DNA of 64,000 nucleotides from contig CAIKZD010000009.1 in the NCBI GenBank assembly GCA_903831805.1, positions 72,786 to 136,785 of the forward strand, given 5' to 3'. Below the pieces are notes generated by a model. That model ran no database searches. It saw nothing but the letters and a program-made list of their open reading frames with translations, and was not told the origin of the DNA. This document shows positions 1-64,000 of the stretch, in pieces (positions within the stretch are counted from its first letter, which is position 1; the number at the start of each line of letters is the position of its first letter). The position numbers and the translations under genes are program-made. The stretch comes from an uncultured bacterium (GTDB lineage: Bacteria > Patescibacteriota > Minisyncoccia > Moranbacterales > UBA2206).

Positions 1-946
<946 letters not shown>

Positions 947-1284
947 AGGGAGAACCGATAATGACCCAGAATATTCCTCGCGAAGTCCGCGTCCTGTCAT
1001 GGGACAAGGATGAGTAGTATGGTCATTGTCACGGCGGTCGATCTGTTAGTTCGCTAACAGGAACGCCAGGCCCATCAGAGCCTTAAGTCTGAAGTGGGTT
1101 TTGTACAGCTCACGTAGGCTCTAGGACTAATCGCATAAGATTGTGAAATGTGAAAATTGAAAAAGGTATTCATTGAGTTTTGGATTTGTTCCCAAATTTT
1201 TTAATTCTCTCCAAAACTTAGTGAGTAACTTCAAAATTATTCTACTATAAATGTAACATTACTTTTAGTAATGCTGCAGGTTAC

Positions 1285-1316
1285 AAAACCCGCCTCCTAA
1301 GGGCGGTTTTTGTGTG
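1285..1316 (+). terminator. rho-independent terminator downstream of 16S
   Basis: Hairpin AAACCCGCC-tcctaa-GGGCGGTTT followed by TTTTGTGTG. Confidence 0.6.
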
Positions 1317-1376
1317 GGCGTTAAGCAAAAAATGTGCTATAGTGAAAGTATTAAAAACTAAACATAAAATAAAATT

Positions 1377-2051
1377 ATGGAAACAACCTTTATTCCGGGG
1401 GAAGCGATCAAGTTTGGTTGGGGGAAGATGAAAAAACATTTTTGGTTCTTCGTGGGCCTTTTGATTTTGGCTTGGCTGATCCAAGTTGTGCCTTCGGGCA
1501 TTGCCAGCATTTTCAAAGAAAAGATGTTTTTCATCTATGTACTCTTTCTAGTGGCCGCTTGGATCATCCAGATTATCGTCAAGATGGGCTTGATTAAGAT
1601 TACGCTGGATGTAGTGGATAAGGATGAAGCCAATCTGAACACACTATTTTCCTGCACTCAACTGCTGGGTAAATTTATTCTAGGCTCAATCATCTATTGC
1701 CTGATCGTCATAGCTGGGCTGATTTTATTCATCATCCCCGGCATTATTTGGGCCATTAAATATCAGTTCTTCGCCTACTTAATCATTGATAAGAACATGG
1801 CTCCAATGGAAGCCATCAAAAAAAGTGGCGAGATGACGGCTGGAAATAAGGGCAAATTGTTCTGGTTAGGCATATTATTGGCTTTGATCAACATTGTTGG
1901 CGCCTTGTGTTTGTTTATTGGACTGCTGGCGACTATTCCGGCAACGATGGTGGCGATGGCCTATGTTTATCGCAAATTGGCAGGGGAGTTAGAGACTCCT
2001 GCGCCAACTGAATTGCCGGAAAGTGTAGTTACTGGTCAAGTGGCGAATTAA
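1377..2051 (+). CDS. polytopic membrane protein (possibly DUF975-like), hypothetical
   Basis: 224 aa ORF with multiple hydrophobic helices; no catalytic motif recognised. Confidence 0.5.
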   Translation: METTFIPGEAIKFGWGKMKKHFWFFVGLLILAWLIQVVPSGIASIFKEKMFFIYVLFLVAAWIIQIIVKMGLIKITLDVVDKDEANLNTLFSCTQLLGKFILGSIIYCLIVIAGLILFIIPGIIWAIKYQFFAYLIIDKNMAPMEAIKKSGEMTAGNKGKLFWLGILLALINIVGALCLFIGLLATIPATMVAMAYVYRKLAGELETPAPTELPESVVTGQVAN

Positions 2052-2114
2052 TTTAGTTTATTGTGTAGCTATTCGGAGGTACAACCTCGGGGACAAAAGA
2101 GGTTGGACCGCATA

Positions 2115-2145
2115 AAAAACCCTTCGCTAATGCGAAGGGTTTTTG
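2115..2145. terminator. bidirectional rho-independent terminator between convergent genes
   Basis: AAAAAACCCTTCGC-taat-GCGAAGGGTTTTT; A-tract upstream, T-tract downstream. Confidence 0.65.
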
Positions 2146-2167
2146 AATGAGAAATATGTTCGGATAT

Positions 2168-3199
2168 TTATTCCATCTTACTATTTTCTCCGAACCATTT
2201 TTTATACAAGATGTCATAACTGCCGTTGTCGCGCAATTTGAGGATGGCTAGGTTGATTTTTTCTTTTAGGGGGCTGCCGGTCGGCATGGCTATGCCGTAG
2301 GTTTGCCGTTCAAAAATATCGCCGATCACGTCAAAGAAGCGAGTCTCGCCACTGCTCATGTGATGGAGGAGATTGGGCGCGTCAAAAACGATGGCTTCCA
2401 CTTTTTCATTCTTTAATTTTTTGAAAGCGTTTTCAATTTTTTCCACGGCCACAATTTTGGCACCGAGCCGGTCGAGAGTGTTGATGCTGGTGGAATGTCT
2501 GACCGTGGCCACTTTTTTGCCGCCTAGGTCTTTGTAGCTGCTGATGTTGCCTCTGATTTTTTTCAAGGTGATGATGGAACTGAGTTCGGCGATGAAGATG
2601 CCGAAAAAGATATAGCCGATAAGAATGATGAAGACATCAAAGAGCTTGCCGATCCAAAGGTGCGGGATATAATCGCCGTAGCCAACGGTGCTGATGGTCA
2701 CAAGTACCATCCAAGCTGCTTCAAAAATGCCGGGAAAATAGGCCGAAGAGAAAGCGCCGCCACTCCGGCCCTCGATGAGCCAGATGGCGTTGCCTAAGAT
2801 AAAAACTAAAATTAGAATGGCCAGGAGGGTGGTGAGAATTTTTTTGTAGCCGCTTTTGAAAAATTCCTTGATGGTTTTCAAAACTTTGACGCGGCCGGAA
2901 TTTTTCCCTGTTAGGACTAGAAGTCCGGAATCCAAGGTATAATGGGAAAAGTCGAATATTTTTTCGCGGTCTTCATTGATGGATATGCCGGCCACCGCCA
3001 AGTCTGTTTGGCCATTTTCCAATGCAGCAAAGATGTCTTTCAATCTGACTTCCTTATAGGTATATTCCAAGTCAATTTCTCTGGCAATCATTTCCCAAAG
3101 CTCTATTTCAAAACCTGCAAATTTTCCGTCAGTTTTCATCACCAGTGGCGGAAAAGGACTGACCAGCACTTCCACAGTTTTATTATTTTTGTTTTTCAT
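2168..3199 (-). CDS. GluR0-like ion channel: potassium-channel pore (TVGYGD) inserted between the two lobes of a family-3 solute-binding domain
   Basis: 343 aa. N-terminal SBP_bac_3-like lobe, then M1-pore helix-selectivity filter TISTVGYGDYIP-M2, then second SBP lobe (GGKKVATV...SGETRFFDV...YGIAMP). No N-terminal hydrophobic signal peptide visible. Confidence 0.7.
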   Translation of the reverse strand: MKNKNNKTVEVLVSPFPPLVMKTDGKFAGFEIELWEMIAREIDLEYTYKEVRLKDIFAALENGQTDLAVAGISINEDREKIFDFSHYTLDSGLLVLTGKNSGRVKVLKTIKEFFKSGYKKILTTLLAILILVFILGNAIWLIEGRSGGAFSSAYFPGIFEAAWMVLVTISTVGYGDYIPHLWIGKLFDVFIILIGYIFFGIFIAELSSIITLKKIRGNISSYKDLGGKKVATVRHSTSINTLDRLGAKIVAVEKIENAFKKLKNEKVEAIVFDAPNLLHHMSSGETRFFDVIGDIFERQTYGIAMPTGSPLKEKINLAILKLRDNGSYDILYKKWFGENSKME

Positions 3200-3305
3200 G
3201 CTTTAAATATATCAAGAACTATACATTCTTGCAATAACTGAAATAGCCCAAGCCGATTTTTGTATTACCCGTACTAAGAGCATGTAAAAACTCGCAAGGG
3301 GGTCG

Positions 3306-3650
3306 ATGAGTTTTAAGATAAAAATAGTTCTTTATAATCAACTTAATTCCAATTTTATGAAATACTTAAAGAATGCATCTTTAAGGGGAAAATTCATAAT
3401 GGCTGCGTCTGTTCTGGCGCTGGTGGCCGGCTTTAGTTTTTTGAGCAGTGGCACCGCCCTAGCCAATGACGAAGATGGCCGCACAGTGATGATCGGTGGC
3501 AAGGAATATGACGTGATGCATGATGGTCAAGGGCCGAATATTATGGTGAATGGCCAAACATATTATCTGAACACTATGGACGATGATAATTCGGTAATGG
3601 TCGGCACACATTCCTATATGGTCCAAGATGACAACGACGCCGATGACTAA
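3306..3650 (+). CDS. small secreted acidic protein, hypothetical
   Basis: Signal peptide MAASVLALVAGFSFLSSGTALA; D/N-rich C-terminus. The true start may be internal (MKYLKN at about 3357 or MAAS at about 3390). Confidence 0.45.
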   Translation: MSFKIKIVLYNQLNSNFMKYLKNASLRGKFIMAASVLALVAGFSFLSSGTALANDEDGRTVMIGGKEYDVMHDGQGPNIMVNGQTYYLNTMDDDNSVMVGTHSYMVQDDNDADD

Positions 3651-3748
3651 ATTTCCCCCAAAGTAAGCTTCAAAAACTTCTACATTTAGAAGTTTTTGAG
3701 CGCGGAAGTTTTTTTTATTTTTACAAATATTGGGTAATTTTTAAATAA

Positions 3749-4798
3749 ATGCTATATTATAGGCATATGAAAACTAGCTACAAAACTTATTTTTTTCTGG
3801 CCACTCTTATTGGACTGACCGTCTTGTCCTTTTTCATTATTAAAGGTTTTTTGATTCCATTTATCCTGGCGTTGATTCTGGTACATCTTTTTAATCCAGT
3901 GTATAAATTTTTACTGGGGCATACCGGCAGAGAAAGTTTTAGTTCTGTTCTGACTTGTCTTATTGTGGCATTCATCATTATCATTCCAGTGTTAATTGTT
4001 TTAGTCTTGGCTACGTCTGAAGTCCAAGCGGTAGTCACGCATCTGGCGGGGAGTGCGGGGCTGCTTAATGGCATAATTGGTCTCACCGATAAACTAGTGG
4101 CACTGCCATTTTTCAAAGCGATTGATTTTGAAAAAGTAGTCAATCAGGAATCGCTCTTGTCCGCTTCAAAAAGTTTTTCCCAAGGCGTTTTGTTTGTGTT
4201 GCAAGGGGCGTATACTGGACTTTTGCGGTTTGTCTTTACGCTGTTCATTATGTTTTTCTCTCTATTTTATATGTTCATCGACGGAGAAATTTTTCTTAAA
4301 AAAATGATTGAGCTTATTCCGTTGCAAAAAAAATATGACAAATCATTACTACACAGTTTGAATTCCATGGTCCGCGCCACCATTAAAGGCACGTTGGTAA
4401 TGGCTGTTTTGCAAGGGATTATTGGCAGTTTACTTTTTTGGGCGACCGGGGTGTTCTCACCACTTTTTTTCGGCATCCTGATGGCAATTTTTTCGGTCAT
4501 CCCGCCGGTCGGGTCGGGTTTGATTTGGCTGCCGATTGGAATCACGATGATCATGCTGGGCCATCTGACGTCCGGCATCTTGATTATTCTCACTGGTGTT
4601 CTTGTGATTGGCACGATGGACAATATTTTGCGCTCGAGACTGGTGGGCAAAGATACCGAGATGCACCCACTTTTGATTTTATTTTCGACCCTAGGTGGAT
4701 TAGCTTTCTTTGGCATCTCCGGTTTCATCGTCGGACCAATTGTGGTTTCTCTCTTAGTTTCTCTATGGGATATTTATGTCTTAGAGATGGAAGCGTAA
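3749..4798 (+). CDS. AI-2E family transporter (UPF0118/PerM-like)
   Basis: 349 aa, 8 predicted TM helices, family-typical organisation and C-terminal GxxxGPxV-like segment. Confidence 0.7.
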   Translation: MLYYRHMKTSYKTYFFLATLIGLTVLSFFIIKGFLIPFILALILVHLFNPVYKFLLGHTGRESFSSVLTCLIVAFIIIIPVLIVLVLATSEVQAVVTHLAGSAGLLNGIIGLTDKLVALPFFKAIDFEKVVNQESLLSASKSFSQGVLFVLQGAYTGLLRFVFTLFIMFFSLFYMFIDGEIFLKKMIELIPLQKKYDKSLLHSLNSMVRATIKGTLVMAVLQGIIGSLLFWATGVFSPLFFGILMAIFSVIPPVGSGLIWLPIGITMIMLGHLTSGILIILTGVLVIGTMDNILRSRLVGKDTEMHPLLILFSTLGGLAFFGISGFIVGPIVVSLLVSLWDIYVLEMEA

Positions 4799-4820
4799 GC
4801 GAAATCTAAAAAATAAATCA

Positions 4821-4845
4821 AAAAACACCTGCGGGTGTTTTTTGA
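4821..4845. terminator. bidirectional terminator
   Basis: AAAAAACACCTGC-GG-GTGTTTTTTG between convergent genes. Confidence 0.6.
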
Positions 4846-4886
4846 TGGGCAGCTAAGACCCAGAGCCTCACCCTGGAAGGTTATTG

Positions 4887-5849
4887 CTATTTCGCGAAAG
4901 AATATTTGATAGAATCATTTTTCAAATCAATGACACCGTAGGCGGCGAAATAGCCGGTGCGGGTTAGGGCTGCTTGGCCGGCATAGGCAATGCCGTCATA
5001 AGTTTTTTGCCACGGCACATGCCAATGCCCGGACAAAACCAATTTGACGTTGCCGCTAGCGTGCAAAATGTTTTCCAATTCCGCGTATCTCGGCAACAGA
5101 TCGCCGACATAGGGAAAATTGCTGCCGGTGAAATCATGAATATTGTTCGATGCCAGCCCGCCGTCAAAAAGGGGAATGTGCATGGTGATGATGACCGACT
5201 TATCTGTCTTTAGGGCGTCCTTCAACCAATCCAATTGCGGCTGATCGATGGCGCCTTGATAATCGCCATTGCTTTCCACGTCGTCCAAGACAATGATGCG
5301 CGTTTGGCCATAATCGGTGTAATAGTAGGCACTGCCGCTCACGCCGAGAATGCCCATAACTTTGGTATTGTCATGGTTGCCGCGCACCCAGATGACACGC
5401 ATATGTTTTTCCTCAGTGATGTGTTCCAAAACGCGCGCATAATTATCATCGCCGGAATTAGTGTTGTCACCGGTGGCAATGACAGTGTCGATGCCTTGAC
5501 GCTGGAGTGTGTCAAAAACGGCGGGCAAGTAGTCGCTGAATCGCCGCGGAAACATCAAGCCGCTGTTGATGTCGCGCCGCTTAAATCTATCCGCGTGGAT
5601 ATCGGAAACCCAGCCAATCTTTTCATATGCTTTCGCAAATCCGACTTGCCGAAAAAATGGCACATCTCTTTTCAAGAATTGATTGGCTTTTTGCGCCAGG
5701 AGAGAATCTTGCGGCTGGCCGATTTCCAGCGAGTACTGACCGTCAATGGCGTATAGCCTGAGGAAAAACAAGGCGAAAAAAATTGCAACGAGGCCTAAAA
5801 AAAAGCCACCTCCAATTTTCCATTTTGAATATTTTTTCATATTAAGCAT
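4887..5849 (-). CDS. membrane-anchored calcineurin-like metallophosphoesterase
   Basis: GDxHG...GDNTNSGDD...GNHD...GHWH motifs; N-terminal TM helix. Confidence 0.75.
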   Translation of the reverse strand: MLNMKKYSKWKIGGGFFLGLVAIFFALFFLRLYAIDGQYSLEIGQPQDSLLAQKANQFLKRDVPFFRQVGFAKAYEKIGWVSDIHADRFKRRDINSGLMFPRRFSDYLPAVFDTLQRQGIDTVIATGDNTNSGDDNYARVLEHITEEKHMRVIWVRGNHDNTKVMGILGVSGSAYYYTDYGQTRIIVLDDVESNGDYQGAIDQPQLDWLKDALKTDKSVIITMHIPLFDGGLASNNIHDFTGSNFPYVGDLLPRYAELENILHASGNVKLVLSGHWHVPWQKTYDGIAYAGQAALTRTGYFAAYGVIDLKNDSIKYSFAK

Positions 5850-5914
5850 AGCTTTAGTTTAATGGGGAAATGAGTTTTTGTAAAACAAAAGAACGTTGAC
5901 AGTCAGGCCGCCGC

Positions 5915-5943
5915 TTGACATAATTTAAAATTTCTGCTAATAT
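5915..5943 (+). promoter_or_regulatory. sigma70-type promoter (TTGACA-17nt-TAATAT)
   Basis: TTGACA at 5915-5920, 17-nt spacer, TAATAT at 5938-5943, about 35 nt upstream of the ATG at 5979. Confidence 0.5.
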
Positions 5944-5978
5944 ACTTTGTTAATAGCTAACTAATTGAGAAAAAACAT

Positions 5979-6755
5979 ATGACTACGGAAAGAATGCTTA
6001 AATTAGCCAAAAATCATCTAAAAACCGCTTTGCTTTTCGGCCTCTTGGCCGGCGCGCTGTCTTTTTTGGTTTTGGTGACGACGCAAAAAAGTTTTCGCGG
6101 AAGTGCGGACATTCTGATGTCACAGAACCAAGCGGGAGCGACGGACTATTACGCTTTGTCCCAAGGCGCTAACTATTTGACCAACATTCTTTCTCAGTCG
6201 ATCTACAGTGAAAAATTCTTGGAAGAAGTGGACGCCACCGGGAAAATTTCCACTGGTTTTCTGGGCAATGATAACGCAACGCGTCTCAAGGAGTGGCAAC
6301 GAGTGGTGCATGTGAAAAATAATTCCAGTGTTGGCATCATGAACATCCAAGTTTTCGGAGACACACAATTTCAAACCGATAAACTTTCAGAGGCCGTTAT
6401 CGATGTGCTGGTGAATCACAATTCTTTCTTCTTGGGTCAAGAGCAAAATGTGAACGTGCGAATTTTGTCCGGACCGATTGTGGAAAAGAATCCGTCCATC
6501 GCGCAGATCGTGGCCGCCGCCGTGGGTGGGTTTGCAGTTGGGATGCTTTTCTTCCTCTTGTTTGTCATCTATCGCGCCGAATTTTTCCCGCAAGAAGAAT
6601 TGGCGGACGAGGAACTTTCCATCAAGATGGATCAGGTGGAAAAACAGATTTTCCCACTGGAAAATTTCCCGCCAGAACCATCGATTTCCGACGAGGACTA
6701 TTTAGCGGCGGACAGTGATTATTGGAAGGATAAATTGGAAAACAAGAAAAATTAA
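5979..6755 (+). CDS. Wzz-like polysaccharide chain-length determinant protein
   Basis: 258 aa; TM helix near N-terminus and a second near the C-terminus flanking a hydrophilic domain; Wzz-type N-terminal sequence pattern. Confidence 0.5.
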   Translation: MTTERMLKLAKNHLKTALLFGLLAGALSFLVLVTTQKSFRGSADILMSQNQAGATDYYALSQGANYLTNILSQSIYSEKFLEEVDATGKISTGFLGNDNATRLKEWQRVVHVKNNSSVGIMNIQVFGDTQFQTDKLSEAVIDVLVNHNSFFLGQEQNVNVRILSGPIVEKNPSIAQIVAAAVGGFAVGMLFFLLFVIYRAEFFPQEELADEELSIKMDQVEKQIFPLENFPPEPSISDEDYLAADSDYWKDKLENKKN

Positions 6756-6910
6756 AATTACTTTATGTCTAATCCCATTTCTCGTGAAAGGGGATTAGCA
6801 TAAGGTTGTTGAGGATAGTAATTTGACAACTGAATATATAAAATTATGTCCGCGCAATGAATTGTGCGGATTACGAATTGCAAAAAACAAAAAACAATTG
6901 GAGAAGAAAA

Positions 6911-7873
6911 ATGAACTCGACAAGAAGAGCGTATCTTAAGGTGATAGGTAGTGCAGCTCTGCTTTTGCTATCCGGTTGCGGCGCGAAAGTATTAGAGATG
7001 CAAAAGGTCAACTTCGGGGCGAAAATGCCAGATAGTGGCGAAACTTTAGCGAGCAAATCAATGTTGGTTCTGCCTGACAGATCGTTAGGCTTGGAACCGA
7101 CGGAAGATGTCCGTCGAGGAAATACCTCGAATTTTTTGGAGTTTTTCCCGATGCGACTGTATGCCGGGGAATGGTTTCCAGGCAGGTTGCGTTGGGACAC
7201 TTGGACTATCGCTGCGGACGGTACAGAGCACTTTGGTCAGATAATTTTTTCCGGAATGCATCTCTCGGGACGCTATTCTGGAATTAATGTCATCGATGGC
7301 CAAGTGCGGTCTGGGACAACAGCCGTTCTGTCTACTGCGGTGGATTTTATCTATAGCCCAGTAGGCAAGGAGTTGGCGGTGGAACGCGAGAAGTTTATAA
7401 GCGATCCCCAGTATCGCCGGGAGAAAATCACGGCAGTGAATACGGCTAAGAATGGGGAAGTGATCAACCTTAGCTCGCTGACAAGAAATGATGATTTCAA
7501 ATGGTATGTCAAAGTGTGGAATCAGTTGAAAACCCCGGATGGATATTTGCTCGCGCCGTACGGATTGGAAGAAGTGGCAAAAATTCGCGGCATTAATCCG
7601 CAATATAGCTATTTCGAAAAGTTGGTCGGGACGGGCAAGTTTGCCGTTACTCCGACTGCCGATCCAGCGTCCTTGGCGATTGTCAACTCCATCGGAATCA
7701 TGATGGATATGATAAACGCGGCGGATGCGCCGTCGACTGGGTGGGATTTCGGTTCGCAAATCAGTCGCAGACAGGCAGGCTTTGTGACAGAATATGCCAT
7801 GCGCCTAGCTGAGAAAGAAATTCAAAAAAGAGATGATGCTAACGCTAGATTGTTAGCAAAGAAACCAAAATAA
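6911..7873 (+). CDS. lipoprotein, hypothetical
   Basis: Start chosen at MNSTRRAYLKVIGSAALLLLSGC (lipobox LSGC); the ORF-track start at 6857 lies upstream. Confidence 0.5.
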   Translation: MNSTRRAYLKVIGSAALLLLSGCGAKVLEMQKVNFGAKMPDSGETLASKSMLVLPDRSLGLEPTEDVRRGNTSNFLEFFPMRLYAGEWFPGRLRWDTWTIAADGTEHFGQIIFSGMHLSGRYSGINVIDGQVRSGTTAVLSTAVDFIYSPVGKELAVEREKFISDPQYRREKITAVNTAKNGEVINLSSLTRNDDFKWYVKVWNQLKTPDGYLLAPYGLEEVAKIRGINPQYSYFEKLVGTGKFAVTPTADPASLAIVNSIGIMMDMINAADAPSTGWDFGSQISRRQAGFVTEYAMRLAEKEIQKRDDANARLLAKKPK

Positions 7874-7899
7874 GCGCTCAAGGCGCTGGGAGGTAGGCT

Positions 7900-9498
7900 A
7901 TGAAAAGAGTTTTGTGGATCATGGCGATTCTTCTTTCGCTGAGCGCTTCAACGAGCGTTTGGGCGGGAGAGATTCGTCACAAAGTAGTTGATGGCGATTG
8001 CCTCGGAAAACTTCACGTGAGATATCATGTTCCCGTGAAAAGTATCCAGGAGCGCAACTATCTTGGCAATTCCACTGTCATTAAGCTGGGTTCTGTATTA
8101 TGGATCCCTGTGGTTGAGAAGACGGAGATTGCAAAGGTTAAAATTCAAACACCGGAAAAACCGGTTGCGAAAGCCGAAAAACCTCAGAAAGAAGTTGATA
8201 AAATTCGGCGCGGTGATGCAGTTGTATATTTGGGCATACGCAAGTATAACCCAGAGAACTCAGGGAGAGACAAGACTATATGCTCCCCTGGATTTGCGGC
8301 TTATTTGCTCGGCGTGATTCGAAAGGAGGATATAAAGGACACGAAAGTGATTCTTGACAGCCCCTATGACCCAGCCCCGATTGTTGATCCTAATAAACTT
8401 ATTCAAAAAGGAGATGAGTTTAAAATGACCTCTGGCCTGAATAAGGTTGGAGACTATGAGGCGGGTTTCAATTTTTTCGTTCAAGGTGCCAATGTCTATC
8501 TGCGAGATAAATTTATAACTCGTATATACTGGAGACCAAGTTGTGGCAATTGGATTCGGCACGAAGAAAAGCCAATTCCAACTTCGCCACCTGTTATCGA
8601 AGAAAAACCAACCCTTCCGCCAGTTACAGTAACTCCACCAGCTGAAGAACCACCCTCTATTTTTGTGAATAAAAAAGAAGAGGAAAGGATCTTGATAGAT
8701 CAGGAGTTGGATGTTGGCGGTGGACTGTGGCGAAATGATGATAATTCCGGCCAAGGGGGATGGTGGTTCCTTCAGTACAAATTATATCTCCACCAGTTGG
8801 AGACTGACTTTGCTGGCGGAACGCTTACTCCTGTAGTCGGCGCTTTTGCTCGAGGCGACTTGGGCAAAACAAATGCTGACTTTAAGTGGAACAATGCAGG
8901 TTTTGTTGGTCCACAAGCTGGAGAAATGTGGAATGCCCTGACTGATGCGGGATATCCGCAACAGGTGCAAGTAATGTTCCGTACTTTATGGGAACACTTG
9001 CACGGAGAAAATCCAACTTCGGGTTACGCAAAAACCGAAGATCATTTCCTCCTAGGACTCTACGCCGAGTATTTGCGACAATTCGCGCCAGATCTGATGC
9101 ATATTCTGTATGCCGAGGGTTGGACGGATGTTGCGAGCTCGTTCAAATCAACCTGGAGTGGCGACAAAGCCTCCAGCCGGACGTCTTTCGCGGTTGGCTA
9201 CAAACTTCACAAGCAGTGGAATGATGAGTGGGCCAGTCGTTTCGGTGTTAGTTTCGGTTGGGCCGAGCAAGACAGCAGATGGTCAGCTGGCGCGAACATC
9301 GAGATGCGGTATAATGATTGGCTCATGTTCGGACCAAGCCTGGATTATACCTTGGCATCAGCTATTCAAGGCGCGGCGGGCCACTTCTCTTATGGTCCAT
9401 TCGTTCGGGCTGAATTTCACGAGATTGTGAAGGAAGAACATTCCAAATCACAATCTGACGGAGTTCAACCGTCTGACAAGCCGCTAATCCTTTACTAA
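7900..9498 (+). CDS. secreted LysM-domain protein with proline-rich linker, hypothetical
   Basis: Signal peptide MKRVLWIMAILLSLSASTSVWA; LysM-like segment HKVVDGDCLGKL...IKLGSVLWIP; PTSPPVIEEKPTLPPVTVTPPAEEPP linker. Confidence 0.55.
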   Translation: MKRVLWIMAILLSLSASTSVWAGEIRHKVVDGDCLGKLHVRYHVPVKSIQERNYLGNSTVIKLGSVLWIPVVEKTEIAKVKIQTPEKPVAKAEKPQKEVDKIRRGDAVVYLGIRKYNPENSGRDKTICSPGFAAYLLGVIRKEDIKDTKVILDSPYDPAPIVDPNKLIQKGDEFKMTSGLNKVGDYEAGFNFFVQGANVYLRDKFITRIYWRPSCGNWIRHEEKPIPTSPPVIEEKPTLPPVTVTPPAEEPPSIFVNKKEEERILIDQELDVGGGLWRNDDNSGQGGWWFLQYKLYLHQLETDFAGGTLTPVVGAFARGDLGKTNADFKWNNAGFVGPQAGEMWNALTDAGYPQQVQVMFRTLWEHLHGENPTSGYAKTEDHFLLGLYAEYLRQFAPDLMHILYAEGWTDVASSFKSTWSGDKASSRTSFAVGYKLHKQWNDEWASRFGVSFGWAEQDSRWSAGANIEMRYNDWLMFGPSLDYTLASAIQGAAGHFSYGPFVRAEFHEIVKEEHSKSQSDGVQPSDKPLILY

Positions 9499-9506
9499 TT
9501 TCTACA

Positions 9507-9562
9507 TGCGCGCTAGCCCATTCCGGTAGCGCAGCATTAAGTCCTCTTTGATTTTTTTGTCT
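9507..9562 (+). terminator. rho-independent terminator after LysM gene
   Basis: GCGCTAgcccattccggTAGCGC followed by TTTGATTTTTTTG. Confidence 0.5.
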
Positions 9563-9649
9563 ATCCAGGTGCGAAGTAGCACTTATCCCTGGGGAATAAA
9601 AGCCATCGTGCTTCGACAAAGGTCAATCTGGATTCGACGATAATTTTCT

Positions 9650-9696
9650 ATGTAGGGATTCCTCAACCGAGGAGTCCCTACATATCTCATTTTTTC
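9650..9696 (+). terminator. second hairpin terminator
   Basis: TGTAGGGATTCCTC-aacc-GAGGAGTCCCTACA followed by TCTCATTTTTTCGG. Confidence 0.5.
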
Positions 9697-9852
9697 GGCC
9701 TTGACAAGAATAAAGAAAGGTGCTAGGCTGTAATATTAAAAATAGAAGGAACGAATTTTCTCGCAACAGGTGTTGTGAGAAAGTCAATTCAGTTTATTTT
9801 TATTACTTGCGATAAAAGCAAGAAAAACAAAGCACACACTAGGAGGTGCACC

Positions 9853-10266
9853 ATGAAGAAAATGTTACTTAGTACCTTGTGTATTGCAGCGCTGTTAATT
9901 TCTATGATCAGCGTTGCCCGATCAGCAGACCTTGGTCCAGCAGCATATGCCGGTGTTCAGCCGACAGGCAACAGGAGTACGCTGGAAGTGACAATTCCGC
10001 CATTGCCAGCCGGCCATGAGTTGGTCAACGTATACATCTTCAACGATTGTAACGGGACCAAGCCCAAGCCGCTCGGTGCCGTCAGTAGCGTCAAATTCAA
10101 GGACGCATGTGATTCTACGAATTTCATCTGGCGCGATACGGTTACCAAGATCATGCAGTGGCAGCTGGTCACTCCAAATACGAAGACCGGTAGCGACCTC
10201 CTCTCCATTTTTCATCCGGAGGGGTATAAATACGGTTTTACCGAAGCCGACGTCAACCGGAAATAA
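9853..10266 (+). CDS. small secreted protein, hypothetical
   Basis: RBS AGGAGG 7 nt upstream of the ATG at 9853; signal peptide MKKMLLSTLCIAALLISMISVARSA. Confidence 0.55.
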   Translation: MKKMLLSTLCIAALLISMISVARSADLGPAAYAGVQPTGNRSTLEVTIPPLPAGHELVNVYIFNDCNGTKPKPLGAVSSVKFKDACDSTNFIWRDTVTKIMQWQLVTPNTKTGSDLLSIFHPEGYKYGFTEADVNRK

Positions 10267-10293
10267 TGCGAACGGCCACAAACCTGTGGCACC

Positions 10294-10338
10294 AAGCCTC
10301 GAACTCTCTCAATGAGTTTGGGGCTTGCTTTTTTTTCC
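10294..10338 (+). terminator. rho-independent terminator
   Basis: AAGCCTCGAACTC-loop-GAGTTTGGGGCTT followed by T8. Confidence 0.6.
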
Positions 10339-10399
10339 GGATTGTGCTATAATTCGAAGTCAAAAAGGGATAGAATTATATTAAAATTATATTAATTTA

Positions 10400-11851
10400 A
10401 TGCTTCTAAACAAGCCAAAATCCAGTTTTCATATCGAAACCGTCAGCGCCGTGTTCATCATTGCTGCGGTGGCCGCTTTTATTTTGTCTAACTTTTTTCT
10501 CGGCTTTAGTTTTCCGATCTATCTTTTGGCTATGACCATCGCTTTTATGTTGACGGTTTTCTATCCTAAAGCCGGACTATACGCCATCGTTTTTCTCACC
10601 ATCATCTTCGAAAGATTTTTCACGCTAGCGGGAATCTATCTTGGGCGGGAAGAATATAAATTTTATCCGCTGGACGTGATTATCCTGGCGATGTTTCTAG
10701 GATTGCTGTTCAGCTTTTTGCGAGCCACGCCCGCATCGCGACAAAACTTTAAACTAGTGAAAAATGATGGGGTGTTGATTATTTTCATCCTGCTTAACGT
10801 TGTCTATTTTTTGGCTAGCGTTTTTCTGATTAAATCCAGTGCCTACTTAGCTTTTTCTTCGCTCAAAAATTACGGCTTCTACAGCTTGTTATATTTCCTA
10901 GTTTTTTGGCTGATACAGACCCGCGAGGATATCGCGCGTTTGTTTAAATTTTTCTTCGCCGGCGCCCTGGCGGTCATCGGCTTTATCCTTTTCGGAATCA
11001 TGAATGGTAATGGCCTCTGGACGGAGTTTACGCCATTGTCCACGCCGGGTGTGCGGATTTTAGCGTTCACGCACGGCCTGTATCTTTCTTTGGCTTTTGT
11101 GGGTCTTTTGGCCTATTTACTGATGAAAAAACAGCCGGCCGAAAAAAAATATCTATACTGGATTTTTTCAATTTGGCTCATTGGGATTGCCGGCACGATG
11201 ATGCGACATTTGTGGATCAGTGTTATTCTGGCTATCGCAGTAATCTATTTTTATCTTCCGATAGAAAAAAAGTTAGCCATGCGGAAATTATTTTGGCATT
11301 TTGCTTTGGTTCTTTTGGGCGCCCTAACCCTAGTCTTTTATGTCACCACCATGTCTCCTTATTCCAAGCTGACCGACTTTACCCAGCGGACTGCAAGTGC
11401 TATCGCTCAAAGAGGCAGCTCCATTGCGAACGCTAGCGCCGACGAAAGTTTTGCCTGGCGAGAATTGGTCTGGAGTGCGGCTTACAAAGATTTTAAGCAG
11501 GATCCGCTTTTAGGCATCGGGACCGGGAAAATGGTTTATGTTGAAACTCGTTCTTATCGAGATTTCATCGAAGTGCGCAATATCCACAATTCCTATTTGG
11601 CAGTGCTGATTCAACTGGGCCTTTTGGGCTTTGGCCTCTTGGGGTTTTTCCTGTATAAAAACATGCGGAACTTAATTTTTTCACTGACCAAGAACAAGGA
11701 GAGGTTTTATGCCCTGGCGATTTTGGGTGTCTTGGTGATTTATCTGGTCGCTCTCATGTTCCAGCCCTATCTTGAAACTAATCTGTTGGCCATTTTCTTC
11801 TGGATGAGTCTGGGCCTGTCTCGAAACATCGCAAATGGCCGCTATAACTAA
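10400..11851 (+). CDS. O-antigen ligase/polymerase family membrane protein (Wzy_C-like)
   Basis: 483 aa polytopic; the HNSYLAVLIQLGLLG motif matches the O-antigen ligase signature H-N-x-x-L-x-x-x-E/Q-x-G. Confidence 0.6.
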   Translation: MLLNKPKSSFHIETVSAVFIIAAVAAFILSNFFLGFSFPIYLLAMTIAFMLTVFYPKAGLYAIVFLTIIFERFFTLAGIYLGREEYKFYPLDVIILAMFLGLLFSFLRATPASRQNFKLVKNDGVLIIFILLNVVYFLASVFLIKSSAYLAFSSLKNYGFYSLLYFLVFWLIQTREDIARLFKFFFAGALAVIGFILFGIMNGNGLWTEFTPLSTPGVRILAFTHGLYLSLAFVGLLAYLLMKKQPAEKKYLYWIFSIWLIGIAGTMMRHLWISVILAIAVIYFYLPIEKKLAMRKLFWHFALVLLGALTLVFYVTTMSPYSKLTDFTQRTASAIAQRGSSIANASADESFAWRELVWSAAYKDFKQDPLLGIGTGKMVYVETRSYRDFIEVRNIHNSYLAVLIQLGLLGFGLLGFFLYKNMRNLIFSLTKNKERFYALAILGVLVIYLVALMFQPYLETNLLAIFFWMSLGLSRNIANGRYN

Positions 11852-11856
11852 AAGCT

Positions 11857-13053
11857 ATGAAAATTCTGGAAATCAATAAATTCAATTTTGCCAACGCCGG
11901 CGCCGACAAACATTTTTTGGATCTGGTGGCTTTGCTACGCGCTCAGGGCAACGAAGTGGCGGTTTTTGCCATGGATCACCCTCGAAACGAAGCTTCTCCC
12001 TGGAAGAAACATTTCGTCAGTTATGTAGGATATAATAGAGGGGATTCGACGGTGTGGCAAAGAGTGAAGGGCGCCTTGCGCATGTTCTATTCTTTCGAAG
12101 CCAAGAGAAAAACCGCCAAATTACTGGACGAGTTTCAGCCAGACGTCGTGCATATTCACAATATCTACCATCAAATTTCCCCGTCCATTCTGTCAGAAAT
12201 CAAGAAACGCGGAATTCCGGTGGTGATGACCGTGCATGATTATGCCCTCATTTGCCCGGATTATTTGATGGAATGCAGTGAAAAAGATTGGTTTGGTTTT
12301 GTGAAAAATAAATGTTTCAAAAATTCTTATGTCAAAAGTTTGGTGGCGATTTTGCGATTCAGTTTCCATCAATATCTGGACATCTATGACAAAAATATCG
12401 ACCGCTATATTTCACCCAGCCGATTCACTAAAAATATCTTGGTGAAAAACGGTCTGGCCGAAAACAAAATTACAGTCCTCCCTCATTTCCACCCGGAAGA
12501 TATGCCTGAAGAAAAAAAACCGGCGCGCAGTCAGGAAAGGTATGTGCTTTACGCCGGTAGAATTTCCGCCGACAAAGGAGTGGGCGAATTGATCGCTACT
12601 TTCAAAAAGATGAGAAACGTTACGCTCATTCTGGCAGGGAAAAAGGACGAAAACTTTATTTTAGGAGAAGCGGAGAATGTTAAATATGTCGGCTTTTTAT
12701 CCCACCGAGAGCTGTTGAAATATATACGCGGGGCGCTTCTCTTAGTGTCATTCTCGCGTCTGCCGGAAACATTCGGACTGATAGCTTTGGAAGCGGCTGC
12801 TAACGCTAAGCCATTCGTCGGTTTTGACAGTGGGGCTTACAGTGAAATTGTCGAGGATGGCCACGATGGTTACATTTGTCATAGCGCGGAGGAAATGCAA
12901 GAAAAAATAGAAAAATTAGTTGTTGATAATGGCCTGCGAATTTTATTCTCGCGTAATGCGGCAAAGAAAGCGGAAAAATTCAATAGTCAAAAATATTACA
13001 CAGAAATTATGTATGAATTTTCCGAGAACATACGGCGGAAAAAACGCGCTTGA
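11857..13053 (+). CDS. glycosyltransferase family 4
   Basis: GT-B fold; C-terminal EAAANAKPFVGFDSGAYSEIVEDGHDGY (E-x7-E motif). Confidence 0.8.
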   Translation: MKILEINKFNFANAGADKHFLDLVALLRAQGNEVAVFAMDHPRNEASPWKKHFVSYVGYNRGDSTVWQRVKGALRMFYSFEAKRKTAKLLDEFQPDVVHIHNIYHQISPSILSEIKKRGIPVVMTVHDYALICPDYLMECSEKDWFGFVKNKCFKNSYVKSLVAILRFSFHQYLDIYDKNIDRYISPSRFTKNILVKNGLAENKITVLPHFHPEDMPEEKKPARSQERYVLYAGRISADKGVGELIATFKKMRNVTLILAGKKDENFILGEAENVKYVGFLSHRELLKYIRGALLLVSFSRLPETFGLIALEAAANAKPFVGFDSGAYSEIVEDGHDGYICHSAEEMQEKIEKLVVDNGLRILFSRNAAKKAEKFNSQKYYTEIMYEFSENIRRKKRA

Positions 13054-13117
13054 CTTATTTTTGATTTAATGGTAGTATTTTAAGTTAAAACAGGGTAAAA
13101 AAGATAGTAAAAAAACT

Positions 13118-14290
13118 ATGAAAATAGCATTTATCGGACAAAAAGGAATACCAGCCAAATTCGGCGGCGTAGAAACATACACCGAAAATGTGGCACTGCG
13201 GATGGCCAAAAAAGGACATACGGTTTTTGCCTATACCCGAAAGAACTATACTGATCCTAAGTTGCAAGAATATAGAGGTGTGAAGCTGATTAGCTTGCCG
13301 AGCATCCCGACGAAAAACTTGGACGCCATCAGTCACACTTTTTTGGCGACGGTGCATGCCATATTTCAAGATTATGATGTCATCCATTACCATTCTATCG
13401 GACCGAGTTCGCTCAGTTTTCTAATTAGAATTTTCAAACCCCGCACGGCGGTCGTTGCGATTTTCCAATGCCAGGATTACGCGCACAAAAAATGGGGCTG
13501 GTTTGCTAAAAAATATCTTAAGTTTTCCGAATTTCTGACTTGTAAGGTGCCTGATGTGACCATTGTGGTTTCCAGCATTCTCAAAAAATATGCCACCGAA
13601 GTATATCATCAAGAAACGGTCCTGATTCCCAATGGGACTGAAATAAGACACGTCGAAAAATCCGACTACCTCGCAAAATGGAATTTGCAAAAGGGTAGCT
13701 ATATCGTGTCTATCGGACGGTTGATCCGTCACAAAGGTGTGCATTACCTGATTGAAGCTTTCAAAAATTTGGAAGACAAACATTTGACGCGTGGAAAAAA
13801 ATTGGTGATTGTGGGCGATGGTTTTCACACGGATGATTATGTCAAAGAATTGAAAGATATGGCGCGTGGCCGAGAAAGCATTATTTTCACTGGCAGTCAA
13901 ACCGGAGAAGAGCTGGATCAGCTGTTTGCGCATAGTTATATGTTTGTGCAACCGAGTGAGTCGGAAGGCCTGTCTATGGCGCTTCTGGAAGCAATGGGAC
14001 ACGCCAAGGCGATTCTTTCCAGTGATATCAAGGAAAATAAGGAACCGTTAAATGAGGCTACGGCGGTGTTTTTCCGTTCGGGGGATGCGCGGGATTTGGA
14101 GGAAAAAATGGTTTTTCTCATCAATAATCCGGCGTTGGCCAAAGAGATGGGAGACGCGGCGATGCAAAAAGCGCGCGATGAATATAGTTGGGACACGATC
14201 GTGACGCAGATTGAAAAAGTTTATGCGGATGTTTTAGCTAAGAAAAAGAAAAGTATTTTCAAGACGAAACTGCATGGGAAAAGTATTTAA
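13118..14290 (+). CDS. glycosyltransferase family 4 (DUF1972-type N-terminus)
   Basis: MKIAFIGQKGIPAKFGGVETYTENVA N-terminus; C-terminal SESEGLSMALLEAMGHAKAILSSD. Confidence 0.8.
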   Translation: MKIAFIGQKGIPAKFGGVETYTENVALRMAKKGHTVFAYTRKNYTDPKLQEYRGVKLISLPSIPTKNLDAISHTFLATVHAIFQDYDVIHYHSIGPSSLSFLIRIFKPRTAVVAIFQCQDYAHKKWGWFAKKYLKFSEFLTCKVPDVTIVVSSILKKYATEVYHQETVLIPNGTEIRHVEKSDYLAKWNLQKGSYIVSIGRLIRHKGVHYLIEAFKNLEDKHLTRGKKLVIVGDGFHTDDYVKELKDMARGRESIIFTGSQTGEELDQLFAHSYMFVQPSESEGLSMALLEAMGHAKAILSSDIKENKEPLNEATAVFFRSGDARDLEEKMVFLINNPALAKEMGDAAMQKARDEYSWDTIVTQIEKVYADVLAKKKKSIFKTKLHGKSI

Positions 14291-15299
14291 CCTAAAAACA
14301 TTTTGGATAGTTTATATTATCGCCGTTGTTGCGATTTTTGTGATGAGCGTGAATGCCGGGCGGGTGTATGAATCCGTTACTGAGGTCTTGATCATTCCCA
14401 AAAGCGACATGGCGGTGAAAAATTCCGAACAAATCATTGCCAATCTAAGCCAGCTGCCCTACACCTTAGCTTTCTATGACCGCATGGTGGCGGAAAATGA
14501 AGACGCGGCCAACGCGGCGGCGACTGAATTGCCGGATTACAAAAAAAAGGCCGACTGGAATTCCCGGCTGAAAATTATGCGGGTCGGCACCAGTGGGATC
14601 TTTAAGATTATGACGACTGACCAGGATAGATATCAAGCTGAGGTTTTGAGCTCGGAGGCCGCCAAGACTTTGGTCAGCACCGTCGGACTGTATTATAATA
14701 TTGAAACGGATCTGGATGTGCGGATCATTGATCCGACCATCACCAATTATTCCGCTGGGGCGTTCGACTTTGTGTTATTTTTCGAAAGTATCAGCGCGGC
14801 TTTTTTGGGAATTTTTTTCATCTTTTTTGTTTCTCTTACAGTCTTCGAAGAGGAAGCCATACCACAAATCGCCCGTTCTAATTTTTTCGCTTGGCCGGAA
14901 AAAGAAAGTGCTACTGAGTTCTCCATTGAAAATGCGGTCGAAAAAGTTCCGACGGAAGTCAAAAAAGAATGGACATTGCCAGTAGAAGAAAAACCATATA
15001 CTGATTTCGTGAACACCACGAGAACCGCCAGTGCTCCGGCTAATCTACCGATTGCAGAAGACGAAATTTTTTCAGATAAGGCAGGCGAAGAAAAATCGGA
15101 GTCGGAGTTCGACTCCGGAGCTCCGGAGTCGAACTCCGATTTTTCGGTGTCGGAAATAAAAGTGGAAATTCCAAAAGAAGAGTCCGCTGCCGCTCCTGCT
15201 GAAGCTATGGCGGATGAAACAGAACTTCCGATAACGCGGGAGGCGACATCGGAGGAAGTGAAGGCCAGGTTAAATAAATTACTTTCTGGAAAATTATAA
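14274..15299 (+). CDS. Wzz-like chain-length determinant protein with repeat-containing C-terminal tail
   Basis: N-terminal TM, periplasmic-type domain, second TM (FVLFFESISAAFLGIFFIFFVSLTVF), then acidic low-complexity tail carrying a palindromic in-frame element. Confidence 0.5.
   Translation: MGKVFNLKTFWIVYIIAVVAIFVMSVNAGRVYESVTEVLIIPKSDMAVKNSEQIIANLSQLPYTLAFYDRMVAENEDAANAAATELPDYKKKADWNSRLKIMRVGTSGIFKIMTTDQDRYQAEVLSSEAAKTLVSTVGLYYNIETDLDVRIIDPTITNYSAGAFDFVLFFESISAAFLGIFFIFFVSLTVFEEEAIPQIARSNFFAWPEKESATEFSIENAVEKVPTEVKKEWTLPVEEKPYTDFVNTTRTASAPANLPIAEDEIFSDKAGEEKSESEFDSGAPESNSDFSVSEIKVEIPKEESAAAPAEAMADETELPITREATSEEVKARLNKLLSGKL
15092..15146. repeat. 55-bp near-perfect palindrome located in-frame inside CDS
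   Basis: AAAATCGGAGtcggagTTCGACTCCGGAG|CTCCGGAGTCGAACTCCGATTTT; encodes ESEFDSGAPESNSDF. The opposite strand encodes the same peptide. Confidence 0.8.
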
Positions 15300-15305
15300 A
15301 CATAT

Positions 15306-16664
15306 ATGACAAAAAAATATTCGCTTAAATTTTGGATTAGTTTCTGGTCAGTGGCCATCATTTTGTTGGCCGGTTTTTGCCTGGTGTTGCAATTCAAAAA
15401 GAATCCGGCTGGGACGTTGGAGACGGCCATCGATTGGGTGCCGTGGCTGAGAAACAAAGCCGAACTGAAAACCGTGGCCTATTTCGGAAACTATTTGCTG
15501 GCGCAAGATGACCAGGAAAAAACTTTCCTGTTGCTTTTCCAAAACAATATGGAACTGCGGCCCGGTGGGGGATATATCGGCACTTTCGGTATTTTAAAAA
15601 TGAAAAACGGCCACGTTACTACACTGCAAACCCATGATCTTTCCAACTTTGATGGTCGTGTGCCGAATGGCATTGTGGCGCCGTACCCCATGAAGGAAAC
15701 TTTAAATGTTAGTGATTGGAAAATGCGCGATTCCAATTGGTCGCCGGATTGGGCCACCAATGCCCAAAAAGCCGCCGAATTTTACCACCTCGGTCAAGGC
15801 CAAGAAAATTTTGACGGCATCATCGGCATCAATACTGATGTTTTGACTTCCTTTTTGAAGGCCACCGGACCGATCACGCTGGCCGATTATCCAGGCACTT
15901 ACGACAGTGAAAACGCTATCCTGACTTTGGAATACCAGGTGGAAAAAGGCTACGCGGATCAAGGCATCCAAAAGGGTGACCGCAAAACGGTCATGAACGA
16001 ATTGGCCGATGCCATCATGCAAAAAGTTTTCACGTTTAACATTTCGCAAAAAATTGATTTGGCGGAAATTATTTTGGCCGATCTCAATCAAAAAGATATC
16101 CAACTCTATTTCAAAGAGGCGACTTTGGAACGGCAAGCTGAAGCGGCCGCCTGGTCGGGGAATGTCAATCAGAATTGGCACTCGGATTATCTGGCGATGG
16201 TGGACGCTAATCTTGGCGCGTTCAAGAGCGACTATTATATGAAACGCAGTTTTGACTATACCGTTGACATGACCAGTGACTTGCCGAAAGCCGATTTGAA
16301 AATTACGTATGTGCACACCGGCAAGGTGAAAGACTGGATGACCCGCGATTATCTGACGTATCTGCGTGTGTATGTGCCGGATGGCGCGTGGCTGGAAAAT
16401 TCCAACGGTTTGGGTGAGGTTAAATTTGGCGCAGAATTGGGCAAGAAATATTTCGGCTCTATCGTGACAGTTCCCCTGAACGAAACCCGCACCGTGGAAA
16501 TCGCCTATACCTTGCCGCCGGAAATCGCCGCCAATTACAATCTACTCATCCAAAAAGAATCCGGCCTAAGTACGGTGCCGGGGAAAGTTACTGTCATTGG
16601 GAAAGACGGACAATCAAAAGTTTATAATATCAATTTAGAGAATAATTGGCAGTTGGTGAAATAA
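15306..16664 (+). CDS. membrane-anchored DUF4012-like protein (polysaccharide-locus associated), hypothetical
   Basis: 452 aa, N-terminal TM helix, ELRPGGGYIGTFG segment; domain assignment is from memory and not verified. Confidence 0.4.
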   Translation: MTKKYSLKFWISFWSVAIILLAGFCLVLQFKKNPAGTLETAIDWVPWLRNKAELKTVAYFGNYLLAQDDQEKTFLLLFQNNMELRPGGGYIGTFGILKMKNGHVTTLQTHDLSNFDGRVPNGIVAPYPMKETLNVSDWKMRDSNWSPDWATNAQKAAEFYHLGQGQENFDGIIGINTDVLTSFLKATGPITLADYPGTYDSENAILTLEYQVEKGYADQGIQKGDRKTVMNELADAIMQKVFTFNISQKIDLAEIILADLNQKDIQLYFKEATLERQAEAAAWSGNVNQNWHSDYLAMVDANLGAFKSDYYMKRSFDYTVDMTSDLPKADLKITYVHTGKVKDWMTRDYLTYLRVYVPDGAWLENSNGLGEVKFGAELGKKYFGSIVTVPLNETRTVEIAYTLPPEIAANYNLLIQKESGLSTVPGKVTVIGKDGQSKVYNINLENNWQLVK

Positions 16665-16721
16665 CTCGATATGCACCCAAGGCCTCGCCTTGGGGCTTTC
16701 TGGGTCTTTATGATTTGCATG

Positions 16722-16809
16722 CCTTTGTCATTCCCGCGTAGGCGGGGAATCTAGTGTAAAAACTTAGAAATTTGCGACTGGATTCCCGTATACACGGGAA
16801 TGACAAAGG
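16722..16809. repeat. MITE-like palindromic element, family C (TIR CCTTTGTCATTCCCG / CGGGAATGACAAAGG)
   Basis: 88 bp with perfect 15-bp terminal inverted repeats and two internal hairpins; related copies at 21987, 40396 and 43549. Confidence 0.8.
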
Positions 16810-16829
16810 AAGATGTTTTTATTAAAAGT

Positions 16830-16851
16830 GCCGGATAATGTTTCCGGTAAA
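16830..16851 (+). promoter_or_regulatory. conserved leader hairpin GCCGGAtAAtGTTTCCGGTAAA upstream of small ORF
   Basis: Hairpin CCGGA-n7-TCCGG about 32 nt upstream of the ATG at 16883; near-identical copy at 17576-17600 upstream of the ATG at 17633. Confidence 0.4.
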
Positions 16852-16882
16852 TCTTTAACAAAAAGAAGAGGAGAGAGAGACA

Positions 16883-17314
16883 ATGCAAAGTTATATTTCT
16901 TATTCATTACTGGGTGTTGTGTGTGCAATTTTATTGCTGGCTTTAGTATTTGCAATCACGCTTTATGAGATCACAATTAAAGCGAATGCTAGCGTTTTTT
17001 CAAGGGCAGTTGTAACTTCAGAAAGTATTTTTTGGGCTCGATTCAGAGAGTTTATGGTGGTTGCTATGAAGACTATTATGTCTCGGGTTGAAATTGAAAT
17101 AGGGGATAAAATAGTTACTGGGTTGCTTCTGGAAAGATGGTCGGTTATAAACGACAGTTTAGTTGCAATAATTTATCCAAAAACCCTCGAGAGTGATTTG
17201 GATAAATTTTTCATTAGACTTCTTAACGCAGTGGCCGTCAGTGGCACTCCAAAACTTCACAATGATATAAGCATAGTTGCTAGACTCTTTACGAGTGGCT
17301 TTAAGTTTGTTTAA
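16883..17314 (+). CDS. small membrane protein, hypothetical
   Basis: 143 aa, N-terminal TM helix; GAGGAGAGAGAGA RBS-like tract upstream. Confidence 0.45.
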   Translation: MQSYISYSLLGVVCAILLLALVFAITLYEITIKANASVFSRAVVTSESIFWARFREFMVVAMKTIMSRVEIEIGDKIVTGLLLERWSVINDSLVAIIYPKTLESDLDKFFIRLLNAVAVSGTPKLHNDISIVARLFTSGFKFV

Positions 17315-17575
17315 GCCCCAAAAAATATCAAAGATCTGGTTTATTATTGGAGTGATGTCGGTCTTGAACAGGCCAAATGGAAAGAATTACTGATCCATTT
17401 GGGTGTTGAAAAGAGCAATAACGAGATAGTACAAGACCACCAAGATGAACAGGGCCACGAAGAAGAAATAAGCGACCATGAAACTTGATTGTATGATCTT
17501 GGTCCTAGGCGGAGTCTCTTTTTTCATTTCGCCAGAGGCTCATTCAACAAGAGAGACTCTGACGAGAAGGAAAAA

Positions 17576-17600
17576 CGCCGGACAAAGTTTCCGGTAAAAA
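17576..17600 (+). promoter_or_regulatory. second copy of conserved leader hairpin GCCGGAcAAaGTTTCCGGTAAAAAG
   Basis: Same motif and spacing to the start codon as at 16830. Confidence 0.4.
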
Positions 17601-17632
17601 GTTGTTTATCAGAAGAATAAGAGGAGGAGGAA

Positions 17633-17770
17633 ATGATAAATATATTTGTATTGTGTGGCTTATCTCTGGCAGGATTTGTCCTGTTGTTAGTAGTGGTGAT
17701 TGCCTGTGTAATGGGTATTGCTACAAGAGGGCATTTGCCGCCAGAAGATGAGGATGAAGACATGGGATGA
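17633..17770 (+). CDS. 45-aa membrane peptide (MINIFVLCGLSLAGFVLLLVVVIACVMGIATRGHLPPEDEDEDMG), hypothetical
   Basis: Strong RBS AAGAGGAGGAGG 4 nt upstream; TM helix plus acidic tail; not in ORF track (<60 aa). Confidence 0.35.
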   Translation: MINIFVLCGLSLAGFVLLLVVVIACVMGIATRGHLPPEDEDEDMG

Positions 17771-17840
17771 AGCAAGCGTGCATCTGTTTTGTCTCCGCTC
17801 GATTTACACTGGGACTTTCAAACGTTCCAGTGTCTTTTTT

Positions 17841-19319
17841 TTATCCTCCGATGCCAATCCTACCCAGGATGGAAGTTTTTTCGGGGAAGATGATGGAGTT
17901 TAAGGTAGTGGAAGAATTTGCCGTGTCGGTGAAAAAAACATTACCCAAGAAGCTGTTATAAATCACAAAAGGATTGTCTAAATTCGTGTTGAATATGTCC
18001 AGGCAGTTGCGCCGGTCGCGGGCATCCAGTTCGATGATTTTGGTGAAACGTCCGACGGTGAAGACGACATGCTCATAGTCATAGAACCATTGGACATTTT
18101 GGACCGGGGTGGAATAGCGCGTGATGTTTTCCATGGTGTCCTCGGTGCGTTGCGGCTGAGAAATGCCATCGCGCAAGTAGTAGACGGAGATTTCATTGCC
18201 AGACCAGAAAAGCAGTTTTTTGCCGTCGTCGGAAAAATGCGTTTCCAAGATGCCATCATTTAATTTGCGAAAATAGTTGGCATGTTCACCTTGATTGAAA
18301 ATATAGAGATCTTGATGATCGTCAAGAAGGGCGATGCGCGCATCATCATACACGACGAGGCTGGCGATTTTTTCCGCTGCTTCCCCGGGAAAATTGTTGG
18401 TGATTTGGGTTGGTTGAGCCTGTCCGTCCAGGCTGTTTTTGTAGAGCAGGTTGTTGGACAGTAGGGCATAGTAGACATTGGAACCGGACAGGTCATAGGC
18501 ACTGACGCCAGTTGCGATGGCCGCCACATCGCCCTTGGCCTTCAAATTGGCCCGGTAGAGCGTGTCGCCGTCTAGGAAGAACAAATAGCCGGTCTGTTTC
18601 GGGTCCCAACGCACATGAGAGATTGAGTCTTTGCCCAAAAACTTAGCCAGGTCCAATTGAGTCTGGTCAGCCAAAGTTACGATAAAATAGTCATAGGCAG
18701 TTTGGCCATTCGCGGTGGTTTTGACCGGGAGGGAAAAGGCGGATTCATCCGGGGACCACTCGATGTTTTCTTGGCGATCAGCCCCGGCGAAATTCCAGCC
18801 GGGAAAATCGAATGTGGCGGTGGTTTTTTTGGCACCGATATCAAAAACCGAAGCCGTGATTTTTTCTGCGGTCGGCACCGTGTAGGCCAAGAGTTTGTTT
18901 TTGGGCGAAAGGAAAAATTTTTCCACGCCGGTGGTGTCATAGGTCGTGCGGTCATAACTGTCGCGCGTCAAAAGGACATTCCAAAATTCCGTGGCCACGC
19001 CGCTGTGGATGGCAATGTTTTTGTTCCAAGCTTGGAAACCCGGCGCTGAGACTTGGAAATTGTAGGCGTTGGGCAGAAGGCCGGTGATGTTGTAGGAGCT
19101 GTTGATGCGGTCCAGTTGCTTGGAAGCCGCCAAGGTGCCGTTCAAGCGGACATCCACCGTCTGTGGATTGGACTTGAAAGTGAGGGTGCCGCTATACACA
19201 AAAACGCCTCGGTGGTAATCAAAACGATAGCCCCGGGCGCGCAAAAGCACCAAGGGAACGGTGAGCAAAAAAAGCGTCACAAAGCTCCAAAACAGTATCA
19301 ATCTTTTCCATTTTTTCAT
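17841..19319 (-). CDS. membrane-anchored beta-propeller (TolB-like/PEGA-like) protein, hypothetical
   Basis: 492 aa, N-terminal TM helix, repetitive beta-strand-rich sequence with WD/YVTxD-like repeats. Confidence 0.4.
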   Translation of the reverse strand: MKKWKRLILFWSFVTLFLLTVPLVLLRARGYRFDYHRGVFVYSGTLTFKSNPQTVDVRLNGTLAASKQLDRINSSYNITGLLPNAYNFQVSAPGFQAWNKNIAIHSGVATEFWNVLLTRDSYDRTTYDTTGVEKFFLSPKNKLLAYTVPTAEKITASVFDIGAKKTTATFDFPGWNFAGADRQENIEWSPDESAFSLPVKTTANGQTAYDYFIVTLADQTQLDLAKFLGKDSISHVRWDPKQTGYLFFLDGDTLYRANLKAKGDVAAIATGVSAYDLSGSNVYYALLSNNLLYKNSLDGQAQPTQITNNFPGEAAEKIASLVVYDDARIALLDDHQDLYIFNQGEHANYFRKLNDGILETHFSDDGKKLLFWSGNEISVYYLRDGISQPQRTEDTMENITRYSTPVQNVQWFYDYEHVVFTVGRFTKIIELDARDRRNCLDIFNTNLDNPFVIYNSFLGNVFFTDTANSSTTLNSIIFPEKTSILGRIGIGG

Positions 19320-19407
19320 ATCCTAAATTCTAGCTGAGATTTGACTTATTGACAAGTAACCTTGAATCAGATATAGTATCTAGGTAATATTTTTACTTAA
19401 AACGGGT

Positions 19408-19713
19408 ATGTTAGCTATCATAAAAACAGGCGGAAAACAATACAAAGTTGCCGTGGGAGATAAGATTAAGGTGGAAAAATTGGAAGGCGAAGCCGGTTCC
19501 AAGATTATTTTTTCCGAAGTGCTTTTTGTGGGGGATGAAAAAGATGTCAAAGTCGGCACACCCTTCCTGACTGGCGCCACCGTAGAAGGCACGATTTTGC
19601 AGACGGCTAAAGGTGATAAGGTAGTGGGCATGAAATTCAAAGCCAAGAAACGCTATCGCGTCAAATTCGGACATCGGCAGCTGTTCACGGAGGTGGAGAT
19701 TGTGAAGATATAG
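19408..19713 (+). CDS. rplU: 50S ribosomal protein bL21
   Basis: MLAIIKTGGKQYKVAVGDKIKVEKL...RYRVKFGHRQLFTEVEIVKI, typical L21. Confidence 0.95.
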   Translation: MLAIIKTGGKQYKVAVGDKIKVEKLEGEAGSKIIFSEVLFVGDEKDVKVGTPFLTGATVEGTILQTAKGDKVVGMKFKAKKRYRVKFGHRQLFTEVEIVKI

Positions 19714-19785
19714 AAACTTTTGAGAAAACAAAAAACGAGCCAAGAGGTTCGTTTTTTAGTTTGCAAAAATTATGATTGTGCGGAC

Positions 19786-19885
19786 TGTTCGTCGTAATCG
19801 ACGGACCGTTCGCTTGGCTCAAAGTAAGCGCGAACAGTCCGCTCAGACTACTGGATTTGTTTTTTCGCGAACGGTCCGCTCCTCA
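19786..19885. repeat. cluster of inverted repeats (GCGGACTGTTCG / CGAACAGTCCGC) acting as a bidirectional terminator region
   Basis: Four copies of a 12-mer in alternating orientation between convergent rplU and recR, with T-tract TTTGTTTTTTCG. Confidence 0.5.
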
Positions 19886-19887
19886 AA

Positions 19888-20475
19888 TTAGTTTCTATTC
19901 ATAATGGCCGAGCTCAGCGTGAGCTCATCCGCGTATTCGATGTCGCCGCCAGTGGAGAGGCCGCGGGCGAGGCGGGTAATTTTGACGCCTAGCGGTTTAA
20001 TGGCTCTCGCGACATAAAGGGAAGTGGCATCACCTTCTGTGGTGGGGTTCATGGCCAAAATTACTTCTTCGGTTTTTTCTGATTGGATGCGTCTTTCCAA
20101 TTCTGCCAGGCGCAGCTGATTCTGATTGGTGTTTTTCAAGCCGGAAAGCGTCCCGCCCAGAACATGATAAAGGCCGGTATATTTCTTAGTTCTTTCCATG
20201 GCCACGATATCCAGCGGTTCTTCCACCACGCAAATTTTTTTCTGGTCGCGGCTTTTGTCAAGACAAATGATGCATAGATTGTCTTCACTGATGTTAGCAC
20301 AGCGCTCGCAAAGACATAGGTTAACCTTCAGCTTAGCCAGCGTTTCGCCAAAATCCGCCAAGGCAATTTTGTCTTGCTTGAAAAGATAGAGCACTAAGCG
20401 TTCCGCCATCTTCGGGCCGACTGATGGCAGGGAAGCGAAATAGTCGATTAACTTTTTAAAACTTTTTGGATACAT
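19888..20475 (-). CDS. recR: recombination protein RecR
   Basis: HhH motif region, C4 zinc finger CERCANISEDNLCIIC, Toprim domain. Confidence 0.95.
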   Translation of the reverse strand: MYPKSFKKLIDYFASLPSVGPKMAERLVLYLFKQDKIALADFGETLAKLKVNLCLCERCANISEDNLCIICLDKSRDQKKICVVEEPLDIVAMERTKKYTGLYHVLGGTLSGLKNTNQNQLRLAELERRIQSEKTEEVILAMNPTTEGDATSLYVARAIKPLGVKITRLARGLSTGGDIEYADELTLSSAIMNRN

Positions 20476-20615
20476 AGATTAATAAATATCAAATTTCAAA
20501 TGACAAATGACAAATAAATTTCAAAATCAAAATGTCAAAAATTATTTTAGGAATTGGAAATTTATCATTTCTAATTTATTTGAAATTTGATATTTGTAAT
20601 TTGGAATTTCGCTTT
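20476..20615. repeat. AT-rich palindromic repeat, family D (CAAAT/ATTTG-rich)
   Basis: AAATAAATTTCAAAATCAAAATGTCAAAAATT... palindromic; near-identical block at 46541-46660 and a related one at 36080-36175. Confidence 0.6.
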
Positions 20616-21992
20616 TTATTCCGTGTGGACTTTTTCCAGCGATTTAAAGGTGGTGGAGTTTTCGTTGAAATAGAGGGACATGCGGCCGACGGGGCCATTT
20701 CGGTGTTTAGCGATGTGGACTTCGACGATGTTTTTGTTGGGCGTGTCGGGTTTTTCGCGATCTTCGCGGTAGAGGAACATGACAATGTCGGCGTCCTGCT
20801 CGATGGAACCGGATTCGCGGAGATCAGACAGTTTCGGAATTTGCGGGCTGCGGGATTCCACAGAACGAGATAACTGGGACAAAGCAATGATGGGAATGTT
20901 GAGCTCGCGGGCTAATTGTTTCAAGGCGCGGGAAATTTCGGACACTTCGTTCACACGATTGTCACCTCCGCCGCCGCGGCGGCCTTCCATGAGTTGTAGA
21001 TAGTCAATAATGATCACGCCGACATTATGTTCGGATTGCAAGCGCCGCGCCATCGTGCGCATTTCCATCACGTTGGCGCTTCCTGCGTCATCGATGTAGA
21101 TCGGAGCTTCTGAAAGCACGCCCATGGCGTCCCCGATGCGTTGGAAGTCATTATCGCCGTCACCGGTCTTGAGGCGGCCGGTCCTAAGACGCCACAAATC
21201 CACCCCTGATTCCGCGGCCAACATCCTGTCGACCAACTGGTCGGAACCCATTTCTAAAGAGAAAATGCCGACGGGAATTTTTTCTTTGACGGCGATCTGG
21301 CGGGCAAAATCCAGCGCCAGAGTGGTTTTTCCGATGGAAGGGCGCGCCGCCAGAATGATCAAATCTGATTTTTGGAAGCCGGCCAGAATGCCGTCCAGAT
21401 CAGGATAACCTGACGGCACGCCGCGCAACTTATGGTCGCCCTTATGCAACTCATCGATGCGATTGAAAGCGGATTCCAAAATGGATTTGATCGGCACGAA
21501 ATCTTGCTTGATGAATTTTTGTGAAACAGCAAATAGTTTTTGTTCGGCTTCGTCCAGAATTTTTTCCACGTCCTCGCCTTCTTCATAACCCAGACTGACA
21601 ATTTCTGAAGCCGCCAAAATCAATTTGCGCAGAGTAGATTTTTTTTGCACCACTTTGGCGTAGTGCACGATGTTAGCACTGGACGGCACGCTGTTCACCA
21701 GTTCAGTCAGATAACTGGAACCACCCACAGCGTCCAGTTTGTTTTTTTCCTCCAAGCGATTGGACAGCGACAGCACATCAATTGGCTCGCGTTTTTCATA
21801 CAGCTCAATCATGGCTTCATAAATGAGATTGTGATCATCGCGATAGAAATCACCTTGGCGAATTAAGTTGGCAATCTTGATCACTGCATCCTTATCCAGC
21901 ATCAAAGACCCTAAAACTGATTTTTCAGCTTCGATGTTTTGTGGCGGGAGCTTGATATTTTCGTTAGAGTTTTTGGCCATAAAAGTTGTCAT
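20616..21992 (-). CDS. dnaB: replicative DNA helicase DnaB
   Basis: PPQNIEAEKSVLG N-terminal motif, Walker A GARPSIGKTT, DnaB C-terminal helicase motifs. Confidence 0.95.
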   Translation of the reverse strand: MTTFMAKNSNENIKLPPQNIEAEKSVLGSLMLDKDAVIKIANLIRQGDFYRDDHNLIYEAMIELYEKREPIDVLSLSNRLEEKNKLDAVGGSSYLTELVNSVPSSANIVHYAKVVQKKSTLRKLILAASEIVSLGYEEGEDVEKILDEAEQKLFAVSQKFIKQDFVPIKSILESAFNRIDELHKGDHKLRGVPSGYPDLDGILAGFQKSDLIILAARPSIGKTTLALDFARQIAVKEKIPVGIFSLEMGSDQLVDRMLAAESGVDLWRLRTGRLKTGDGDNDFQRIGDAMGVLSEAPIYIDDAGSANVMEMRTMARRLQSEHNVGVIIIDYLQLMEGRRGGGGDNRVNEVSEISRALKQLARELNIPIIALSQLSRSVESRSPQIPKLSDLRESGSIEQDADIVMFLYREDREKPDTPNKNIVEVHIAKHRNGPVGRMSLYFNENSTTFKSLEKVHTE

Positions 21993-22036
21993 TCCCGCCC
22001 CCGCTTTCGCGAGGATAAACTACGGCGGGAATCTAG
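21987..22036. repeat. family C MITE-like half element overlapping the dnaB start codon
   Basis: TGTCATTCCCGCC-loop-GGCGGGAATCTAG; the TIR TGTCAT on the minus strand supplies the annotated ATG of dnaB. Confidence 0.6.
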
Positions 22037-22125
22037 TCATATAGCTTCAGTAATTCTACAGTCCATGTATTATATCAGGCTGACGCAGATGGTCAACTTG
22101 CGCTTTTGCACAAGTTATCCTGGAA

Positions 22126-23127
22126 TTATGCACACAGAATTGTTTCGATTTCCTCCAAACTTTCCGCCATGACTAATTTTCTTCGCAGTTCTGAGGCACC
22201 CGGAAAACCCTTGACGTACCAGGCCAAGTGCTTTCTCATTTCGAATTTGCCAGTGTCGCCTTTGTCGGCATAAATTAATTTGGCGTGTTCAAGCATAATG
22301 TTTTTGATGTGGGAGAAATCATAGGCTTCTCCTGTAGAAACAAAACATGCGCCGTCATTGAGATGGGTATTTTTAATGCTATTAAAAATCCACGGCTGGC
22401 CCCAGGCGCCGCGGGCGATGCCGAGACCGTCGAGAGTCGGATAATCATGTAAAGCTCTCACACCATCGGCCGCAGAATTGATGCCGCCATTGGCCAAAAC
22501 AATTTTGTCCGGAATAATTTTTTTTATTTCTTCGACAATCCTGAAATCTACTTGGCCAGAAAAACCGCCTTCGTATGTCCGGCCATGCACCATGACAGCC
22601 GAATAGGGGAGGTCTTTGGTATTTTCGATAAATTCCAAGGCCGTCATATCCCTTAAACCAGCCCGGATCTTAATCGACACTGGCAAATCTGTGTTATCAC
22701 ACACGGCGGAAATGATTTCGCGCGCTAATTCCTTTTGCGGCATCAAGGCGCAACCACTGCCATGCCCGAAAACTTTTTTGGCCGGACAGCCAAAATTGAT
22801 ATCGAGCCCGTCAATTCGCAACCCCTCCCCAGCCCTCCCCTGAGTACAGGGGAGGGGGCGAGAAAGAATGCGTGTCGCCTTGGCAAAATGCTGCGGGTCT
22901 TTGCCAAAAAGCTGCACCACGTATGGTCGCTCGCTGGCATTGAATTTGACCAACTCTAAAGTTTTTTCCGGCTTAAAAAAAAGCGCGGAAACGCTGGCCA
23001 TTTCACTGTACACCACATCCGCCCCGTAGCGCCGACAAATTTCCCGGAAAGCGCTGTCCGTAATGCCGGCCATAGGAGCAAGAGCGAGAATAGGTTTATT
23101 GAGTTGAAACCAAAAATTATTTTTCAT
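22126..23127 (-). CDS. dus: tRNA-dihydrouridine synthase (contains in-frame 38-bp palindromic insertion)
   Basis: LAPMAGITD, DINFGCPAKKV and FMN-binding TIM-barrel motifs; the insertion encodes PLPCTQGRAGEGL. Confidence 0.9.
   Translation of the reverse strand: MKNNFWFQLNKPILALAPMAGITDSAFREICRRYGADVVYSEMASVSALFFKPEKTLELVKFNASERPYVVQLFGKDPQHFAKATRILSRPLPCTQGRAGEGLRIDGLDINFGCPAKKVFGHGSGCALMPQKELAREIISAVCDNTDLPVSIKIRAGLRDMTALEFIENTKDLPYSAVMVHGRTYEGGFSGQVDFRIVEEIKKIIPDKIVLANGGINSAADGVRALHDYPTLDGLGIARGAWGQPWIFNSIKNTHLNDGACFVSTGEAYDFSHIKNIMLEHAKLIYADKGDTGKFEMRKHLAWYVKGFPGASELRRKLVMAESLEEIETILCA
22822..22859. repeat. GC-rich palindromic element, family E, copy 1 (in-frame in dus)
   Basis: CCCCTCCCCAGCCCTCCCCTGAGTACAGGGGAGGGGG; reverse complement matches copies at 31373 and 31978. 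Confidence 0.85.
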
Positions 23128-23147
23128 GAAACAAAAACTCCCTCGAT

Positions 23148-23305
23148 GTCGTCATCCTGAGCGGAGTGATTCGCCGTTAAGGCGAAGAACGCAGTCGAAG
23201 GATCTGCGTTCCATTATTGCTAGTAATATTATATTCACAAAACCACTGGTAATACAAGGCAGATTCTTCGACTTCGCCCGAGTACGGACTTCGCTCAGAA
23301 TGACA
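23148..23305. mobile_element. MITE-like element, family A (about 157 bp, TGTCATCCTGAGCG...CGCTCAGAATGACA)
   Basis: Long imperfect palindrome with terminal inverted repeats; copies at 41119, 45638 and 55059. Confidence 0.85.
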
Positions 23306-23313
23306 GACTATTT

Positions 23314-23487
23314 TTATCCCAAAATCTTTATTCCTTCCTCCGTCTCTTCAATTTCATAGCCTAGCTCAGTGATAGCTTTTTTGAGCGAAGCGAGTTTTTC
23401 TTCGGTCGATTTGCAATCGTTTTCGCACGCACAATCTTCTTCTTTTTCATCATCACATCCACAATGATCGCAGCCACAGTGTCCCAT
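23314..23487 (-). CDS. 57-aa Cys-rich acidic small protein (MGHCGCDHCGCDDEKEEDCACENDCKS...), translationally coupled to cysS
   Basis: ATG at 23487 lies 1 nt after the cysS stop; 8 Cys in the first 26 residues, then an amphipathic helix; not in ORF track (<60 aa). Confidence 0.4.
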   Translation of the reverse strand: MGHCGCDHCGCDDEKEEDCACENDCKSTEEKLASLKKAITELGYEIEETEEGIKILG

Positions 23488-23488
23488 A

Positions 23489-24928
23489 TTATTTTTTGGT
23501 TATTTTATAATTATTATCTTTTAAATCTTCAATGGTATAGCCGGCTTTTTCGATGGTTGCGCGCAGCTCATCCGAAGCTTGGAAATCTTTATTGTGCCGG
23601 GCAGCTTTCCTTTCCTCAGCTAAAGCAACTACCTCTTCGGGAAGCGTTAAAATTTCTTCGCTCATAACTAAGCCCAAAACTTTATTGATCTTTTCCCAAA
23701 ACTTCAAAATATTTTCTGCCGTGGCGGCGCTCAAGTTTTCTTCAGATAAAAATTTATTCGTTTCGCTGATGAGTTCGTATATGACCGCCAAAGCCAGAGG
23801 AGTGTTAAGGTCGTCGTCCATAGCTTCTTCAAAACGTCTTTCGTAGATGTGGACGAAATCAATTTCATCTCCTGTAGAGATGCGATTAATCGCATCTCTA
23901 CTTTGAATATTTTTCAAATTAGCTACCCAAGCGGAAATTTTTTGCAGGTTACTTTTGGCTTGTTCTAGAGCACTTGGCGTATAATCCATAACGCTGCGGT
24001 AATGAGAACTCAAAATCCAGAGCCGCATGACCATTGGGTCATATCTTTGCAAAATATCTTTGATGCTCGTGTGGTTGTTTTTAGATTTAGACATCTTGCT
24101 GCCATCAATATTCACCATACTCCAAAGCAGCCAATAATTAGCCATTTTTTTACCTAAGTAAGCTTCGCTTTGCGCCACTTCGTTTTCATTATGAGGAAAA
24201 ATATTTTCATTGCCACCTCCATGTATATCGAAAGTATCTTGCCCGAGCAAGTCATATGACATAACCGAACATTCGATATGCCAGCCAGGATAACCCACGC
24301 TCCAAGGGCTTGGCCATTTCAGAAGGTGATTTTGATCAGCCTTGATCCAAAGGGCGAAATCCAATGGATTCTTCTTTTCCGGATTTATTTCTACCCGTGC
24401 GCCAGACTCCAGTTCATCTGTTTTTCTGCCTGAAAGTTTTCCGTATGCAGGAAATTTTTCTACCGAAAAATATACCGAGCCGTTCGATTCATAAGCAAAT
24501 TCTTTTTCAATTAATTTCTCGACAAAATTGATTATTTGCGTGATGTACTGAGTCGGTCGAGGATTGAAGATGGCTGGCTTGATATTGAGCGCCTGGAAAT
24601 CTTCTTCGGCTGACTCGATATATTTCTCAACCACTTCCATCGGGTCGATTCTTTCTGCCTGGGCTTTTTTTTGAATTTTATCTTCGCCAATTTCGCCGTC
24701 ATCAACCAAATGTCCAACATCGGTGTAGTTCATGATGTAGCGCACTTCATAACCGGAATATTCCAAATATCGTCTAATCACATCCATAGAAACATAGCCA
24801 CGGCCATGCCCTAGATGACAATGATCGTAGACCGTTGGACCACAAACATACATCCCGACTTTACCAGGATTGATCGGTTTGAATTCTTCTTTAGTTTTAG
24901 TGAGGGTGTTATATAGTTTTAAAACCAT
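23489..24928 (-). CDS. cysS: cysteinyl-tRNA synthetase
   Basis: HLGHGRGY (HIGH-like) and KMSKSKNN (KMSKS) motifs; class I aaRS architecture. Confidence 0.95.
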   Translation of the reverse strand: MVLKLYNTLTKTKEEFKPINPGKVGMYVCGPTVYDHCHLGHGRGYVSMDVIRRYLEYSGYEVRYIMNYTDVGHLVDDGEIGEDKIQKKAQAERIDPMEVVEKYIESAEEDFQALNIKPAIFNPRPTQYITQIINFVEKLIEKEFAYESNGSVYFSVEKFPAYGKLSGRKTDELESGARVEINPEKKNPLDFALWIKADQNHLLKWPSPWSVGYPGWHIECSVMSYDLLGQDTFDIHGGGNENIFPHNENEVAQSEAYLGKKMANYWLLWSMVNIDGSKMSKSKNNHTSIKDILQRYDPMVMRLWILSSHYRSVMDYTPSALEQAKSNLQKISAWVANLKNIQSRDAINRISTGDEIDFVHIYERRFEEAMDDDLNTPLALAVIYELISETNKFLSEENLSAATAENILKFWEKINKVLGLVMSEEILTLPEEVVALAEERKAARHNKDFQASDELRATIEKAGYTIEDLKDNNYKITKK

Positions 24929-25827
24929 TTTTTTGCTTTAAACAAAATTATCGTGATAACAGCAATAAAGAGCATGATGCCGATATGGATCCAGAAAGCC
25001 GACGGGTGAGTGTGGAAGGGGATATCGGTGCTCATGGACATGATGTTGGAATAGACGGTGAGCGGTAGGAGGATGGCCGAGAAAAGCGTGAGCACTTTCA
25101 TGGTCATGTCCAGCTTGTTGGAGAGCAAGGAATTATTGGTCGCTTCCAAGGATTCAATAGTTTCTTTGGCGGATTCCAGGTTGTTCCAGATGCGGATGTT
25201 AGTGCCGATAAGATCTTGGAAATAGGGCTTGAGTTCCGGTTCGATCAGGCGAAAATCTTTTTGCGCCAAGGATTCTAGGACGGAACGTTGCGGCTTCATG
25301 GTGCGGCGGAAATTCAAAATGTCCCGTTTGACCAGTGAAATTTCAAACACCATCTCTTTTTCATGGTCGGCAAAAATTTCCGTTTCAATGTAGTCCAGTT
25401 TCTCCGAGACATGATCCAATTTGGGAAAACAAGTCTCCAAAAGCATCTCCACGATGAAGCGCATCAGCGCACCGGGGGAACTGGCCATATACAATTCTCG
25501 CTTGGATTTATCATTCGCCAGCTCATTGAAGAAATCCGTCAATTGAAAAATATCTTTGTCATGCGAAGTGATGAGGACGTTCTCGCAAATCACGATATCA
25601 ATTTCAGCGGCGTAGGTCGTTTTGATCTTTGTATCAAAGAGGGGAATGTGGATGGACATGAAAAGACAGTTGTCATATTGCGCGGCTTTGGGGCGCAAAG
25701 TCGGGGTGGAAAACTCTTCAATAATGAGCGGATGGATCTTGTATTTTTCTTGGATAGTGAGAACATCCTCGGCGTTGGGTTCCTTGAAATAATGCCAGAC
25801 TAATTTTTTGTGTTGGACGGTTTGCAT
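24919..25827 (-). CDS. CorA-like divalent metal ion transporter (degenerate GMN motif)
   Basis: Cytoplasmic alpha/beta domain plus two C-terminal TM helices; the segment YSNIMSMST replaces the canonical YGMNF. Confidence 0.55.
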   Translation of the reverse strand: MQTVQHKKLVWHYFKEPNAEDVLTIQEKYKIHPLIIEEFSTPTLRPKAAQYDNCLFMSIHIPLFDTKIKTTYAAEIDIVICENVLITSHDKDIFQLTDFFNELANDKSKRELYMASSPGALMRFIVEMLLETCFPKLDHVSEKLDYIETEIFADHEKEMVFEISLVKRDILNFRRTMKPQRSVLESLAQKDFRLIEPELKPYFQDLIGTNIRIWNNLESAKETIESLEATNNSLLSNKLDMTMKVLTLFSAILLPLTVYSNIMSMSTDIPFHTHPSAFWIHIGIMLFIAVITIILFKAKKWF

Positions 25828-25909
25828 AGAATTTTTGTTAATAGATGGTTATATTGTAGCAGTAAAAAACATAATTGACAAAAGGTGTTTTTTTCGCTAA
25901 AATGTATAG

Positions 25910-26152
25910 ATGAAAAGAATTGTATTGTTTTTGATAAGAACCTATCAACGGACCCTTTCCCTTGATCATGGTTGGCTATCTTACATCACCTCGGAACGTT
26001 TTTGCCGTTTTCATCCCAGTTGTAGCCAATATTCCTATGAAGCAATTGAAAGATTCGGAGTGATAAAGGGTGGCTGGCTCGGTTTGAGGCGAGTGGCCCG
26101 TTGCCATCCGTGGAACGAAGGAGGATATGATCCGGTAATAACAAAGAAATAG
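25910..26152 (+). CDS. yidD: membrane protein insertion efficiency factor YidD
   Basis: YQRTLS...[19 protein letters not shown]...[12 protein letters not shown]. Confidence 0.9.
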
Positions 26153-26155
26153 ATT

Positions 26156-27109
26156 ATGTTAACAGATGAAGCGAAAATTAAAATTCAAGCCGGTAAAGGC
26201 GGGGACGGCATTGTGGCCTTTGATAAGGTGATGATGAGTCTCGGGCCCACAGGCGGCCGCGGGGGGAACGGCGGCAGTGTTTATTTCGAAGGTGTTTCGG
26301 ACGTTTTTGCTTTGAACAAATATCGTCATATGAAAGAGCACTATGCGCCGGATGGAAAAAATGGTCGGGGTAATCGTTCGGACGGACCAAATGGTCCCGA
26401 TCTCATCCTCACCGTGCCGGTCGGTACGGTTTTACACGATGTGAATAGTGATAGAAGCCGTGAAATTACTGAAGTAGGTCAAAAGATTTTGGCGGCCAAG
26501 GGTGGCATCGGTGGACGCGGCAATTTCTTTTTTCGCAGTGGTTCGGTCACCAGCCCGACGAAATTCGAATTGGGGAAACCAGGCGAGACATTAGAACTAT
26601 CCATAGAATTGCGCCTGATTGCGGACGTCGGACTAATTGGTCTGCCGAGTGCCGGAAAATCCAGTTTGCTTAATGAATTGACAGCCGCTAACGCCAAAGT
26701 AGCTGCCTACCACTTCACGACCTTGGAGCCGAATTTGGGCGTCATGGATGGTATTATTTTAGCGGATATTCCAGGCTTGATTGAGGGTGCCTCAGCTGGG
26801 CGAGGACTGGGGATAAAATTTTTGCGCCATATCCAACGGACTAAGGTGTTGCTGCATTGCCTCTCTTTGGAGTCTGATGATTTGACCCGTGATTATAATG
26901 TTATTCGCCAAGAACTGGCCAGTTATGATCCGAAACTTATCGAGAAAAAAGAGTTGGTCATTCTGACAAAAAATGACTTAGTTCCCGAAAAAGAATTGAA
27001 AAAACGGATAAAGCAATTGAAAATTAAGAGCGAGATTGTGACTGTCTCAATTCACAACTTGGAAGATCTGGAAAAACTCAAGCAAAAAATCTTCACATTA
27101 TTGCAATAA
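26156..27109 (+). CDS. obg: GTPase Obg
   Basis: Gly-rich Obg fold (GKGGDG, GGRGGNGG); G1 GLPSAGKSSLL, G3 DIPGLIEGA. Confidence 0.95.
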   Translation: MLTDEAKIKIQAGKGGDGIVAFDKVMMSLGPTGGRGGNGGSVYFEGVSDVFALNKYRHMKEHYAPDGKNGRGNRSDGPNGPDLILTVPVGTVLHDVNSDRSREITEVGQKILAAKGGIGGRGNFFFRSGSVTSPTKFELGKPGETLELSIELRLIADVGLIGLPSAGKSSLLNELTAANAKVAAYHFTTLEPNLGVMDGIILADIPGLIEGASAGRGLGIKFLRHIQRTKVLLHCLSLESDDLTRDYNVIRQELASYDPKLIEKKELVILTKNDLVPEKELKKRIKQLKIKSEIVTVSIHNLEDLEKLKQKIFTLLQ

Positions 27110-27120
27110 AAAATATTCTC

Positions 27121-27351
27121 ATGCCTAAGGAAAAAATGGAAATCATCATAATCGTACTGGCACTTCTCTGGACCATTCCTTGGAAAGGGGTAGCGCTGTG
27201 GAAAGCCGCTCAGAATAAACATAAGCTGTGGTTTATTTTGATCCTGCTGGTGAACACCCTAGCTATCCTAGAGATAGTTTATATCTTGGCTTTCTCAAAA
27301 AAACCACAGGAAGAAAATCAACCCATGGTCAGATTCAAAAGAATTGTCTAG
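27121..27351 (+). CDS. small two-TM membrane protein, hypothetical
   Basis: 76 aa with two hydrophobic helices. Confidence 0.4.
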   Translation: MPKEKMEIIIIVLALLWTIPWKGVALWKAAQNKHKLWFILILLVNTLAILEIVYILAFSKKPQEENQPMVRFKRIV

Positions 27352-27369
27352 TTTGCAAAACTCAAGCGT

Positions 27370-28044
27370 ATGTATTGGTTTTTTTTGATTATTTTTATAA
27401 TAACCGTGCTGGTGCCGGATTTGATAACCGGCAATGTTTGGTTTTTGTCAGAAAAGCGCGCGGAAGAAATTGCTATCTTCCTGATGGGTGCGCTAATTTT
27501 TACCATCATTCTAAAAAGTGAACAGCAGATACTTTTCCATAAAAAAGAAAAAGAAAAAGATGAAAAAAGGATCCAGCAGACCGTGAAAGACTTAGTGGAG
27601 TCGTATAGCTATATCGGGGAAGTAAACAGAAAAATGGACATCTTGATGGGCACAGCCTTGGGATTGTCCGATCGCTCAATCCTAAGTAAGACCCATGAAG
27701 ATGAGACTTATAGCTCCATCATTAACGCCACCAATTCTTTGCTCAAAGCTGAATTTACTTCGCTTAAATTTGTGGACATCGAAACAGTTAGGACCAAAAA
27801 AGAATTTCTCCCTGACGAAGGCGAACCGGTGAAAAATGAAACATTGATTGCCATGGAAGAAAATGTCAACGTCAAGAAAGCACAGGAATATTTAATCATC
27901 TCTTCCAGTCAGACCGTTAAGGGGGTCAAGAGCTATTTGATCATTCATGGTTATGATCCTGAAGAGGAAGGCAATCAAAAGAATATTGAGATTCTGAAAG
28001 TTTTCGCCTCGCAAGCCCTTTTTCTCTATTCTTACACCAACTAA
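27370..28044 (+). CDS. membrane-anchored hypothetical protein
   Basis: 224 aa, N-terminal TM helices, charged coiled-coil-like middle. Confidence 0.45.
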   Translation: MYWFFLIIFIITVLVPDLITGNVWFLSEKRAEEIAIFLMGALIFTIILKSEQQILFHKKEKEKDEKRIQQTVKDLVESYSYIGEVNRKMDILMGTALGLSDRSILSKTHEDETYSSIINATNSLLKAEFTSLKFVDIETVRTKKEFLPDEGEPVKNETLIAMEENVNVKKAQEYLIISSSQTVKGVKSYLIIHGYDPEEEGNQKNIEILKVFASQALFLYSYTN

Positions 28045-28075
28045 CACTTCGGCGGGTAACTAGATGCAGGCGCGA

Positions 28076-28915
28076 TTATTTAGAAGGGACTATCTCAAAA
28101 CCCTTCTGCTGCCAAGTCTTCAATCCGTCTGATAGGGCGTACACATTCAGGATGCCTGCATCAAAAAGCCTGACGGCACCTTGGAAGGCACCGAGGCCGG
28201 TATTATCATAGAAAACAATTTTGGCGCCGGAAGGAATTTCATGCCGGCGGCTTTCAAGGTCATCCAGGGGGATGTTGACCGCGTTTACGATATGGCCACG
28301 CTGATATTCGGAGGCACTGCGAGTGTCGACTATATACGGAGGCTTGGTGCTGGTCAATTCTCCTTTCAGGTCATCGCTGGTGACGAACGAAACTTTGGCT
28401 CTGTCAGGCAAGGAAGCCGGGTTGCCGATATTAATGGTCGGTTCATATTCATTTTTCCACTGTGTCAGGCCACCTTCCAAGTAGGCCGTCTTCATGAGGC
28501 CATTATCCTTGAAAAATTTCATGGCTTGGATTTCGTTAGGTGTCAGGCCGAAATCATCCACAAAGAAATATTCCCTGTCTTTTTCGAGGCTGGAGATTTT
28601 TTGTGTCAATCCGTCGAGCGAAAAGTTTTTGGAATCCAAGATATGCTCCGTCTTGAAACTGCCGGGATCGCGCGCGTCCAGGATGGTCATTTTTTCTTTG
28701 GCCTGGATTTTTTTAGCCAGATCGGTGGCGGTAATGCTGGAGAAATTGTTCAACTCTTGCTTAGCTGTTTCATTGGTCTTGTCCGCCAACTCAGTGGCGT
28801 TCTTTTGATCGAAAAAATGAAACTTCAAAAAAAATATAGCACTTATGACTAGGATGAAGGAAAAGCCGAATATGACAGTCGTCAGATCACTTTTATTTTT
28901 ATTTTTTTCAAGCAT
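28076..28915 (-). CDS. membrane-anchored tandem rhodanese-domain protein
   Basis: N-terminal TM helix; two rhodanese-like modules (ILDARDPGSFKTEHILDSKN; IVDTRSASEYQRGHIVNAVNIP...FYDNTG). Confidence 0.7.
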   Translation of the reverse strand: MLEKNKNKSDLTTVIFGFSFILVISAIFFLKFHFFDQKNATELADKTNETAKQELNNFSSITATDLAKKIQAKEKMTILDARDPGSFKTEHILDSKNFSLDGLTQKISSLEKDREYFFVDDFGLTPNEIQAMKFFKDNGLMKTAYLEGGLTQWKNEYEPTINIGNPASLPDRAKVSFVTSDDLKGELTSTKPPYIVDTRSASEYQRGHIVNAVNIPLDDLESRRHEIPSGAKIVFYDNTGLGAFQGAVRLFDAGILNVYALSDGLKTWQQKGFEIVPSK

Positions 28916-28920
28916 TTAAT

Positions 28921-29880
28921 TTATTTCAAAATACTGCCGATAAATTCCGGATAGCCATTCACAAAATCTTTCACCGCTACTCGAGATTTTCCTTCCAACT
29001 GGACTTCCTCAAGAATGATGGCGCCTTCCCCGGTCATTACTCCGATAGCTTCATCCGATCTGAAAACTTCTCCAATCTTATGCTTAGAGGTTAGCATATT
29101 TTCCAGTAGGGATATTTGATGTAATTTCAATCTCAGATTAGTGCCGTCTTTCTCCAGGTAAGTGAAAATGCCCGGCCAAGGGTTGAAAGCGCGGGCGCGA
29201 TTATAGATAGCGGTGGCGCTATCAGTCCAAATAATTTTTCCATCGGAACGCTCGATCAACTGACAATTTGTGGCTTGCGAATCATCTTGCGCGCGCGGCG
29301 AAATTTTTCTTTCCACCCAGAGCGGAAGAGTTTTGAGCAGCAGCTCGGCCGATATGTCCGCCGCCCTTTTCAGAATTTCCGGATAACTTTCTTCCGAATC
29401 AATGAAGACTTTTTCTTGGAATAGGATATCTCCCGTGTCAACCCCTTCATTCATCAGCATAATAGTCGTGCCGGTCACGTCCTCTCCTTCCAAAATGGCG
29501 TTTTGCAAAGGAGATGGGCCGCGATATTTCGGCAAGAGAGACGGGTGGACATTGAGCGCTCCAAAGCCCGGAATTTCCAGTACTTTTTTGGGTAAGATCT
29601 TGCCATAAGCGGCCACGATAATGATGTCCGGCTCCTGTTTTTGCAGCGCTTGGATCGCTTCTTCATCCAATTTTTCCGGCTCAAAAATGGGCAAAGAATT
29701 TTTTTCAGCAATCATTTTGACGGCCGATTTTTCCACTTCTTTCTTGCCCGCATTTTTTTTGCCCCCGCCGGTATAGACGGAAATTATATTATAATTGTTT
29801 TTCACTAGAGCACTTAGGATATCCGCCGCAAATGGCGATGTTCCCATAAAAATTGTCTTCAGCTTGATTGGATCTGGCAT
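28921..29880 (-). CDS. fmt: methionyl-tRNA formyltransferase
   Basis: Formyl-transferase N-domain (IFMGTSPFAA, HPSLLPKYRG) plus C-terminal domain. Confidence 0.95.
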   Translation of the reverse strand: MPDPIKLKTIFMGTSPFAADILSALVKNNYNIISVYTGGGKKNAGKKEVEKSAVKMIAEKNSLPIFEPEKLDEEAIQALQKQEPDIIIVAAYGKILPKKVLEIPGFGALNVHPSLLPKYRGPSPLQNAILEGEDVTGTTIMLMNEGVDTGDILFQEKVFIDSEESYPEILKRAADISAELLLKTLPLWVERKISPRAQDDSQATNCQLIERSDGKIIWTDSATAIYNRARAFNPWPGIFTYLEKDGTNLRLKLHQISLLENMLTSKHKIGEVFRSDEAIGVMTGEGAIILEEVQLEGKSRVAVKDFVNGYPEFIGSILK

Positions 29881-29897
29881 AAAAATGTTTTTAGTTA

Positions 29898-30335
29898 CTA
29901 TCTATCTATGAATAAAATTCCGTCTAAATGGTCGATTTCGTGTTGCAGGGCGCGAGCCAAAAGTCCTTCAGCCCGCAGGATGATTTCTTCACCATTCTTG
30001 CCCAGTGCTTTGACGGTCACTTTCTGATGACGTTTTATCGGGATGAATTTTCCCGGAAAAGACAGGCAGCCTTCTTCGGAAATTTCCTTCTTCCAGGAAC
30101 GCGCGGATATTTTCGGATTGATGAGAATGTGCGTCTTGCCGTCGAGTTTGATGATGCACAATCGAACAGAAGCCCCCACTTGCGGCGCAGCCAACCCGAG
30201 CGCATTGCCGCTGGCTTCCATCGTTTCGAGCATATCCAAAATAAGCTCTTTGGTTTCAGAACTTTGAGGGTCCTTTATCTTTTTGTTTTTCCCTCTGAGA
30301 ATGTCATTGGGGTAGATTAGAATAGGGAGAACCAT
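29898..30335 (-). CDS. def: peptide deformylase
   Basis: GLAAPQVG, EGCLSFPG and HEIDHLDG motifs. Confidence 0.95.
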   Translation of the reverse strand: MVLPILIYPNDILRGKNKKIKDPQSSETKELILDMLETMEASGNALGLAAPQVGASVRLCIIKLDGKTHILINPKISARSWKKEISEEGCLSFPGKFIPIKRHQKVTVKALGKNGEEIILRAEGLLARALQHEIDHLDGILFIDR

Positions 30336-30339
30336 ATTT

Positions 30340-32358
30340 TTACGTGATAGAGATCGGGTCGATATCGATTATCCAGCCGGTACCCAATTTTTTGAGTTCA
30401 ACTATTAATTTTTCGGGAATAAATTTGCTTTTACATTTGATGATTATTTGTCTTCTGAATCGGCCTCTGATTTTCGGGACGAAAGCCTCTTGCGCTTCGG
30501 TCACTTTGGTATCCGGTATGCTTTGCATGACAGTGGAAACTTTTTCCGTTTCAACTTCAGTTTTCCGGGCATCATAATCCTGAAAAACCAATTTAACGAG
30601 ACGTCCGAAGGGTGGAAAGGAGAGGGCTTTTCTTTCGGCTATTTCAAACTGAAAAAAAGCTTCATAATTTCGTTCCGCACTGAACCTGATTGATTTGTTT
30701 TCCGGTTGATAAGTCTGGATCACCACACTGCCGGGAAACTTCGCGCCGGGTCTGGCCACGCGGCCGGAGACTTGCACGATATTTTCATAAAACTTTTCTC
30801 CAGCCGAAAAATCAGGGATAGAAAGAGCATTATCCGTATCTATTATACCAATCAACGCGACATTCGGCAAATCCCAGCCCTTGCTGATCATTTGCGTCCC
30901 GATCAAAATATCGATCTGGCGCGCGGAAAATTCTTGGTATATTTTGGCTTGATACGCCGCTTCTTTGGCGACCTGACTATCGAGGCGCGCCACGCGAGCG
31001 CTCGGGAAAAGATTTTTGATTTCTTTTTCCACTTTCTGTGTGCCCAGTCCTACATTTTCAAAAATAATGCCCTTACATTTCGAACATTGCGGTGTGATGG
31101 ACGTTTTATAGGCACAATGCAAACAGCGGTAGTGACCCTTTTGATCATAAGCCAGCGAACGGTCGCATTTCGGGCATTTTAAAACAGTCTTACAGCTCTT
31201 GCAAACCGAAAAGCTGCTCATGCCCTGGCGATTGATGAAGAGAATCGTCTGCTGGTCATATTTCAGCGCGTAAGCAATTTCACTTTTTAGCTTTTTACTT
31301 ATACATGAGTAATTCTTCGCCCAGCGCTCTTTTTTCATGTCGACGATGACGGTTTGTGGAGAATTTGTATTGCCCCCTCCCTTGTAATCAGGGGAGGGCT
31401 GGGGAGGGGTTGTTAGGTGGGGCAAATCCAAAAGATTCATCTCTTTTTCATTTTTTGCTCGCCAATATGTTTCCACTGCCGGCGTAGCGCTTCCGCGCAC
31501 GATCGGACATTTATTAATCTCCGCCAACTTTTCTGCTACGGTGCGCGCATCATAACGTGGATTCATATCCCATTGTTTGTAGGACATATCCTGCTCTTCA
31601 TCGATAATGATGAGTCCCATTTTTTGGAACGGGGCAAACACCGCCATGCGTGTGCCGATAATGATTTTGGCCTGGCCGGATTTAACACGTTGCCAATAGC
31701 CATAGAACTGCCCCTTGGTGATATTACTACTGAGCATTACGATTTCTTCTGGCGGAAAATATTGTCCATAACGCTCCAGTGCTTGCGGCGTCAAAGTTTT
31801 TTCCGGCACTAGAATCAAAAATTGCGCATCAGGCTTTTTCTTTTTAATGGCTAAAATTGAATGAATATATACCTCAGTCTTACCTGATCCGGCCGGACCG
31901 AAAAGCAAGTATTTTGTATTTTGTTTTGCAATTTTATTTACGGCTTCTTGTTGCTCTTCCGTGAGGACAATACTCACGCCCCCTCTCCTGTACTCGGGAG
32001 GGGGTTGGGGAGAGGGTCTGCGGGTTTTCGTCCGCGCCGGCACAAAACTTTTCATCACAATCCCAAGCGGGGATATATAGTAATCTGAAATAAACTTAGC
32101 CAACTCAATCTGATCTTCCGTCAAAAAATCTTCTTCCAAAACTTCTTCGATTTTTTTTAATTCAATATTACCCAATCTTTCAAAATCTTTCCGCACCCCC
32201 AAAACAATTCCTTCAACCGTGCGGCGGAAAAGGGGAATGGACACGAGAGTGCCAACTGACAATTTCTTTTCTGATAGATAGGAAAAAGACTGACTGCCGC
32301 TCATGGGCAATTTGGTCAGCGGCACGATGTCGAGAATGAATTTTTTGGATTTAGGCAT
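30340..32358 (-). CDS. priA: primosomal protein N' (PriA helicase) with two in-frame palindromic insertions
   Basis: Walker A GPAGSGKTEV, DEAH-like IIDEEQD, Cys4-Cys4 zinc-binding region (CKSCKT...CPKCD...CLHC...CSKC). The insertions encode PSPQPPPEYRRGG and PPQPSPDYKGGGN. Confidence 0.95.
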   Translation of the reverse strand: MPKSKKFILDIVPLTKLPMSGSQSFSYLSEKKLSVGTLVSIPLFRRTVEGIVLGVRKDFERLGNIELKKIEEVLEEDFLTEDQIELAKFISDYYISPLGIVMKSFVPARTKTRRPSPQPPPEYRRGGVSIVLTEEQQEAVNKIAKQNTKYLLFGPAGSGKTEVYIHSILAIKKKKPDAQFLILVPEKTLTPQALERYGQYFPPEEIVMLSSNITKGQFYGYWQRVKSGQAKIIIGTRMAVFAPFQKMGLIIIDEEQDMSYKQWDMNPRYDARTVAEKLAEINKCPIVRGSATPAVETYWRAKNEKEMNLLDLPHLTTPPQPSPDYKGGGNTNSPQTVIVDMKKERWAKNYSCISKKLKSEIAYALKYDQQTILFINRQGMSSFSVCKSCKTVLKCPKCDRSLAYDQKGHYRCLHCAYKTSITPQCSKCKGIIFENVGLGTQKVEKEIKNLFPSARVARLDSQVAKEAAYQAKIYQEFSARQIDILIGTQMISKGWDLPNVALIGIIDTDNALSIPDFSAGEKFYENIVQVSGRVARPGAKFPGSVVIQTYQPENKSIRFSAERNYEAFFQFEIAERKALSFPPFGRLVKLVFQDYDARKTEVETEKVSTVMQSIPDTKVTEAQEAFVPKIRGRFRRQIIIKCKSKFIPEKLIVELKKLGTGWIIDIDPISIT
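31373..31409. repeat. family E GC-rich palindromic element, copy 2 (in-frame in priA)
   Basis: CCCCCTCCCTTGTAATCAGGGGAGGGCTGGGGAGGGG. Confidence 0.85.
31978..32017. repeat. family E GC-rich palindromic element, copy 3 (in-frame in priA)
   Basis: CGCCCCCTCTCCTGTACTCGGGAGGGGGTTGGGGAGAGGG. Confidence 0.85.
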
Positions 32359-32612
32359 GTGTCCATTGTATCATTTTGAGCTATTTAAACAATTGACATT
32401 ATTCTGGTGATTTTTTTATGTTGAACCTTTACATGCAGTCTCAATATGCTACCATGCCAACAAGGAGGGGCGCAGAAGAAGCAGGAGATTGCCTATTTAT
32501 TAGGACTTGCCGGATGATGAAGCTATGCGGCAACAACCCGAAAACCATCTGGGTGGCTATAAATACAAGCGAAATCACTTGCGCACGCTCATCCTTTCTC
32601 GTTGTTCCGCTG

Positions 32613-32684
32613 AGAGATATAGTTTAGTTTGGTCAAAACACGGCCTGTCACGCCTTGCCGCAGGTTCGAACCCTGCTACCTCTC
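32613..32684 (+). tRNA. degenerate tRNA-like gene (anticodon loop CTGTCAC, GTC/Asp-like)
   Basis: Perfect T-arm GCAGG-TTCGAAC-CCTGC; anticodon loop identical to bacterial tRNA-Asp; acceptor AGAGATA/TACCTCT has one mismatch; anticodon stem has one mismatch; variable loop only 3 nt; no encoded CCA. Followed by its own terminator. Confidence 0.35.
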
Positions 32685-32693
32685 AGTTTCCCC

Positions 32694-32730
32694 ATGGCGG
32701 AGTTTCACAACTGAAACCCGCCATATTTTT
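32694..32730 (+). terminator. rho-independent terminator after tRNA-like gene
   Basis: ATGGCGGAGTTTCA-caac-TGAAACCCGCCAT followed by ATTTTT. Confidence 0.6.
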
Positions 32731-32767
32731 ATATCCAAATTTGAACACTGACGGCATTAATGCTAGA

Positions 32768-33664
32768 ATGGAAATAGTAAAAAACCTTTATAAAATGGAA
32801 GAACTAAAAATAATTCTAAATTCTTGGCAGTTTAATCTGTCGTTGTCGCTTATCCTTCTTATTGTGTTTATGCAGTCATATAAGCTGGCTGTTAAGGAAG
32901 TTGAAAAAGATGGAGTAGCGACCATTATCCTTCAGGTAGTGGCGGGGCTTAGTATTCTTTTTTTGTTGCCATTCTTTGCGTTCACTTTCCCAAATAATAC
33001 TGCAGCATATCTTTTTACTTTACTGGCGATAATATTTTATACCCTAAACGACAGGATTCAAACAACTGTCAGGAAGAATCTTGATGTCTCCGTATATTCA
33101 ATCCTGGACCAAATAGCCAGAGTTTTTTTAGTGGTTTATGGGATTATTATTTTCAAGGAACCGCTAGTCGCCGCCAAATTGCTTGGCGCCGGGTTGATCT
33201 TGGCCGGGAATGTTTTCTTATTTTATCGTAAAGGAAAATTAAAAATCAATAGGTACGTAGTGCTAAATGTTTTGGCGACTTTTCTGCTCGCCACAGCGAC
33301 CATAATAGATATTGATATCTCAAAACAATTCAATCTGCCTTTCTATATCATGATAACTTTGATTATTCCGGCCTTATTCATATATCTTGTGGAGAGACAT
33401 TCCTCGAAAGAGATTCTGAAAGAATTCAATTCTAAAAGAAGAAAATATTATCTAATTACCGGAATTTCTTGGGGCGTTCTAATACTCGCCATAATCAGAG
33501 CCTTCCAAACTTCAGAAGTAACCTTCATCGCGCCGCTCTTGGCTACCTCGGTCCTACTGAATGTTTTTGTAGCCTCGATAATTCACAAGGAAAAGAGTAA
33601 TTTAACGAGAAAAATAATAGCTGCGGTCATTGTTGTTTTGGGAGTTTTTGTGATGACTCAGTAA
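32768..33664 (+). CDS. 10-TM DMT/EamA-like membrane transporter, hypothetical
   Basis: Start placed at MEIVKNLYKMEEL, downstream of the tRNA-like gene and terminator (ORF-track start at 32507 reads through them); two 5-TM halves of about 299 aa total. Confidence 0.4.
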   Translation: MEIVKNLYKMEELKIILNSWQFNLSLSLILLIVFMQSYKLAVKEVEKDGVATIILQVVAGLSILFLLPFFAFTFPNNTAAYLFTLLAIIFYTLNDRIQTTVRKNLDVSVYSILDQIARVFLVVYGIIIFKEPLVAAKLLGAGLILAGNVFLFYRKGKLKINRYVVLNVLATFLLATATIIDIDISKQFNLPFYIMITLIIPALFIYLVERHSSKEILKEFNSKRRKYYLITGISWGVLILAIIRAFQTSEVTFIAPLLATSVLLNVFVASIIHKEKSNLTRKIIAAVIVVLGVFVMTQ

Positions 33665-33949
33665 ATTGGCACTTCCTAGTGCACTTGTGGCCGTACCTGC
33701 GCCGATAGTATGGCTTGTATTTTGATAATTTTAACCGTGTCGAATTCGATACCTTTGATCATTAAGTGAAATTCTAATGTTATGGGATTCCGTAACATTA
33801 GAATGGTATATTTTTTATCGAATTTTTTCCGACTTTTTTCTCGCGGAGTTGTCGGAGGCAGTTAAAAACAATGTAAGTATGCAGGTACGTACCTCCCTAC
33901 CCACCCACCCAGATACCCACCTCCGATGCAGTAAAATAATTTTAATAAT

Positions 33950-34519
33950 ATGAAAACTATAAAAAGTAATGTTGGTCCAATTAGCTTTGAACATTTTGCA
34001 AAGACTTATTTGTTGATGGCAAAAATCGCATTATCCTATACGGGAGAAGGGAAGGATAATATTAGTACTGACGATAAATTCAGACTTAATAGTGGGCTAA
34101 TTTTTATTCCAGTAATTTTTTGCATAAGACACAGCGTAGAAGTTTTTCTTAAGAGTGTTGCTATCCGGGTTGACGACAAATATTATAAAACGCATGATTT
34201 GAAAGAGCTTGAAAAAATTCTTTCTCGCATAAAAATACCAGCTGAAGATGTGCGCAAGGGAATTAAAATAGTTGATAAGTATACACACTATAAATTTCCA
34301 AAAAAGATTGTGCAGTTTCTTTCAGAAGAAAATAATATAAAATTTTATGATAAAAGAAATGAAGTCTTTCGCTTTCCCGAGAATGATATAAGGCTAGAAA
34401 TAATGGGAGAAAACTTGAAGAATTTAAAGGCGTCCGACTTTCAAGAAGATATTGAAAATATCAATTCTATTTTTAGTAAGTATTCTTTCTGGAGTCAGAT
34501 TGAAAAGCATAAAAAGTAA
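33950..34519 (+). CDS. hypothetical protein (AT-rich gene in compositional islet)
   Basis: 189 aa, no recognisable motif; about 33% GC, clearly lower than flanking genes. Confidence 0.4.
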   Translation: MKTIKSNVGPISFEHFAKTYLLMAKIALSYTGEGKDNISTDDKFRLNSGLIFIPVIFCIRHSVEVFLKSVAIRVDDKYYKTHDLKELEKILSRIKIPAEDVRKGIKIVDKYTHYKFPKKIVQFLSEENNIKFYDKRNEVFRFPENDIRLEIMGENLKNLKASDFQEDIENINSIFSKYSFWSQIEKHKK

Positions 34520-34674
34520 AGTAGGATATACCTTAATGTTTTTCCACAACCAACCTCAAGTAAGCTGGTTTTTATTTAATCTTGAATTTTCGGGTCGGGA
34601 GCGGAAATTTAAAAAGGCGAACTCCCGCATTGCGGATGTTCGCCCCTTCTCGTGGCTCTGGCAAGAAAAAGTTT

Positions 34675-35352
34675 TTAAGCGGTAAGTCTGCCCAATTCAG
34701 CGTCGATGGCGTAAAAAACGTTCTCGACATAATTGGTAATCGTCGTACCTTTGGGTCGCCCAGTCGGGTCATCTTTGACAGACTCATCGGCTCGGCGGAG
34801 GATCTCCTGAACTTGTTCATCATTAAGCTTGATGAGTCCGAGATAGTAATATTTTCCAAGCTCAAGCGTCAAATCCTCCCATTCCTTGAGACCGGAGCAG
34901 GCGCCGTAGCAGGCGGCAATAGTGGGAAGGCCTTTAATGGATATGAGCTGGAAAGTTATTTCAGCTGATCCGCCCCATTTTCCATTTTTCGGGTCTCTGC
35001 TTTCATGAGAACAGCTGTGACCCATGTTTCGGCCTGTTCGGGCTGTTTTCTCTTGACAGAAAATTTTGCAATTTTCTCCGAAGGCTTCATCGGGAAAGCT
35101 GTCTCCAGCTTTATTCATAAATCCGAAATGTCCATGGGGCATGTAGCATCCGAAATTGCACCAGACGGCCTTGCGCTCCGGCACCATAGTGAGATTATTT
35201 TCGAGCATGAGCGTCAGCACCCTGTCCGTAGCTCCCAGAAAAATATCTTCCAGTTGCTCAGCTTCTCCGTTGTAGATTGCTTGGTACACTTTTGGATGTA
35301 TACGCTCTTTTAGGGTAATGGGTTCAAGATCTTCAATTCGGTTAGTTTTCAC
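34675..35352 (-). CDS. Cys/His-rich hypothetical protein (possible metal-binding enzyme)
   Basis: 225 aa; motifs WCNFGCYMPHGHFG, GENCKIFC, GHSCSHE, ACYGACSG; no family assignable by eye. Confidence 0.4.
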   Translation of the reverse strand: MKTNRIEDLEPITLKERIHPKVYQAIYNGEAEQLEDIFLGATDRVLTLMLENNLTMVPERKAVWCNFGCYMPHGHFGFMNKAGDSFPDEAFGENCKIFCQEKTARTGRNMGHSCSHESRDPKNGKWGGSAEITFQLISIKGLPTIAACYGACSGLKEWEDLTLELGKYYYLGLIKLNDEQVQEILRRADESVKDDPTGRPKGTTITNYVENVFYAIDAELGRLTA

Positions 35353-35533
35353 GGCATTCTCCTTTTTCTTGTTTTTTTATTGGGTAGGTACTGCGTTGAT
35401 TGAGCAACAGGATATTATTGCATGTAAAGCTTTTTCTGTCAATTTTTTCATGGTTGAATTCTAGGAAGTATCGCTGTTTTGTATTTCTTCTATTGCAATT
35501 GCCAAAACCCTGAAAAACAGCTAGACTTCTTTT

Positions 35534-36076
35534 ATGAAACGAAAAATTTTTATCAGTTTGAACATTCCTGAACAAGACCGCAAAAGGTTGGCACGCTTGG
35601 CCGAAAAGTGGCATGATTTACCGGTCAAATGGACGCGCGCAGCCAATTTGCACATCACTTTGGCTTTTTTAGGTTTCGTGCTGGAAACTGATTTGCCGGA
35701 AATTTGCCAAAAAGTGGCTGAGGCCGCCCAAAAAAACACTATTTTTGATCTGGAATTTGATGAAATCAGCCTTTTCCCAAGTGCGGATGAACCGCGGGCT
35801 GTGGCGCTCATCGGCCGACCCAGCGAAGAATTGAAAAATTTAGTCAATTCATTGGAAGATACTTTAGACATTGCTTATGCCCCTAGAAAATCTTTTCGCG
35901 CACATGTGACACTCGGACGGATCCGCAAAAACAAATGGGCGGAATTGGAAACCGAACCGCGCATCTTGGAAAAATTTGCCATCAGCTTGCCGGTGGACGC
36001 CGTGGACATCATGGCCAGTGACTTTGACGGCGGGGAAGGGGAGTATGCCGTGCTGGAAAGCTGCCCACTGGTATAA
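35534..36076 (+). CDS. thpR: RNA 2',3'-cyclic phosphodiesterase (2H family, LigT/ThpR)
   Basis: Two H-x-T/S-x motifs: HITLAFLG and HVTLGRI. Confidence 0.8.
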   Translation: MKRKIFISLNIPEQDRKRLARLAEKWHDLPVKWTRAANLHITLAFLGFVLETDLPEICQKVAEAAQKNTIFDLEFDEISLFPSADEPRAVALIGRPSEELKNLVNSLEDTLDIAYAPRKSFRAHVTLGRIRKNKWAELETEPRILEKFAISLPVDAVDIMASDFDGGEGEYAVLESCPLV

Positions 36077-36079
36077 TCT

Positions 36080-36175
36080 TAAAAAATAATTTTCAATTTT
36101 CAATTTTCAATTTTCAATGAATTTTCAAATGTTCTAGTCATCAATTGAAAATTATTTTATTGAAAATTGAATGAG
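36080..36175. repeat. AT-rich palindromic/tandem repeat (TTTTCAAT x4 ... ATTGAAAATT), family D-like
   Basis: Tandem octamer repeats with inverted copies downstream. Confidence 0.55.
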
Positions 36176-36177
36176 CA

Positions 36178-36900
36178 TTGATTATTGATCATTGGAGATT
36201 GATGGAAGTTCTCAATGTCAAAATAGATAATCTTTCCAAAAAAGAAATTCTTAACCAGATAGAATTATTTTTAGCCGAGCCGCGCTTCCACCGCATTGTC
36301 ACTATCAACCCGGAATTCATTTTGGAAGCCCAAAAAAATCCCGAGTTTAGAGATGTCTTGAACGCCAGTGATTTGAATGTGGCCGATGGGGTGGGGATTT
36401 GGTTCGCCTTTTTGCGTTTCGGGCGTATTCTAAAAACTCGTCTGGCCGGGGCCGACTTGATGCTGGAAATTTTACGGTTGGCGCAAGAAAAAAACTTGAA
36501 AATATTTCTAGCAGCCAATAAAAATGGCCTTTCGACCTGGCAAGAAACCCGCACTGCGATTTTGAAAATTTATCCGAGACTAATTATTTCTGGAGCCAAT
36601 GTCGATATAAAAAACACTGATGATCGATTACTGATGACTAATGACACTCTTCTTCTCTGCAACTTCGGCGCTCCATTCCAAGAGCTCTTCATAAATCAAG
36701 TAAAATGTGATACAATTAGACTCGCCATGGGAGTGGGAGGCGCTTTCGACTTCCTGACTGGCAAGATCAAGCGCGCGCCAAAATGGATGAGAAAACTCGG
36801 CCTCGAATGGCTCTGGCGGCTCATCCTGCAACCGAAAAGAATTGGGCGGATTTTCCGCGCTGTGGTTGTCTTTCCGGTCAAAGTAATTTTTAGTAAATAG
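36178..36900 (+). CDS. WecB/TagA/CpsF family glycosyltransferase (GT26)
   Basis: RIVTINPEF...ADGVGIW...FLAANKNG...GVGGAFDFLTGKIKRAPKWMRKLGLEWLWRL, typical of N-acetylmannosaminyltransferase TagA/WecG. Confidence 0.8.
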   Translation: MIIDHWRLMEVLNVKIDNLSKKEILNQIELFLAEPRFHRIVTINPEFILEAQKNPEFRDVLNASDLNVADGVGIWFAFLRFGRILKTRLAGADLMLEILRLAQEKNLKIFLAANKNGLSTWQETRTAILKIYPRLIISGANVDIKNTDDRLLMTNDTLLLCNFGAPFQELFINQVKCDTIRLAMGVGGAFDFLTGKIKRAPKWMRKLGLEWLWRLILQPKRIGRIFRAVVVFPVKVIFSK

Positions 36901-36920
36901 TTTTTATAAATAAAAAACCC

Positions 36921-37337
36921 ATGACTACCAAAACAAAATTGATCCGCAGTGTCTATTTGTATCTGGCGGCGCTTATCAGTCTGATTTTTGTGGCTGTCGG
37001 GACAGGCAGGTTGCTCAATACGGCCTTGAAATTTTATGTTTTTCCTAAAGCGGAAAAGGGGGATTATGGACAATGTAATCAAGCTCCACCGGTGTATGCT
37101 TTTGATAAGAATGTTTATGCCGGCGTTGCAACCGTTGATCAAAAAACACAACTGGAAAATTTGCTACGCGATTATGAAGAATGGAAGAAAAATAATATCG
37201 GTGAAGAATGTTATAGTGCGGCTCGCCAATCATCAGTCGTGGATGCTTTGACAATGTTAATCATTTCCTTGCCGATCTTGCTTTTTCACTGGAAGATAAT
37301 TAAAAAAGATAAGGAAAATAAAGATGATGAAGAATAA
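36921..37337 (+). CDS. two-TM membrane protein, hypothetical
   Basis: 138 aa; TM helices near both ends. Confidence 0.45.
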   Translation: MTTKTKLIRSVYLYLAALISLIFVAVGTGRLLNTALKFYVFPKAEKGDYGQCNQAPPVYAFDKNVYAGVATVDQKTQLENLLRDYEEWKKNNIGEECYSAARQSSVVDALTMLIISLPILLFHWKIIKKDKENKDDEE

Positions 37338-38925
37338 AACCAGAGTCAGATTTGCGCCGAGCCCGACCGGCTTCATGCACATCGGAAATTTTCGATCGGC
37401 CTTGTATGATTATTTATTCGCCGTGCATACTGGTGGGGATTTTATTTTACGCATAGAGGACACTGACAAAAAAAGATTTGTCGAAGGGGCGGTGGAAAGC
37501 CTGCTTAAAACTTTGGATTGGGCGGGCTTGGAATATGATGAAGGGGTTTTCCAGACAACTGAGATTAAAGATGATAACACCAATGTAATTGAATCAAAAA
37601 ATTACCCCGGCGTTCTGGAAGTCGGAGAATTCGGGCCATATATCCAATCGGAAAAATTAGAGGTGTATAAAAAATATGCCGAGCAGTTAGTGAAAGATGG
37701 CCACGCTTACTATTGTTTTTGCGAACCGGAAAGACTGGAAGAGATGCGCGCGGAACAGGCTGCCGAGAAACGGCCGCCGATTTATGACCGCTATTGTTTG
37801 AACCATGTTACGCCGGACGAGATCAATGCTAAATTGAAAGAAAATTGCAGCTATACTATTCGCCTCAAAATTCCTAAAGATGAAACGCTTGAATTTGAAG
37901 ACGCGGTGCGCGGGAAAGTGAAATTCGAAACTAATCTTGTCGATGATCAAGTGCTTTTAAAATCCGACGGCTTTCCGACCTATCATCTGGCTAATGTCAT
38001 TGATGATCATGACATGCAGATCACGCACGTCATTCGTGGCGAAGAATGGTTGTCGAGCACGCCCAAGCACTTGTTGCTATACCGCTTTTTCGGTTGGACG
38101 CCGCCTATTTTTGCTCATTTGCCACTTCTGCTCAACGCTGACAAAAGCAAACTGTCCAAGCGTCAGGGGGACGTGGCGGTGGAAGATTATATCAAGAAAG
38201 GCTATTTGAAAGAAGCGATTATAAATTTCGTAGCCTTTTTAGGTTGGAATCCTGGCAATGGTGAGACACAAGAAATTTTCACGCTATCCGAACTGGCGGA
38301 CAAATTTGATATGACCCATGTGCATAAAGGGGGAGCGGTGTTCGATATCAAAAAATTAGACTGGATCAATGCTCAGTGGATTAAGAAAATTTCCATTTTG
38401 GATTTATATCAACGTTCTTTAGAATTCCTGGAAACCAAAGATTTTTATCTGAACGCGCCGGCCGAAAAAAAAGCGGAAAAATATGTGAAAAAAGTTTTGT
38501 CCGTCGAGCGCGCTCGCCTCTTGAAATTGGATGAAGTAGGGGAGGATGCTAAATTCTTTTTCAAAACAGCATTGCATTATGACACAGAGCTTTTGCGCTG
38601 GAAGGAATGTGAAGATTTCGAAACAAAAAAATCTCTACAATTATCCAAGGAAACTTTAGAAGGGATGGCGGATGTCGATTTTGAGTTTGATCCGGAAAAT
38701 GCGACCAACGAAGCTTTGCAAAGAATCATGCAAACATTCATGCAAGTAGCGGAAAAAAATTTCACCGATGAGGACGGCAAAACTGATCGTGGCCAATTGC
38801 TCTGGCCGCTGCGCGTGGCTTTGACTGGCGAGCAATGGTCGCCCTCACCCTTTGAAGTCGCACAAATCCTGGGGAAAGCCGAAAGTTTGGAACGCCTGGA
38901 CAAGGCCATTCAAAAACTAAACTAA
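37324..38925 (+). CDS. gltX: glutamyl-tRNA synthetase
   Basis: RFAPSPTGFMHIGNFRSALY (HIGH) and KLSKRQ (KMSKS) motifs. Confidence 0.95.
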   Translation: MMKNKTRVRFAPSPTGFMHIGNFRSALYDYLFAVHTGGDFILRIEDTDKKRFVEGAVESLLKTLDWAGLEYDEGVFQTTEIKDDNTNVIESKNYPGVLEVGEFGPYIQSEKLEVYKKYAEQLVKDGHAYYCFCEPERLEEMRAEQAAEKRPPIYDRYCLNHVTPDEINAKLKENCSYTIRLKIPKDETLEFEDAVRGKVKFETNLVDDQVLLKSDGFPTYHLANVIDDHDMQITHVIRGEEWLSSTPKHLLLYRFFGWTPPIFAHLPLLLNADKSKLSKRQGDVAVEDYIKKGYLKEAIINFVAFLGWNPGNGETQEIFTLSELADKFDMTHVHKGGAVFDIKKLDWINAQWIKKISILDLYQRSLEFLETKDFYLNAPAEKKAEKYVKKVLSVERARLLKLDEVGEDAKFFFKTALHYDTELLRWKECEDFETKKSLQLSKETLEGMADVDFEFDPENATNEALQRIMQTFMQVAEKNFTDEDGKTDRGQLLWPLRVALTGEQWSPSPFEVAQILGKAESLERLDKAIQKLN

Positions 38926-38938
38926 CTCTCTCGCAAAA

Positions 38939-40309
38939 ATGTTTATTGAAAAACAAAAACAAAGCAGCCGGTCATTCGGAGTTTGCACCTCGGCTATTTT
39001 GTTGTGCACCCTGTTTTTTATTGGGCCTATTTCGCTAGCCTCAGCTGATGATTGCAAGGTGGCGTGTGATGAAAAATGTGCCTACCTTACTGCGGGTTCT
39101 GATTTGAACCAACAATGCCAAGACCAATGCAAGAGTGATGAACAAAAATGCGAGGCCTTAAACAATCAAGCTGACGCTTACAACAAGCTGATCAAAATTA
39201 GCAATCAAACTCAAGACCTGCTGGCCAATCAGTTGGATACCATCAATCAGCAACAAGCGCAGACCCAACAAACACTGCAATCAGTCCAACAAAAACTGAA
39301 AGACACTTCCAGTCAGATCGACAGCTTGAAAACCGACATTTCCGAAAAAGAAACGGCTGTCGAGTATCAAAAAAAAATCTTGGGTAATTTGATGCAAACC
39401 TATTATGACTATGACCAGCAAGGCGTCTTGGAATTGGTCCTGTGGAACAAGGACATGGCGGTGTCATTCGGCCAGTCGGACTACATCGAACAATCCGGCG
39501 TCAAAGTTTCGGATGTCTTAGATGAGATTAAAAATACTCAGGCGGAACTTTTAATCAGTCAGCAAAAGTTGCAGACGACCTATCAGTTAAACACGGAATT
39601 GAGCGACCAATTCGCTCAAAAAAAAACCGATTTGCAAGATAGTGAAAATCAGAAGCAATATCTTTTGGAAAAAACGCAAGGAGATGAACAGAAATACCAG
39701 CAGATGTTGGCTAATATTGAAAAACAGAAAGCTGAACTGTTTGATTTTAGCGCAGCTTCCAATATTGGCGATGTCCTGGATAGTGTCAAAAATTATCCAA
39801 AACCGGATTCGAAATATTGGGCTTCCACTTCCTGGTATTTTTCTCAAACCGACTCGCGCTGGGGTGACCAACCTATCGGAAATTCCAAATATCTTATGAA
39901 AAATGATGGCTGCGCCGTGGCGTCAGTGGCCATGGTTTTGAAACACTTGGGCGCTAGCATCAACCCGGGCAGTTTAGCCAAAGCCAAAGTCTTTTATGGT
40001 GCCTTGATCAATTGGCCGGGCTCTTGGAGTCCCAATGTCAGTCTGGCTTCATCTATCGGTCATGGCAATGTCGACTGGTCAACCATCAAATCGCAAATTG
40101 ACGCTGGCCACCCAGTCATCGTCCACATAAATAAATCGTCCGGTGGGGGAGGGCATTATGTGGTGGTTACCGGACGTGACAGCAAAGATTACATCGTCCA
40201 TGATCCATACTTTGGAGCCAATCTTTATCTGGGAACTTCCATGTCGCTCATTGGACAAATAGGAACCAATTCTAAAACCAGCATCGACCAAATGATCATT
40301 TACAACTAA
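38939..40309 (+). CDS. secreted coiled-coil protein with C-terminal C39-like papain-fold cysteine peptidase domain
   Basis: Signal peptide; Cys-rich N-terminus (CKVACDEKCAY...CQDQCKSDEQKC); long Q-rich coiled coil; C-terminal NDGCAVASVAMVL...GGGGHYVVVTG...HDPYFG (Peptidase_C39_2-like Cys/His). Confidence 0.55.
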   Translation: MFIEKQKQSSRSFGVCTSAILLCTLFFIGPISLASADDCKVACDEKCAYLTAGSDLNQQCQDQCKSDEQKCEALNNQADAYNKLIKISNQTQDLLANQLDTINQQQAQTQQTLQSVQQKLKDTSSQIDSLKTDISEKETAVEYQKKILGNLMQTYYDYDQQGVLELVLWNKDMAVSFGQSDYIEQSGVKVSDVLDEIKNTQAELLISQQKLQTTYQLNTELSDQFAQKKTDLQDSENQKQYLLEKTQGDEQKYQQMLANIEKQKAELFDFSAASNIGDVLDSVKNYPKPDSKYWASTSWYFSQTDSRWGDQPIGNSKYLMKNDGCAVASVAMVLKHLGASINPGSLAKAKVFYGALINWPGSWSPNVSLASSIGHGNVDWSTIKSQIDAGHPVIVHINKSSGGGGHYVVVTGRDSKDYIVHDPYFGANLYLGTSMSLIGQIGTNSKTSIDQMIIYN

Positions 40310-40395
40310 AATATTTTCTGAAAATGTATTTTTGATTAAAATAATTTATTCGTTCTACTTTTTTATTATTTTTGTGAAAATAGAAAGTGAGTTAT

Positions 40396-40441
40396 GAATC
40401 AATTATCTTATACACTAGATTCCTGCCTACACAAGAATGAC
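40396..40441. repeat. family C MITE-like half element
   Basis: ACACTAGATTCCTGCCTACACAAGAATGACA matches the right half of the 43549 element. Confidence 0.55.
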
Positions 40442-40665
40442 ACGGAAAAACGACCTCCAAAATTGAGCTGTGAGCGATTTGGCATCTTATGAGATAGATA
40501 TACCTATATGAGATTAGGCCAAAGAGAGGGGCTAATTATACTAGATAAGCATCTTAGCTAGGTTAAGCCTAGAAAGGCTTTAAATGGAGTTTAAATAATA
40601 CTCAGTGTCGCATAACCTACATTATGCGACGTCCTATCTATTTCTCCATCCCTCTCCCCTAGACT

Positions 40666-40704
40666 AAAAAACCAGTTTCTTGAAAACTGGTTTTTTGTTT
40701 TTTT
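40666..40704. terminator. bidirectional rho-independent terminator
   Basis: AAAAAACCAGTTT-cttga-AAACTGGTTTTTTGTTTTTTT. Confidence 0.7.
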
Positions 40705-40719
40705 CGATTGAATTTTTTC

Positions 40720-41109
40720 CTACTCCTCCTCTTTATGCTTGCGATAATCTTCTATCGCCGCAGTCAGCGCTTCGCTGGATAGATTTGAACAATGCATTTT
40801 TATCGGCGGCAAACCTTCCAAGGCCTCAGCCACATCGTCGCGCGTGATTTTCAAAGCATCTGTGAGAGTCTTGCCTTTGGCCAAATCCGTGACCATAGAT
40901 GAGGTGGCAATGGCACTGGCGCACCCTAGGGTCTCAAATTTGATGTCCTCTATCACCTCTTCCTTTTTTTTCTTTTTCACTTTGATATAAATTTTCATCA
41001 CATCGCCGCAAGTCGGATTGCCGACGATGCCGACGCCAGAAGGATTTTTCATTTCGCCTTGATTATGCGGATGCATAAAATGCTCGAGAACTTTTTTTGA
41101 ATATATCAT
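40720..41109 (-). CDS. iscU: Fe-S cluster assembly scaffold IscU
   Basis: GNPTCGD...LGCASAIATSSM...LPPIKMHCS motifs; start placed at MIYSKKVLEHF (the ORF-track start at 41124 lies in the MITE terminus). Confidence 0.85.
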   Translation of the reverse strand: MIYSKKVLEHFMHPHNQGEMKNPSGVGIVGNPTCGDVMKIYIKVKKKKKEEVIEDIKFETLGCASAIATSSMVTDLAKGKTLTDALKITRDDVAEALEGLPPIKMHCSNLSSEALTAAIEDYRKHKEEE

Positions 41110-41118
41110 AATATAAGT

Positions 41119-41275
41119 TGTCATCCTGAGCGGAGTGAGTCGCCAACGAGGCGACGAACGCAGTCGAAGGATCTGCTATGCATTACCACAAGCATTGTGA
41201 TTTATAGTAATACTAGTGATTACACAAAGCAGATTCTTCGACTTCGTCCGAGTACGGACTTCGCTCAGAATGACA
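41119..41275. mobile_element. family A MITE-like element between iscS and iscU
   Basis: TGTCATCCTGAGCGGAGTGAGTCGC...GCAGATTCTTCGACTTCG...CGCTCAGAATGACA. Confidence 0.85.
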
Positions 41276-41282
41276 TAGTTAG

Positions 41283-42527
41283 TTAAGGGTTCTTAATTTT
41301 ATTTGCGTAGTAGTCTTCCAAAATATTGCCGGAAATTTTTCGCAGATCTGTAATTATTTTTTTGAGTTGTTTCACTGTTTCGTCGATTTCTTTTTTGGTC
41401 GTCTGTTTTCCGAGTGTCAGCCGCAATGAGCCATGCGCCTCTTCCGCTTTCATACCAAGTGACATCAGGACATGCGACGGTGAGAGCGAACCAGATGAAC
41501 AAGCGGAACCGGTTGAAGCGGCAATGCCAGCGGCGTCCAGCATGATGAGTAGACTCTCCCCTTCCACATCAGAAAAACTAAAATTGGCATTGTTAGGTGA
41601 ACGTTTTCGGCGCGATCCATTCAATTTAGTTTTGGGAATTTCTTTGAGAACTTTTTCAATCAAGTAATCCCTTAGCTCTGTGATTTTCTTACTATTCTTA
41701 ATTCGTAATTCATAATTCATAATTCCAGAAATTGCCGTGCCCAGACCAACAATCCCGGTTGAATTGAGCGTCCCGGCCCGCATGCCGTTTTCTTGCGCTC
41801 CGCCGTCCTGGATCATCTTAATGGGTGTGCCTTTTTTGACATAGAGCGCGCCAACACCTTTCGGGCCATAAATCTTATGCGCCGACATACTCATCAGATC
41901 AACGCCCAATTTTTTCACATTACAGTCAAAATAGTTGACGGCCTGCGTGGCGTCAGTATGGAAAATTAGCTGATAGTTTTTAGCCCTTAGTCTATTAGCC
42001 TCCTTTACAATCTTTCCGATTTGCATAATCGGTTGTACTGTGCCGATTTCATTGTTCACATACATTACGGTTACTAGAATAGTGTTGGGTTGGATGGCTT
42101 TTTTGACCTCTTCCACCCGAATAACCCCGTCTTTTTGCGGAGCAACATAAGTCGCCTCAATTAAACCTTCTTTTTCCAATTTTTTGATTGTATGTAGGAC
42201 ACAATGGTGTTCAAAGACTGTGGTGATAATGTGCGGTTTGATATTCCTGTTTTCTGGCTTAGTATAATACGCTTTGACCACACCCTTTATTGCAAGATTA
42301 TTCGACTCCGTGGCGCCGCTGGTGAAAATGATTTCTTCTTTATTATCCACCTCGAAAAAATCAGCTGTCACTTGGCGCGCCTTTTCCACCGCCTCACTCG
42401 CCTCCATGCCGAAGCTATGTAGTGATGAAGCATTGCCGAACTTTTCCGAAAAATATGGCAGCATACTGTCCAAAACTTTTTTATCGACCGGCGTGGTGGC
42501 CGCGTAATCGAGGTAGATTCGTTTCAT
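41283..42527 (-). CDS. iscS: cysteine desulfurase (IscS/NifS)
   Basis: PLP-binding SAHKIYGPKGVGALYV and active-site SSGSACSSGS. Confidence 0.9.
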   Translation of the reverse strand: MKRIYLDYAATTPVDKKVLDSMLPYFSEKFGNASSLHSFGMEASEAVEKARQVTADFFEVDNKEEIIFTSGATESNNLAIKGVVKAYYTKPENRNIKPHIITTVFEHHCVLHTIKKLEKEGLIEATYVAPQKDGVIRVEEVKKAIQPNTILVTVMYVNNEIGTVQPIMQIGKIVKEANRLRAKNYQLIFHTDATQAVNYFDCNVKKLGVDLMSMSAHKIYGPKGVGALYVKKGTPIKMIQDGGAQENGMRAGTLNSTGIVGLGTAISGIMNYELRIKNSKKITELRDYLIEKVLKEIPKTKLNGSRRKRSPNNANFSFSDVEGESLLIMLDAAGIAASTGSACSSGSLSPSHVLMSLGMKAEEAHGSLRLTLGKQTTKKEIDETVKQLKKIITDLRKISGNILEDYYANKIKNP

Positions 42528-42538
42528 AAACTAAGTCC

Positions 42539-42663
42539 TGTCATTGCGAGGGAGCGTAGCGACCGCGGCAATCTCGTAATTTAATTCACCAAAACTTAAC
42601 ACTTAGACTTGTGAAATAAACCGCGAGATTGCTTCGCTGCACTGCGTTTCGCTCGCAATGACA
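42539..42663. mobile_element. MITE-like element, family B (TGTCATTGCGAG...CTCGCAATGACA) between iscR and iscS
   Basis: 125-bp imperfect palindrome with TGTCAT-type ends related to family A. Confidence 0.8.
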
Positions 42664-42673
42664 ATTATATTTA

Positions 42674-43060
42674 TTATTTTATTAAATCTGACAACTTTAT
42701 CCCATACAACGTCTTCCTAATCTGTTCCCCTAGCTTTATCCAGACAAAACTGGAGGGGCATTTTTTGACTTGGACGCAGTGCGTGTCCATACACTTGGAG
42801 GTGAATGTTCCTTCCATCACTTCGATCACTTCCCCAGCCGAAATCTTTTTGGGATTTCTGGCTAAAATATATCCTCCATCTTTACCCTTAAAACTTTTCA
42901 CGATTTCTTTTTTCCTCAACTCCCCAATTAGCCGTTCCAAATATTTCAGCGAAATATTTTCCTCCGCGGCAATGTCTTTCGTGTTTTTGATGGTCGGATA
43001 GCTTCTGGCCAAATTGACCGCCAGCCTGAGGCCATACTCCCCTTTCATGGAAAATTTCAT
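42674..43060 (-). CDS. iscR: Rrf2 family transcriptional regulator (IscR-like)
   Basis: wHTH N-terminus (MKGEYGLRLAVNLA); three Cys CMDTHCVQVKKC spaced as in IscR cluster ligands; located upstream of iscS-iscU. Confidence 0.7.
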   Translation of the reverse strand: MKFSMKGEYGLRLAVNLARSYPTIKNTKDIAAEENISLKYLERLIGELRKKEIVKSFKGKDGGYILARNPKKISAGEVIEVMEGTFTSKCMDTHCVQVKKCPSSFVWIKLGEQIRKTLYGIKLSDLIK

Positions 43061-43151
43061 TATTTTAATATCCTACTCAATTAGTATGATATAATATTAG
43101 CATAGCTAAAAAAGTTGTCAACACATTAAAAATCTTTCTAATAAAAGAATG

Positions 43152-43189
43152 AATAAAAAACATGGGCTACCCGCAAGGCGGGTAGCCCA
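43152..43189 (-). terminator. rho-independent terminator
   Basis: GGGCTACCCGC-aag-GCGGGTAGCCC with T6 on the minus strand. Confidence 0.7.
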
Positions 43190-43206
43190 CAACCGAATAT
43201 TTAAGG

Positions 43207-43521
43207 CTAAAATAGAGTTTTTCCGGAGATATTTTTAATATTATCTATCCTCCAATAAGTACAAACGTACATACCTCTGAAACTACCTTTCTCCACGAGC
43301 CGTAATACGGCCACGTATTTATTATGGAGAAAAATAGGAGAATATTTCTCACCGACACCGAGGATTATCCCAACGTTCTTGCTCCTGCTATTGAGAACCC
43401 TCATTCCAGCCTTGATTCCAACATTATTCACGATTGCCTCCTTTTTGCTTTTGTGAACTTTTGGCCTATAAAACAAATCATTGTAACTTATAATTCTATA
43501 GTAAGAACCCCCAATTGTCAA
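43207..43521 (-). CDS. hypothetical protein
   Basis: 104 aa ORF with good terminator; no motif recognised. Confidence 0.35.
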   Translation of the reverse strand: MTIGGSYYRIISYNDLFYRPKVHKSKKEAIVNNVGIKAGMRVLNSRSKNVGIILGVGEKYSPIFLHNKYVAVLRLVEKGSFRGMYVCTYWRIDNIKNISGKTLF

Positions 43522-43548
43522 TAGTTGTCTTGTATATTATACTTAACT

Positions 43549-43629
43549 TGTCATTCCCGTGAAAACGGGAATCCAGTCGCAAATCATTAAGTTTCTACAC
43601 TAGATTCCTGCCTACGCAGGAATGACAAA
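43549..43629. repeat. family C MITE-like element
   Basis: TGTCATTCCCGtgaaaaCGGGAATCCAG...CTAGATTCCTGCCTACGCAGGAATGACA. Confidence 0.8.
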
Positions 43630-43646
43630 TTAAAAGTAATAGTTTT

Positions 43647-44771
43647 ATGCGCATTTCCTATTCCGCTTTCGACACCTATCAAAATTGTCCGCTGAAATAT
43701 AAATATCAGAATATTGATAAGATAAAAACCCCAAAATCCAAGGAGGCGGTTTTTGGGTCGGTGCTGCATGATACGATGAAATTCATCCATACGCCCGGCA
43801 TCCTGTCCCCTACCTTGGATCAGGCTATGGAACATTTTTCCAATGTGTGGAATCCGGGAGTGTTCGAAAATGCAGACGAAGAACGGGCGGCTTTTTCACA
43901 AGGCGTGAAAATCATCCAGGACTATTATCAGAAAAACAATCCGGCCGATTTCAACATTGTCACTTTGGAATCGCGCTTTCAGATTGAAATCGGACCGACT
44001 GACAATAAGCATATCATTTCCGGCATCATTGACCGCATTGATCGGGTCGGCGACGGATTTGAAATCATCGATTACAAAACCACCAAAAAAATGCCGACGC
44101 AAGAAAAAGTGGACCATGACATCCAGCTGACCGTCTACTTGCAAGCTTTTCTCTCGCTCTATCCGAAAGAGATTGCCAATCTGGGCAACTTGAAAGTCAG
44201 TTTATATTTCTTGAAACACGGCGTGAAACTTTCCGCTCCGCGCACCGAAGAGCAGCTCCAAGAAACGGAAAAAGTTTTTTTGGAAACAATCCAGCTCATC
44301 GAGGAACAGAAATTCGAACCACATGTTTCACCTCTGTGCGCTTGGTGCGGCTATCAGAATATCTGCCCGATGTGGAAACATAAATTCAAGGAGGCACGAA
44401 AAATCGACACGACTGAAATCAATGCCGCCATTGCGGAATTCATCGATCTTCGGTCCGCCATGATTCTCACCAAAGAACGTTTGGGAAAATTACAAGAAAT
44501 CATCGCGCAATATATGGAACAAGAAGGCGTGGAGCGCGTCTTTGGCGAGAGCGGCATCATCGCCACCACCCTGCGGAAAACTTATAAATATGACGAGAAA
44601 AGATTACGCGAAATTCTCGAACCATTGCAACATTGGGAAGATGTTTTGAAAGTGGATGGCATCGCGCTTAAAAATATTCTCGGGGTCTTGCCCTTACCGG
44701 CGCAGAAAGAAGTGGAAAAAGCTAAAATAGTGGACAAGGAAACGAAGAGTTTGAGTGTGAAGAAAAAATAA
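43647..44771 (+). CDS. PD-(D/E)xK nuclease with Cas4/AddB-type Fe-S cluster cysteines (RecB-family exonuclease)
   Basis: N-terminal QNCPLKY; IIDRIDRV...IIDYKT (D...D/ExK); QLTVY; C-terminal CAWCGYQNIC. Confidence 0.7.
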   Translation: MRISYSAFDTYQNCPLKYKYQNIDKIKTPKSKEAVFGSVLHDTMKFIHTPGILSPTLDQAMEHFSNVWNPGVFENADEERAAFSQGVKIIQDYYQKNNPADFNIVTLESRFQIEIGPTDNKHIISGIIDRIDRVGDGFEIIDYKTTKKMPTQEKVDHDIQLTVYLQAFLSLYPKEIANLGNLKVSLYFLKHGVKLSAPRTEEQLQETEKVFLETIQLIEEQKFEPHVSPLCAWCGYQNICPMWKHKFKEARKIDTTEINAAIAEFIDLRSAMILTKERLGKLQEIIAQYMEQEGVERVFGESGIIATTLRKTYKYDEKRLREILEPLQHWEDVLKVDGIALKNILGVLPLPAQKEVEKAKIVDKETKSLSVKKK

Positions 44772-44780
44772 ATTGCTATA

Positions 44781-45242
44781 ATGGAAAAAATACACCAAAA
44801 ATTTAAAGCCCTCCTTAGACACTTTTTTCTTATCGATGACTCACCGCACAAAGTGGCGGGCGGCGTGGCGGTGGGAATTTTTATGGGCATCGTACCGGGT
44901 GAAGGAATCCTCAGTACGCTCTTTGTTGCCTACATTCTCCGGCTGAATCGATTAGCAGCTTTGACTGCGATTGTGGCCGTCAATATGTGGACGACCATCC
45001 TAACTTTGCCTCTGGCGGCCATTGTGGGCGGTTTCCTTTTCAGAGTCAGCCCTCAATCGCTCACCAACAGCTTTCACACCACCTATACCCTCGGTTGGAA
45101 TTATTTTTTCAGCAAAATCATCCTCTTCGAGCTGGTCCTGCCCCTCATGGTCGGCTTCATCGTCGTCGCCCTGATCATTTCCTTGTCATTCTATCTGATT
45201 ATCTATTTTTCACTGAAGCATAAGAAAATTAAATTTCAATAA
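44781..45242 (+). CDS. DUF2062-family membrane protein
   Basis: KVAGGVAVGIFMGIVP motif and three TM helices. Confidence 0.6.
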   Translation: MEKIHQKFKALLRHFFLIDDSPHKVAGGVAVGIFMGIVPGEGILSTLFVAYILRLNRLAALTAIVAVNMWTTILTLPLAAIVGGFLFRVSPQSLTNSFHTTYTLGWNYFFSKIILFELVLPLMVGFIVVALIISLSFYLIIYFSLKHKKIKFQ

Positions 45243-45247
45243 AAAAA

Positions 45248-45285
45248 GCATACTCGAACAATTGTGTTGGTATGCTTTAAAAATT
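45248..45285 (+). terminator. hairpin terminator
   Basis: GCATAC-loop-GTATGC followed by TTTAAAAATT. Confidence 0.4.
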
Positions 45286-45290
45286 CAAAC

Positions 45291-45475
45291 TGGAGACCCT
45301 GGAAGGATTTGAACCTCCGACACATTTCATCGAATCTATCTGTTATTTTCTTTGGATTTATCGCGCGATTCAATCCAAACAGAATTACAGATACTTCAAT
45401 AAAACTCGCCTACGCGGTACTTTGCTTGGCGTCCGGATTATCATTCCGGTGCTCTACCGATTGAGCTACAGGGTC
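45291..45475 (-). tRNA. tRNA-Ile (anticodon GAT) gene interrupted by a 109-nt insertion between anticodon arm and T-arm
   Basis: 5' part GACCCTG-TA-GCTCAATCGGTAGAGC-A-CCGGA-ATGATAA-TCCGG (45475..45433); 3' part GTGTC-GGAGG-TTCAAAT-CCTTC-CAGGGTC-T-CCA (45323..45291). Acceptor halves are perfectly complementary; the insert spans 45324..45432. Confidence 0.7.
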
Positions 45476-45496
45476 ATATTCACAGTTAGAAATATT

Positions 45497-45570
45497 TGGC
45501 TGGAGGACCAGGATTCGAACCTGGGATAATGGGGTCAGAGCCCATCGCCTTACCGCTTGGCCACCCTCCA
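45497..45570 (-). tRNA. tRNA-Gln (anticodon CTG)
   Basis: TGGAGGG-TG-GCCAAGCGGTAAGGC-G-ATGGG-CTCTGAC-CCCAT-TATC-CCAGG-TTCGAAT-CCTGG-TCCTCCA-G-CCA; close to E. coli tRNA-Gln. Confidence 0.9.
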
Positions 45571-45591
45571 GCACAAAAGAAAGAACTTACG

Positions 45592-45620
45592 CAATAAAAA
45601 AATCCTAGCAAACGCTAGGA
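45592..45620. terminator. bidirectional hairpin terminator
   Basis: AATCCTAGC-aaac-GCTAGGATT flanked by A7 and T5. Confidence 0.6.
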
Positions 45621-45637
45621 TTTTTGTCAACTATTTC

Positions 45638-45794
45638 TGTCATCCTGAGCGGAGTGAGTCGCTGACGAGGCGACGAACGCAGTCGAAGGATCTGCCAGAG
45701 GTTACCGCAAGACTTGCGATTTATAGGAAAACTAATGGTTACACAAAGTAGATTCTTCGACTGCGCCCGAGTACGGGCTTCGCTCAGAATGACA
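45638..45794. mobile_element. family A MITE-like element
   Basis: TGTCATCCTGAGCGGAGTGAGTCGC...CGCTCAGAATGACA, 157 bp. Confidence 0.85.
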
Positions 45795-45820
45795 GTTCTT
45801 TTAAAATACAGGGACAAGAA

Positions 45821-46537
45821 TTAGTTTTTTATCACCGTCCCCTGAAATTTCCCTCCATCCAAAATATTTTTTAAATTCTTGAGATTTTTTCCGTCGGCAA
45901 TGATGACGGTGGCGTTGATTTTTTGCGCCAGTTTGGAAGCGATCGGATCGAAGGGGGCGTTGAGGCCCGGGTCCCAATGATTGCCGACAATGCGCCTGAA
46001 ATCTTTCCAGCTGATCTGTTTTATTTCTTTGGCATCCTTGAATTTGTGCGGATCTTTGTCACAAACATATTTAATATTGGAAAGATTGATGATTGTTGCG
46101 GCGCCCAAGCGTTCAGCCAAAATCGTGGCCACATAGTCCGTCGACCAACCCGGCCGCCAACCGGCTGCAATCATAATCTTCTCACCATGTGCAAAATGTT
46201 CTTGAATGTCCGCCTTGGTTTTGGGATTCTTGTTGATGCGCGGATGGGCGTAGGCCCGGAAAATAGTCTTCAAGAGATGGGCGTTCATCCGAGTGGCGTG
46301 GATCCCGAGCCAATCCTGGTCATCACGCGTGACGGAAGCTGTCACCTTGGCGGCTGCCTGGATATATTCCCTGGCGGTGTAACCCCCACCGGTGATGAGG
46401 ACGAATTTTTTACCTTTTTTAATTTCAGCAATAATTAACTCACGGAATTTTTTCAAAAATTGCCAATCAATTTTTTCCGGCACGATAAGTGAGCCGCCGA
46501 GAGAAATGACAATGATGTTGTTTTTTAAGTCAGACAT
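45821..46537 (-). CDS. amino-acid-kinase family protein, UMP kinase-like (archaeal type)
   Basis: IVISLGGSLI, VLITGGG and GWRPGWSTD motifs; start placed at MSDLKNN (the ORF-track start at 46564 lies in the AT-rich repeat). Confidence 0.55.
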   Translation of the reverse strand: MSDLKNNIIVISLGGSLIVPEKIDWQFLKKFRELIIAEIKKGKKFVLITGGGYTAREYIQAAAKVTASVTRDDQDWLGIHATRMNAHLLKTIFRAYAHPRINKNPKTKADIQEHFAHGEKIMIAAGWRPGWSTDYVATILAERLGAATIINLSNIKYVCDKDPHKFKDAKEIKQISWKDFRRIVGNHWDPGLNAPFDPIASKLAQKINATVIIADGKNLKNLKNILDGGKFQGTVIKN

Positions 46538-46540
46538 AAT

Positions 46541-46660
46541 GTTGTGTGCAATTTCAAATATCAAATTACAAATGTCAAATAAATTTCAAAATCCAAATGT
46601 CTAAATTTTTTTTAATCATTTAGTCATTAGGATTTTATTTGAAATTTGGATTTTGTCATT
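46541..46660. repeat. AT-rich palindromic repeat, family D
   Basis: AAATAAATTTCAAAATCCAAATGTC...GACAAAATCCAAATTTCAAATAAA; paralog of the 20476-20615 block. Confidence 0.6.
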
Positions 46661-46671
46661 GGGCTTTTTTA

Positions 46672-47091
46672 CTATTTAACGCAGCCTTTATCCGGCAAGT
46701 ACCCTTTCGATTGTGCCTCATCTGGCGAAGAAAAGCAAACACGGTTTTCCGGCTTGATATTTTTAGCAAAACGACAAGTCGGCAAATGGTATTTATTCGA
46801 GTTCTTGCTGCCAAGGTAGGCACAATTTTGGGGCAGCTGTAGGACGCCAGTCTGGTCAACAGGAGCGCTAGTGGTCAAATTCTGAGCCTGAGCAGGGTCT
46901 TTAGGGACAAAATCCTGACTAGCTGCCGGTTTTTCAATGACCAAGGGTTTTTGGCTCAAACCAGCGCCCTTTAAACTACCTGCTTCAAACGAGATGACCA
47001 CAGCCAAAACCAGCCCGAAAACCAGCACTATTTTAGCTTCATATTTCTCCCAAAAAACCTTTATTCTTATTTTCCAATCGTTTTTATCCAT
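46672..47091 (-). CDS. membrane-anchored protein with C-terminal Ada-like zinc-binding domain
   Basis: N-terminal TM; C-terminal YHLPTCRFAKNIKPENRVCFSSPDEAQSKGYLPDKGC parallels Ada N-terminal FCRPSCRARHALRENVSFYANASEALAAGFRPCKRC. Confidence 0.45.
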   Translation of the reverse strand: MDKNDWKIRIKVFWEKYEAKIVLVFGLVLAVVISFEAGSLKGAGLSQKPLVIEKPAASQDFVPKDPAQAQNLTTSAPVDQTGVLQLPQNCAYLGSKNSNKYHLPTCRFAKNIKPENRVCFSSPDEAQSKGYLPDKGCVK

Positions 47092-47295
47092 AGTTGTTAC
47101 TTGACATTATAGCACATAATTGATAAGATAAATTGTAATTGGAATATGGCTATCCCGCATAAAATTCTGACAGAGATTTATCTGGTTTAGAAATTTAATG
47201 AAGATGGTCAAGTTTTAAAATAATTTAACTTTATATAGAGCGAATTTTTGCGGGATGCTCATTTTTGTTCCTGCTCGCTTCGCTCTCAGACAAAA

Positions 47296-47568
47296 ATGGC
47301 ACATAGAAAAGCTGGTGGGTCTACCGCCCTTGGACGAGACTCGGTTTCCAAAAGGCTGGGTGTGAAGAAATTCGGTGGCGAAAAAATCACTCCGGGACAA
47401 ATCATTGTTCGTCAACGCGGCACTAAATTTAAGCCTGGAAAAAATGTGAAGCGCGCCGAAGATGATACGCTCTTCGCCATGAAGGAAGGCGCAGTGAAAT
47501 TCACTACTAAGAAAATCAAGAGTTTCACCGGACGATTAGTCACAAGAAAAGTGATTTCAGTGGAATAA
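47296..47568 (+). CDS. rpmA: 50S ribosomal protein bL27 (with about 18-aa C-terminal extension)
   Basis: [16 protein letters not shown]...[10 protein letters not shown]; start at 47296 rather than the ORF-track start at 47248. Confidence 0.9.
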
Positions 47569-47588
47569 TTTGCAACTTGTTTTTATAT

Positions 47589-47620
47589 GAAAAGAGCGAG
47601 ACTACTCGCTCTTTTTTTGG
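47589..47620 (+). terminator. rho-independent terminator after rpmA
   Basis: AAAGAGCGAG-actac-CTCGCTCTTT followed by TTTTTTGG. Confidence 0.7.
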
Positions 47621-47697
47621 GTGTGGATAACTATTTAGACAGAGAGGCTTTTTGTGGTATAATAAAAATAATCGTAAGTAATCTTAAACATAAAAAG

Positions 47698-48165
47698 ATG
47701 CACAGAGTCGTATCTACTCCCATATCAATCGCCATCATTTCTGCTTTGGCTATTTTTGTAGCTACGGAAATGATAGTGAAAAGTCAGGAGGTGACTTTTT
47801 CCGGTGATAATCAAGCTGTGATTACCCAAGCTTTAGCAAAAAATAAAACTGCCGCTGCTACTGCTGCTGATTGCAAGGTGCGCGCCTTCCAAGGTGAGGC
47901 AAAAATTTCTGCTTGGAAAATTATGAAAAATAATAAACTGATGGTGCAAGTGGCCGCCGCTGATGTGGTCAAGCTTCCTTCACATGATGTGGATAATTTC
48001 GAATTGATCGACGCCACTCCGGAGATTGCAAAAAAACTAGCCGCCTCATCCAAAGAAAATCCTGTCGAAATTGCCCTCTCAGGATTTGCCACTAAATGCG
48101 ACGGCACAGCTTTAGCCTGCATGACCTACACGGACGGCATCTTTAAGTCTTATCTAGCCAATTAG
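47698..48165 (+). CDS. secreted/membrane-anchored hypothetical protein
   Basis: Start at MHRVVSTPISIAIISALAIFVA following an extended -10 TGGTATAAT (47656-47664); the ORF-track start at 47587 lies inside the terminator. Confidence 0.5.
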   Translation: MHRVVSTPISIAIISALAIFVATEMIVKSQEVTFSGDNQAVITQALAKNKTAAATAADCKVRAFQGEAKISAWKIMKNNKLMVQVAAADVVKLPSHDVDNFELIDATPEIAKKLAASSKENPVEIALSGFATKCDGTALACMTYTDGIFKSYLAN

Positions 48166-48184
48166 TTTTTCTCTTTGCAAAAAA

Positions 48185-48213
48185 AGAAACCTCTCTGGAG
48201 GTTTCTTTTTTTT
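48185..48213. terminator. bidirectional terminator
   Basis: AGAAACCTC-tctgg-AGGTTTCT flanked by A7 and T8. Confidence 0.7.
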
Positions 48214-48232
48214 GCTTGAAGTTTACGCTCAA

Positions 48233-49867
48233 TCATTTCTTGGCAGCCGCTTTGATGAATTCCAAAAACAGCGGGTGCGAAGTGAGTGGGTTGGATTGTA
48301 GCTCTGGATGGAATTGCGTACCGAGGAAAAATGGATGCATGGTTTTCGGCAGTTCGGTTATTTCCATAAACTTGCCGTCCGGGGAAGTGCCCGAGAAAAT
48401 CAAGCCGGCTTTTTCCAATCTTTCTTTGAAGGCCAGATTGACTTCCCATCGGTGGCGATGCCGTTCAGAAATCTTATTTTTCTTATAAGCGCCAAACGCC
48501 ACTGTGCCTTTTTTGAGGAGAGCGGGATAGGCTCCAAGCCGCATCGTGGCCCCATAGTTCGAATCTTCCAAATTCTTTTTTTGCTCAGGAATAATATCGA
48601 TGACCGGGTTTTTGGTGCGTCGATTGATTTCGGTAGTGTGGGCATCTTTCAGGCCTAAAATATTGCGCGCCACTTCAATGACGGCTACTTGCATGCCATA
48701 ACACAATCCCAAAAAGGGAATCTTATTTTCGCGTAAATACTGGACAGCTGCAATCTTGCCTTCGATTCCGCGCGAGCCAAAACCACCTGGGATAATGATA
48801 CCATCAAATTCTTTGAGGTTGGCAATCTTTTCCGGTTCTTTCTCAAATAGTTCGCTATTGATCCAATCGATTTCCGGCTTAAGTTTCAATTGATAGGCTG
48901 CGTGCTTAATGGCTTCAATAACACTAATGTAGGAATCACTCAAAATGAAATCGCCAGTGCCGAAATATTTTCCCACAATGCCAATTTTAACTTTTTCTTT
49001 CGAATTTTTGATATTCTCCATCAGTTCGTACCATTTTTTCAAATCGGTTTTTTTGTATTTCAAACCGAGTTTTTTCAGCAATAGTCGGCTCAAGTCATCG
49101 CGCTCAAAATTGATCGGCACTTCATAAACACTCGAGGCATCCGGCGCGCTGATGACATATTTCTCCGGCACATTGCAAAAAAGGGAAATTTTTTCCTTCC
49201 GCTTTTGATCCAAAAATGTTTCGCTCCTGGCGATGATAAAATCCGGTTGCACGCCAGTCCCATTCAAAGTGCGCACGGCATGTTGCGTCGGCTTGGTCTT
49301 CATCTCACCGCTGGCGTGCGGAATAGGCAGATAGCTTACCATGATTGTGATGATATCCTCCGGCGCTTTTATCTTAAATAAGCGGATAGCTTCCATGAAA
49401 AGAATATTTTCGTATTCCCCAACGGTGCCCCCGATTTCCACAATAGTAATGTCGGCGTTAGCCTTATCAGCGGCTTTTTTGATGCGGGAGATAACTTCCA
49501 AGGGAATATGCGGCACCACTTGAACACACTTACCCTTATATTCCAAGTTTCTTTCATTATGAATAACCGCTTCATAGACACTGCCGGTCGTCATATAGTT
49601 TTCCGACGGCAGAGTGATGCCCATGAACCTTTCATAGTTCCCCATGTCCTGATCAGTTTCCAAGCCTGACTCCAAAACGAATGTTTCTCCGTGTTCCACC
49701 GGATTCATCGTCCCGGCGTCCACATTGATGTAGGGGTCGATTTTCACCGCTGTCACATTGAAGCCGCGCGCTTTTAGAATGGCTCCGATAGATGAAGCCG
49801 TTATCCCCTTTCCCACTCCGCTCATCACGCCCCCGACCACAAAGATGTACTTACGGTTATTTTTCAT
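48233..49867 (-). CDS. pyrG: CTP synthase
   Basis: N-terminal GGVMSGVGKG; glutamine amidotransferase LGLCYGMQ and HPE motifs. Confidence 0.95.
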   Translation of the reverse strand: MKNNRKYIFVVGGVMSGVGKGITASSIGAILKARGFNVTAVKIDPYINVDAGTMNPVEHGETFVLESGLETDQDMGNYERFMGITLPSENYMTTGSVYEAVIHNERNLEYKGKCVQVVPHIPLEVISRIKKAADKANADITIVEIGGTVGEYENILFMEAIRLFKIKAPEDIITIMVSYLPIPHASGEMKTKPTQHAVRTLNGTGVQPDFIIARSETFLDQKRKEKISLFCNVPEKYVISAPDASSVYEVPINFERDDLSRLLLKKLGLKYKKTDLKKWYELMENIKNSKEKVKIGIVGKYFGTGDFILSDSYISVIEAIKHAAYQLKLKPEIDWINSELFEKEPEKIANLKEFDGIIIPGGFGSRGIEGKIAAVQYLRENKIPFLGLCYGMQVAVIEVARNILGLKDAHTTEINRRTKNPVIDIIPEQKKNLEDSNYGATMRLGAYPALLKKGTVAFGAYKKNKISERHRHRWEVNLAFKERLEKAGLIFSGTSPDGKFMEITELPKTMHPFFLGTQFHPELQSNPLTSHPLFLEFIKAAAKK

Positions 49868-49943
49868 AATATTTTATCCCTTCATGAAACTCCCGCTCAG
49901 ATCCATGAATAAATTAAATTAATAAAATTAAATATTTTCCAGA

Positions 49944-49970
49944 CAAAAAGTCGCTTCCCCGCGACTTTTG
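49944..49970 (-). terminator. rho-independent terminator after rplI
   Basis: AAAAGTCGC-ttcccc-GCGACTTTT with T-run on the minus strand. Confidence 0.6.
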
Positions 49971-50000
49971 TAAATTTATAAGGTTGTGGCGTCTTTTGAG

Positions 50001-50441
50001 TTATGCGCCAGACACTTCCAATTTGACTTTAGCCTTGATCCCGACTGCTAACCTCACTTCAATCTCGTATGCCCCGACTTTTTTTATCACTTCTTTCATT
50101 ATAATGCATTTCTCAGAAACGTCCAAATTGCTTTTTTTGAATTCTTCCACTAGTTGTTTTTTGGTGATAGAGCCGAACAATTTACCGGCTTTGGCCTTAG
50201 TTTTTAGAATGATTTTTTCATTACCAATCTTTTTTGCCAACTCCAAGAGATCTGCAGTTTCTTTTTTTTGGCGCGCCATCTCTCCTTCTTTTTTCAGATT
50301 AGATTCATTGATTGCCCCCGGCGTGGCCGGTGACGCCAATTTCTTGGGAAACAAAAAATTTCTCGCGTAACCTTCTGAGACATCCTTCACATCACCTTTT
50401 TTTCCAAGACTTTTCACGTCTTGCAGTAAAATAATTTGCAT
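50001..50441 (-). CDS. rplI: 50S ribosomal protein bL9
   Basis: MQIILLQDVKSLGKKGDVKDVSEGYARNFLFPKKLA. Confidence 0.95.
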   Translation of the reverse strand: MQIILLQDVKSLGKKGDVKDVSEGYARNFLFPKKLASPATPGAINESNLKKEGEMARQKKETADLLELAKKIGNEKIILKTKAKAGKLFGSITKKQLVEEFKKSNLDVSEKCIIMKEVIKKVGAYEIEVRLAVGIKAKVKLEVSGA

Positions 50442-50448
50442 ATAGGTT

Positions 50449-51771
50449 TTATTTTATTTCGCCTTTTATAACTTCAATGGCTTTATCCAGTTGCGGATCG
50501 CGATTATTAGTAATGTCATCCTTAGTCAGATCCACAACGTCATCCGGCGCAATGCCTTTATCCATGATGTAGTCACCATTCGGTGTCAACCATTTGGCAA
50601 CAGTGATTTTGACACTTGATCCACCTGGCAAATTGATCAATTCTTGCACACAGCCCTTGCCAAAGGATTTTTCTCCCACCAATATGGTGTGCCGGTCATC
50701 TCTCAGCGCGCCGGCTAAAATTTCCGAAGCGCTAGCACTCCCCTGATTGATTAAGACGACCATCGGGACAGCACTCAATTTATCGCCGCCGGCAGTATAC
50801 AGACTGTCTTTCTTTCCGGTATTGTCCTCCTCTGAGACTACGACTTGTTTCTCCGGAATCATACGACTGGCAATGTTGACCGCCTTATCCAAAAGCCCGC
50901 CCGGATCATCTCGCAAGTCCAAAATGATTCCTTTGGATTTTTGCGCAATGATTTTGTTCATAGCCTCGTCAAATTCTTTGTCAGTATTGTCAGAAAATTG
51001 TGAAATGCGTAAATAAGCAATATCCGCTTGCTTAAAGGAAACGTCCACGCTGTGCACCTCAATTGTATCGCGCAAAACCGTGACATCATGGGTGTCATTT
51101 TCTCCTTGGTGCAAGATAGTCATTACGACCGGAGTGCCTTTTTTTCCGCGAATAAGTCCAATAGCTTCATCCGACGTCAGGTCCGCAATCACTTTGCCGC
51201 CCACTTTCAAGATTTTGTCTCCACTTCTTATGCCGGCTTTTTGGGCCGGGGAACCGTCCAGCGGCGCCACCACTGTCAAAATGCCATCTTTCACTCCAAG
51301 TTCCACCCCAATGCCATCAAAACTACCCTCGATGTTGGCGGAAAAATCTTTGCTCTGCTGCGGGTCGAAAAAATTAGAATAAGGATCGCCGGTGGCGCGA
51401 AGCATGCCGTTAATCGCTCCATAAACCAATTTTTGCGCATCCAGAGTCTTATTATCAACGTGTTTTTCCTTGAGCAAATCCCACACTTTCCAAAAAAGAG
51501 AAAAATCAACTTTTTCGGCAGAGGTGGGTTCTTTGTTGTTAAGAATCGCTGAATTCAAAGCTGTATTTTTTTCCGGTTGAACTGTATTGTTTTTTCCTCT
51601 TTCATATCCAACCCAAAAACTACCCGCTAAAAGAAAAATCATCAGGAAGAAAAAAATGTATTTTTTGAATAAGCGCCGGTTCCTGGCAAGATTCTGTATT
51701 TCTCTTACTTTTGCATCCTCCATTTCTTTCATTTCTATTCCAGTTTCATTTTCAAGATTTTCCATGGTCAT
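50449..51771 (-). CDS. ctpA: carboxyl-terminal processing protease (S41 family)
   Basis: PDZ domain; S41 catalytic region with DLRDDPGG and SASASE...GKG. Confidence 0.85.
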   Translation of the reverse strand: MTMENLENETGIEMKEMEDAKVREIQNLARNRRLFKKYIFFFLMIFLLAGSFWVGYERGKNNTVQPEKNTALNSAILNNKEPTSAEKVDFSLFWKVWDLLKEKHVDNKTLDAQKLVYGAINGMLRATGDPYSNFFDPQQSKDFSANIEGSFDGIGVELGVKDGILTVVAPLDGSPAQKAGIRSGDKILKVGGKVIADLTSDEAIGLIRGKKGTPVVMTILHQGENDTHDVTVLRDTIEVHSVDVSFKQADIAYLRISQFSDNTDKEFDEAMNKIIAQKSKGIILDLRDDPGGLLDKAVNIASRMIPEKQVVVSEEDNTGKKDSLYTAGGDKLSAVPMVVLINQGSASASEILAGALRDDRHTILVGEKSFGKGCVQELINLPGGSSVKITVAKWLTPNGDYIMDKGIAPDDVVDLTKDDITNNRDPQLDKAIEVIKGEIK

Positions 51772-51790
51772 TATTCGTCTAGATTAGATG

Positions 51791-52993
51791 TTATTTTTTG
51801 GGTGCAGCTGTCTCTACTGCTGGGAAAACATTTTGAAAGAGAGTCTTGAACTTGTCGAAATTGTCTCCCTTGGGCAGCAGGATATCTCCAGCCACATCAT
51901 CTCGCTTGCCATACACTAAACCGACTTCCGGGTCATCCGTTCCATCAACAACTTTCTGATACAATTTATAGTCTTTCATCTGGGTATAGATATCATAAAG
52001 CCGCTTCATTTCCCAAGGTTGCATATCTGTTTTTACATTATCACCCAGATTGGTCAGAATGCCATTCAATTTGGAGAAATCGGTCAGAGTACCTGCGCTC
52101 AGAAGCTTGTCTTTAACAGCTTTCAAGACTTGTTGTTGGCGCGCCGCACGTTCAAAGTCATTGGAGGTTTCACGGGATCTGGCGTAGCAAAGGGCATCTG
52201 TCGAATTAAGGGTGTGTGTGCCGGTGTCCAATTTGAAATCGCCGTTACATTCCGGGTGAGCGTTGGTACACAATGGATAACTGGCCAGGACGCGCACTCT
52301 TTTCACCGTCCTAGTCCCCGGCCAATAAACATTAGCCGTTTTCTGATCAAATTTTCCAGTCGGCACGGTGAAGGTAATGCCATCACATACTTGCGGTTGA
52401 TTGAATTGCACTGACTCGTCGAAGGGTTTATCCAGCGTAAGGGTCACACCACCTACCACATCGATAATTTTTTTGAAACCGTCGAAGTTGATAACTGTGG
52501 CATATTGAATAGGTTGACCGGTGATGCTCCCGATGACTTGTTCCATATTAGCCATTCCTTGACCAGCCCCTTTCTGCTCGCCATAAGCATAGACGGCGTT
52601 CAATTTAGTCTTGGAGCCCGTAGCTGGATTATCCACGAACAAATCGCGCGGAATGGACATCAAGGCGGCCACATTCTGTTTCGGTTCGATGCTTAGCACC
52701 ATAATGGTGTCCGCTAGAGTTCCCCCCGCCGGATCATTAGCGCCGCGCATCCCCAAAAGCAAAACATTGATACGCCCATCCTTCTCCCCTTTCAATTCAT
52801 TGTTCACGCCGGGAATGTTATGCGCGATAGCGGAAAAAATCCCACCCTTGGAAATCTTGGTCAGGAATGAGTTGGTCTTCCATGCGAAAGCGCCACCGAC
52901 AATAATGATGACCGCGCAGGTAGGCGCAGCAATTTTAAACCATAAACGCTTATAGAATTTAACCCGACCGGCTTCTTGCTTGATATATGACAT
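51791..52993 (-). CDS. LCP family (LytR-Cps2A-Psr) cell-envelope polymer transferase
   Basis: N-terminal TM; INVLLLGMRGANDPAGGTLADTIMVLSI...SIPRD. Confidence 0.85.
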   Translation of the reverse strand: MSYIKQEAGRVKFYKRLWFKIAAPTCAVIIIVGGAFAWKTNSFLTKISKGGIFSAIAHNIPGVNNELKGEKDGRINVLLLGMRGANDPAGGTLADTIMVLSIEPKQNVAALMSIPRDLFVDNPATGSKTKLNAVYAYGEQKGAGQGMANMEQVIGSITGQPIQYATVINFDGFKKIIDVVGGVTLTLDKPFDESVQFNQPQVCDGITFTVPTGKFDQKTANVYWPGTRTVKRVRVLASYPLCTNAHPECNGDFKLDTGTHTLNSTDALCYARSRETSNDFERAARQQQVLKAVKDKLLSAGTLTDFSKLNGILTNLGDNVKTDMQPWEMKRLYDIYTQMKDYKLYQKVVDGTDDPEVGLVYGKRDDVAGDILLPKGDNFDKFKTLFQNVFPAVETAAPKK

Positions 52994-53095
52994 AAAAAAA
53001 ATTGCGAGAGCCTTGGGGGCACTCTTTTAGTTCTTAAATTTGATTAATTTAATAATTGTTTTATTAGTTATATTTTACCGCAAACCAATTCTTTG

Positions 53096-54232
53096 TCAAT
53101 CAAAACTTTCAAAAATAGACACCAACTTTTGCGCATTTCTCCTCCAGGAAAATTTTTCCGCTTGTTCGCGACCTTTTACCCTAAAATCATCACGTAAAAC
53201 GCTACTGTCTACAATCTCTCTGATACGCTCTGCCAATTCTTCGGCGGAATCCGGATCGAAAAACAAGGCTGCTTTCCCGGCCACTTCGCGGTGCGGCGAG
53301 ATGTCCGATGCAATCACTGGCGTACCAACACTCATCGCCTCGAGGATCGGGATGCCAAAACCTTCGTAGAAAGATGGAAAAATAAACACCTGCGCCAACT
53401 GATACACGGCCGATTTATCTTCAGTGTCGATAAAGCCGGGAAAGATAACTTCGTCTCGCAAATCATTTTTAAATAAAGCCGCTTCAATCTTCTTATCAAA
53501 GTTGTGGCTATTCTTGTTACCAGCCAACACCAGTGACACGCCCGGAATACTGCTTTTCATCTGAGCGTAAGCTTCAATCAGGACCGGAATGTTTTTTCTG
53601 GGCTGCAAGGTGCCGATATATAGGATGAATTTTTCCGGTAGTTTGTATTTTCCCCGGATGGTTTTTTCCAATTCTGCGGTCAGCGTTTGCGGAGAAAGAT
53701 TGATCGCATTGGAAACAATTTCAATTTTGTCTTTGGCGGCCGGATAGAATCTTTCTATTTCATCTTTAGTGAACTGACTGACTGCAATGATTTTGTCTGA
53801 GCGGCGAATGGCGCGCGGAATGAGCAGATCCAAAAAAAACAAATCCTTTTTCAAAATCATCTGGCGATAAACTTTAAAAGAAACGTCATGGATGTGCGTC
53901 ACCACCTTAACATTCTTAGGGATGCAAAAAGGCAAGATGTATTCGGTGTGAAAGACGTCAATTTTGTTTTCACGGAAAAATTTAGGCATAACCCACGCCG
54001 CCCAGATGAATTTATTCTTAGCTGGCAGCGAAATGATGCGGGCATTCTTTTTGTCACCCAGGTGCAATGTTTGCCGGATATTTTCCACAACAGCTGTATC
54101 CCTCGTATCAGTCAGCAGTAAATATTCATTTTTTTTATCCAACTCTAAGATATTTTTCGTCAACTCCAAAACCACCACTTCACTGCCGGTTTTTTGTTTG
54201 CCGATATTGCGAATATCAATTGCGATTATCAT
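53096..54232 (-). CDS. glycosyltransferase family 4
   Basis: GT-B; FIFPSFYEGFGIPILEAMSVGTPVIASDISPHREV. Confidence 0.8.
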   Translation of the reverse strand: MIIAIDIRNIGKQKTGSEVVVLELTKNILELDKKNEYLLLTDTRDTAVVENIRQTLHLGDKKNARIISLPAKNKFIWAAWVMPKFFRENKIDVFHTEYILPFCIPKNVKVVTHIHDVSFKVYRQMILKKDLFFLDLLIPRAIRRSDKIIAVSQFTKDEIERFYPAAKDKIEIVSNAINLSPQTLTAELEKTIRGKYKLPEKFILYIGTLQPRKNIPVLIEAYAQMKSSIPGVSLVLAGNKNSHNFDKKIEAALFKNDLRDEVIFPGFIDTEDKSAVYQLAQVFIFPSFYEGFGIPILEAMSVGTPVIASDISPHREVAGKAALFFDPDSAEELAERIREIVDSSVLRDDFRVKGREQAEKFSWRRNAQKLVSIFESFD

Positions 54233-54242
54233 ATATAATTTT

Positions 54243-55898
54243 TTAGTTTTCTGCTTGCGCGGCCGCTAACCACACCCACAAAAATCCCAAGAATATCCCT
54301 GCGTTAAACAGATTGAAAACAACCAATCCGAACCATCCAACTATTATAAAGAGATGCCATGTTTTTGACAATTGATTGGTAGCGTAAAAATAATGTTTGA
54401 CGGCCTGGAAAATAATATAGCCTAAGAGAAAAACTAGCGCCAAAAAACCTATGATACCCGCCCCAAGCCAGGTTTCTAAAAATATATTAGACGAATTAAG
54501 GAACACTCCGCGTCCATCGCGTCCCAGCAGCGGACCAATACTCCCCCAACCGATGCCAGCTACCGGATGATTCTTGATTTCAGCCCAAGACTTTTGATAG
54601 ATTTGCGAGCGCACGTTTACGTTTGGATCGGGACGTAAAATTTCTGTCACAAATTTCCCCGCCGTTTTTTCTTTCTCAATATCTTCCAGGTTGATATGGC
54701 GACAGCTATATTTTTCTAACTCCTCTGTGTTATCTATTTTTTCCGGCAAATTCTCATCCTTGTCGCAACTCACCGTAATTTTTTGCTCGCCTGTGCCGGT
54801 CGACTGTACGCGATTGAAAAGTTGAAAATTGCTCAGATGGAAAACATAAATAACAAGAATAGCTACAACCAAAGAAGAAACTATTTTCAACTTCAGAAAA
54901 CTGGTTTCTTTCCATCGCCAATTTTTAAACTTCAGATCAGTGAAGAAAATCAAAACGAAAATAATATACGTCGCCATGGCCGCCAGCCAAGCGGAGCGGG
55001 AAACGGTGAGAATGAGAAGGATGTATGAAATGGTCAGCAGGACATATAAAAATATTTCTGTCATCCTGAGCGAAATGACGACGCGATAGCGGAGGAATGC
55101 AGTCGAAGGATCTGCGATATATTCATCACTAGTAGTATTCAATGGCAGATTCTTCGACTTCGCTACGCTACGCTCAGAATGACAATTGCATAGCAATGCG
55201 TAAATGAGCGTTATCACTAGTACGACAAAAGCGCCTAACCAATCCGCTTCCGTAAATGTGGCATTCGGCCGCCCGAGCATCGCTTCGAAAGACTGACCAT
55301 TATGTAGAAAGATAATATTTTGCCACAGGCCATACAACATCACAACTATGGCCGAGCTCAAGAAAAATGGCACGGTTCTTTTGGCGTCGGCAGTAGTCTG
55401 GATATAATTTCTGACTAAGAAATACAGAATGACGAACGTGATGAAAATTATTTCCAATTTTAAACTTGCCATTTTGTCCGGCGAAAAAATTGCGCCCAGC
55501 AATCCGCCAATGGCCATCAAGATCACGGCATAATTTGGAATTTTCAGTTTAGCTAATTTGAAATTCAAGCGGCCACTCACTAGCCGCGCTAAAATCGCTA
55601 CCACTAAAATTGCCCCGATGAATTGATACGGCCGAATAGTAAGACCCAAACTCACCGGTGCTAAATTGATATTTTCCAGCGGCACCATCCCGCAAAAAAG
55701 CAAAAACGCCCAACTCGGCCGCCACAGCGCAAAAGCCAGCGCCAAAATCGAGAAAAAAACAAAATCCCCCAATTGCAGCGGGATTACTTGGAAATTACTA
55801 AGGATAATCAAAAAGAAAACCACAAAAACATTCACCAAAACCAGCCAGTTTTTGGGCTTGTTAAGGTTGTTGACAAATTGCTGCAAATAACTAATCAT
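54243..55898 (-). CDS. O-antigen ligase/polymerase-like membrane protein carrying an in-frame 126-bp MITE insertion
   Basis: Polytopic; ligase-like SSNIFLETWLGAGIIG motif. Residues about 238-279 (CHSERSVAKSKNLPLNTTSDEYIADPSTAFLRYRVVISLRMT) are encoded by the family A element. Confidence 0.6.
   Translation of the reverse strand: MISYLQQFVNNLNKPKNWLVLVNVFVVFFLIILSNFQVIPLQLGDFVFFSILALAFALWRPSWAFLLFCGMVPLENINLAPVSLGLTIRPYQFIGAILVVAILARLVSGRLNFKLAKLKIPNYAVILMAIGGLLGAIFSPDKMASLKLEIIFITFVILYFLVRNYIQTTADAKRTVPFFLSSAIVVMLYGLWQNIIFLHNGQSFEAMLGRPNATFTEADWLGAFVVLVITLIYALLCNCHSERSVAKSKNLPLNTTSDEYIADPSTAFLRYRVVISLRMTEIFLYVLLTISYILLILTVSRSAWLAAMATYIIFVLIFFTDLKFKNWRWKETSFLKLKIVSSLVVAILVIYVFHLSNFQLFNRVQSTGTGEQKITVSCDKDENLPEKIDNTEELEKYSCRHINLEDIEKEKTAGKFVTEILRPDPNVNVRSQIYQKSWAEIKNHPVAGIGWGSIGPLLGRDGRGVFLNSSNIFLETWLGAGIIGFLALVFLLGYIIFQAVKHYFYATNQLSKTWHLFIIVGWFGLVVFNLFNAGIFLGFLWVWLAAAQAEN
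55059..55184. mobile_element. family A MITE-like element, shortened copy (126 bp = 42 codons) inside CDS
   Basis: TGTCATCCTGAGCGAAATGACGACGCG...CGCTACGCTACGCTCAGAATGACA; no stop codon in the host frame. Confidence 0.8.
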
Positions 55899-57078
55899 TA
55901 TAATTTATCTGCTTGGATATTTCAATAATCTTTTCACAAAAGGTTTGCCAGGAGAATTTTTGAGCTTGCAGGCGCGCTCTCTCAGACAAGGTTCGGCGGA
56001 GTTCATGATTTTCTAAAACATTTTTCATCACCATCGCAATATCATGCACATCTTGTGGATTGCAATATAGCACGCCGTCACCACCCACTTCCGGGAGAGA
56101 AGAAACTTTGGAAGTGATGACCGGACGCCCGAGGTTCATCGCTTCCAGTACAGGCATCCCGAACCCTTCATAATACGACGGATAGACGAAAACGGACGCA
56201 TTGGCGAAAATGGCCGGCAGATCTTTTTGCGGCACGAGATCCAAAAGTTCGACGTGTCCTGTCAGATTGAGTTCGCGCAATAATTTTTTGATGTCGAGTG
56301 CCAGACTTAATTTCTCCGGCAAAATTTTTCCATAAATCACTAACCTTGGAATCTCAGCCATAAAATGCAACTTTTCATTGCGCTCTAAGAGAATTTTATA
56401 GGCGTGTACGACGCCTTCCACGTTTTTGCGCTTCTCATATCCCCCGCCGGCCAAAATGTAACCCGGTTTCAGTTTATATTTCTTAAGAACTTGCGCATTG
56501 TGTTCCGTCGTCACGGGTTGTTTATAGATTTCGTCTACATCGATATAGCTGGCCGTAATTTTTTTGCCGTGAATTTTCAACTGTCCAATCAGATCTTTTT
56601 CAGTGTGTTTGGAAACAGCGATGATCCGGTCCGCTTTTCGGATGGCTTTTTCGGTCAGTTTCCAATATATTTTTTTTCTTAAATTATCCAAATACTGCGG
56701 GAAAAATTTCGGAATGATGTCATGCACAACCATAATATGCTGAACTTCTTCATACGGTTCAATGATGGTTGGGCATTGGTACATACTCAAAAGAACATCA
56801 CATTTATCTTTTTTCACGGCCCGCGGCAGCAAGAATTTTTCCCACCAAATTTTGCGGGTCAAGTCGTCGCGTTTCCATGCGGGCAAGAAAATTCTTTGGA
56901 CAAAATTTGGCGGCAATGTAAAATCAGCCGGCAATTTTTCTTCCAGGTACAAAACAAAGTCGATATCCTTATAACCGGACAGCTCCCGCAAAACATTCAA
57001 CGTCACTTGGCCGATGCCCGTATGAGGTTTTCTCACAAAAGTTGCGTTGATGCCAATTTTTGTCTTTCTGCTTTTCAT
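55891..57078 (-). CDS. glycosyltransferase family 4
   Basis: [37 protein letters not shown]. Confidence 0.8.
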
Positions 57079-57175
57079 ACTCCAAATTTTACTATACTAT
57101 CCTATTTGTGTCACTTGCTCTTTTTTCCATATTCTCTTAGAATTTAACTGTGAGTGATTTAAATACCCTAAACTA

Positions 57176-58462
57176 ATGAAAATGAAAAAACAAGAAAAGA
57201 AAATTGTTTGCGTGATCGGACTGGGCTATGTCGGGCTGCCGCTGGCCGTACGCTCCACTGAAGTTGGTTACCTCACTTATGGTTTTGATTCAGACGCCAA
57301 AAAAGTCGCGCTCATCAACAAAGGGAAAAGTCCGATTAAAGAAGAATTTTTGGAAAAAAATCTGCCCAAATTTCCGGTCGTGGCTTCTCTGGATGAAAAA
57401 GTAATTGCGAAAGCGGACATCGTTCTCATCTGCGTCCCAACGCCGGTCGACAAGAATTATTATCCCGACCTTTCTCCTGTCATTGGCGCGACCAAAGCCG
57501 TCACGAGAAATTTGAAAAAAGGAGCGCTGGTAGTTTTGGAGTCGACAGTCAACCCGGGCGTGTCTGAAGAAATCATCGCGCCAATTTTCGAGGAAGCTGG
57601 ATTCAAGGTGGGGCGCGACGTTTTCATCGCCCATTGTCCGGAACGCATCGACCCAGGGAACAAAAAATGGAACGTGACCAATCTGCCGCGCGTGGTCGGT
57701 TCGTTTGACAAGAAGGGATTGGCCATGGCTATGGAATATTATAAAAACATCACCACCGGCGAAGTGCGACCGATGAAATCCATCCGCTCAGCTGAAGCTG
57801 TGAAGATTGTGGAAAATTCTTTCCGCGACATCAATATCGCTTTCGTCAATGAGTTGGCCAAATCTTTTGATAAGCTCGGCATCGACATCAAGGATGTCAT
57901 TGAAGGCGCTTCCACTAAATTTTCTTTCATGCCGCATTTCCCATCTTGTGGTGTGGGCGGCCATTGTATCCCGGTTGATCCATATTATCTCATTGAACGC
58001 GCCAAAGCTTCCGGCTTTGACCATAAATTTTTGCGGGTCGCGCGCGAAATCAATAATTCCATGCCGGAATATACCGTCAATCTTTTGCAGACCGCTCTCA
58101 ATGAAATTAAAAAATCGATGAAAGGCACGACTGTGGGCGTGCTCGGCATCGCGTACAAAGCTAATATTGATGACGTGCGCGAATCACCGGCCATAAAAAT
58201 CATTGACCTAGTCAAAAAAAAGCAAGCTAAGGTTTTGACTTATGACCCTTTTGTACCAGAAAAATCGACCGAAAAAAGTCTAGCAGCCATTCTCAAAAAA
58301 TCTGAAGCCATCATCCTGGCTACCGCTCACACGCAGTTTAAAGAAATCGACCCTTCCGTCTTCAAAAAAAATGGCATCAAAGTTATCATTGACGGGATGA
58401 ACTGCCTGGATAAAAAAGCTATCGAAAAATTAGGCATCATCTATAAGGGCATCGGGCGTTAG
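57176..58462 (+). CDS. nucleotide-sugar 6-dehydrogenase (UDP-glucose/UDP-ManNAc dehydrogenase family)
   Basis: N-terminal Rossmann VIGLGYVGLPLAV; catalytic Cys region GGHCIPVDPYYL; C-terminal UDP-binding domain. Confidence 0.9.
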   Translation: MKMKKQEKKIVCVIGLGYVGLPLAVRSTEVGYLTYGFDSDAKKVALINKGKSPIKEEFLEKNLPKFPVVASLDEKVIAKADIVLICVPTPVDKNYYPDLSPVIGATKAVTRNLKKGALVVLESTVNPGVSEEIIAPIFEEAGFKVGRDVFIAHCPERIDPGNKKWNVTNLPRVVGSFDKKGLAMAMEYYKNITTGEVRPMKSIRSAEAVKIVENSFRDINIAFVNELAKSFDKLGIDIKDVIEGASTKFSFMPHFPSCGVGGHCIPVDPYYLIERAKASGFDHKFLRVAREINNSMPEYTVNLLQTALNEIKKSMKGTTVGVLGIAYKANIDDVRESPAIKIIDLVKKKQAKVLTYDPFVPEKSTEKSLAAILKKSEAIILATAHTQFKEIDPSVFKKNGIKVIIDGMNCLDKKAIEKLGIIYKGIGR

Positions 58463-58467
58463 AGAGA

Positions 58468-58502
58468 CAAAGGGAATTAGGAATAATTCCCTTTACTTTT
58501 TG
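58468..58502 (+). terminator. rho-independent terminator
   Basis: AAAGGGAATTA-ggaa-TAATTCCCTTT followed by ACTTTTTGGCTTTTTT. Confidence 0.7.
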
Positions 58503-58570
58503 GCTTTTTTGCAGTACAATTAAATTAGGAAAAGGGCGTTAAAAAGCGCATAAATAATAACAAAATAGCT

Positions 58571-58801
58571 ATGATAAGCCTTTTGAAATTGATTATTTGG
58601 ATTGCCGGCGCGCTCGTGGTGGCCTATTTTGTCCTGGGTTTTTTCGGTTATGAATTTAACCGCAACTATTTCTCTTCCAGCAAAGAGCAATGCCAAGGAA
58701 AGCTCCAGGCCTGTACAGATAATGTCTTCCATAAAGGCATCGACAACGCCGAGTGTAATTTTCAATGCGTGGATCCTAAATTAATCATTAAAAAGAAATA
58801 A
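58571..58801 (+). CDS. small membrane protein with four-Cys C-terminal domain, hypothetical
   Basis: 76 aa; TM helix, then CQGKLQAC...CNFQC. Confidence 0.4.
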   Translation: MISLLKLIIWIAGALVVAYFVLGFFGYEFNRNYFSSSKEQCQGKLQACTDNVFHKGIDNAECNFQCVDPKLIIKKK

Positions 58802-59755
58802 ATGAGACTGATTGTTAACCTTCCAGCTTTCAATGAAGCAGAGAGAATCGGGCAGACTATAAAACGGATCCCTCGTAATTTTGCCGGGATAGATGAAGTT
58901 TTTGTGCAAGTTATTGATGACGGTTCAAAAGACGGAACTGCTCAAATAGCCAAGGATGCCGGCGCCGATTTTGTTTTTTCCCATACGACCAACAGAGGAC
59001 CAGGCGTGGTATTTCGCACAGCTGTAGAACATGCACTAGAAAATGGAGCTGATATACTTGCCTATATAGACGCCGATGGACAATTTAATCCTCAAGATAT
59101 TCCGACTATCATTGCCCCGATCCTTGAAGGAAAAGCTGATATCGTCAGCGCGGATCGTTTCGGCGAGCATAAAGCCAAGAATATGCCAGCAGCTAAATAT
59201 TACTTGAACAGACTCGCGGCGTTCATAATAGGGAAATTTATGAATTGTCCTATCAAGGACCTGACTTGCGGTTTTCGCGGATATAACAGAGAGACATTAC
59301 TCAGGCTGAATCTGCCTGGCGCATTCACTTATACGCAAGAAGTAATCATAGATGCCATCGGCAAGAATCTTAAAGTCGTATGGGTTCCAGTGGTGGTGAC
59401 ATACTTTGAGGAAAGAAAGTCTAGAGTAGTCAAAAGCATTTATAAGTATGTCAGAGACAGTGGCAGGATAATTCTAAAAGCCATAAGAGATGTCCGGCCG
59501 ATGAAATTTTTTGGAATTCCAGCTGCTTTCTTAATCCTCGTTTCTCTCGTAATTTTTGCATATTTCGGATTCTTATATTTCCAAGATTTCAAGATAACTC
59601 CGTATCGGAACTACCTCCTTGCTGCTATAACAATTCTCCTGGTCGGACTGCAATTTCTTGTTTTTGCCCTCATTGCCGACATGATAAAATCGAATCGCAA
59701 ACTAACAGAAGATCAGATGTATCTGATGAAGAAAGAAAAATACACTAAGAAATAG
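58802..59755 (+). CDS. GT2 polyprenol-phosphate glycosyltransferase (Dpm1/ArnC-like) with C-terminal TM helices
   Basis: VIDDGSKDGT DxD-region; YIDADGQ; two C-terminal TM helices. Confidence 0.8.
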   Translation: MRLIVNLPAFNEAERIGQTIKRIPRNFAGIDEVFVQVIDDGSKDGTAQIAKDAGADFVFSHTTNRGPGVVFRTAVEHALENGADILAYIDADGQFNPQDIPTIIAPILEGKADIVSADRFGEHKAKNMPAAKYYLNRLAAFIIGKFMNCPIKDLTCGFRGYNRETLLRLNLPGAFTYTQEVIIDAIGKNLKVVWVPVVVTYFEERKSRVVKSIYKYVRDSGRIILKAIRDVRPMKFFGIPAAFLILVSLVIFAYFGFLYFQDFKITPYRNYLLAAITILLVGLQFLVFALIADMIKSNRKLTEDQMYLMKKEKYTKK

Positions 59756-59760
59756 CAATT

Positions 59761-60882
59761 ATGAAAATCCTCTTTATCTCTCACTCCTATCCCCCAATTC
59801 TGGGTGGGGTGGAAAGCCAGAATTATAATTTGGCTAAAGGACTGGCGAAAATCGCGACTACCAAAATCATCGCTAACGGCCGAGGCAAATGGTGGTTGCC
59901 GATTTTTGTGCCGGTCACATTTTTCCGGGCTTTTTTTCTAATGACCAATTATGATGTTTGCCTCGTGGGTAATGGCGTCCTGGCACCGATCGCCGCCGTG
60001 CTTAAATTTTTTCACCCTAAGAAAAAATTCTTTTCGGTTGTACATGGCCTGGACATTACTTTCGCTTATAAAAATGGTCTTCTGCCAAGAATTTACAAGG
60101 CTGTTAATATCCCCGCTCTAAAAAAACTGGATAAACTTTTCATGGTGGGCAATTTTACCATCCAAGAAGCGGTAAAGGTCGGCATCCCCGAAGATAATTG
60201 TGTTTTCATTCCCAACGGCGTGCCCATTGAAGATTTAAAAAAAGATTTTTCGCGAGAAGACCTGTCCAAACTTTTGGGTGAAAATCTCACGGACAAAAAA
60301 ATGATCTTGCGCCTCGGCCGATTTGTGCCGCATAAAGGCACTGATTGGTTCATCAGAAATGTCATGCCGAGTCTCAATGAAAATATTATCATGGTGGCCA
60401 CTGGATATCGCGTGGCCAAAAATACCGCCGGCGATCCGGATAATTTTGCTGATTGTGAAAAGGCCATTGCCGAGCATCATCTGGAAAGCCGAGTGAAGCT
60501 TATGCCGACTATTCCACAGCATGACTTGGAAATTTTGTTCAATACAGTTGACCTGGTCGTCTCACCCAACGTTCGTTATCCTGGTTCTTCGGAAGGTTTC
60601 GGCATTAATGCCATAGAGGCGGCCGCTTGTGAGAGGATCGTGGTGGCTTCCAATCTGCAAGGTTTGGCGGATGCCATCAAGAATGGCAAAAATGGTTTCT
60701 TAGTGGAACCGGAAGACGCCGAGCAATGGGTCAAAAAGATCAATGCCATTTTTGCCGCCGGCCCTGATTTTGCCCAGAATTTCGGGAAAATGGCCGGTCA
60801 ATTCGTGAAAGAAAATTTCACCTGGGAAATGATTTCCAAAAGATATTTGGAAGAAATGGAAAAAGTATGTCAGAACCACTGA
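59761..60882 (+). CDS. glycosyltransferase family 4
   Basis: GT-B; C-terminal SSEGFGINAIEAAACERIVVASNLQGLADAIKNGKNGFLVEPED. Confidence 0.8.
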   Translation: MKILFISHSYPPILGGVESQNYNLAKGLAKIATTKIIANGRGKWWLPIFVPVTFFRAFFLMTNYDVCLVGNGVLAPIAAVLKFFHPKKKFFSVVHGLDITFAYKNGLLPRIYKAVNIPALKKLDKLFMVGNFTIQEAVKVGIPEDNCVFIPNGVPIEDLKKDFSREDLSKLLGENLTDKKMILRLGRFVPHKGTDWFIRNVMPSLNENIIMVATGYRVAKNTAGDPDNFADCEKAIAEHHLESRVKLMPTIPQHDLEILFNTVDLVVSPNVRYPGSSEGFGINAIEAAACERIVVASNLQGLADAIKNGKNGFLVEPEDAEQWVKKINAIFAAGPDFAQNFGKMAGQFVKENFTWEMISKRYLEEMEKVCQNH

Positions 60883-60955
60883 TTTTCACATGATTACCCT
60901 GATTACACTGAATAAAAATACACAATTTTAAATTTGATATTCAGTTTTATAAAAT

Positions 60956-62986
60956 ATGTTTCCTGCTATTCACTCCCAAATATTATTGTATTTTTCTATC
61001 GCGATTATTCTGCTCCTACCGGGATATTTTTTGCTGTTGGCAGTTTTCGGTAAAGATGAAAATCGCATCAGCCTCCTTGAGAGATTCGTTTTTTCTTTCG
61101 GGCTAGGCCTAATTGTGACTGATTTTATTGCCTTCGCATATTCCAAAGCGCATATTTTAATCACCGCTACGTCCTCTATTGCCGGCAGTGTTATTTTTTG
61201 TGGCGTTTGTTTTTGCGTATATAAATATACTAATCATAACATTAAGCGCGATCCTATTAAGGACGAGATTGCCGCGGTCGTTCCGAGCACAGAACTCCCT
61301 CGTAATGACAATGCTAATCTTTTTTCTTTTTCCAAAAACCAATTTCTACTTATTCTTATTATATTGTTCTTAATGATTTTCATCAAAGTCGCCTATCTGT
61401 CCGGCACGATTGCTCCCACTGCCACTGATATGGGGCACCACACTTATTGGACCAAAACCTTGGTGGAAAGTGGCCAGCTGCCGACCTATGACGGTATGCC
61501 TGATTTCATCATTGGGGAGCATATCGCTCTTGGAGAGATGGTGATGATAAACAAGCTTAGTTTTTTTGGCGGCTTCCCGGTTATTTTTCTACTCCTCATT
61601 AATCTCCTTGGCATTTTGACAGTTTTTCTTTTGACCCGGCGCATTTTCAAAAACAAAAATATCGCTATTCTCACCTTGCTTTTTCTGGGAGTGCTTTTTG
61701 CCGTCACTTCCCCGCAAGCCAAGTTTGTCAGCGGCGGCGTGATGGGCAATATCATGGGCAATTTTCTTTTGCCTTTATCTTTCTACTTCTATTACCGTGC
61801 CATGGAGTTCTGGGAAGAAGAAAAAAATGTAGAGGTTCAATTCATTGAACCTGCTGGCCAACAAAAAGAGCTTGATAAATCAAGCCTCTACAGCGATAGC
61901 AAAACATTTCTCTCTCTGGCCGCTTTCACCACTTTTGGACTTTTTTACACCCATCACCTGACGGCTTTTATTTTTCTTTTTGTTCTGACACTGCTCATCC
62001 CACTTTTTCTAGCGACTAACTTTAGTAAAATCAAAGAGGTCTTATCCCAAACATTAAAGCTTGTCTTTTCCGCGCCGGTCATAACGGTTTTTTTCATCGG
62101 ACTGGTTTTTTTCTTTTTCATCTTTACGCCCAATTATGTCAAAAACAGCGCCGTAGGCACGGCAGTGGGCGCGCCCTCCAAATCAACGCGCGAAGGTTTG
62201 ACCATCGACAACATCAAAAGCAGTGTCGGAGAAGCTCGCCTAGCCTTCGGCTTCTTAGGTCTTTTGTGTTTAGCTTTTTTTTATCGTAAGAAGAACTTCG
62301 GATTCGCCCTTCTCGCTGCCTGGACCATCATGCTTTTCATTATGTCCTTCGCGCCACAATTGCTCTTCGTCAATCTTCCAAGCGCGCGCATCGGAAACTA
62401 TATGAGCTATCCCTTAGCGATTCTCAGCGCCTACGCCTTATACGCAATCTTTAACCCCAATGACCCTCTTTTTGAAAAGAATAAATCCTGGGGGCATGCG
62501 CAAAGTCTCATTCCACTGAAATTTCTCCGCAGTGCCTTTCTTCTTTTTGCCGTTTTTGTTTTCGCTAGCGGCCTGAAAGACAGTGCTGACGCGTTCAAAA
62601 AATCCCCCGACTTCACGCCCACCTCGGAAACTTTCAATGCTTCAGCCTATCTCAAACAAATTACCGCTGAAAATGAAGTTATCTTGAAAGATCACAACTA
62701 TCTGAGCGGCGACACCTGGGTGAAATTGTTTTTTATGCGCGGCTATCTCTATCCCCTTTCTCGCAGCTATTTGAAGCGCTATGAAGATGCCACCAAGCCG
62801 CGCGAAATGTGCACACTCTATATGATTTCCAAACCGGACAGCATCGACGCAAAAAATTGCTTCACTACTACTAACACTAAATATCTAATGGTCAACCCGC
62901 GATATGATAGCTCCCAGTTCACTAAGCTGAACAATTTCGACGAGATTTATAATAGCGGCGAAGTCGCCATTTATCATCGGCCATAA
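60956..62986 (+). CDS. large polytopic membrane protein, putative GT-C-fold glycosyltransferase (ArnT/PMT-like)
   Basis: 676 aa; more than 10 TM helices in the N-terminal two-thirds, soluble C-terminal domain; adjacent to the GT2 polyprenol-P sugar synthase. Confidence 0.4.
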   Translation: MFPAIHSQILLYFSIAIILLLPGYFLLLAVFGKDENRISLLERFVFSFGLGLIVTDFIAFAYSKAHILITATSSIAGSVIFCGVCFCVYKYTNHNIKRDPIKDEIAAVVPSTELPRNDNANLFSFSKNQFLLILIILFLMIFIKVAYLSGTIAPTATDMGHHTYWTKTLVESGQLPTYDGMPDFIIGEHIALGEMVMINKLSFFGGFPVIFLLLINLLGILTVFLLTRRIFKNKNIAILTLLFLGVLFAVTSPQAKFVSGGVMGNIMGNFLLPLSFYFYYRAMEFWEEEKNVEVQFIEPAGQQKELDKSSLYSDSKTFLSLAAFTTFGLFYTHHLTAFIFLFVLTLLIPLFLATNFSKIKEVLSQTLKLVFSAPVITVFFIGLVFFFFIFTPNYVKNSAVGTAVGAPSKSTREGLTIDNIKSSVGEARLAFGFLGLLCLAFFYRKKNFGFALLAAWTIMLFIMSFAPQLLFVNLPSARIGNYMSYPLAILSAYALYAIFNPNDPLFEKNKSWGHAQSLIPLKFLRSAFLLFAVFVFASGLKDSADAFKKSPDFTPTSETFNASAYLKQITAENEVILKDHNYLSGDTWVKLFFMRGYLYPLSRSYLKRYEDATKPREMCTLYMISKPDSIDAKNCFTTTNTKYLMVNPRYDSSQFTKLNNFDEIYNSGEVAIYHRP

Positions 62987-62991
62987 AACTT

Positions 62992-63345
62992 ATGCAACAA
63001 AAAAAGATTATTCTATTTCTAATTATCCTCTTTGTAACCGGCTCCGCCTGGTTGTTCCACGCTTCCAACAGACTAACTGACCCGAATGTGGGCAAGAATT
63101 GGTGGACAATCTATTTTGCCGACTCCAATACTAATAACTTGAATTTCCATATTGAAAATCATAGTGACCAAACCACTTTCCATTGGGAAGCTTTGGTTCA
63201 GAATAAAAAGGTGCGCGAGGGTGACGAAAAAATAGAAAAAGGTGCCAGTCAAGTCGTGACGCTCGATGAAAATTTAGGAGCGGGAAAAATTATCATTGAT
63301 GTTACGGTCGGCAGTGAGAAGAAAGAGATTTATAAGAATTTTTGA
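62992..63345 (+). CDS. membrane-anchored hypothetical protein
   Basis: 117 aa; N-terminal TM helix. Confidence 0.4.
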   Translation: MQQKKIILFLIILFVTGSAWLFHASNRLTDPNVGKNWWTIYFADSNTNNLNFHIENHSDQTTFHWEALVQNKKVREGDEKIEKGASQVVTLDENLGAGKIIIDVTVGSEKKEIYKNF

Positions 63346-63590
63346 CAAAAGAAAAAGCCGAGAGAAAAGATTGAGTGTGGAGGAGCGTTGCAAAGCAACG
63401 TCCGTGGATGGTTTTATGCAAAACCACTCAAATCAATTTCTCTAGGCTTAAATAAGAGATAATTTTCGAAATCTGCAATGCAGACCTCAAAAAATATCAT
63501 CATCTTAAATTCTTAGGTACTGCCCATATTACAGCAATCTCAGTTTTTTATTTCAAAAATAAAAGAATCTTTATTTTAAAGCAAAATCTT

Positions 63591-64000
63591 ATGAAAAAAA
63601 TCCTCTTAGTAACAAGGCCGATTGCCCCGCCGTGGGATGAGGCGTCGAAAAATTTTGCGTATTATTTGGCAAAAACCATTAGCGCAAAAGAAAATGATTT
63701 AGAATTGCATCTGATGACGCGCGGGCATCTTCCTGAGCTGTCGAAAAGAGTCGTCCAGAATGAAGTCTACACTTCTTCGCGCAACGACATAACTTTCTCA
63801 CAAAAATGGCGCTCGCTTTTTTTCCAGTTCATAATGAGGAATCAATTCGACGTGGCACACTATTTTTTCACCCCGACTAAGTTAAATTCTTTTCTCATCA
63901 AAAATTTCCTAAGTTCAAAAAAAACCAAAATCATCCAAACCGTAGCCACGCTCCGCGAAGATCTATATTCTGACTCTGAAATCAAAAAAATGATGTTCGG
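63591..64000 (+). CDS. glycosyltransferase (GT-B N-terminal domain), 3'-truncated by window end
   Basis: MKKILLVTRPIAPPWDEASKNFAYYLAK; Rossmann-like GT4-type N-terminal domain. Confidence 0.5.
   Translation, partial: MKKILLVTRPIAPPWDEASKNFAYYLAKTISAKENDLELHLMTRGHLPELSKRVVQNEVYTSSRNDITFSQKWRSLFFQFIMRNQFDVAHYFFTPTKLNSFLIKNFLSSKKTKIIQTVATLREDLYSDSEIKKMMF

Follow-up and report, generated by a model that had tools for sequence, protein, structure and literature searches.

Two convergent genes between an EamA transporter gene and thpR: independent units, one probably a divergent DUF336-like protein and the other an AT-rich orphan

The locus considered here comprises two convergent genes, A and B, which lie between an EamA-family transporter gene and thpR, the gene of a 2H phosphoesterase, within a window of 64,000 nucleotides (the whole stretch of DNA that was analysed). 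Both open reading frames were confirmed as called, and the features found in and around them are collected in Table 1. The tRNA-Asp gene is located between PriA and the EamA gene, 1.3 kb upstream of gene A, and is not duplicated; thpR, the divergent neighbour of gene B, serves as context only.

Table 1. Features of the locus, with positions counted from the first nucleotide of the window.
Feature	Coordinates	Strand	Basis
tRNA-Asp (GUC)	32612..32685	+	ARAGORN; Rfam tRNA 45.4 bits
EamA-family transporter gene (289 aa according to the gene calls of public contigs L010/L011)	32795..33664	+	Pfam EamA E 7.9e-11
Intrinsic-terminator-like hairpin for the EamA transcript	33771..33818	+	Folding and U-run
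Perfect 12-bp palindrome AGGTACGTACCT	33883..33894		Sequence unique in window
C-rich tract, GGGTGGGTGGGTAGGG-type G-runs on minus strand	33895..33924		Sequence
Gene A, 189 aa	33950..34519	+	AT-rich ORF, GC 30.5%
Intrinsic terminator of gene B	34611..34644	-	Fold
Gene B, 225 aa, GTG start	34675..35352	-	ORF; conserved family
Shine-Dalgarno GGAGA of gene B, 5 nt upstream of GTG	35358..35362	-	Sequence; N-terminus conserved in homologues
Promoter-like site of gene B: TTGACA, 17 nt, TG-n-AATAAT	35414..35442	-	11/12 matches, extended -10
thpR (2H phosphoesterase)	35534..36076	+	Pfam LigT_PEase E 1.4e-22; syntenic in L002

The content of the interval between PriA and thpR varies among relatives. In the window it consists of tRNA-Asp, the EamA gene, gene A and gene B; in the related locus L002, where Fmt-Def-PriA stands on one side of the gene B homologue and thpR-WecG on the other, it consists of a 193-aa gene, the gene B homologue, three unknown genes, PIF1 and HD; and in L005, thpR adjoins PriA directly. 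No tRNA-Asp was found by a tRNA search of the corresponding interval of L002, tblastn of the EamA gene against L002 gave no match, and the EamA gene is lineage-specific at this position. Remnants of the L002 island genes were sought in the window and none was found. The 193-aa gene of L002 occupies the same position as gene A, yet it is unrelated to A, has no Pfam match and was rejected as its counterpart. Variable content and a single gene that is a strong GC outlier are features shared with tRNA-associated genomic islets and variable hot spots, from which the present interval differs in lacking an integrase, an att-like direct repeat and flanking inverted repeats, and in that gene B is its constant element and not foreign. 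No integrase-like ORF was evident among the ORFs of positions 30000-39000 (four proteins scanned against Pfam), and no significant flanking direct or inverted repeats, nor a tRNA-derived att-like repeat, were found around the two genes.

A previous, sequence-only reading of this DNA had described A and B as a compositionally anomalous, horizontally acquired islet with palindromic flanks. The elements in question do not flank the pair: all three lie on one side, upstream of gene A, and there are no flanking repeats. The hairpin at 33771-33804, said to be a perfect palindrome with 15-bp arms, is real and has arms of this length, but they include one G.U pair and are hence not perfect. They enclose a 4-nt loop and are followed by a U-run, and the fold has a dG of -19.8 kcal/mol (z = -4.7), equally good folds occurring in 0 of 200 shuffles. 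As one of about ten comparable long hairpins in the window, it is best regarded as an ordinary intrinsic terminator downstream of EamA. The 12-bp palindrome is likewise present and perfect, but its class occurs at chance level (15 perfect 12-bp palindromes observed in the window versus 16.2 +/- 4.2 expected), so that no function is assigned to it. The idea that the palindromes represent the ends of a mobile element was accordingly discarded in favour of an EamA terminator and a chance-level palindrome. The C-rich tract, located 26 nt upstream of gene A, was described correctly and is unique in the window, containing its sole exact CCCACCCACCCA; no plus-strand structure is predicted for it, and a search of the intergenic regions, this tract included, against Rfam at E <= 1 returned nothing credible.

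The window contains 53 ORFs that encode 120 aa or more. Their GC content averages 44.1% (sd 3.4), and the lowest value, 30.5%, is that of gene A (z = -4.0; GC3 28.4%). The claim that it is far more AT-rich than its neighbours therefore stands, but the figure of about 33% GC that accompanied it was too high. Gene B has a GC content of 47.3% (z = +1.0), equal to that of thpR; since this value is normal, the compositional anomaly concerns one gene and not two. The case calls for caution in reading composition, as the GC dip at this locus reflects a single orphan gene beside an old resident and not a two-gene island.

Gene B stands alone and is equipped with transcription and translation signals of its own: a sigma-70-like promoter and a Shine-Dalgarno sequence precede its GTG start, an intrinsic terminator follows the coding region, and the product is a cytoplasmic protein. 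The terminator begins 33 nt past the stop codon and is composed of a GGCGAAC...GUUCGCC stem and an inner CCGC/GCGG stem, followed by UUUUU; a 32-nt stretch overlapping it recurs, with 84% identity, downstream of the gene B homologue of L002. The identity between gene B and its L002 homologue (60%) is in the range of that of the neighbouring proteins (PriA 56%, WecG 57%, Def 67%, ThpR 41%), and across 11 loci with GC contents of 34-53%, the homologues of gene B have a GC content at or somewhat above that of the host locus. The host-like GC content and the syntenic position between PriA and thpR-WecG, at an identity matching that of the neighbours, argue that gene B was not acquired, contrary to the earlier proposal. 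It would instead be an old resident of a Parcubacteria-type lineage. In a second clade, represented by four genomes, B is located between an infA-rpsM-rpsK-rpsD-rpoA-rplQ cluster on one side and a gene of ~760 aa and an ftsA-like gene on the other.

These observations bear on the proposal that A and B together form a horizontally acquired toxin/immunity or defence module, in which a HEPN toxin, A, would be accompanied by B as the protein that neutralises it or as a sensor. Such a module would be in keeping with the adjacency of the genes, the HEPN-like match of A discussed below, the variability of the interval and the fact that neither protein has a match above cut-off in four libraries. Nevertheless, it is very unlikely and by now largely refuted: the genes are convergent and share no signals, gene B having its own promoter-like site, Shine-Dalgarno sequence and terminator, and the composition, divergence and position of gene B are those of a resident. 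Moreover, gene B occurs without A in 12 of 12 distinct foreign loci examined (including L001, L002, L005, L007 and L015-L021), the locus of the one relative of gene A, P0015, is devoid of gene B, and no co-occurrence was thus seen outside this species in the loci examined. PADLOC, searched at E <= 1, has no match for either protein, which speaks against a defence pair, and no relatives were found in phage, plasmid and viral collections. As the reading as a defence or toxin module fails, nothing is added to the catalogue of defence systems. A and B are two independent transcription units, and their adjacency is a historical accident of the genome.

Gene B belongs to a rare, unannotated and mainly Parcubacteria-type family for which neither Pfam nor NCBIfam holds a model. 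Its homologues number 13 among 5.8 billion proteins. In a set of 1.8 billion, the family amounts to 104 representatives, with 23 below 1e-30, and it is present in 4 of 185,579 species genomes. Gene B itself has no match in Pfam (E <= 1), NCBIfam, PADLOC or PHROGs, and the earlier judgement that neither protein can be annotated holds for both, as nothing exceeded the curated cut-offs of these libraries for A or B. The AlphaFold2 (AF2) model of gene B is confident (pLDDT 93.4, pTM 0.92) and consists of a core of four strands and four helices (residues ~36-174) with a conserved C-terminal helical extension (~176-220). With this model, Foldseek gave no match below E 0.09 among the 50 PDB matches listed and no match in BFVD, and PDB sequences compared with gene B or alignment A2 by phmmer or hmmsearch yielded noise only (designed BCL binders, troponin C, NuoI).

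The description of gene B as Cys/His-rich is correct insofar as the protein is mildly enriched in these residues (7 Cys and 5 His, 5.3% of all residues), but most of those that make up the motifs cited earlier are shared by fewer than half of the 13 close homologues (C65 in 5, C69 in 2, H73 in 2, H75 in 4, C148 in 5 and C152 in 6 of them). C114 and H116 are kept in the close family (12/13 and 11/13) but in no more than 24 and 19 of the 74 sequences of the wider family, and C95, the sole invariant Cys or His, is so in the close family only (50/74 in the wider one). Because most Cys and His residues vary, neither a deaminase nor a metal cluster is supported, and a Zn or Fe-S cluster was rejected on these grounds. 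A CDA-fold deaminase, which had been entertained with reserve, or a metalloprotein built on these motifs is barely credible: the spaced Cys and His of this particular sequence and the appearance of APOBEC3H among the Foldseek matches listed could be taken as hints, yet the protein contains neither a conserved H/C-x-E (HxE) motif nor a PCxxC (CxxC) motif, the APOBEC matches are noise (E 0.4-0.6, TM 0.17-0.19, rmsd >= 14 A), and Pfam scans show no deaminase family.

A putative relationship emerges from profile comparisons with DUF336, the domain of GlcG, HbpS and EfgA. Gene B does not match the Pfam model PF03928 at E <= 1, and this model matches 2 of 74 members of the gene B family (best E 8.2e-4). 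By means of a home-made DUF336 HMM, many family members were matched at the GG...GVSG..D block, P0036 reaching 18 bits. When the 74-sequence profile was aligned by hhalign with 11 DUF336 sequences, in a template alignment which is small (Neff 3.3) and partly consists of sequences read off HMMER output, the scores were 24.6 in local mode (E 1.9e-3) and 23.0 in global mode (E 2.2e-4), with a probability of 14-20% (20% in global mode). The global alignment covers 124 columns and is collinear over the entire DUF336 domain. None of 120 column or block shuffles reached these scores (global z > 9), the global null being 0.6 +/- 1.1 and 1.4 +/- 2.4 with a maximum of 13.3, and DUF336 sequences rank at the top against ~600 decoys with the gene B profile. 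The hhalign score grew with the diversity of the template. PDB alignments supplied this diversity, as every sequence obtained in the homologue search was a GlcG with 67% identity or more. Comparisons by hhalign with E. coli GlcG alone or with a shallow GlcG-only alignment were not significant, and a GlcG-only HMM found no match in the gene B family.

The alignment also pairs three conserved residues of gene B, K102, S153 and D160 (kept in 68, 67 and 66 of the 74 family sequences), with K57, S114 and D121 of EfgA. In EfgA, an antiparallel sheet is flanked by four helices, and these three residues line the formaldehyde pocket (PMC8153426). Compared with the DUF336 members EfgA (6BWS), HbpS (3FPV), the PduO C-terminal domain (5CX7), OrfY (2A2L) and NahX (9JTH), gene B shows the same order of elements (helix, hairpin, helix, short helix, hairpin, helix), a K in the second helix, a GG opening strand 3, an SG ending strand 4 and, one turn after the start of the last core helix, an acidic residue, and is likewise a small, stand-alone, cytoplasmic protein. 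It differs from them in lacking the D-x-G-G hairpin and R-x-D motifs, in possessing a nearly invariant H..S.(Q/E)SRDP loop together with E101 and R105, and in carrying the conserved C-terminal helical extension of ~50 residues. The most likely identity of the gene B core is a DUF336 domain of the GlcG/HbpS/EfgA kind that has diverged very strongly, a placement which we infer with moderate support. It would be built from an N-terminal helix, a beta-hairpin and a helix with E101-K102-x2-R105, followed by the loop H-x2-S-x-(Q/E)-S-R-D-P, a second hairpin running from W-G127-G128 to S153-G154, and a helix starting at E157-x2-D160.

It is less likely that gene B represents a new fold or family whose resemblance to DUF336 is convergent or due to chance, for example an enzyme that handles an anionic substrate by means of E101, K102, R105, S115 and R119. 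The modest hhalign probability, the family-specific SxxSRDP loop and C-terminal extension, which are absent from DUF336, and the Foldseek result fit this alternative: in spite of the high pLDDT, no structure in PDB or BFVD was matched, and no DUF336 chain was among the 50 PDB matches listed, even though the PDB contains at least seven DUF336 entries. What makes it unlikely is the conjunction of a collinear alignment over the whole domain far above shuffled controls, the repeated matching of members by PF03928 and the home-made HMM at one and the same block, the rank above the decoys, the agreement in the order of secondary structures and the alignment of EfgA pocket residues with conserved ones.

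If gene B is a DUF336-like protein, the correspondence of K102, S153 and D160 to EfgA pocket residues suggests that it binds a small ligand in an equivalent pocket. Its additional conserved Arg, Ser and Glu residues may have widened or repurposed this pocket, possibly for an anionic metabolite. The protein could function in sensing or carrying its ligand and would probably be oligomeric, with the conserved C-terminal helices (DEQVQEILRRADESV..DP.GRPEGMTIT.YV) serving as an output or interaction surface. Relatives of gene B recur beside translation genes (the infA-rpsM-rpsK-rpsD-rpoA cluster, gltX, def-fmt and rplJ-rplL), and in L016 three diverged paralogues surround one DHODH gene. Both arrangements fit a more far-reaching and rather improbable proposal, in which gene B and its ~100 relatives would form an offshoot of DUF336, mainly of CPR/Parcubacteria type, that senses a small reactive or anionic metabolite in an EfgA-like manner and throttles translation or growth. 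If true, this would constitute a previously unseen metabolite-to-translation checkpoint in ultra-small symbiotic bacteria. Irrespective of this proposal, the family is clean and very rare, has no Pfam or NCBIfam model, and combines a confident predicted structure with conserved polar residues that appear to coincide with the EfgA pocket. It is probably a strongly diverged branch of the DUF336 sensor superfamily, which is itself poorly understood, and its definition would resolve ~100 "hypothetical proteins" of candidate-phyla genomes and extend the sequence space of DUF336.

Gene A presents a different picture. Its only homologue among 5.8 billion proteins is the distant P0015 (37% identity), and tblastn of phages and plasmids, IMG/VR pattern scans and a metagenome scan revealed no further relatives. 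That gene A is essentially without relatives indicates that the accessory gene pool of such bacteria is thinly sampled. The gene of P0015 has a GC content of 23.9% within a contig of 43.8% GC and adjoins a RhuM-family gene, a neighbourhood characteristic of mobile or defence regions. The foreign appearance attributed to gene A is borne out by its extreme AT-richness and by the fact that its sole relative is likewise an outlier in its own contig. We infer that gene A was probably acquired horizontally, low GC by itself being no proof of this and both an integrase and an att repeat being absent. It would be a separate and later arrival, inserted together with, or beside, the lineage-specific tRNA-Asp/EamA segment.

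Regarding its function, residues 55-113 of gene A match positions 27-85 of the Pfam HEPN model PF05168 (E 2.2e-4 across 24,736 models) with 21.8 bits, 0.2 bits short of the gathering cut-off of 22.0. HEPN domains are characteristic of toxins and of proteins involved in defence. Gene A resembles MNT-HEPN pairs and solitary HEPN defence proteins in this borderline match, in a mainly helical prediction, which is of low confidence (AF2, pLDDT 36.5 from a two-sequence alignment), in its AT-rich and orphan-like character and in the RhuM-family gene beside its one relative. It differs in having no adjacent nucleotidyltransferase (MNT) or other partner, in lacking a conserved Rx4-6H motif, none being seen in its alignment with P0015, in its length, as 189 aa exceed a minimal HEPN, and in finding no family match in PADLOC and PHROGs. 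Scans of NCBIfam were equally negative, and a profile search of PDB sequences gave noise and no HEPN match. Judged by the borderline match, gene A, an AT-rich orphan with a putative HEPN-like helical core, could encode a HEPN-type protein that works alone and is either nucleic-acid-binding or toxin-like.

Alternatively, gene A could have no connection with HEPN and be either an orphan confined to this lineage, with some unrelated function, or a remnant in decay, its low GC content resulting from relaxed selection and not from transfer, a view which we regard as somewhat doubtful. It would agree with a HEPN score under the cut-off, with a relative, P0015, that has no HEPN match itself, with the lack of a usable AF2 model and with a search upstream of gene A in which neither a Shine-Dalgarno sequence nor a consensus promoter was found. 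However, this view is difficult to reconcile with an ORF of 570 nt, which is very improbable by chance in DNA of 30% GC because stop codons are AT-rich, or with the identity of the sequence in 12 contigs from different samples. Furthermore, the blocks HS.E..LK, THD, KIVDKY and FRFPEN are kept between gene A and P0015, which points to purifying selection, and the E-value of the HEPN match, obtained across so many models, also speaks against it. For the locus as a whole, we consider it fairly probable that the two genes are independent units, gene B being an old resident with a divergent DUF336-like domain and gene A a later acquired, HEPN-like orphan.

As a minor observation, a 25-nt direct repeat with 84% identity is present at the ends of gene A (33951 and 34501) and, by a rough estimate, is about as good as the best chance pair in AT-rich DNA.

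The interval between the EamA transporter gene and thpR holds two convergent open reading frames, both of them found where the sequence-only reading had placed them, and consists of an AT-rich orphan gene (A, 189 aa) beside a vertically inherited gene (B, 225 aa) of a rare, unannotated and probably DUF336-related family. Its interest is modest and lies chiefly in defining that family. The sequence-only reading had taken the pair for a compositionally anomalous, acquired islet with palindromic flanks. When the window's non-overlapping ORFs of 120 aa or longer are compared (53 in all; mean GC 44.1%, sd 3.4), gene A has the lowest GC content (30.5%; GC3 28.4%; z = -4.0), whereas gene B (47.3%, z = +1.0) is indistinguishable from thpR (47.7%). 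As only A deviates, the anomaly concerns one gene, and this part of the claim survives for A but not for B. Besides housekeeping genes, the window as a whole (GC about 43.5%) contains two or three tRNA genes and a 16S rRNA gene represented by its 3' part; downstream of thpR follow genes for a WecG-type glycosyltransferase and a small membrane protein, and gltX. Homologues of the studied genes are labelled Parcubacteria, Paceibacterota or Moraniibacteriota.

Features of the window discussed in the text
Feature	Positions	Strand
16S rRNA gene, 3' part (model positions 596-1533)	1-944	+
def and priA	30340-32358	-
Apparently non-coding segment before tRNA-Asp	32394-32611	+
tRNA-Asp	32612-32685	
EamA transporter gene	32795-33664	+
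Hairpin with 15-bp arms	33771-33804	
Gene A	33950-34519	+
Gene B	34675-35352	-
thpR	35534-36076	+
tRNA gene, anticodon GAU	45294-45475	-
tRNA-Gln	45497-45570	

In a related species (locus L002), B is flanked by Fmt-Def-PriA on one side and thpR-WecG on the other, and the protein identities between this locus and the window (Def 67%, PriA 56%, B 60%, WecG 57%, ThpR 41%) show that B has changed at the pace of the housekeeping genes around it. tRNA-Asp, EamA and gene A are all absent from the L002 interval, which instead carries four unknown genes, one of them of 193 aa, along with genes for a PIF1 helicase and an HD protein. Products of the accessory set at L002 1665-7701 comprise an HD-domain protein, a zinc-ribbon protein and a PIF1-type helicase, together with three that lack any Pfam match at E <= 1. 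Because these accessory genes differ from those of the window, the PriA to thpR interval behaves as a variable hot spot in which gene B is the sole constant.

Elsewhere, thpR adjoins priA with B 4.5 kb away (L005), a B-family member adjoins gltX (L018), and in a second clade (L015, L019, L020, L021) B lies between an infA-rpsM-rpsK-rpsD-rpoA-rplQ cluster and a gene of about 760 aa plus an ftsA-like gene. In L007, L016 and L017, other members occur close to a dihydroorotate dehydrogenase gene in which PyrK and PyrD are fused. B homologues equal or somewhat exceed their host loci in GC content (11 loci, 34 to 53% GC), phage, plasmid and viral collections yielded no relatives of B, and PADLOC, which the sequence-only reading had proposed as a check, returned no match. 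Synteny, host-like GC, the missing mobile relatives and the silence of PADLOC do not fit a recently acquired module; gene B is an old, vertically inherited resident, and the notion of an acquired two-gene unit is not supported. In L016 (MAG contig DYDB01000001.1, labelled Micavibrio sp.), three diverged paralogues of the gene B superfamily, of a short (174 aa), an intermediate (204 aa) and a full (225 aa) type, are arranged within 6 kb around the PyrK-PyrD gene (922-1446(-), 1471-2085(-) and 5926-6603(+)), and could form hetero-oligomers or be linked to nucleotide metabolism. An intermediate-type paralogue also adjoins PyrK-PyrD in L017 (Moraniibacteriota).

The palindromic flanks exist as sequence features but do not delimit a module. 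The hairpin past the EamA gene (one G.U pair; -19.8 kcal/mol, z -4.7, matched by 0 of 200 shuffles) is followed by a U-run and lies about 107 nt beyond the EamA stop; since the window has about ten comparably long hairpins, it is an ordinary terminator. The palindrome AGGTACGTACCT is perfect, and perfect 12-bp palindromes occur at chance number (15 observed, 16.2 +/- 4.2 expected). The C-rich tract was confirmed and has no second copy in the window, its complement being a G-run motif, with no predicted sense-strand structure and no Rfam match. No flanking element was found on the thpR side, nor did searches detect direct or inverted repeats bracketing the pair or a tRNA-derived repeat. Gene A begins and ends with 25-nt direct repeats that share 84% identity, TGAAAACTATAAAAAGTAATGTTGG and TGAAAAGCATAAAAAGTAAAGTAGG (33951-33975 and 34501-34525, +), which is about what chance would give in A-rich DNA by a rough estimate made without a tool.

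Gene A is a real gene, as a 570-nt ORF is unlikely by chance in DNA of 30% GC, and 12 contigs from several samples carry it unchanged. Its sole relative, P0015 (37% identity; conserved blocks HS.E..LK, THD, KIVDKY and FRFPEN), has a GC content of 23.9% against 43.8% for its contig and neighbours a RhuM-family gene; that both are AT-rich outliers fits horizontal spread. The Pfam HEPN model (PF05168) matches gene A with 21.8 bits, just under the cut-off of 22.0 (E 2.2e-4), whereas P0015 has no HEPN match; gene A also lacks a conserved Rx4-6H motif and a nucleotidyltransferase partner. AF2 gave no usable model, a PDB profile search no match, and PADLOC and PHROGs were negative; upstream, neither a Shine-Dalgarno sequence nor a consensus promoter was found. 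We lean slightly towards an acquired, solitary, HEPN-like gene.

Gene B is an independent unit. The best promoter-like site of the region lies upstream of it (TTGACA, 17 nt, TG-n-AATAAT; 11 of 12 positions), GGAGA stands 5 nt before its GTG start, and a GC-rich hairpin followed by U5 lies 33 nt past its stop, overlapping a 32-nt stretch with 84% identity downstream of the L002 orthologue. The product had been described as Cys/His-rich, and it does contain 7 Cys and 5 His (5.3%), but the residues of the quoted motifs are mostly variable in the 13-sequence family alignment: C95 alone is invariant, and C114 (12/13), H116 (11/13) and, partly, H112 (9/13) are conserved among close relatives, fading in the wider family.

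Thirteen homologues of B, none of them named and none with a Pfam domain, came from a word-indexed search of 5.8 billion proteins. When 1.84 billion representatives were searched exhaustively with a profile, 104 matched, 23 of them below 1e-30, and a tail of proteins 150-190 aa long had a core motif in common. Only 4 of 185,579 species genomes carry the family. Across 74 aligned sequences, G83, E101, K102, R105, S115, R119, G127, G128, S153, G154 and E157 are near-invariant, and D160 is conserved in 66. The AlphaFold2 model is confident (pLDDT 93.4, pTM 0.92) and runs strand, two helices, hairpin, long helix, short helix, hairpin, helix and two further helices.

The motif order (Lys in the long helix, GG opening the second hairpin, SG closing it, then an acidic residue) raised suspicion of DUF336 (PF03928, GlcG/HbpS-like), which is also the sole recurrent family in a Pfam scan of the 74 members (two members, best E 8e-4). 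A simple HMM from an earlier version of the DUF336 template used below, with four PDB entries, matched many members at one GG...GVSG..D block, P0036 reaching 18 bits. Against a template of E. coli GlcG, four other GlcG sequences and six PDB entries (the parts aligned in HMMER output), hhalign placed the entire domain on B residues 36-174 (124 columns; local score 24.6, E 1.9e-3; global 23.0, E 2.2e-4), scores having climbed steadily with template diversity. None of 120 shuffled templates reached these values (60 column- and 60 block-shuffled; global 0.6 +/- 1.1 and 1.4 +/- 2.4, maximum 13.3; local means 10.5 and 12.8, maximum 21.3), a reversed template scored 3.7 and 10.5, and, reciprocally, the B profile placed DUF336 sequences at the head of about 600 decoy ORFs. 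EfgA, an antiparallel sheet with four flanking helices, lines its formaldehyde pocket with K57, S114 and D121 (PMC8153426), which align with K102, S153 and D160 of B. The matches that Foldseek listed for the B model included no DUF336 chain, and the assignment stays unsettled owing to this and to an HHalign probability of 14-20%; with moderate confidence, B is read as a far-diverged DUF336-type domain. It differs from DUF336 in missing the DxGG and RxD motifs, in features of its own (an H..S.(Q/E)SRDP loop, E101, R105) and in a helical extension at the C-terminus, which is strongly conserved.

Proteins of the DUF336 group are small oligomers that bind or sense ligands: HbpS deals with haem, the C-terminal domain of PduO with both haem and cobalamin, which it binds, EfgA senses formaldehyde, leading to translation arrest, and the role of GlcG is not known (PMC8153426). 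By analogy, B may bind a small molecule in a pocket of K102, S153 and D160; its extra conserved Arg, Ser and Glu would suit a larger or anionic ligand, and the conserved C-terminal helices might provide a surface for interaction. Neither the ligand nor the output is indicated by any conserved gene partner. Translation genes recur near B, a weak functional clue because the genomes are so small.

Three RNA features of the window stand apart. Throughout its 64 kb, no 23S rRNA gene follows the 16S gene, so the rRNA genes are apparently unlinked. Between priA and tRNA-Asp, a TTGACA-type promoter-like hexamer precedes about 185 nt of relatively GC-rich DNA running into the tRNA; this stretch has no Rfam match at E <= 1 and may represent an extended tRNA leader or a small RNA not yet recognised. 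Directly adjoining tRNA-Gln is a tRNA gene (anticodon loop AUGAUAA, presumably Ile; Rfam 53.1 bits, uncalled by ARAGORN) with an insertion of about 110 nt in the variable region, between model positions 44 and 45, a position and size unusual for a bacterial tRNA.

Follow-up and report, generated by a model that had tools for sequence, protein, structure and literature searches.

The rrf2-nifS/iscS-nifU/iscU operon on the minus strand of this Moranbacteria-like (candidate phyla radiation) genome has a repeat with inverted termini in each of its two intercistronic spacers, and the question raised by this arrangement is whether the two repeats serve the operon or only reside in it. We addressed it within the window, i.e., the whole 64-kb stretch of DNA analyzed, and by comparison with relatives. 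Our best explanation, to which we assign a probability of roughly 0.7, is that the two elements (A and B) are gene-less head-to-head dimers of tagged hairpins, derived by deletion from units that carry a small single-strand DNA nuclease (Ssn), that spread at the DNA level and sit in the operon as passengers.

The operon begins with a gene for an Rrf2-family regulator (42674..43060; Pfam Rrf2; IscR/CymR-like, with a C-x4-C-x5-C motif), followed by genes for a cysteine desulfurase of the NifS/IscS type (41283..42527; Aminotran_5, with NifS/IscS as the top NCBIfam match) and an IscU/NifU scaffold (40720..41109; NifU_N), all on the minus strand; the start of the last was taken from the codon conserved in relatives. 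Element B (42539..42663; 125 nt) starts with TGTCATTGCGAG and ends with CTCGCAATGACA, and it fills 125 of the 146 nt of the rrf2-nifS spacer, 10 nt past the rrf2 stop codon and 11 nt short of the nifS ATG. Element A (41119..41275, minus strand; 157 nt; TGTCATCCTGAG...CTCAGAATGACA) is located in the nifS-nifU spacer, leaving 7 nt to the nifS stop codon on one side and 9 nt to the conserved iscU start on the other. Both have TGTCAT...ATGACA ends. An earlier note on this DNA had described an iscR-iscS-iscU operon with two intercistronic elements, and its coordinates, element ends, and gene identities were all verified.

The operon is predicted to form a single transcription unit. A promoter-like site is present 5' of rrf2 (43094..43121, minus strand; TTGACA, a 16-nt spacer, and TG-TAATAT), and a terminator-like hairpin of the gene preceding that site (43161-43191) marks the upstream boundary of the unit. 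At the other end, a terminator-like hairpin with A and T runs on its flanks (40665..40697) closes the operon, and equivalent hairpins are found in relatives. A scan of the sense strand inside elements A and B found no promoter-like site. These boundaries suggest that both elements are co-transcribed within one transcript, in agreement with the earlier note. When folded in the mRNA sense, element A reached −79.3 kcal/mol (z = −9.4) and element B −54.6 kcal/mol (z = −5.4), with none of 200 shuffles being as stable in either case; the long mRNA hairpins that had been proposed are thus predicted for both. A reading of these hairpins as intrinsic terminators was rejected because no U-tract lies 3' of either one and the terminator scan did not call them. 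An Rfam gathering search of the whole window and an E-value search of 40250-43700 assigned the elements to no family; the highest-ranking match was a sub-threshold FtrB hit on a copy of a third family, C (24 bits versus a gathering score of 66). Literature searches with the literal element sequence returned unrelated primers only, and a search for literature on MITEs in the candidate phyla radiation returned nothing relevant.

The element ends also affect gene annotation. The terminus of element A had been thought to supply a start codon for iscU. An ATG at 41124 is indeed present in its ATGACA terminus, in frame with iscU, and the ORF-caller version of the gene (41124..40720) reaches it, but because iscU in every relative starts (as ATGAT(A/T)TA...) at the position equivalent to 41109 in the window, the upstream ATG is most likely an ORF-calling artifact of the terminus. 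The first ATG of the dnaB ORF (20616..21992) is likewise supplied by the GGAATGACA end, with its ATGACA complement, of a single arm at 21987-22036, just where it had been placed before, and the same explanation probably applies. Since each ATGACA end offers an outward-reading ATG, start codon calling can be misled by such repeats.

Relatives whose IscS proteins are 81 to 84% identical to that of the window by global alignment contain both empty and filled sites. The two spacers of L002 (9 and 5 nt) are without an element, as are the rrf2-nifS spacers of L003 (6 nt) and L004 (8 nt); in L001, the first spacer contains an A-like element in place of the B found in the window, and the second contains a different TGTCAT...ATGACA element. 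By this comparison, A and B are insertions into orthologous spacers of 5 to 9 nt. The IscS of L001 is closest to that of the empty-site L003 (88.5%), with the window as the outgroup, which indicates that the isc spacers were colonized twice independently, once in the window and once in L001. No precise empty/filled junction or target site duplication could be defined among the relatives compared because they are too diverged, and the contigs with an identical IscS (L129-L133) end at the element borders and provided no strain-level empty sites. Such repeats break assemblies at their borders. At least 119 genomic stretches, spread over many phyla, contain A-type dimers; one of these is L041, which comes from the MAG that also yielded L004 with its empty isc spacers.

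Nine tagged elements or arms are present in the window, about one per 7 kb. Three further copies of family A are on the minus strand: one at 23150..23305, lying downstream of cysS with a small ORF on one side and dus on the other, a location already given in the earlier note (aligned as 23148-23306, with 86 to 87% identity to element A over both arms); one at 45638..45794, between an amino acid kinase family gene and tRNA-Gln (88% identity across 157 nt); and a short one at 55059..55184, whose 126 nt form 42 in-frame codons of an ORF resembling Wzy_C/O-antigen ligase. In homologs of this ORF, down to 59% identity, related segments occupy the corresponding site. Family C comprises a head-to-head dimer of two hairpins, each with an 8-bp stem and a 4-nt loop (43549..43627), a second element at 16725..16806, and a decayed half-copy at 40363..40442 in which the sole recognizable arm lies at about 40412-40442; listed with it is the single TGTC-tagged arm at 21987..22036 (plus strand; 9-bp stem and 24-nt loop). 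L002 holds a C copy at the place orthologous to 43549-43627, and L001 and L003 hold fuller C copies at the place orthologous to 40363-40442. The copy in common with L002 and the intragenic segment in common with the Wzy_C homologs indicate that some insertions are long-lived. A 21-nt terminus occurs five times in the window, element B included. Such recurrence is not due to chance, and the earlier view of A and B as copies from related families of dispersed repeats with inverted ends holds.

The two hairpins could nonetheless be kept for RNA-level regulation of the operon, serving as sites for RNase III, as barriers to exonucleases, or as attenuators through which nifS/nifU output becomes independent of rrf2 autoregulation. 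In favor of this are the high predicted stability of the mRNA hairpins, the mere 7 to 11 nt that separate both elements from stop and start codons, the two independent occupations of both isc spacers, the sense orientation, relative to their host genes, of the four family A copies in the window, and reports that REPs influence mRNA stability. However, agreement of four orientations out of four has a chance of about 1 in 8, the first spacer is without an element in three of the four distinct relative lineages (L002 being without one in either spacer), and identical sequences are present at unrelated loci, even within an ORF. Both the lack of a U-tract after either hairpin and the lack of an Rfam match count against it as well, and the conservation and covariation described below are at the level of the arm rather than the long hairpin. 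The processing, stability, or attenuator role put forward in the earlier note therefore found no comparative support, given that the operons of relatives have 5- to 9-nt spacers without an element and that the same sequences recur at unrelated loci, and we consider it distinctly unlikely.

The features that are conserved among copies point instead to recognition as DNA. Each arm can be read, in order, as an unpaired (C/T)GTC tag, a stem opening with A-T, a loop, and a return strand followed by an invariant C; the loop measures 4 nt in family C and is longer in A and B. Element B joins two TGTC-tagged arms head to head (TGTC-ATTGC-GAG...GCAAT-C), and on the minus strand element A reads TGTC-ATTCT-GAGCG..CGA-AGAAT-C, a spacer, and G-ATCCT-TCG..CGCTC-AGGAT-GACA. 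All arms of the three families begin with TGTC or CGTC, their tails are CCA or CTA in C, CTG in A, and CTC in B (the first C being invariant), and all full elements have outward tags, with spacers of ~21 to 60 nt between the inner feet. Only the feet are conserved (GTCATTCTGAGCG, CGAAGAATCT, GCAGATCCTTCGAC, and CTCAGGATGAC), and they covary within the arm: CCT-AGG was paired in 179 cases versus 5 mismatched, and TCT-AGA in 174 versus 6. In the ATCCT/ATTCT heterodimer, the long hairpin contains a mismatch or wobble, whereas pairing inside each arm is perfect. Because it is the arm stems, not the long hairpin, that are conserved and covary, selection appears to act on DNA recognition. Isolated C arms folded at z = −4.6 and −4.9 (8-bp stem and 4-nt loop); isolated A and B arms did not fold better than shuffles with DNA nearest-neighbor parameters (z of about 0 to −1.7), and because this thermodynamic support was not significant, we relied on covariation alone for the A and B stems.

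The arms can also be compared with the published pattern of the Ssn-related motif (SRM), HGTCWYN(0-2)YYVSBRHN(0-5)WNVSBRGN(0-2)RNCYNB (Chenal et al. 2025, PMC11893778). It has three exact matches in the window versus 0.07 expected from 100 dinucleotide shuffles, all of them family C arms (the left arm of 43549-43627 and both arms of 16725..16806), and no A or B arm in the window matches it. Cutting and binding by SsnA are determined by the GTC tag and by the C that follows the palindrome (PMC11893778), and both features are invariant in all A, B, and C arms. Judged by their arms, A and B appear to belong to the superfamily of CGTC/TGTC-tagged REPs that includes Neisseria dRS3/NTS and Rickettsia RPE-4/-6, and they resemble the SRMs.

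Their likely origin can be read from gene-bearing relatives. Moranbacteria encode GIY-YIG proteins of 95 to 97 aa (assigned at the Pfam level, PF01541). In L125, L126, L127, and L128, the only two SRM matches of each locus flank such a gene with their tags outward, and family A feet flank homologous GIY-YIG genes in L134, L136, L138, L092, L079, L095, and L033; the proteins of L134 and L125 are 53% identical. L092 has a gene-less copy beside a gene-bearing copy, with ends in common that include the last codons of the nuclease gene. For families C and A, comparison of these loci shows that gene-bearing counterparts exist. The window itself contains no Ssn-like gene detectable by a motif regex or by tblastn with four Ssn-like proteins, and a search for a solved Ssn structure returned only weak UPF0213 and spurious WD40 matches.

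These loci bear on two established classes of nonautonomous repeats. Classical MITEs, i.e., deletion derivatives of insertion sequences with a DDE transposase that are recognized via their terminal inverted repeats, would account for elements of 125 to 157 nt that exist in several copies, have 12- to 14-nt terminal inverted repeats, and are absent from the corresponding sites of relatives. To this extent the "MITE-like" label of the earlier note fits the anatomy. No target site duplication is visible, however, at any of eight copies, a lone arm exists (21987-22036), the internal complementarity of each arm covaries, and a ~97-aa GIY-YIG protein, rather than a DDE transposase, is all that the gene-bearing versions encode, all of which makes a classical MITE highly improbable. 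The second class, REPINs, comprises REP doublets whose mobilizing enzyme is a RAYT or an HUH tyrosine transposase of the IS200 type rather than a GIY-YIG nuclease. It has the same architecture of inverted doublets of tagged hairpins in multiple intergenic copies, and in L126 the GIY-YIG gene is followed 320 nt downstream by a weak Y1_Tnp ORF. Yet the tag here is (C/T)GTC rather than GTAG, the genes between identical ends in 11 loci encode GIY-YIG proteins rather than Y1, and in the loci examined these arms flank no Y1 gene, the L126 ORF included; in addition, according to Di Nocera et al. (PMC3733652), CGTC repeats flank no RAYT in any species. We therefore regard a REPIN origin as very unlikely.

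The elements of the window are most likely internal-deletion derivatives of units in which a gene for a ~97-aa GIY-YIG nuclease of the Ssn type lay between two such arms. They would have dispersed within the genome as DNA by a mechanism dependent on the nuclease and landed independently in both tiny intercistronic spacers of rrf2-nifS-nifU. There, the long and imperfect predicted hairpin would bring the upstream stop codon (7 to 10 nt 5' of the stem) near the downstream start codon (9 to 11 nt 3' of it), which may explain why so compact an operon tolerated the insertions; if the hairpins influence mRNA decay or translational coupling at all, that would be a side effect and would not account for the conservation of the sequence. 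Since A and B are gene-less kin of Ssn-carrying units and the operon of close relatives is without them, they are probably passengers rather than regulators.

The repeats might alternatively be host-maintained DNA signals, as proposed for the Neisseria NTS, with Ssn restricting or shaping the recombination of incoming or replicating single-stranded DNA; their presence in the isc operon would have nothing to do with this genome-wide role. The density of about one element per 7 kb is high, and the insertions at the L002 and Wzy_C sites (the latter in homologs down to 59% identity) are long-lived, which speaks for this reading. Neither competence nor a function of Ssn is known from the candidate phyla radiation, however, and gene-less deletion derivatives together with insertions specific to a lineage are what a selfish element leaves behind. 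SsnA with its NTS does modulate natural transformation in N. meningitidis, where it has been shown to be a nuclease and not a transposase (PMC11893778). A host signal in this sense is unlikely, in our judgment, though it is compatible with, not exclusive of, the passenger explanation.

A further step, which we take only tentatively and consider somewhat doubtful, is that the Ssn GIY-YIG nuclease is itself the mover, in which case the hairpin-ended units, whether or not they carry the gene, would represent a prokaryotic class of DNA transposon or homing element that acts on single-stranded DNA by way of a GIY-YIG nuclease. SsnA of Neisseria binds its hairpin as single-stranded DNA only and cuts a few nucleotides 5' of the tag, and such binding and cutting of single-stranded hairpins by Ssn has been shown for the Neisseria and Wolbachia proteins only (PMC11893778). 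If true, this would answer the puzzle, dating from 2013, of CGTC-tagged REPs having no transposase (that study, PMC3733652, associated no enzyme with them), and empty and filled sites in Moranbacteria, such as the isc spacers, could reveal the insertion chemistry. The generic label of MITE gives way in any case to a specific and recently characterized system, which offers, for a class of repeats found very widely, a candidate enzyme that can be tested, and it appears that even in very small genomes repeats invade intercistronic junctions of 5 to 9 nt and ORFs. As the isc hairpins are probably passengers, regulatory claims for them need transcript data.

Several known systems share features with these elements. 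As in the Rickettsia palindromic elements described by Ogata et al. (2002), the copy at 55059-55184 adds 42 in-frame codons to a membrane protein; unlike them, only one of the nine window copies is intragenic, and the isc pair is intercistronic. REPIN/RAYT systems (Bertels and Rainey 2011, PMC3116915) are similarly composed of inverted tagged-hairpin doublets that form a larger hairpin, and these nonautonomous doublets are thought to be mobilized in trans by a single-copy enzyme recognizing single-stranded hairpins, but their tag is GTAG and their enzyme is an HUH tyrosine nuclease, whereas a GIY-YIG nuclease is found here.

The CGTC-1 class of Di Nocera, De Gregorio, and Rocco (2013, PMC3733652) has head-to-head dimers that include Neisseria dRS3 and Rickettsia RPE-6/RPE-4. 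As described there, its arms have an unpaired CGTC, TGTC, or CCTC tag, an A-T stem start, and a short C-initiated tail (CCA, the most frequent, or CTA); its dimers have outward tags and 20- to 100-nt spacers, including heterodimers of slightly differing arms; and it is sited between same-direction genes near the upstream stop codon, with occasional in-frame ORF copies and N-terminal ORF extensions that are probably untranslated. Family C has every one of these features. The CGTC-1 stem of that text is 8 to 9 bp, with A-T at positions 1 and 2 and a loop of 4 to 5 nt, whereas the arms of families A and B start with AT and combine a 5-bp stem, extended by GAG...CGA, with loops of 11 to 40 nt, perhaps with a hairpin of their own; the host here belongs to the candidate phyla radiation, a phylum that the available text does not mention.

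A further related system is the NTS/SRM-Ssn system of Chenal et al. (2025, PMC11893778), whose main text covers nuclease activity, not transposition, and does not discuss gene-less dimers as deletion derivatives, Patescibacteria, or MITEs. Arms A and B fall outside its SRM pattern, and the window is without an ssn gene. The hallmark of that system is a single-domain GIY-YIG gene (~94 aa; cd10448) between motifs, and genes assigned by Pfam to GIY-YIG are found between such arms not in the window but in loci of the lineage, both of the C type (L125-L128) and with A-type feet (L134, L136, L138, L092, L079, and L095): family C arms are near-identical to the NTS (CGTCATTCCCGCGMAVGCGGGAATCYRG) and match the SRM pattern, and the ~97-aa single-domain GIY-YIG genes of Moranbacteria are flanked by hairpins on both sides.

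Three co-oriented genes on the minus strand, encoding an Rrf2-family regulator (43060..42674), a NifS/IscS-type cysteine desulfurase (42527..41283), and an IscU/NifU scaffold (ending at 40720), are bracketed together by predicted transcription signals: a terminator-like hairpin of the upstream gene (43191-43161) and a promoter-like site, TTGACA-16-TAATAT (43121-43094), on one side, and a terminator-like hairpin (40697-40665) on the other. A scan of both spacers found no promoter-like site on the sense strand. Two related repeats with TGTCAT...ATGACA ends fill these spacers, as the earlier note, which described an iscR-iscS-iscU operon punctuated by two MITE-like elements, had held. Element B (42539-42663, 125 nt) lies within the 146-nt first spacer, 10 nt past the upstream stop codon and 11 nt ahead of the downstream start codon, and element A (41119-41275, 157 nt) lies in the second, 7 nt past the stop and 9 nt ahead of the start. 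The window has a G+C content of 43.5%, and its IscS homologs indicate that it belongs to Candidatus Moranbacteria (Parcubacteria/Patescibacteria).

Synteny with element-less relatives, a comparison proposed earlier, proved informative. Four distinct relatives (L001 to L004; the gene layout of L005 is that of L004) have in common the order PD-(D/E)XK nuclease, small ORF, rrf2, nifS, iscU, and convergent C39 peptidase and gltX, and their IscS proteins are 81 to 84% identical to that of the window in global alignment. The spacers of L002 measure 9 and 5 nt and hold no element, and the first spacer is 6 nt in L003 and 8 nt in L004. In L001, an A-like element (CGTCATCCTGAGG...CTCAGAATGACG) occupies the place of element B and a different TGTCAT...ATGACA element that of element A. 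The IscS closest to that of L001 is from the empty L003 (88.5%), with the window the most distant of the five; by this kinship, the isc spacers were colonised separately in the L001 and window lineages. The MAG containing L004 has an A-type element elsewhere (L041) and none in its isc operon. Elements A and B are thus insertions, and the regulatory role once suggested for them is without comparative support, the first spacer being element-free in L002, L003, and L004 and the second also in L002. Public short-read contigs with identical IscS (L129 to L133, the same strain) are broken within approximately 25 to 35 nt of the nifS ends, at the A and B borders. Assemblies tend to break at repeats, and these breaks illustrate the fragmentation of CPR assemblies by A/B-type repeats.

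The expected long RNA hairpins were recovered by folding in the mRNA sense, with predicted energies of -54.6 kcal/mol for element B (z = -5.4) and -79.3 kcal/mol for element A (z = -9.4). Both hairpins lack a following U-tract, which makes an attenuator role unlikely; they may possibly block decay of the mRNA or be sites for RNase III. If formed, the long hairpin would set the stop and start codons approximately 16 to 21 nt apart around the stem base, the stop-start junctions of relatives being 5 to 9 nt, and this closeness may explain how tightly coupled junctions tolerate palindromic insertions. The terminus of element A does supply an in-frame ATG upstream of iscU (41124, part of ATGACA), which adds five codons to the called ORF, but the start in all relatives, ATGAT(A/T)TA..., corresponds to 41109. 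Because the TGTCAT tag reads ATGACA on the other strand, an outward-reading ATG stands at every element end; the dnaB ORF is a like case (ATGACAACTTTTATGGCC), and four codons into it there is a second ATG.

The repetition of these elements within the window exceeds chance, with nine elements or arms (single tagged hairpins) in 64 kb. Element A is matched over its full 157 nt at 45638-45794 (88% identity) and over both arms at 23150-23305 (86 to 87%), and a 126-nt short form of family A lies at 55059-55184. Element B has only the 21-nt termini in common with family A copies. Family C is present at 16725-16806 and 43549-43627, as a decayed copy at 40363-40442, and as a lone arm at 21987-22036. 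The short family A element is in frame in an ORF (54243..55898, minus) for a Wzy_C/O-antigen-ligase-like membrane protein and encodes the peptide CHSERSVAKSKNL...FLRYRVVISLRMT. Homologs with identities down to 59% carry related HSERS...LRMT segments at the identical site, homolog P0245 retains a stub alone, and in further homologs the sequence at this point is unrelated; either the intragenic insertion is long-lived or the site is a recurrent target.

Other features of the window were also observed. AT-rich imperfect palindromes (AAATTTCAAATGACAAAT...) at 20484-20609 and 46550-46668, 88% identical and each just downstream of a gene, form a further repeat family, to which a IFNFQFSIFNKF-type segment in the Wzy_C homolog P0246 looks akin. 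A G/C-rich palindrome (CCCCCTCCCCTGTACTCAGGGGAGGGCTGGGGAGGGGT, ~22815-22858) in frame inside dus (dihydrouridine synthase, 22126..23127 minus) is possibly an intragenic palindromic insert of a second kind, and ORF 14274..15299 has a perfect 38-nt palindrome (TCGGAGTTCGACTCCGGAG/CTCCGGAGTCGAACTCCGA, 15090-15145) near its end. From the iscU terminator to the end of the C39-peptidase gene, a noncoding block of ~220 nt (~40445-40664), conserved in L001 to L004, contains a hairpin (GTGTCGCATAA..TTATGCGACAC) and a 3' block (CTCACAGCTCAATTTTGGAGGTCGTTTTT). No Rfam family matches this block, the four sequences, too few to inform, show one compensatory pair, and it may represent a small RNA gene or an element of the 3' UTR. 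A tRNA-Ile (anticodon GAU, 45294-45475, minus) gives a full-length match to the Rfam tRNA model, with an insertion of ~110 nt at an unusual position between the anticodon stem and T arm, and was not called by ARAGORN.

Family C matches all the features that Di Nocera et al. 2013 (PMC3733652) list for CGTC-tagged REPs. These repeats have a CGTC or TGTC tag that is unpaired, an 8- to 9-bp stem beginning A-T, a 4- to 5-nt loop, and a CCA-like tail; they form mainly "HH" dimers, in many cases heterodimers, whose tags face outward, are occasionally intragenic, and lack an associated transposase. They include Neisseria dRS3 and Rickettsia RPE-4 and RPE-6 (PMC3733652). The family C arm TGTC-ATTCCCGT-GAAA-ACGGGAAT-CCA has a single-stranded DNA fold of z = -4.6. 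According to Chenal et al. 2025 (PMC11893778), SsnA, a 94-aa GIY-YIG nuclease inactive on double-stranded DNA and RNA, binds the single-stranded DNA hairpin of the Neisseria repeat, NTS (CGTCATTCCCGCGMAVGCGGGAATCYRG), and cuts a few nucleotides upstream; the motif typically flanks ssnA, and a degenerate Ssn-related motif (SRM) is defined. The SRM pattern has three matches in the window, all of them family C arms, versus 0.07 per dinucleotide shuffle. GIY-YIG proteins of 95 to 97 aa (Pfam GIY-YIG) are encoded by Moranbacteria and other Patescibacteria, and each of the loci L125, L126, L127, and L128 has just two SRM matches, which lie immediately up- and downstream of the GIY-YIG gene, tags outward. 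Family C elements are thus the same unit without the gene. In L126 (Candidatus Moranbacteria, GCA_030648835.1, 118-4311), this gene adjoins a diversity-generating retroelement (bAvd and reverse transcriptase) and a weak Y1_Tnp ORF, and two ORFs are preceded by a repeated leader with CTTGGGAGTTGGACTCCCAAG.

The arms of families A and B resemble those of family C in their tag, A-T start, and invariant C after the return strand, but their stem is 5 bp long (ATTCT/AGAAT, ATCCT/AGGAT, or ATTGC/GCAAT), GAG...CGA follows, and the loop is long, itself structured in some. The SRM pattern has no match in the A/B arms of the window, and isolated A/B arms are predicted to fold no better than shuffles. A scan for GTCATCCTGAG-N(104-134)-CTCAGAATGAC, with inner feet (stem strands) left free and one genome per species, matched at least 119 stretches, those listed including Clostridia, Acidobacteriota, Chloroflexota, Planctomycetota, Verrucomicrobiota, Nitrospirota, Patescibacteria, and others; B-type arms also occur in other phyla, and no gene-bearing unit was seen among them. 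Across the loci collected, 184 CCT and 180 TCT arms had a scorable foot, and in 179 and 174 of these, respectively, the inner and outer feet of the same arm are complementary. The four feet are the only conserved positions in an alignment of eleven CPR-type family A copies. On both counts, the paired unit under constraint is the arm. The ATCCT/ATTCT heterodimer design builds a mismatch or wobble into the long hairpin. Homologous GIY-YIG genes have A-type feet on either side in L033, L079, L092, L095, L134, L135, L136, and L138, as does a pseudogene in L137. L134 (43.6% G+C) reads TGTCATTCTGAGCG[expanded loop]GTCGAAGAATCT-ATG...TAG-ATCCTTCGACT...CGCTCAGGATGACA, with the feet of the window's A copies in the same order (window copies read on the minus strand), and its protein is 53% identical to P0126 of Moranbacteria. 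In L092, a gene-less copy beside a gene-bearing one has both ends in common with it, including the gene's last codons, and bears the signature of an internal-deletion derivative. Distribution, arm covariation, and gene-bearing counterparts thus place family A with the Ssn/SRM system.

We propose that these elements act at the DNA level, their arms forming hairpins that an Ssn-type nuclease recognises in single-stranded DNA, on which it acts. Cutting and binding by SsnA are governed by GTC before the palindrome and C after it (PMC11893778), and both are invariant in every arm of families A, B, and C. SsnA does not bind RNA (PMC11893778), so any effect on the isc operon would be passive. Lineage-specific insertions, deletion derivatives, and high copy number are evidence that the elements move. 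The nuclease itself may move them; homing-like repair and hitch-hiking on recombination are among the alternatives, and on mobility the Ssn paper (PMC11893778) raises only a resemblance to insertion sequences. "MITE-like" fits the anatomy but not the mechanism class, as the gene-bearing counterparts, seen for families A and C, encode GIY-YIG proteins. The elements are new members of the known CGTC/TGTC-tagged superfamily, in a host phylum that the available text of PMC3733652 and PMC11893778 does not mention, with two arm types (A and B) that fall outside the published SRM motif. Ssn-type GIY-YIG nucleases could possibly be the long-missing mobilising enzyme of CGTC-tagged repeats.

Follow-up and report, generated by a model that had tools for sequence, protein, structure and literature searches.

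An uncultured bacterium of the Patescibacteria (CPR), Parcubacteria/Moranbacteria-like by the names given to its DUF2062 homologues, carries a tRNA-Ile(GAU) gene with a 109-nt interruption where the anticodon stem meets the variable loop. The gene occupies positions 45475..45291, on the minus strand, of the 64-kb stretch of DNA analysed here (the window). We tentatively propose, at a probability of about 0.4, that the insert is an IVS-like palindromic insertion at the one permissive site of an intact tRNA gene, probably transcribed and probably accessory, and that its hairpin would be removed by a double-strand-specific RNase. A dead gene and a retained giant variable arm are serious rivals to this explanation. 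The anatomy is unusual and is a single case.

Anatomy of the gene and its cassette

The preliminary description of this DNA reported a tRNA-Ile(GAT) gene split by 109 nt at the variable-loop position, and Rfam places the insertion there as well (Table 1). It also claimed perfectly complementary acceptor halves (GACCCTG and CAGGGTC), canonical D, anticodon and T arms and an encoded CCA. These details are all borne out by the Rfam alignment and the sequence; the strand was absent from it. The gene matches RF00005 at 45475..45294 (minus strand, model positions 1-71) with 53.1 bits and E = 1.4e-08, a full-length match against a gathering score of 29. The acceptor stem GACCCUG/CAGGGUC has 7/7 Watson-Crick pairs. 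The D arm reads GCUC-AAUCGGUA-GAGC, the anticodon arm CCGGA-AUGAUAA-UCCGG with the anticodon GAU, and the T arm GGAGG-UUCAAAU-CCUUC, followed by U73 and a CCA at 45293..45291. All 21 stem pairs of the cloverleaf are formed (21/21) and the conserved nucleotides U8, A14, G18, G19, A21, U33, A37, G53, U54, U55, C56, A58 and C61 are present. With the insert removed, the remaining 76 or 77 nt are called tRNA-Ile(gat) by ARAGORN; at its default settings the program misses the gene at 45475..45291. Because default tRNA finders miss such genes, CPR genomes can seem short of a tRNA.

Table 1. Features of the tRNA cassette and of the insert, in window positions
Feature	Position	Strand	Basis
Promoter-like site: TTGACA, 17 nt, TAGGAT, upstream TG	45602..45630	-	Consensus scan, 10/12 matches; ~30 nt before tRNA-Gln
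tRNA-Gln(CUG), ordinary, CCA encoded	45497..45570	-	ARAGORN; Rfam, 61.7 bits
tRNA-Ile nt 1-43: acceptor 5' strand, D arm, whole anticodon arm	45433..45475	-	Rfam alignment; sequence; ARAGORN on insert-free sequence
Insert, 109 nt, between tRNA positions 43 and 44	45324..45432	-	Rfam places an insertion of ~110 nt between anticodon stem and variable loop
Small hairpin CGCC...GGCG in insert	45407..45431	-	Fold z = -1.5, not better than shuffled sequence
Long imperfect hairpin in insert, 82 nt, ~33 pairs, single-base mismatches	45324..45405	-	-28.3 kcal/mol, z = -6.9
tRNA-Ile nt 44-76: variable loop GUGUC, T arm, acceptor 3' strand, U73, encoded CCA	45291..45323	-	Rfam alignment; ARAGORN
Hairpin and U run, AAAGCAUAC...GUAUGCUUUUUUU on the minus strand	45241..45278		Sequence; inverted repeats I1 and I3; conserved in L005 and L105

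The identity elements of E. coli tRNA-Ile are GAU, A37, A38, A73, C4-G69, U12-A23 and C29-G41; Nureki et al. reportedly recognised C4-G69 and U12-A23 as identity pairs in 1994. Read from the sequence, the gene has GAU, A37, A38, C4-G69 and U12-A23, and it departs from the E. coli set in the discriminator U73 and in the pair 29-41, which is G-C. U73 is atypical for tRNA-Ile: the metagenomic tRNA-Ile(GAU) genes that were retrieved have A73 in nearly all cases and U73 in two. A32, as found in this gene, is also atypical for tRNA-Ile. The locus does not look like that of a pseudogene, with stems and conserved nucleotides intact and flanking signals present. A very recent inactivation of the gene is still conceivable.

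The interrupted gene is real and is no assembly artefact. It is found in identical form in four independent assemblies (ENA ERZ27313059, JGI 3300022555, Logan SRR3657441 and Logan SRR5754711). The corresponding loci (L001-L004) match the window at 100% identity along stretches of up to 12 kb and represent one strain, and because of this identity the four assemblies are uninformative on selection. Tandem tRNA genes with similar acceptor stems can mimic the signature of an interrupted gene. This occurs in many phage tRNA arrays and in a Rheinheimera locus (L013), a false positive for an interrupted tRNA-Ile that proved to be tandem tRNA-Phe. However, both the recurrence of the sequence in four assemblies and the content of the 109 nt, which include no tRNA-like T arm or D arm in the Rfam alignment and instead form one long hairpin, make the chance of an assembly chimera, or of two adjacent tRNA genes read as one, negligible. 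The same absence of any T-arm or D-arm remnant led us to reject the insert as decayed halves of tandem tRNAs.

The tRNA-Ile gene lies 21 nt downstream of an ordinary tRNA-Gln gene, with which it is presumably co-transcribed. The TTGACA of the promoter-like site and the leader downstream of it are conserved in the related loci L005 and L105. The site is a candidate promoter only, because the same bases form a terminator-like hairpin after the upstream AA_kinase gene. On the other side of the cassette, the hairpin with its U run is likely to be a two-way terminator common to the tRNA genes and the convergent DUF2062 gene, judging from its sequence; it was not listed by the consensus terminator scan. 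The tRNA-Ile gene is probably transcribed.

Homologous loci were sought by synteny, with DUF2062 neighbours (58-81% identity) as the guide. No cassette separates the DUF2062 and AA_kinase genes in L006, L007, L103/L104, L106/L107, L213 and the P0006 contig, and in L108 a 67-aa ORF stands in its place. Where a cassette exists its content differs. In L005 it consists of a Gln-like tRNA whose anticodon loop is 6 nt long, a tRNA-like sequence that is degenerate, and a tRNA-Thr(GGU), and L105 has a 130-nt tRNA-like RNA without a recognisable anticodon arm. The locus is conserved but the tRNA genes in it are not, and this approach therefore yielded neither an orthologous insert nor a relative with the orthologous tRNA-Ile. 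Homology of the insert with the cargo of L105 or L005 was rejected, the local alignments being no better than those of shuffles (p about 0.05-0.3). The motif CGCGCG is common to the hairpin tips of the window and L105 RNAs, in two sequences only.

A patchy cassette with contents that change from one close relative to another makes it more likely that the tRNA-Ile is accessory and not the sole tRNA-Ile of the cell, and its absence from most close relatives, together with cargo that elsewhere is different and partly aberrant, suggests that the cargo is dispensable. The gene is thus probably accessory. The same pattern is an argument for regarding the gene as non-functional or non-decoding: a palindromic DNA element would recently have landed in a redundant accessory tRNA-Ile gene, with a working copy elsewhere. 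The atypical U73 and A32 point the same way. However, the rest of the gene is undamaged, with its stems, conserved nucleotides, CCA, promoter-like site and terminator in place. This weakens the case for a dead gene only in part, because the intact body would be accounted for just as well if the insertion were very recent. All things considered we hold a dead gene to be somewhat unlikely, and further points on both sides come from the insert itself.

Position, fold and relatives of the insert

The boundary of the insert can slide by 1 nt. The insert-free junction would read ...AAUCCGG/GUGUCGG... or, with the boundary slid, ...AAUCCGGA/UGUCGG.... From its 5' end the insert consists of an A, the 25-nt small hairpin, a second A and the 82-nt long hairpin, and folded by itself it reaches -36.6 kcal/mol (z = -5.3). 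The small hairpin may not be a genuine structural element, because its z score does not set it apart from shuffles. The preliminary description had credited the insert with hairpins of its own; the one that it quoted is the tip of the longer 82-nt hairpin (45405..45324), and this tip carries the palindrome AUCGCGCGAU. The long hairpin is more stable as the tRNA-sense strand than as the antisense strand (-20.6 kcal/mol), and its basal 11-pair helix has 3 G.U pairs. This energy difference is real but not significant, because it depends on only 3 G.U pairs versus 1 C.A mismatch, and strand asymmetry was rejected as a proof of structure at the RNA level.

In the minimum-energy fold of the entire 188 nt all cloverleaf stems form and the insert folds apart (-67.4 kcal/mol, z = -6.6). 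The cloverleaf pairs form with a mean probability of 0.971 when the native insert is present and of 0.960 when the tRNA has no insert. Shuffled inserts lower this figure to 0.846 +/- 0.116; only 1.3% of the shuffles reach the native value, and only 56% of them keep the full cloverleaf. The insert is thus predicted to fold independently and to leave the cloverleaf undisturbed. That it disturbs cloverleaf folding less than ~99% of shuffled inserts speaks against an element that landed in the gene by accident and killed it, and so does its location, as a random insertion would fall in the variable region in only ~5-7% of cases (our own estimate, from about 5/76 positions).

A separate palindromic MITE-like family of ~157 nt has 3-4 copies in the window, one of them ~70 nt upstream of the cassette, which counts in favour of a dead gene. 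The same holds for an insert that is a singleton in all collections scanned. However, no target-site duplication was seen flanking the insert, and no further copy of it exists in the 64-kb window. The preliminary description had proposed a search for homologs of the insert. This was carried through for the window, with the result just given, and for genome, metagenome and viral collections, which yielded none.

Among the genome contigs, a pattern of a short-D-loop tRNA-Ile(GAT), a gap of 76-136 nt and a T loop gave 28 matches, all of them a tRNA-Ile with another tRNA (most often tRNA-Ala) or other tandem tRNAs. A pattern of the D arm and the GAU anticodon loop matched 66 times among the metagenome contigs, and none of these had an insert in the variable region. 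One gene among the 66 is interrupted elsewhere, by 191 nt in the anticodon loop (L086). Two scans of viral contigs returned tRNA arrays only, or nothing. The pattern scans used a fixed D-arm pattern, and the genome and metagenome collections do not include the source organism of the window; the negative result is limited by this pattern and by the coverage of the collections. Because no homologous insert was found in other organisms, support from covariation or conservation is absent.

A search for strict cloverleaves in 1.64 Mb of fetched DNA gave 877 of them, with no other credible tRNA having a variable region above about 35 nt. One candidate with a variable region of 66 nt (L168) is doubtful, being without Rfam support. 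Natural class II arms are about 10-24 nt long and in bacteria occur only in tRNAs for Leu, Ser, Tyr and Sec. Variable arms of 25-32 nt occur naturally in phage tRNA(UAU) genes of the fetched loci.

These figures bear on a reading in which the insert is retained as an extreme form of class II arm. The 185-nt RNA, with two hairpins as an additional domain, would then serve as a tRNA or as a hairpin RNA on a tRNA scaffold. The phage arms lend it some plausibility. The insert lies in the variable region, adjoining the exit of the class II arm (between 44/45 and 48), and is predicted to fold on its own. In E. coli, tRNAs engineered to carry a small hairpin aptamer in the variable arm are active (PMC7590224). 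However, 109 nt is roughly five times the length of the longest natural class II arms (about 20 nt), the 877 cloverleaves hold nothing credible of comparable size, and a far smaller variable-loop insert, Baby Spinach, left only marginal tRNA activity (as cited in PMC7590224). A retained arm of this size is therefore improbable. If it were retained, no other natural variable arm would come near it in size, and it would be nature's equivalent of the tRNA-scaffold design of synthetic biology.

Intron classes and the fate of the insert

To our knowledge, bacterial tRNA genes are interrupted only by self-splicing introns, which are almost always in the anticodon loop. Group I introns have a catalytic core of ~200 nt or more and in tRNAs are sited in the anticodon loop. 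The insert was earlier judged too short for this class, and we agree. No known RNA family in Rfam, introns and ribozymes included, matches its 109 nt at E <= 10. Intron_gpI has no match at the gathering threshold in the 64-kb window and none at E <= 10 in 45200-45600. Group I introns of tRNAs follow a U and end with a G (PMC13011429). The insert is preceded by G, ends with U and is at 43/44, in conflict with these boundary rules. Group II introns are recognised by domain models, a 5' GUGYG and domains V/VI, and none matches at E <= 10 in overlap with the insert. The lone weak match to an intron family, Plastid-GIID1-clpP, is at 45200-45282 on the plus strand, outside the tRNA (14.6 bits versus a gathering score of 140). 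A match of the locus to YrlA (19.5 bits versus a gathering score of 69) was rejected, as it merely joins the tRNA-like modules of the two adjoining tRNAs.

The bulge-helix-bulge motif consists of two 3-nt bulges flanking a 4-pair helix at the splice sites. By manual inspection none could be drawn at the 43/44 or the 37/38 junctions. At the junctions UCCG-G-ACGC can pair with GUGU-CGGA, although the one bulge that results has 1 nt and a second bulge is absent. A gene of the LigT/2',5'-RNA-ligase family lies ~9 kb from the tRNA-Ile gene; the family is widespread.

ARAGORN in intron mode offers a different anatomy for 45291..45475, tRNA-Ile(gat) i(38,103). The insert would then be a 103-nt intron at the canonical 37/38 site, spliced by an unknown activity, with AUUCGA near the insert end as the 3' strand of the anticodon stem and a junction reading ...AAUGAUA/AUUCGAUG.... 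However, this fold brings a C27xA43 mismatch and a G.U pair into the anticodon stem, leaves an 11-nt variable loop and passes over the perfect 5-pair stem that adjoins the anticodon loop. It also has no group I, group II or bulge-helix-bulge features at its disposal. Because such a solution arises for 53/300 shuffled inserts as well, the fold is at chance level, and the placement away from 37/38 given in the preliminary description stands, as it does in the best fold. A 37/38 intron is accordingly very improbable.

The preliminary description offered a novel intron, a processed insert or a selfish element that has disrupted the gene, and the features found are compatible with each of the three. 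An IVS-like insertion is the explanation that we prefer for these features. As far as we know, natural tRNAs accommodate an extra arm nowhere but where the anticodon stem meets the variable loop. The tRNA-Ile gene would have acquired a 109-nt palindromic insertion at this junction, and in the transcript the insert would fold alone, mainly as the hairpin of ~33 pairs, and project from an intact cloverleaf. RNase P and 3' processing would free the precursor from the Gln-Ile transcript, and the long hairpin could then be cut by a double-strand-specific endonuclease, RNase III for example. The outcome would be a tRNA in two pieces that the acceptor stem and tertiary contacts keep together, or a tRNA that is subsequently trimmed. 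If the tRNA is used, removal is favoured over retention, because large variable-loop aptamers leave marginal activity and small hairpins are tolerated (PMC7590224). Because it belongs to a small cassette of accessory tRNA genes, the gene may be dispensable to the cell.

We are more doubtful about a stronger form of this proposal, that the gene encodes the first bacterial tRNA to be matured from a variable-region IVS, neither group I nor group II, giving a two-piece or re-joined tRNA-Ile. We know of no bacterial precedent for a two-piece tRNA working in translation. If the stronger form is true, the gene would be a bacterial counterpart of fragmented rRNAs and of the split or non-canonically interrupted tRNAs of archaea. 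Processing into a working tRNA would extend IVS-type processing from rRNA to tRNA, would imply that CPR bacteria can live with, or mend, insertions in the smallest of their essential RNAs, and would bring a bacterial case into the discussion of split and interrupted tRNA genes. Even if the gene is dead, it points to small, fast-changing tRNA cassettes with aberrant tRNA-like cargo in these genomes.

Comparison with known systems

Several known systems share some of the features of the insert. The non-canonical tRNA introns of archaea are likewise short and not self-splicing and are located away from 37/38, the variable region included. They differ in having a bulge-helix-bulge and in being removed by protein enzymes, whereas no such motif can be drawn for the insert, which at 109 nt is long for the class. 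Bacteria are not known to us to have a tRNA splicing endonuclease. [quoted passage not shown] However, they match RF00028, lie in the anticodon loop (e.g. 35/36), come after U and end with G, and the insert, at 43/44, comes after G, ends with U and has no Rfam intron match.

Class II arms and engineered aptamer arms resemble the insert as extra hairpins that leave from the variable region with the L-shaped core intact. Class II variable loops are defined as those of 10 nt or more (PMC7609411). The insert differs from natural class II arms in its 109 nt, in its two hairpins and in belonging to a tRNA with a GAU anticodon, and does not qualify as one of them. MITEs have in common with it that the 82-nt core is an imperfect palindrome or inverted repeat; unlike them, the insert has no second copy in 64 kb, bears no similarity to the 157-nt family and shows no target-site duplication.

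The closest likeness is to the IVS of bacterial 23S rRNA and to the insertions in CPR rRNA genes, which are also ~100 nt long, lack an ORF and an intron signature, and occupy a surface-exposed loop. An IVS of rRNA is a single long imperfect stem-loop, and so is the bulk of the insert: it lies in the variable region, its 82-nt hairpin has ~33 pairs (at least about 20 being the mark of an IVS) with z = -6.9, and the cloverleaf is unaffected. The host is different, being a tRNA instead of an rRNA, and cleavage by RNase III is inferred here. Unlike the hosts of rRNA IVS, a tRNA in two pieces would be held by only a 7-pair acceptor stem and tertiary contacts, and no example of an IVS in a tRNA is reported in the literature searched. 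In CPR rRNA genes, ORF-less insertions of <200 bp that are neither group I nor group II are common, and some are at RNase III IVS sites (PMC11270868). The IVS of rRNA are sporadic among close relatives and common in bacteria with small genomes such as CPR (PMC11270868), and in the present case the cassette itself is patchy.

Anatomy of the interrupted tRNA-Ile(GAU) gene

A canonical tRNA body, an insert that folds independently and conserved flanking signals characterise the locus. The Rfam tRNA model matches it over the full model length (53.1 bits, E = 1.4e-08), and the alignment contains a single large insertion that follows the 3' strand of the anticodon stem and precedes the variable loop. 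A preliminary description had reported a tRNA-Ile(GAT) gene with 109 nt inserted at 45324-45432, in the variable-loop position, and had proposed such a covariance-model search; it is accurate by both the alignment and our reading of the sequence, and the strand, which it left unstated, is minus. The 5' portion reads GACCCUG-UA-GCUC-AAUCGGUA-GAGC-A-CCGGA-AUGAUAA-UCCGG. After the 109 nt, whose edge can be shifted by one base, the 3' portion reads GUGUC-GGAGG-UUCAAAU-CCUUC-CAGGGUC-U-CCA, with the CCA encoded in the gene. All 21 stem pairs are formed (20 Watson-Crick and one G.U), and the universal nucleotides U8, A14, G18, G19, A21, U33, A37, G53, U54, U55, C56, A58 and C61 are present. The default run of ARAGORN does not call the gene; deletion of the 109 nt yields a clean 76-nt tRNA-Ile(gat).

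The gene also has GAU, A37, A38, C4-G69 and U12-A23, which are among the E. coli Ile identity elements. Two positions of the tRNA body are unusual. Nucleotide 32 is A, and the discriminator is U73, which was found in two of the metagenomic tRNA-Ile(GAU) genes retrieved; nearly all have A73. Four independent assemblies, from ENA, JGI and two Logan runs, reproduce the interrupted sequence with 100% identity, so that an artefact is exceedingly improbable. Their contigs match the window without a difference for up to 12 kb, and the four assemblies therefore represent one strain.

Coordinates of the features in the window and in other contigs
Feature	Contig	Position	Strand
16S rRNA gene, 3' part	window	1-944	
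16S rRNA insertion	window	about 555-590	
~157-nt repeat, partial	window	16724-16806	
~157-nt repeat	window	23148-23306	
tRNA-Asp(GUC)	window	32612-32685	+
LigT / 2',5'-RNA-ligase family gene	window (= L001:754-1296, identical contig)	about 35534-36076	+
~157-nt repeat	window	41119-41275	
Interrupted tRNA-Ile(GAU)	window	45475..45291	-
Rfam tRNA match	window	45475..45294	-
Insert	window	45432..45324	-
~157-nt repeat	window	45638-45794	
Three-gene cassette of a relative	L005	1333-1571	-
130-nt tRNA-like RNA of a relative	L105	3517-3646	-
67-aa ORF of a relative	L108	3029-3232	-
Phage-like tRNA run	L060 (same contig as L126)	5590-7166	
Phage tRNA (UAU)	L141	6378-6472	+
Phage tRNA (UAU)	L193	184-278 (reverse-complement coordinates)	
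Phage tRNA (UAU)	L211	606-708	+
Metagenomic tRNA, 191-nt insertion	L086	668-960	+

Fold and affinities of the insert

The insert consists of an A, a 25-nt hairpin (CGCC...GGCG), a second A and an 82-nt hairpin, which bears out the earlier statement that it has hairpins of its own. The 25-nt hairpin is not more stable than shuffled sequence (z = -1.5). The 82-nt hairpin is very stable (-28.3 kcal/mol, z = -6.9), with about 33 pairs separated by single-base mismatches and the palindrome AUCGCGCGAU at its tip. The opposite strand folds more weakly (-20.6 kcal/mol) because the basal 11-pair helix has three G.U pairs. This asymmetry (only three G.U pairs versus one C.A mismatch) hints at, but does not prove, a role of the structure at the RNA level.

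When the whole 188 nt are folded (-67.4 kcal/mol, z = -6.6), all cloverleaf stems form and the insert folds separately. Cloverleaf pair probabilities were also compared with those of 300 shuffled inserts placed in the tRNA-Ile. The mean was 0.971 with the native insert, 0.960 without an insert and 0.846 +/- 0.116 with shuffled inserts, of which only 1.3% matched the native value and only 56% kept the full cloverleaf. The separate fold and the shuffle control point to a modular, non-interfering insert, as would be expected of a tolerated extra domain. Such a domain might be a variable arm that is never removed, and small hairpins are indeed tolerated in the tRNA variable loop (PMC7590224). Yet a much smaller Baby Spinach insert at that position left only marginal tRNA activity (PMC7590224), so, if the tRNA is in use, the insert is less likely to stay in it, and we regard a permanent arm as improbable.

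No Rfam intron, ribozyme or other family was detected on the insert, even at E <= 10. A weak YrlA match does no more than link tRNA-like modules belonging to the neighbouring pair of tRNAs. With about half the length of the smallest group I introns, the insert is too short for that class, as the preliminary description had also argued; it lies outside the anticodon loop, is preceded by G and ends in U. The newly described tRNA introns of Patescibacteria are of group I and lie at 35/36 (PMC13011429). By manual inspection, no bulge-helix-bulge motif can be drawn at the junctions. Two tandem tRNAs read as one, the usual false positive of our pattern scans, are rejected since the 109 nt hold no remnant of a T-arm or D-arm. 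Run in intron mode, ARAGORN suggests an intron of 103 nt at the canonical position (37/38), at the cost of a mismatch in the anticodon stem and a variable loop of 11 nt. Of 300 shuffled inserts, 53 gave an equivalent solution. This fold is therefore treated as chance, and an intron at 37/38, a site that had been discounted from the start, is very unlikely.

A search for homologs of the insert, also proposed initially, found no second copy in the 64-kb window. In 185,579 representative genomes, a metagenome collection and IMG/VR, pattern scans requiring a particular D-arm sequence did not detect a further tRNA-Ile interrupted at this position. These negatives are suggestive, not exhaustive, because the D-arm sequence was fixed and neither the genome nor the metagenome collection includes the source organism.

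Other odd tRNA genes were also noted. A phage-like contig (L060, IMG/VR UViG_3300028597_000124) has a run of tRNA genes with inserts of 11-77 nt that ARAGORN detects only when introns are allowed; two of these tRNAs were confirmed by Rfam, with extra sequence in the anticodon loop (41 and 17 nt, against 6 in the model). Three phage tRNA genes with anticodon UAU have variable arms of 25-32 nt whose hairpin loops each read CAGAUUA, which looks like a GAU pseudo-anticodon. A metagenomic tRNA gene (L086) carries 191 nt inside the anticodon loop, probably a group I intron and a candidate only.

The tRNA cassette and its neighbourhood

The interrupted gene shares a cassette with a tRNA-Gln(CUG) gene 21 nt away. 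A predicted promoter-like site from a consensus scan (TTGACA, 17 nt, TAGGAT) lies at one end and a hairpin followed by a U run at the other. The cassette is situated between a DUF2062 gene and an AA_kinase (UMP-kinase-like) gene. The same locus was compared in nine related species with 58-81% DUF2062 identity, and the promoter, leader and terminator flanks are recognisably kept in only two. In L005 (81% identity) the flanks can be aligned with the window but the cargo cannot. It comprises a Gln-like tRNA with an anticodon loop of only 6 nt (CCUAAA), a degenerate tRNA-like sequence called by neither ARAGORN nor Rfam, and an ordinary tRNA-Thr(GGU). In L105 (65% identity) the same conserved leader and terminator surround a single 130-nt RNA without an Rfam or ARAGORN match. 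Its acceptor stem is perfect, with 7 pairs (GGUCCGA/UCGGACC), and G73, CCA and a T arm (GAGGG-UUCAAAU-CCUUC) are present; the normal D and anticodon arms are replaced by a 5-pair hairpin with the loop AAUGUGA and a branched hairpin of 73 nt that carries GCGCGCGA at its tip. Similarity of the insert to the cargo of either relative is not significant. The other seven species have no tRNA at the locus. One of them (L108) has a 67-aa ORF with a good ribosome-binding site in this slot, which thus takes varied cargo. The cassette is therefore patchy with quick turnover of cargo, and its tRNAs are more likely accessory genes than the sole copy of an essential tRNA.

The window also contains a family of ~157-nt repeats with 78-88% mutual identity, in which a variable centre is enclosed by conserved terminal inverted repeats (GTCATCCTGAGCGGAG...GCAGTCGAAGGATCTGC and complement). 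They fold into a long hairpin (-69 kcal/mol, z = -7.0) and look like miniature inverted-repeat elements. Two Logan contigs terminate within the copy ~70 nt upstream of the cassette. The family has no sequence relation to the insert.

The main rival explanation is a redundant tRNA-Ile copy, recently struck by a palindromic element and now dead or non-decoding. The patchy cassette, the aberrant tRNA-like cargo of relatives, the U73 discriminator, the singleton insert and the separate repeat family (three to four window copies, one beside the cassette) would fit such a gene. It is nonetheless somewhat less probable than the processed insertion proposed below, given that the tRNA body is undamaged, that the insert lies precisely in the variable region and that its fold leaves the cloverleaf undisturbed.

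Elsewhere in the window, the 16S rRNA gene shows 33 nt in place of 3 in the Rfam model (near model position 1158), immediately preceded by a short deletion. Within the window it is followed by neither a 23S rRNA gene nor a spacer tRNA (tRNA-Ile or tRNA-Ala), which suggests that the rRNA genes are unlinked, as they are in many Patescibacteria (CPR) genomes. These features fit the placement by DUF2062 homologues, which carry names of Parcubacteria/Moranbacteria-like Patescibacteria. The tRNA-Asp(GUC) gene scores only 45.4 bits, with mismatches in the acceptor and anticodon stems, and is without an intron; tRNA-Asp genes of some Patescibacteria carry one (PMC13011429). The LigT-family gene (PF02834, PF13563) lies ~9 kb from the interrupted tRNA; the family is widespread and no link is claimed.

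Proposed processing and relation to known systems

Our preferred reading, to which we give a probability of roughly 40%, is a palindromic insertion resembling the intervening sequences (IVS) of 23S rRNA genes, situated at the only site whose structure permits it, in a tRNA gene that is presumably transcribed, and processed. The cassette transcript would be produced and its long duplex cut by an RNase III-type enzyme. Cleavage would leave a two-piece or trimmed tRNA. A small residual probability is reserved for explanations other than those considered here.

The locus is an interrupted structural-RNA gene of unusual anatomy and putative function, a single case from an uncultured organism. No report of a comparable insertion in a bacterial tRNA variable region was found in the searchable literature. 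The closest known systems are rRNA intervening sequences, archaeal non-canonical tRNA introns and class II variable arms; the insert fails the defining tests of the latter two. The proposed cutting would have a parallel in CPR rRNA genes, where short ORF-less insertions occur, some at known RNase III IVS sites (PMC11270868).
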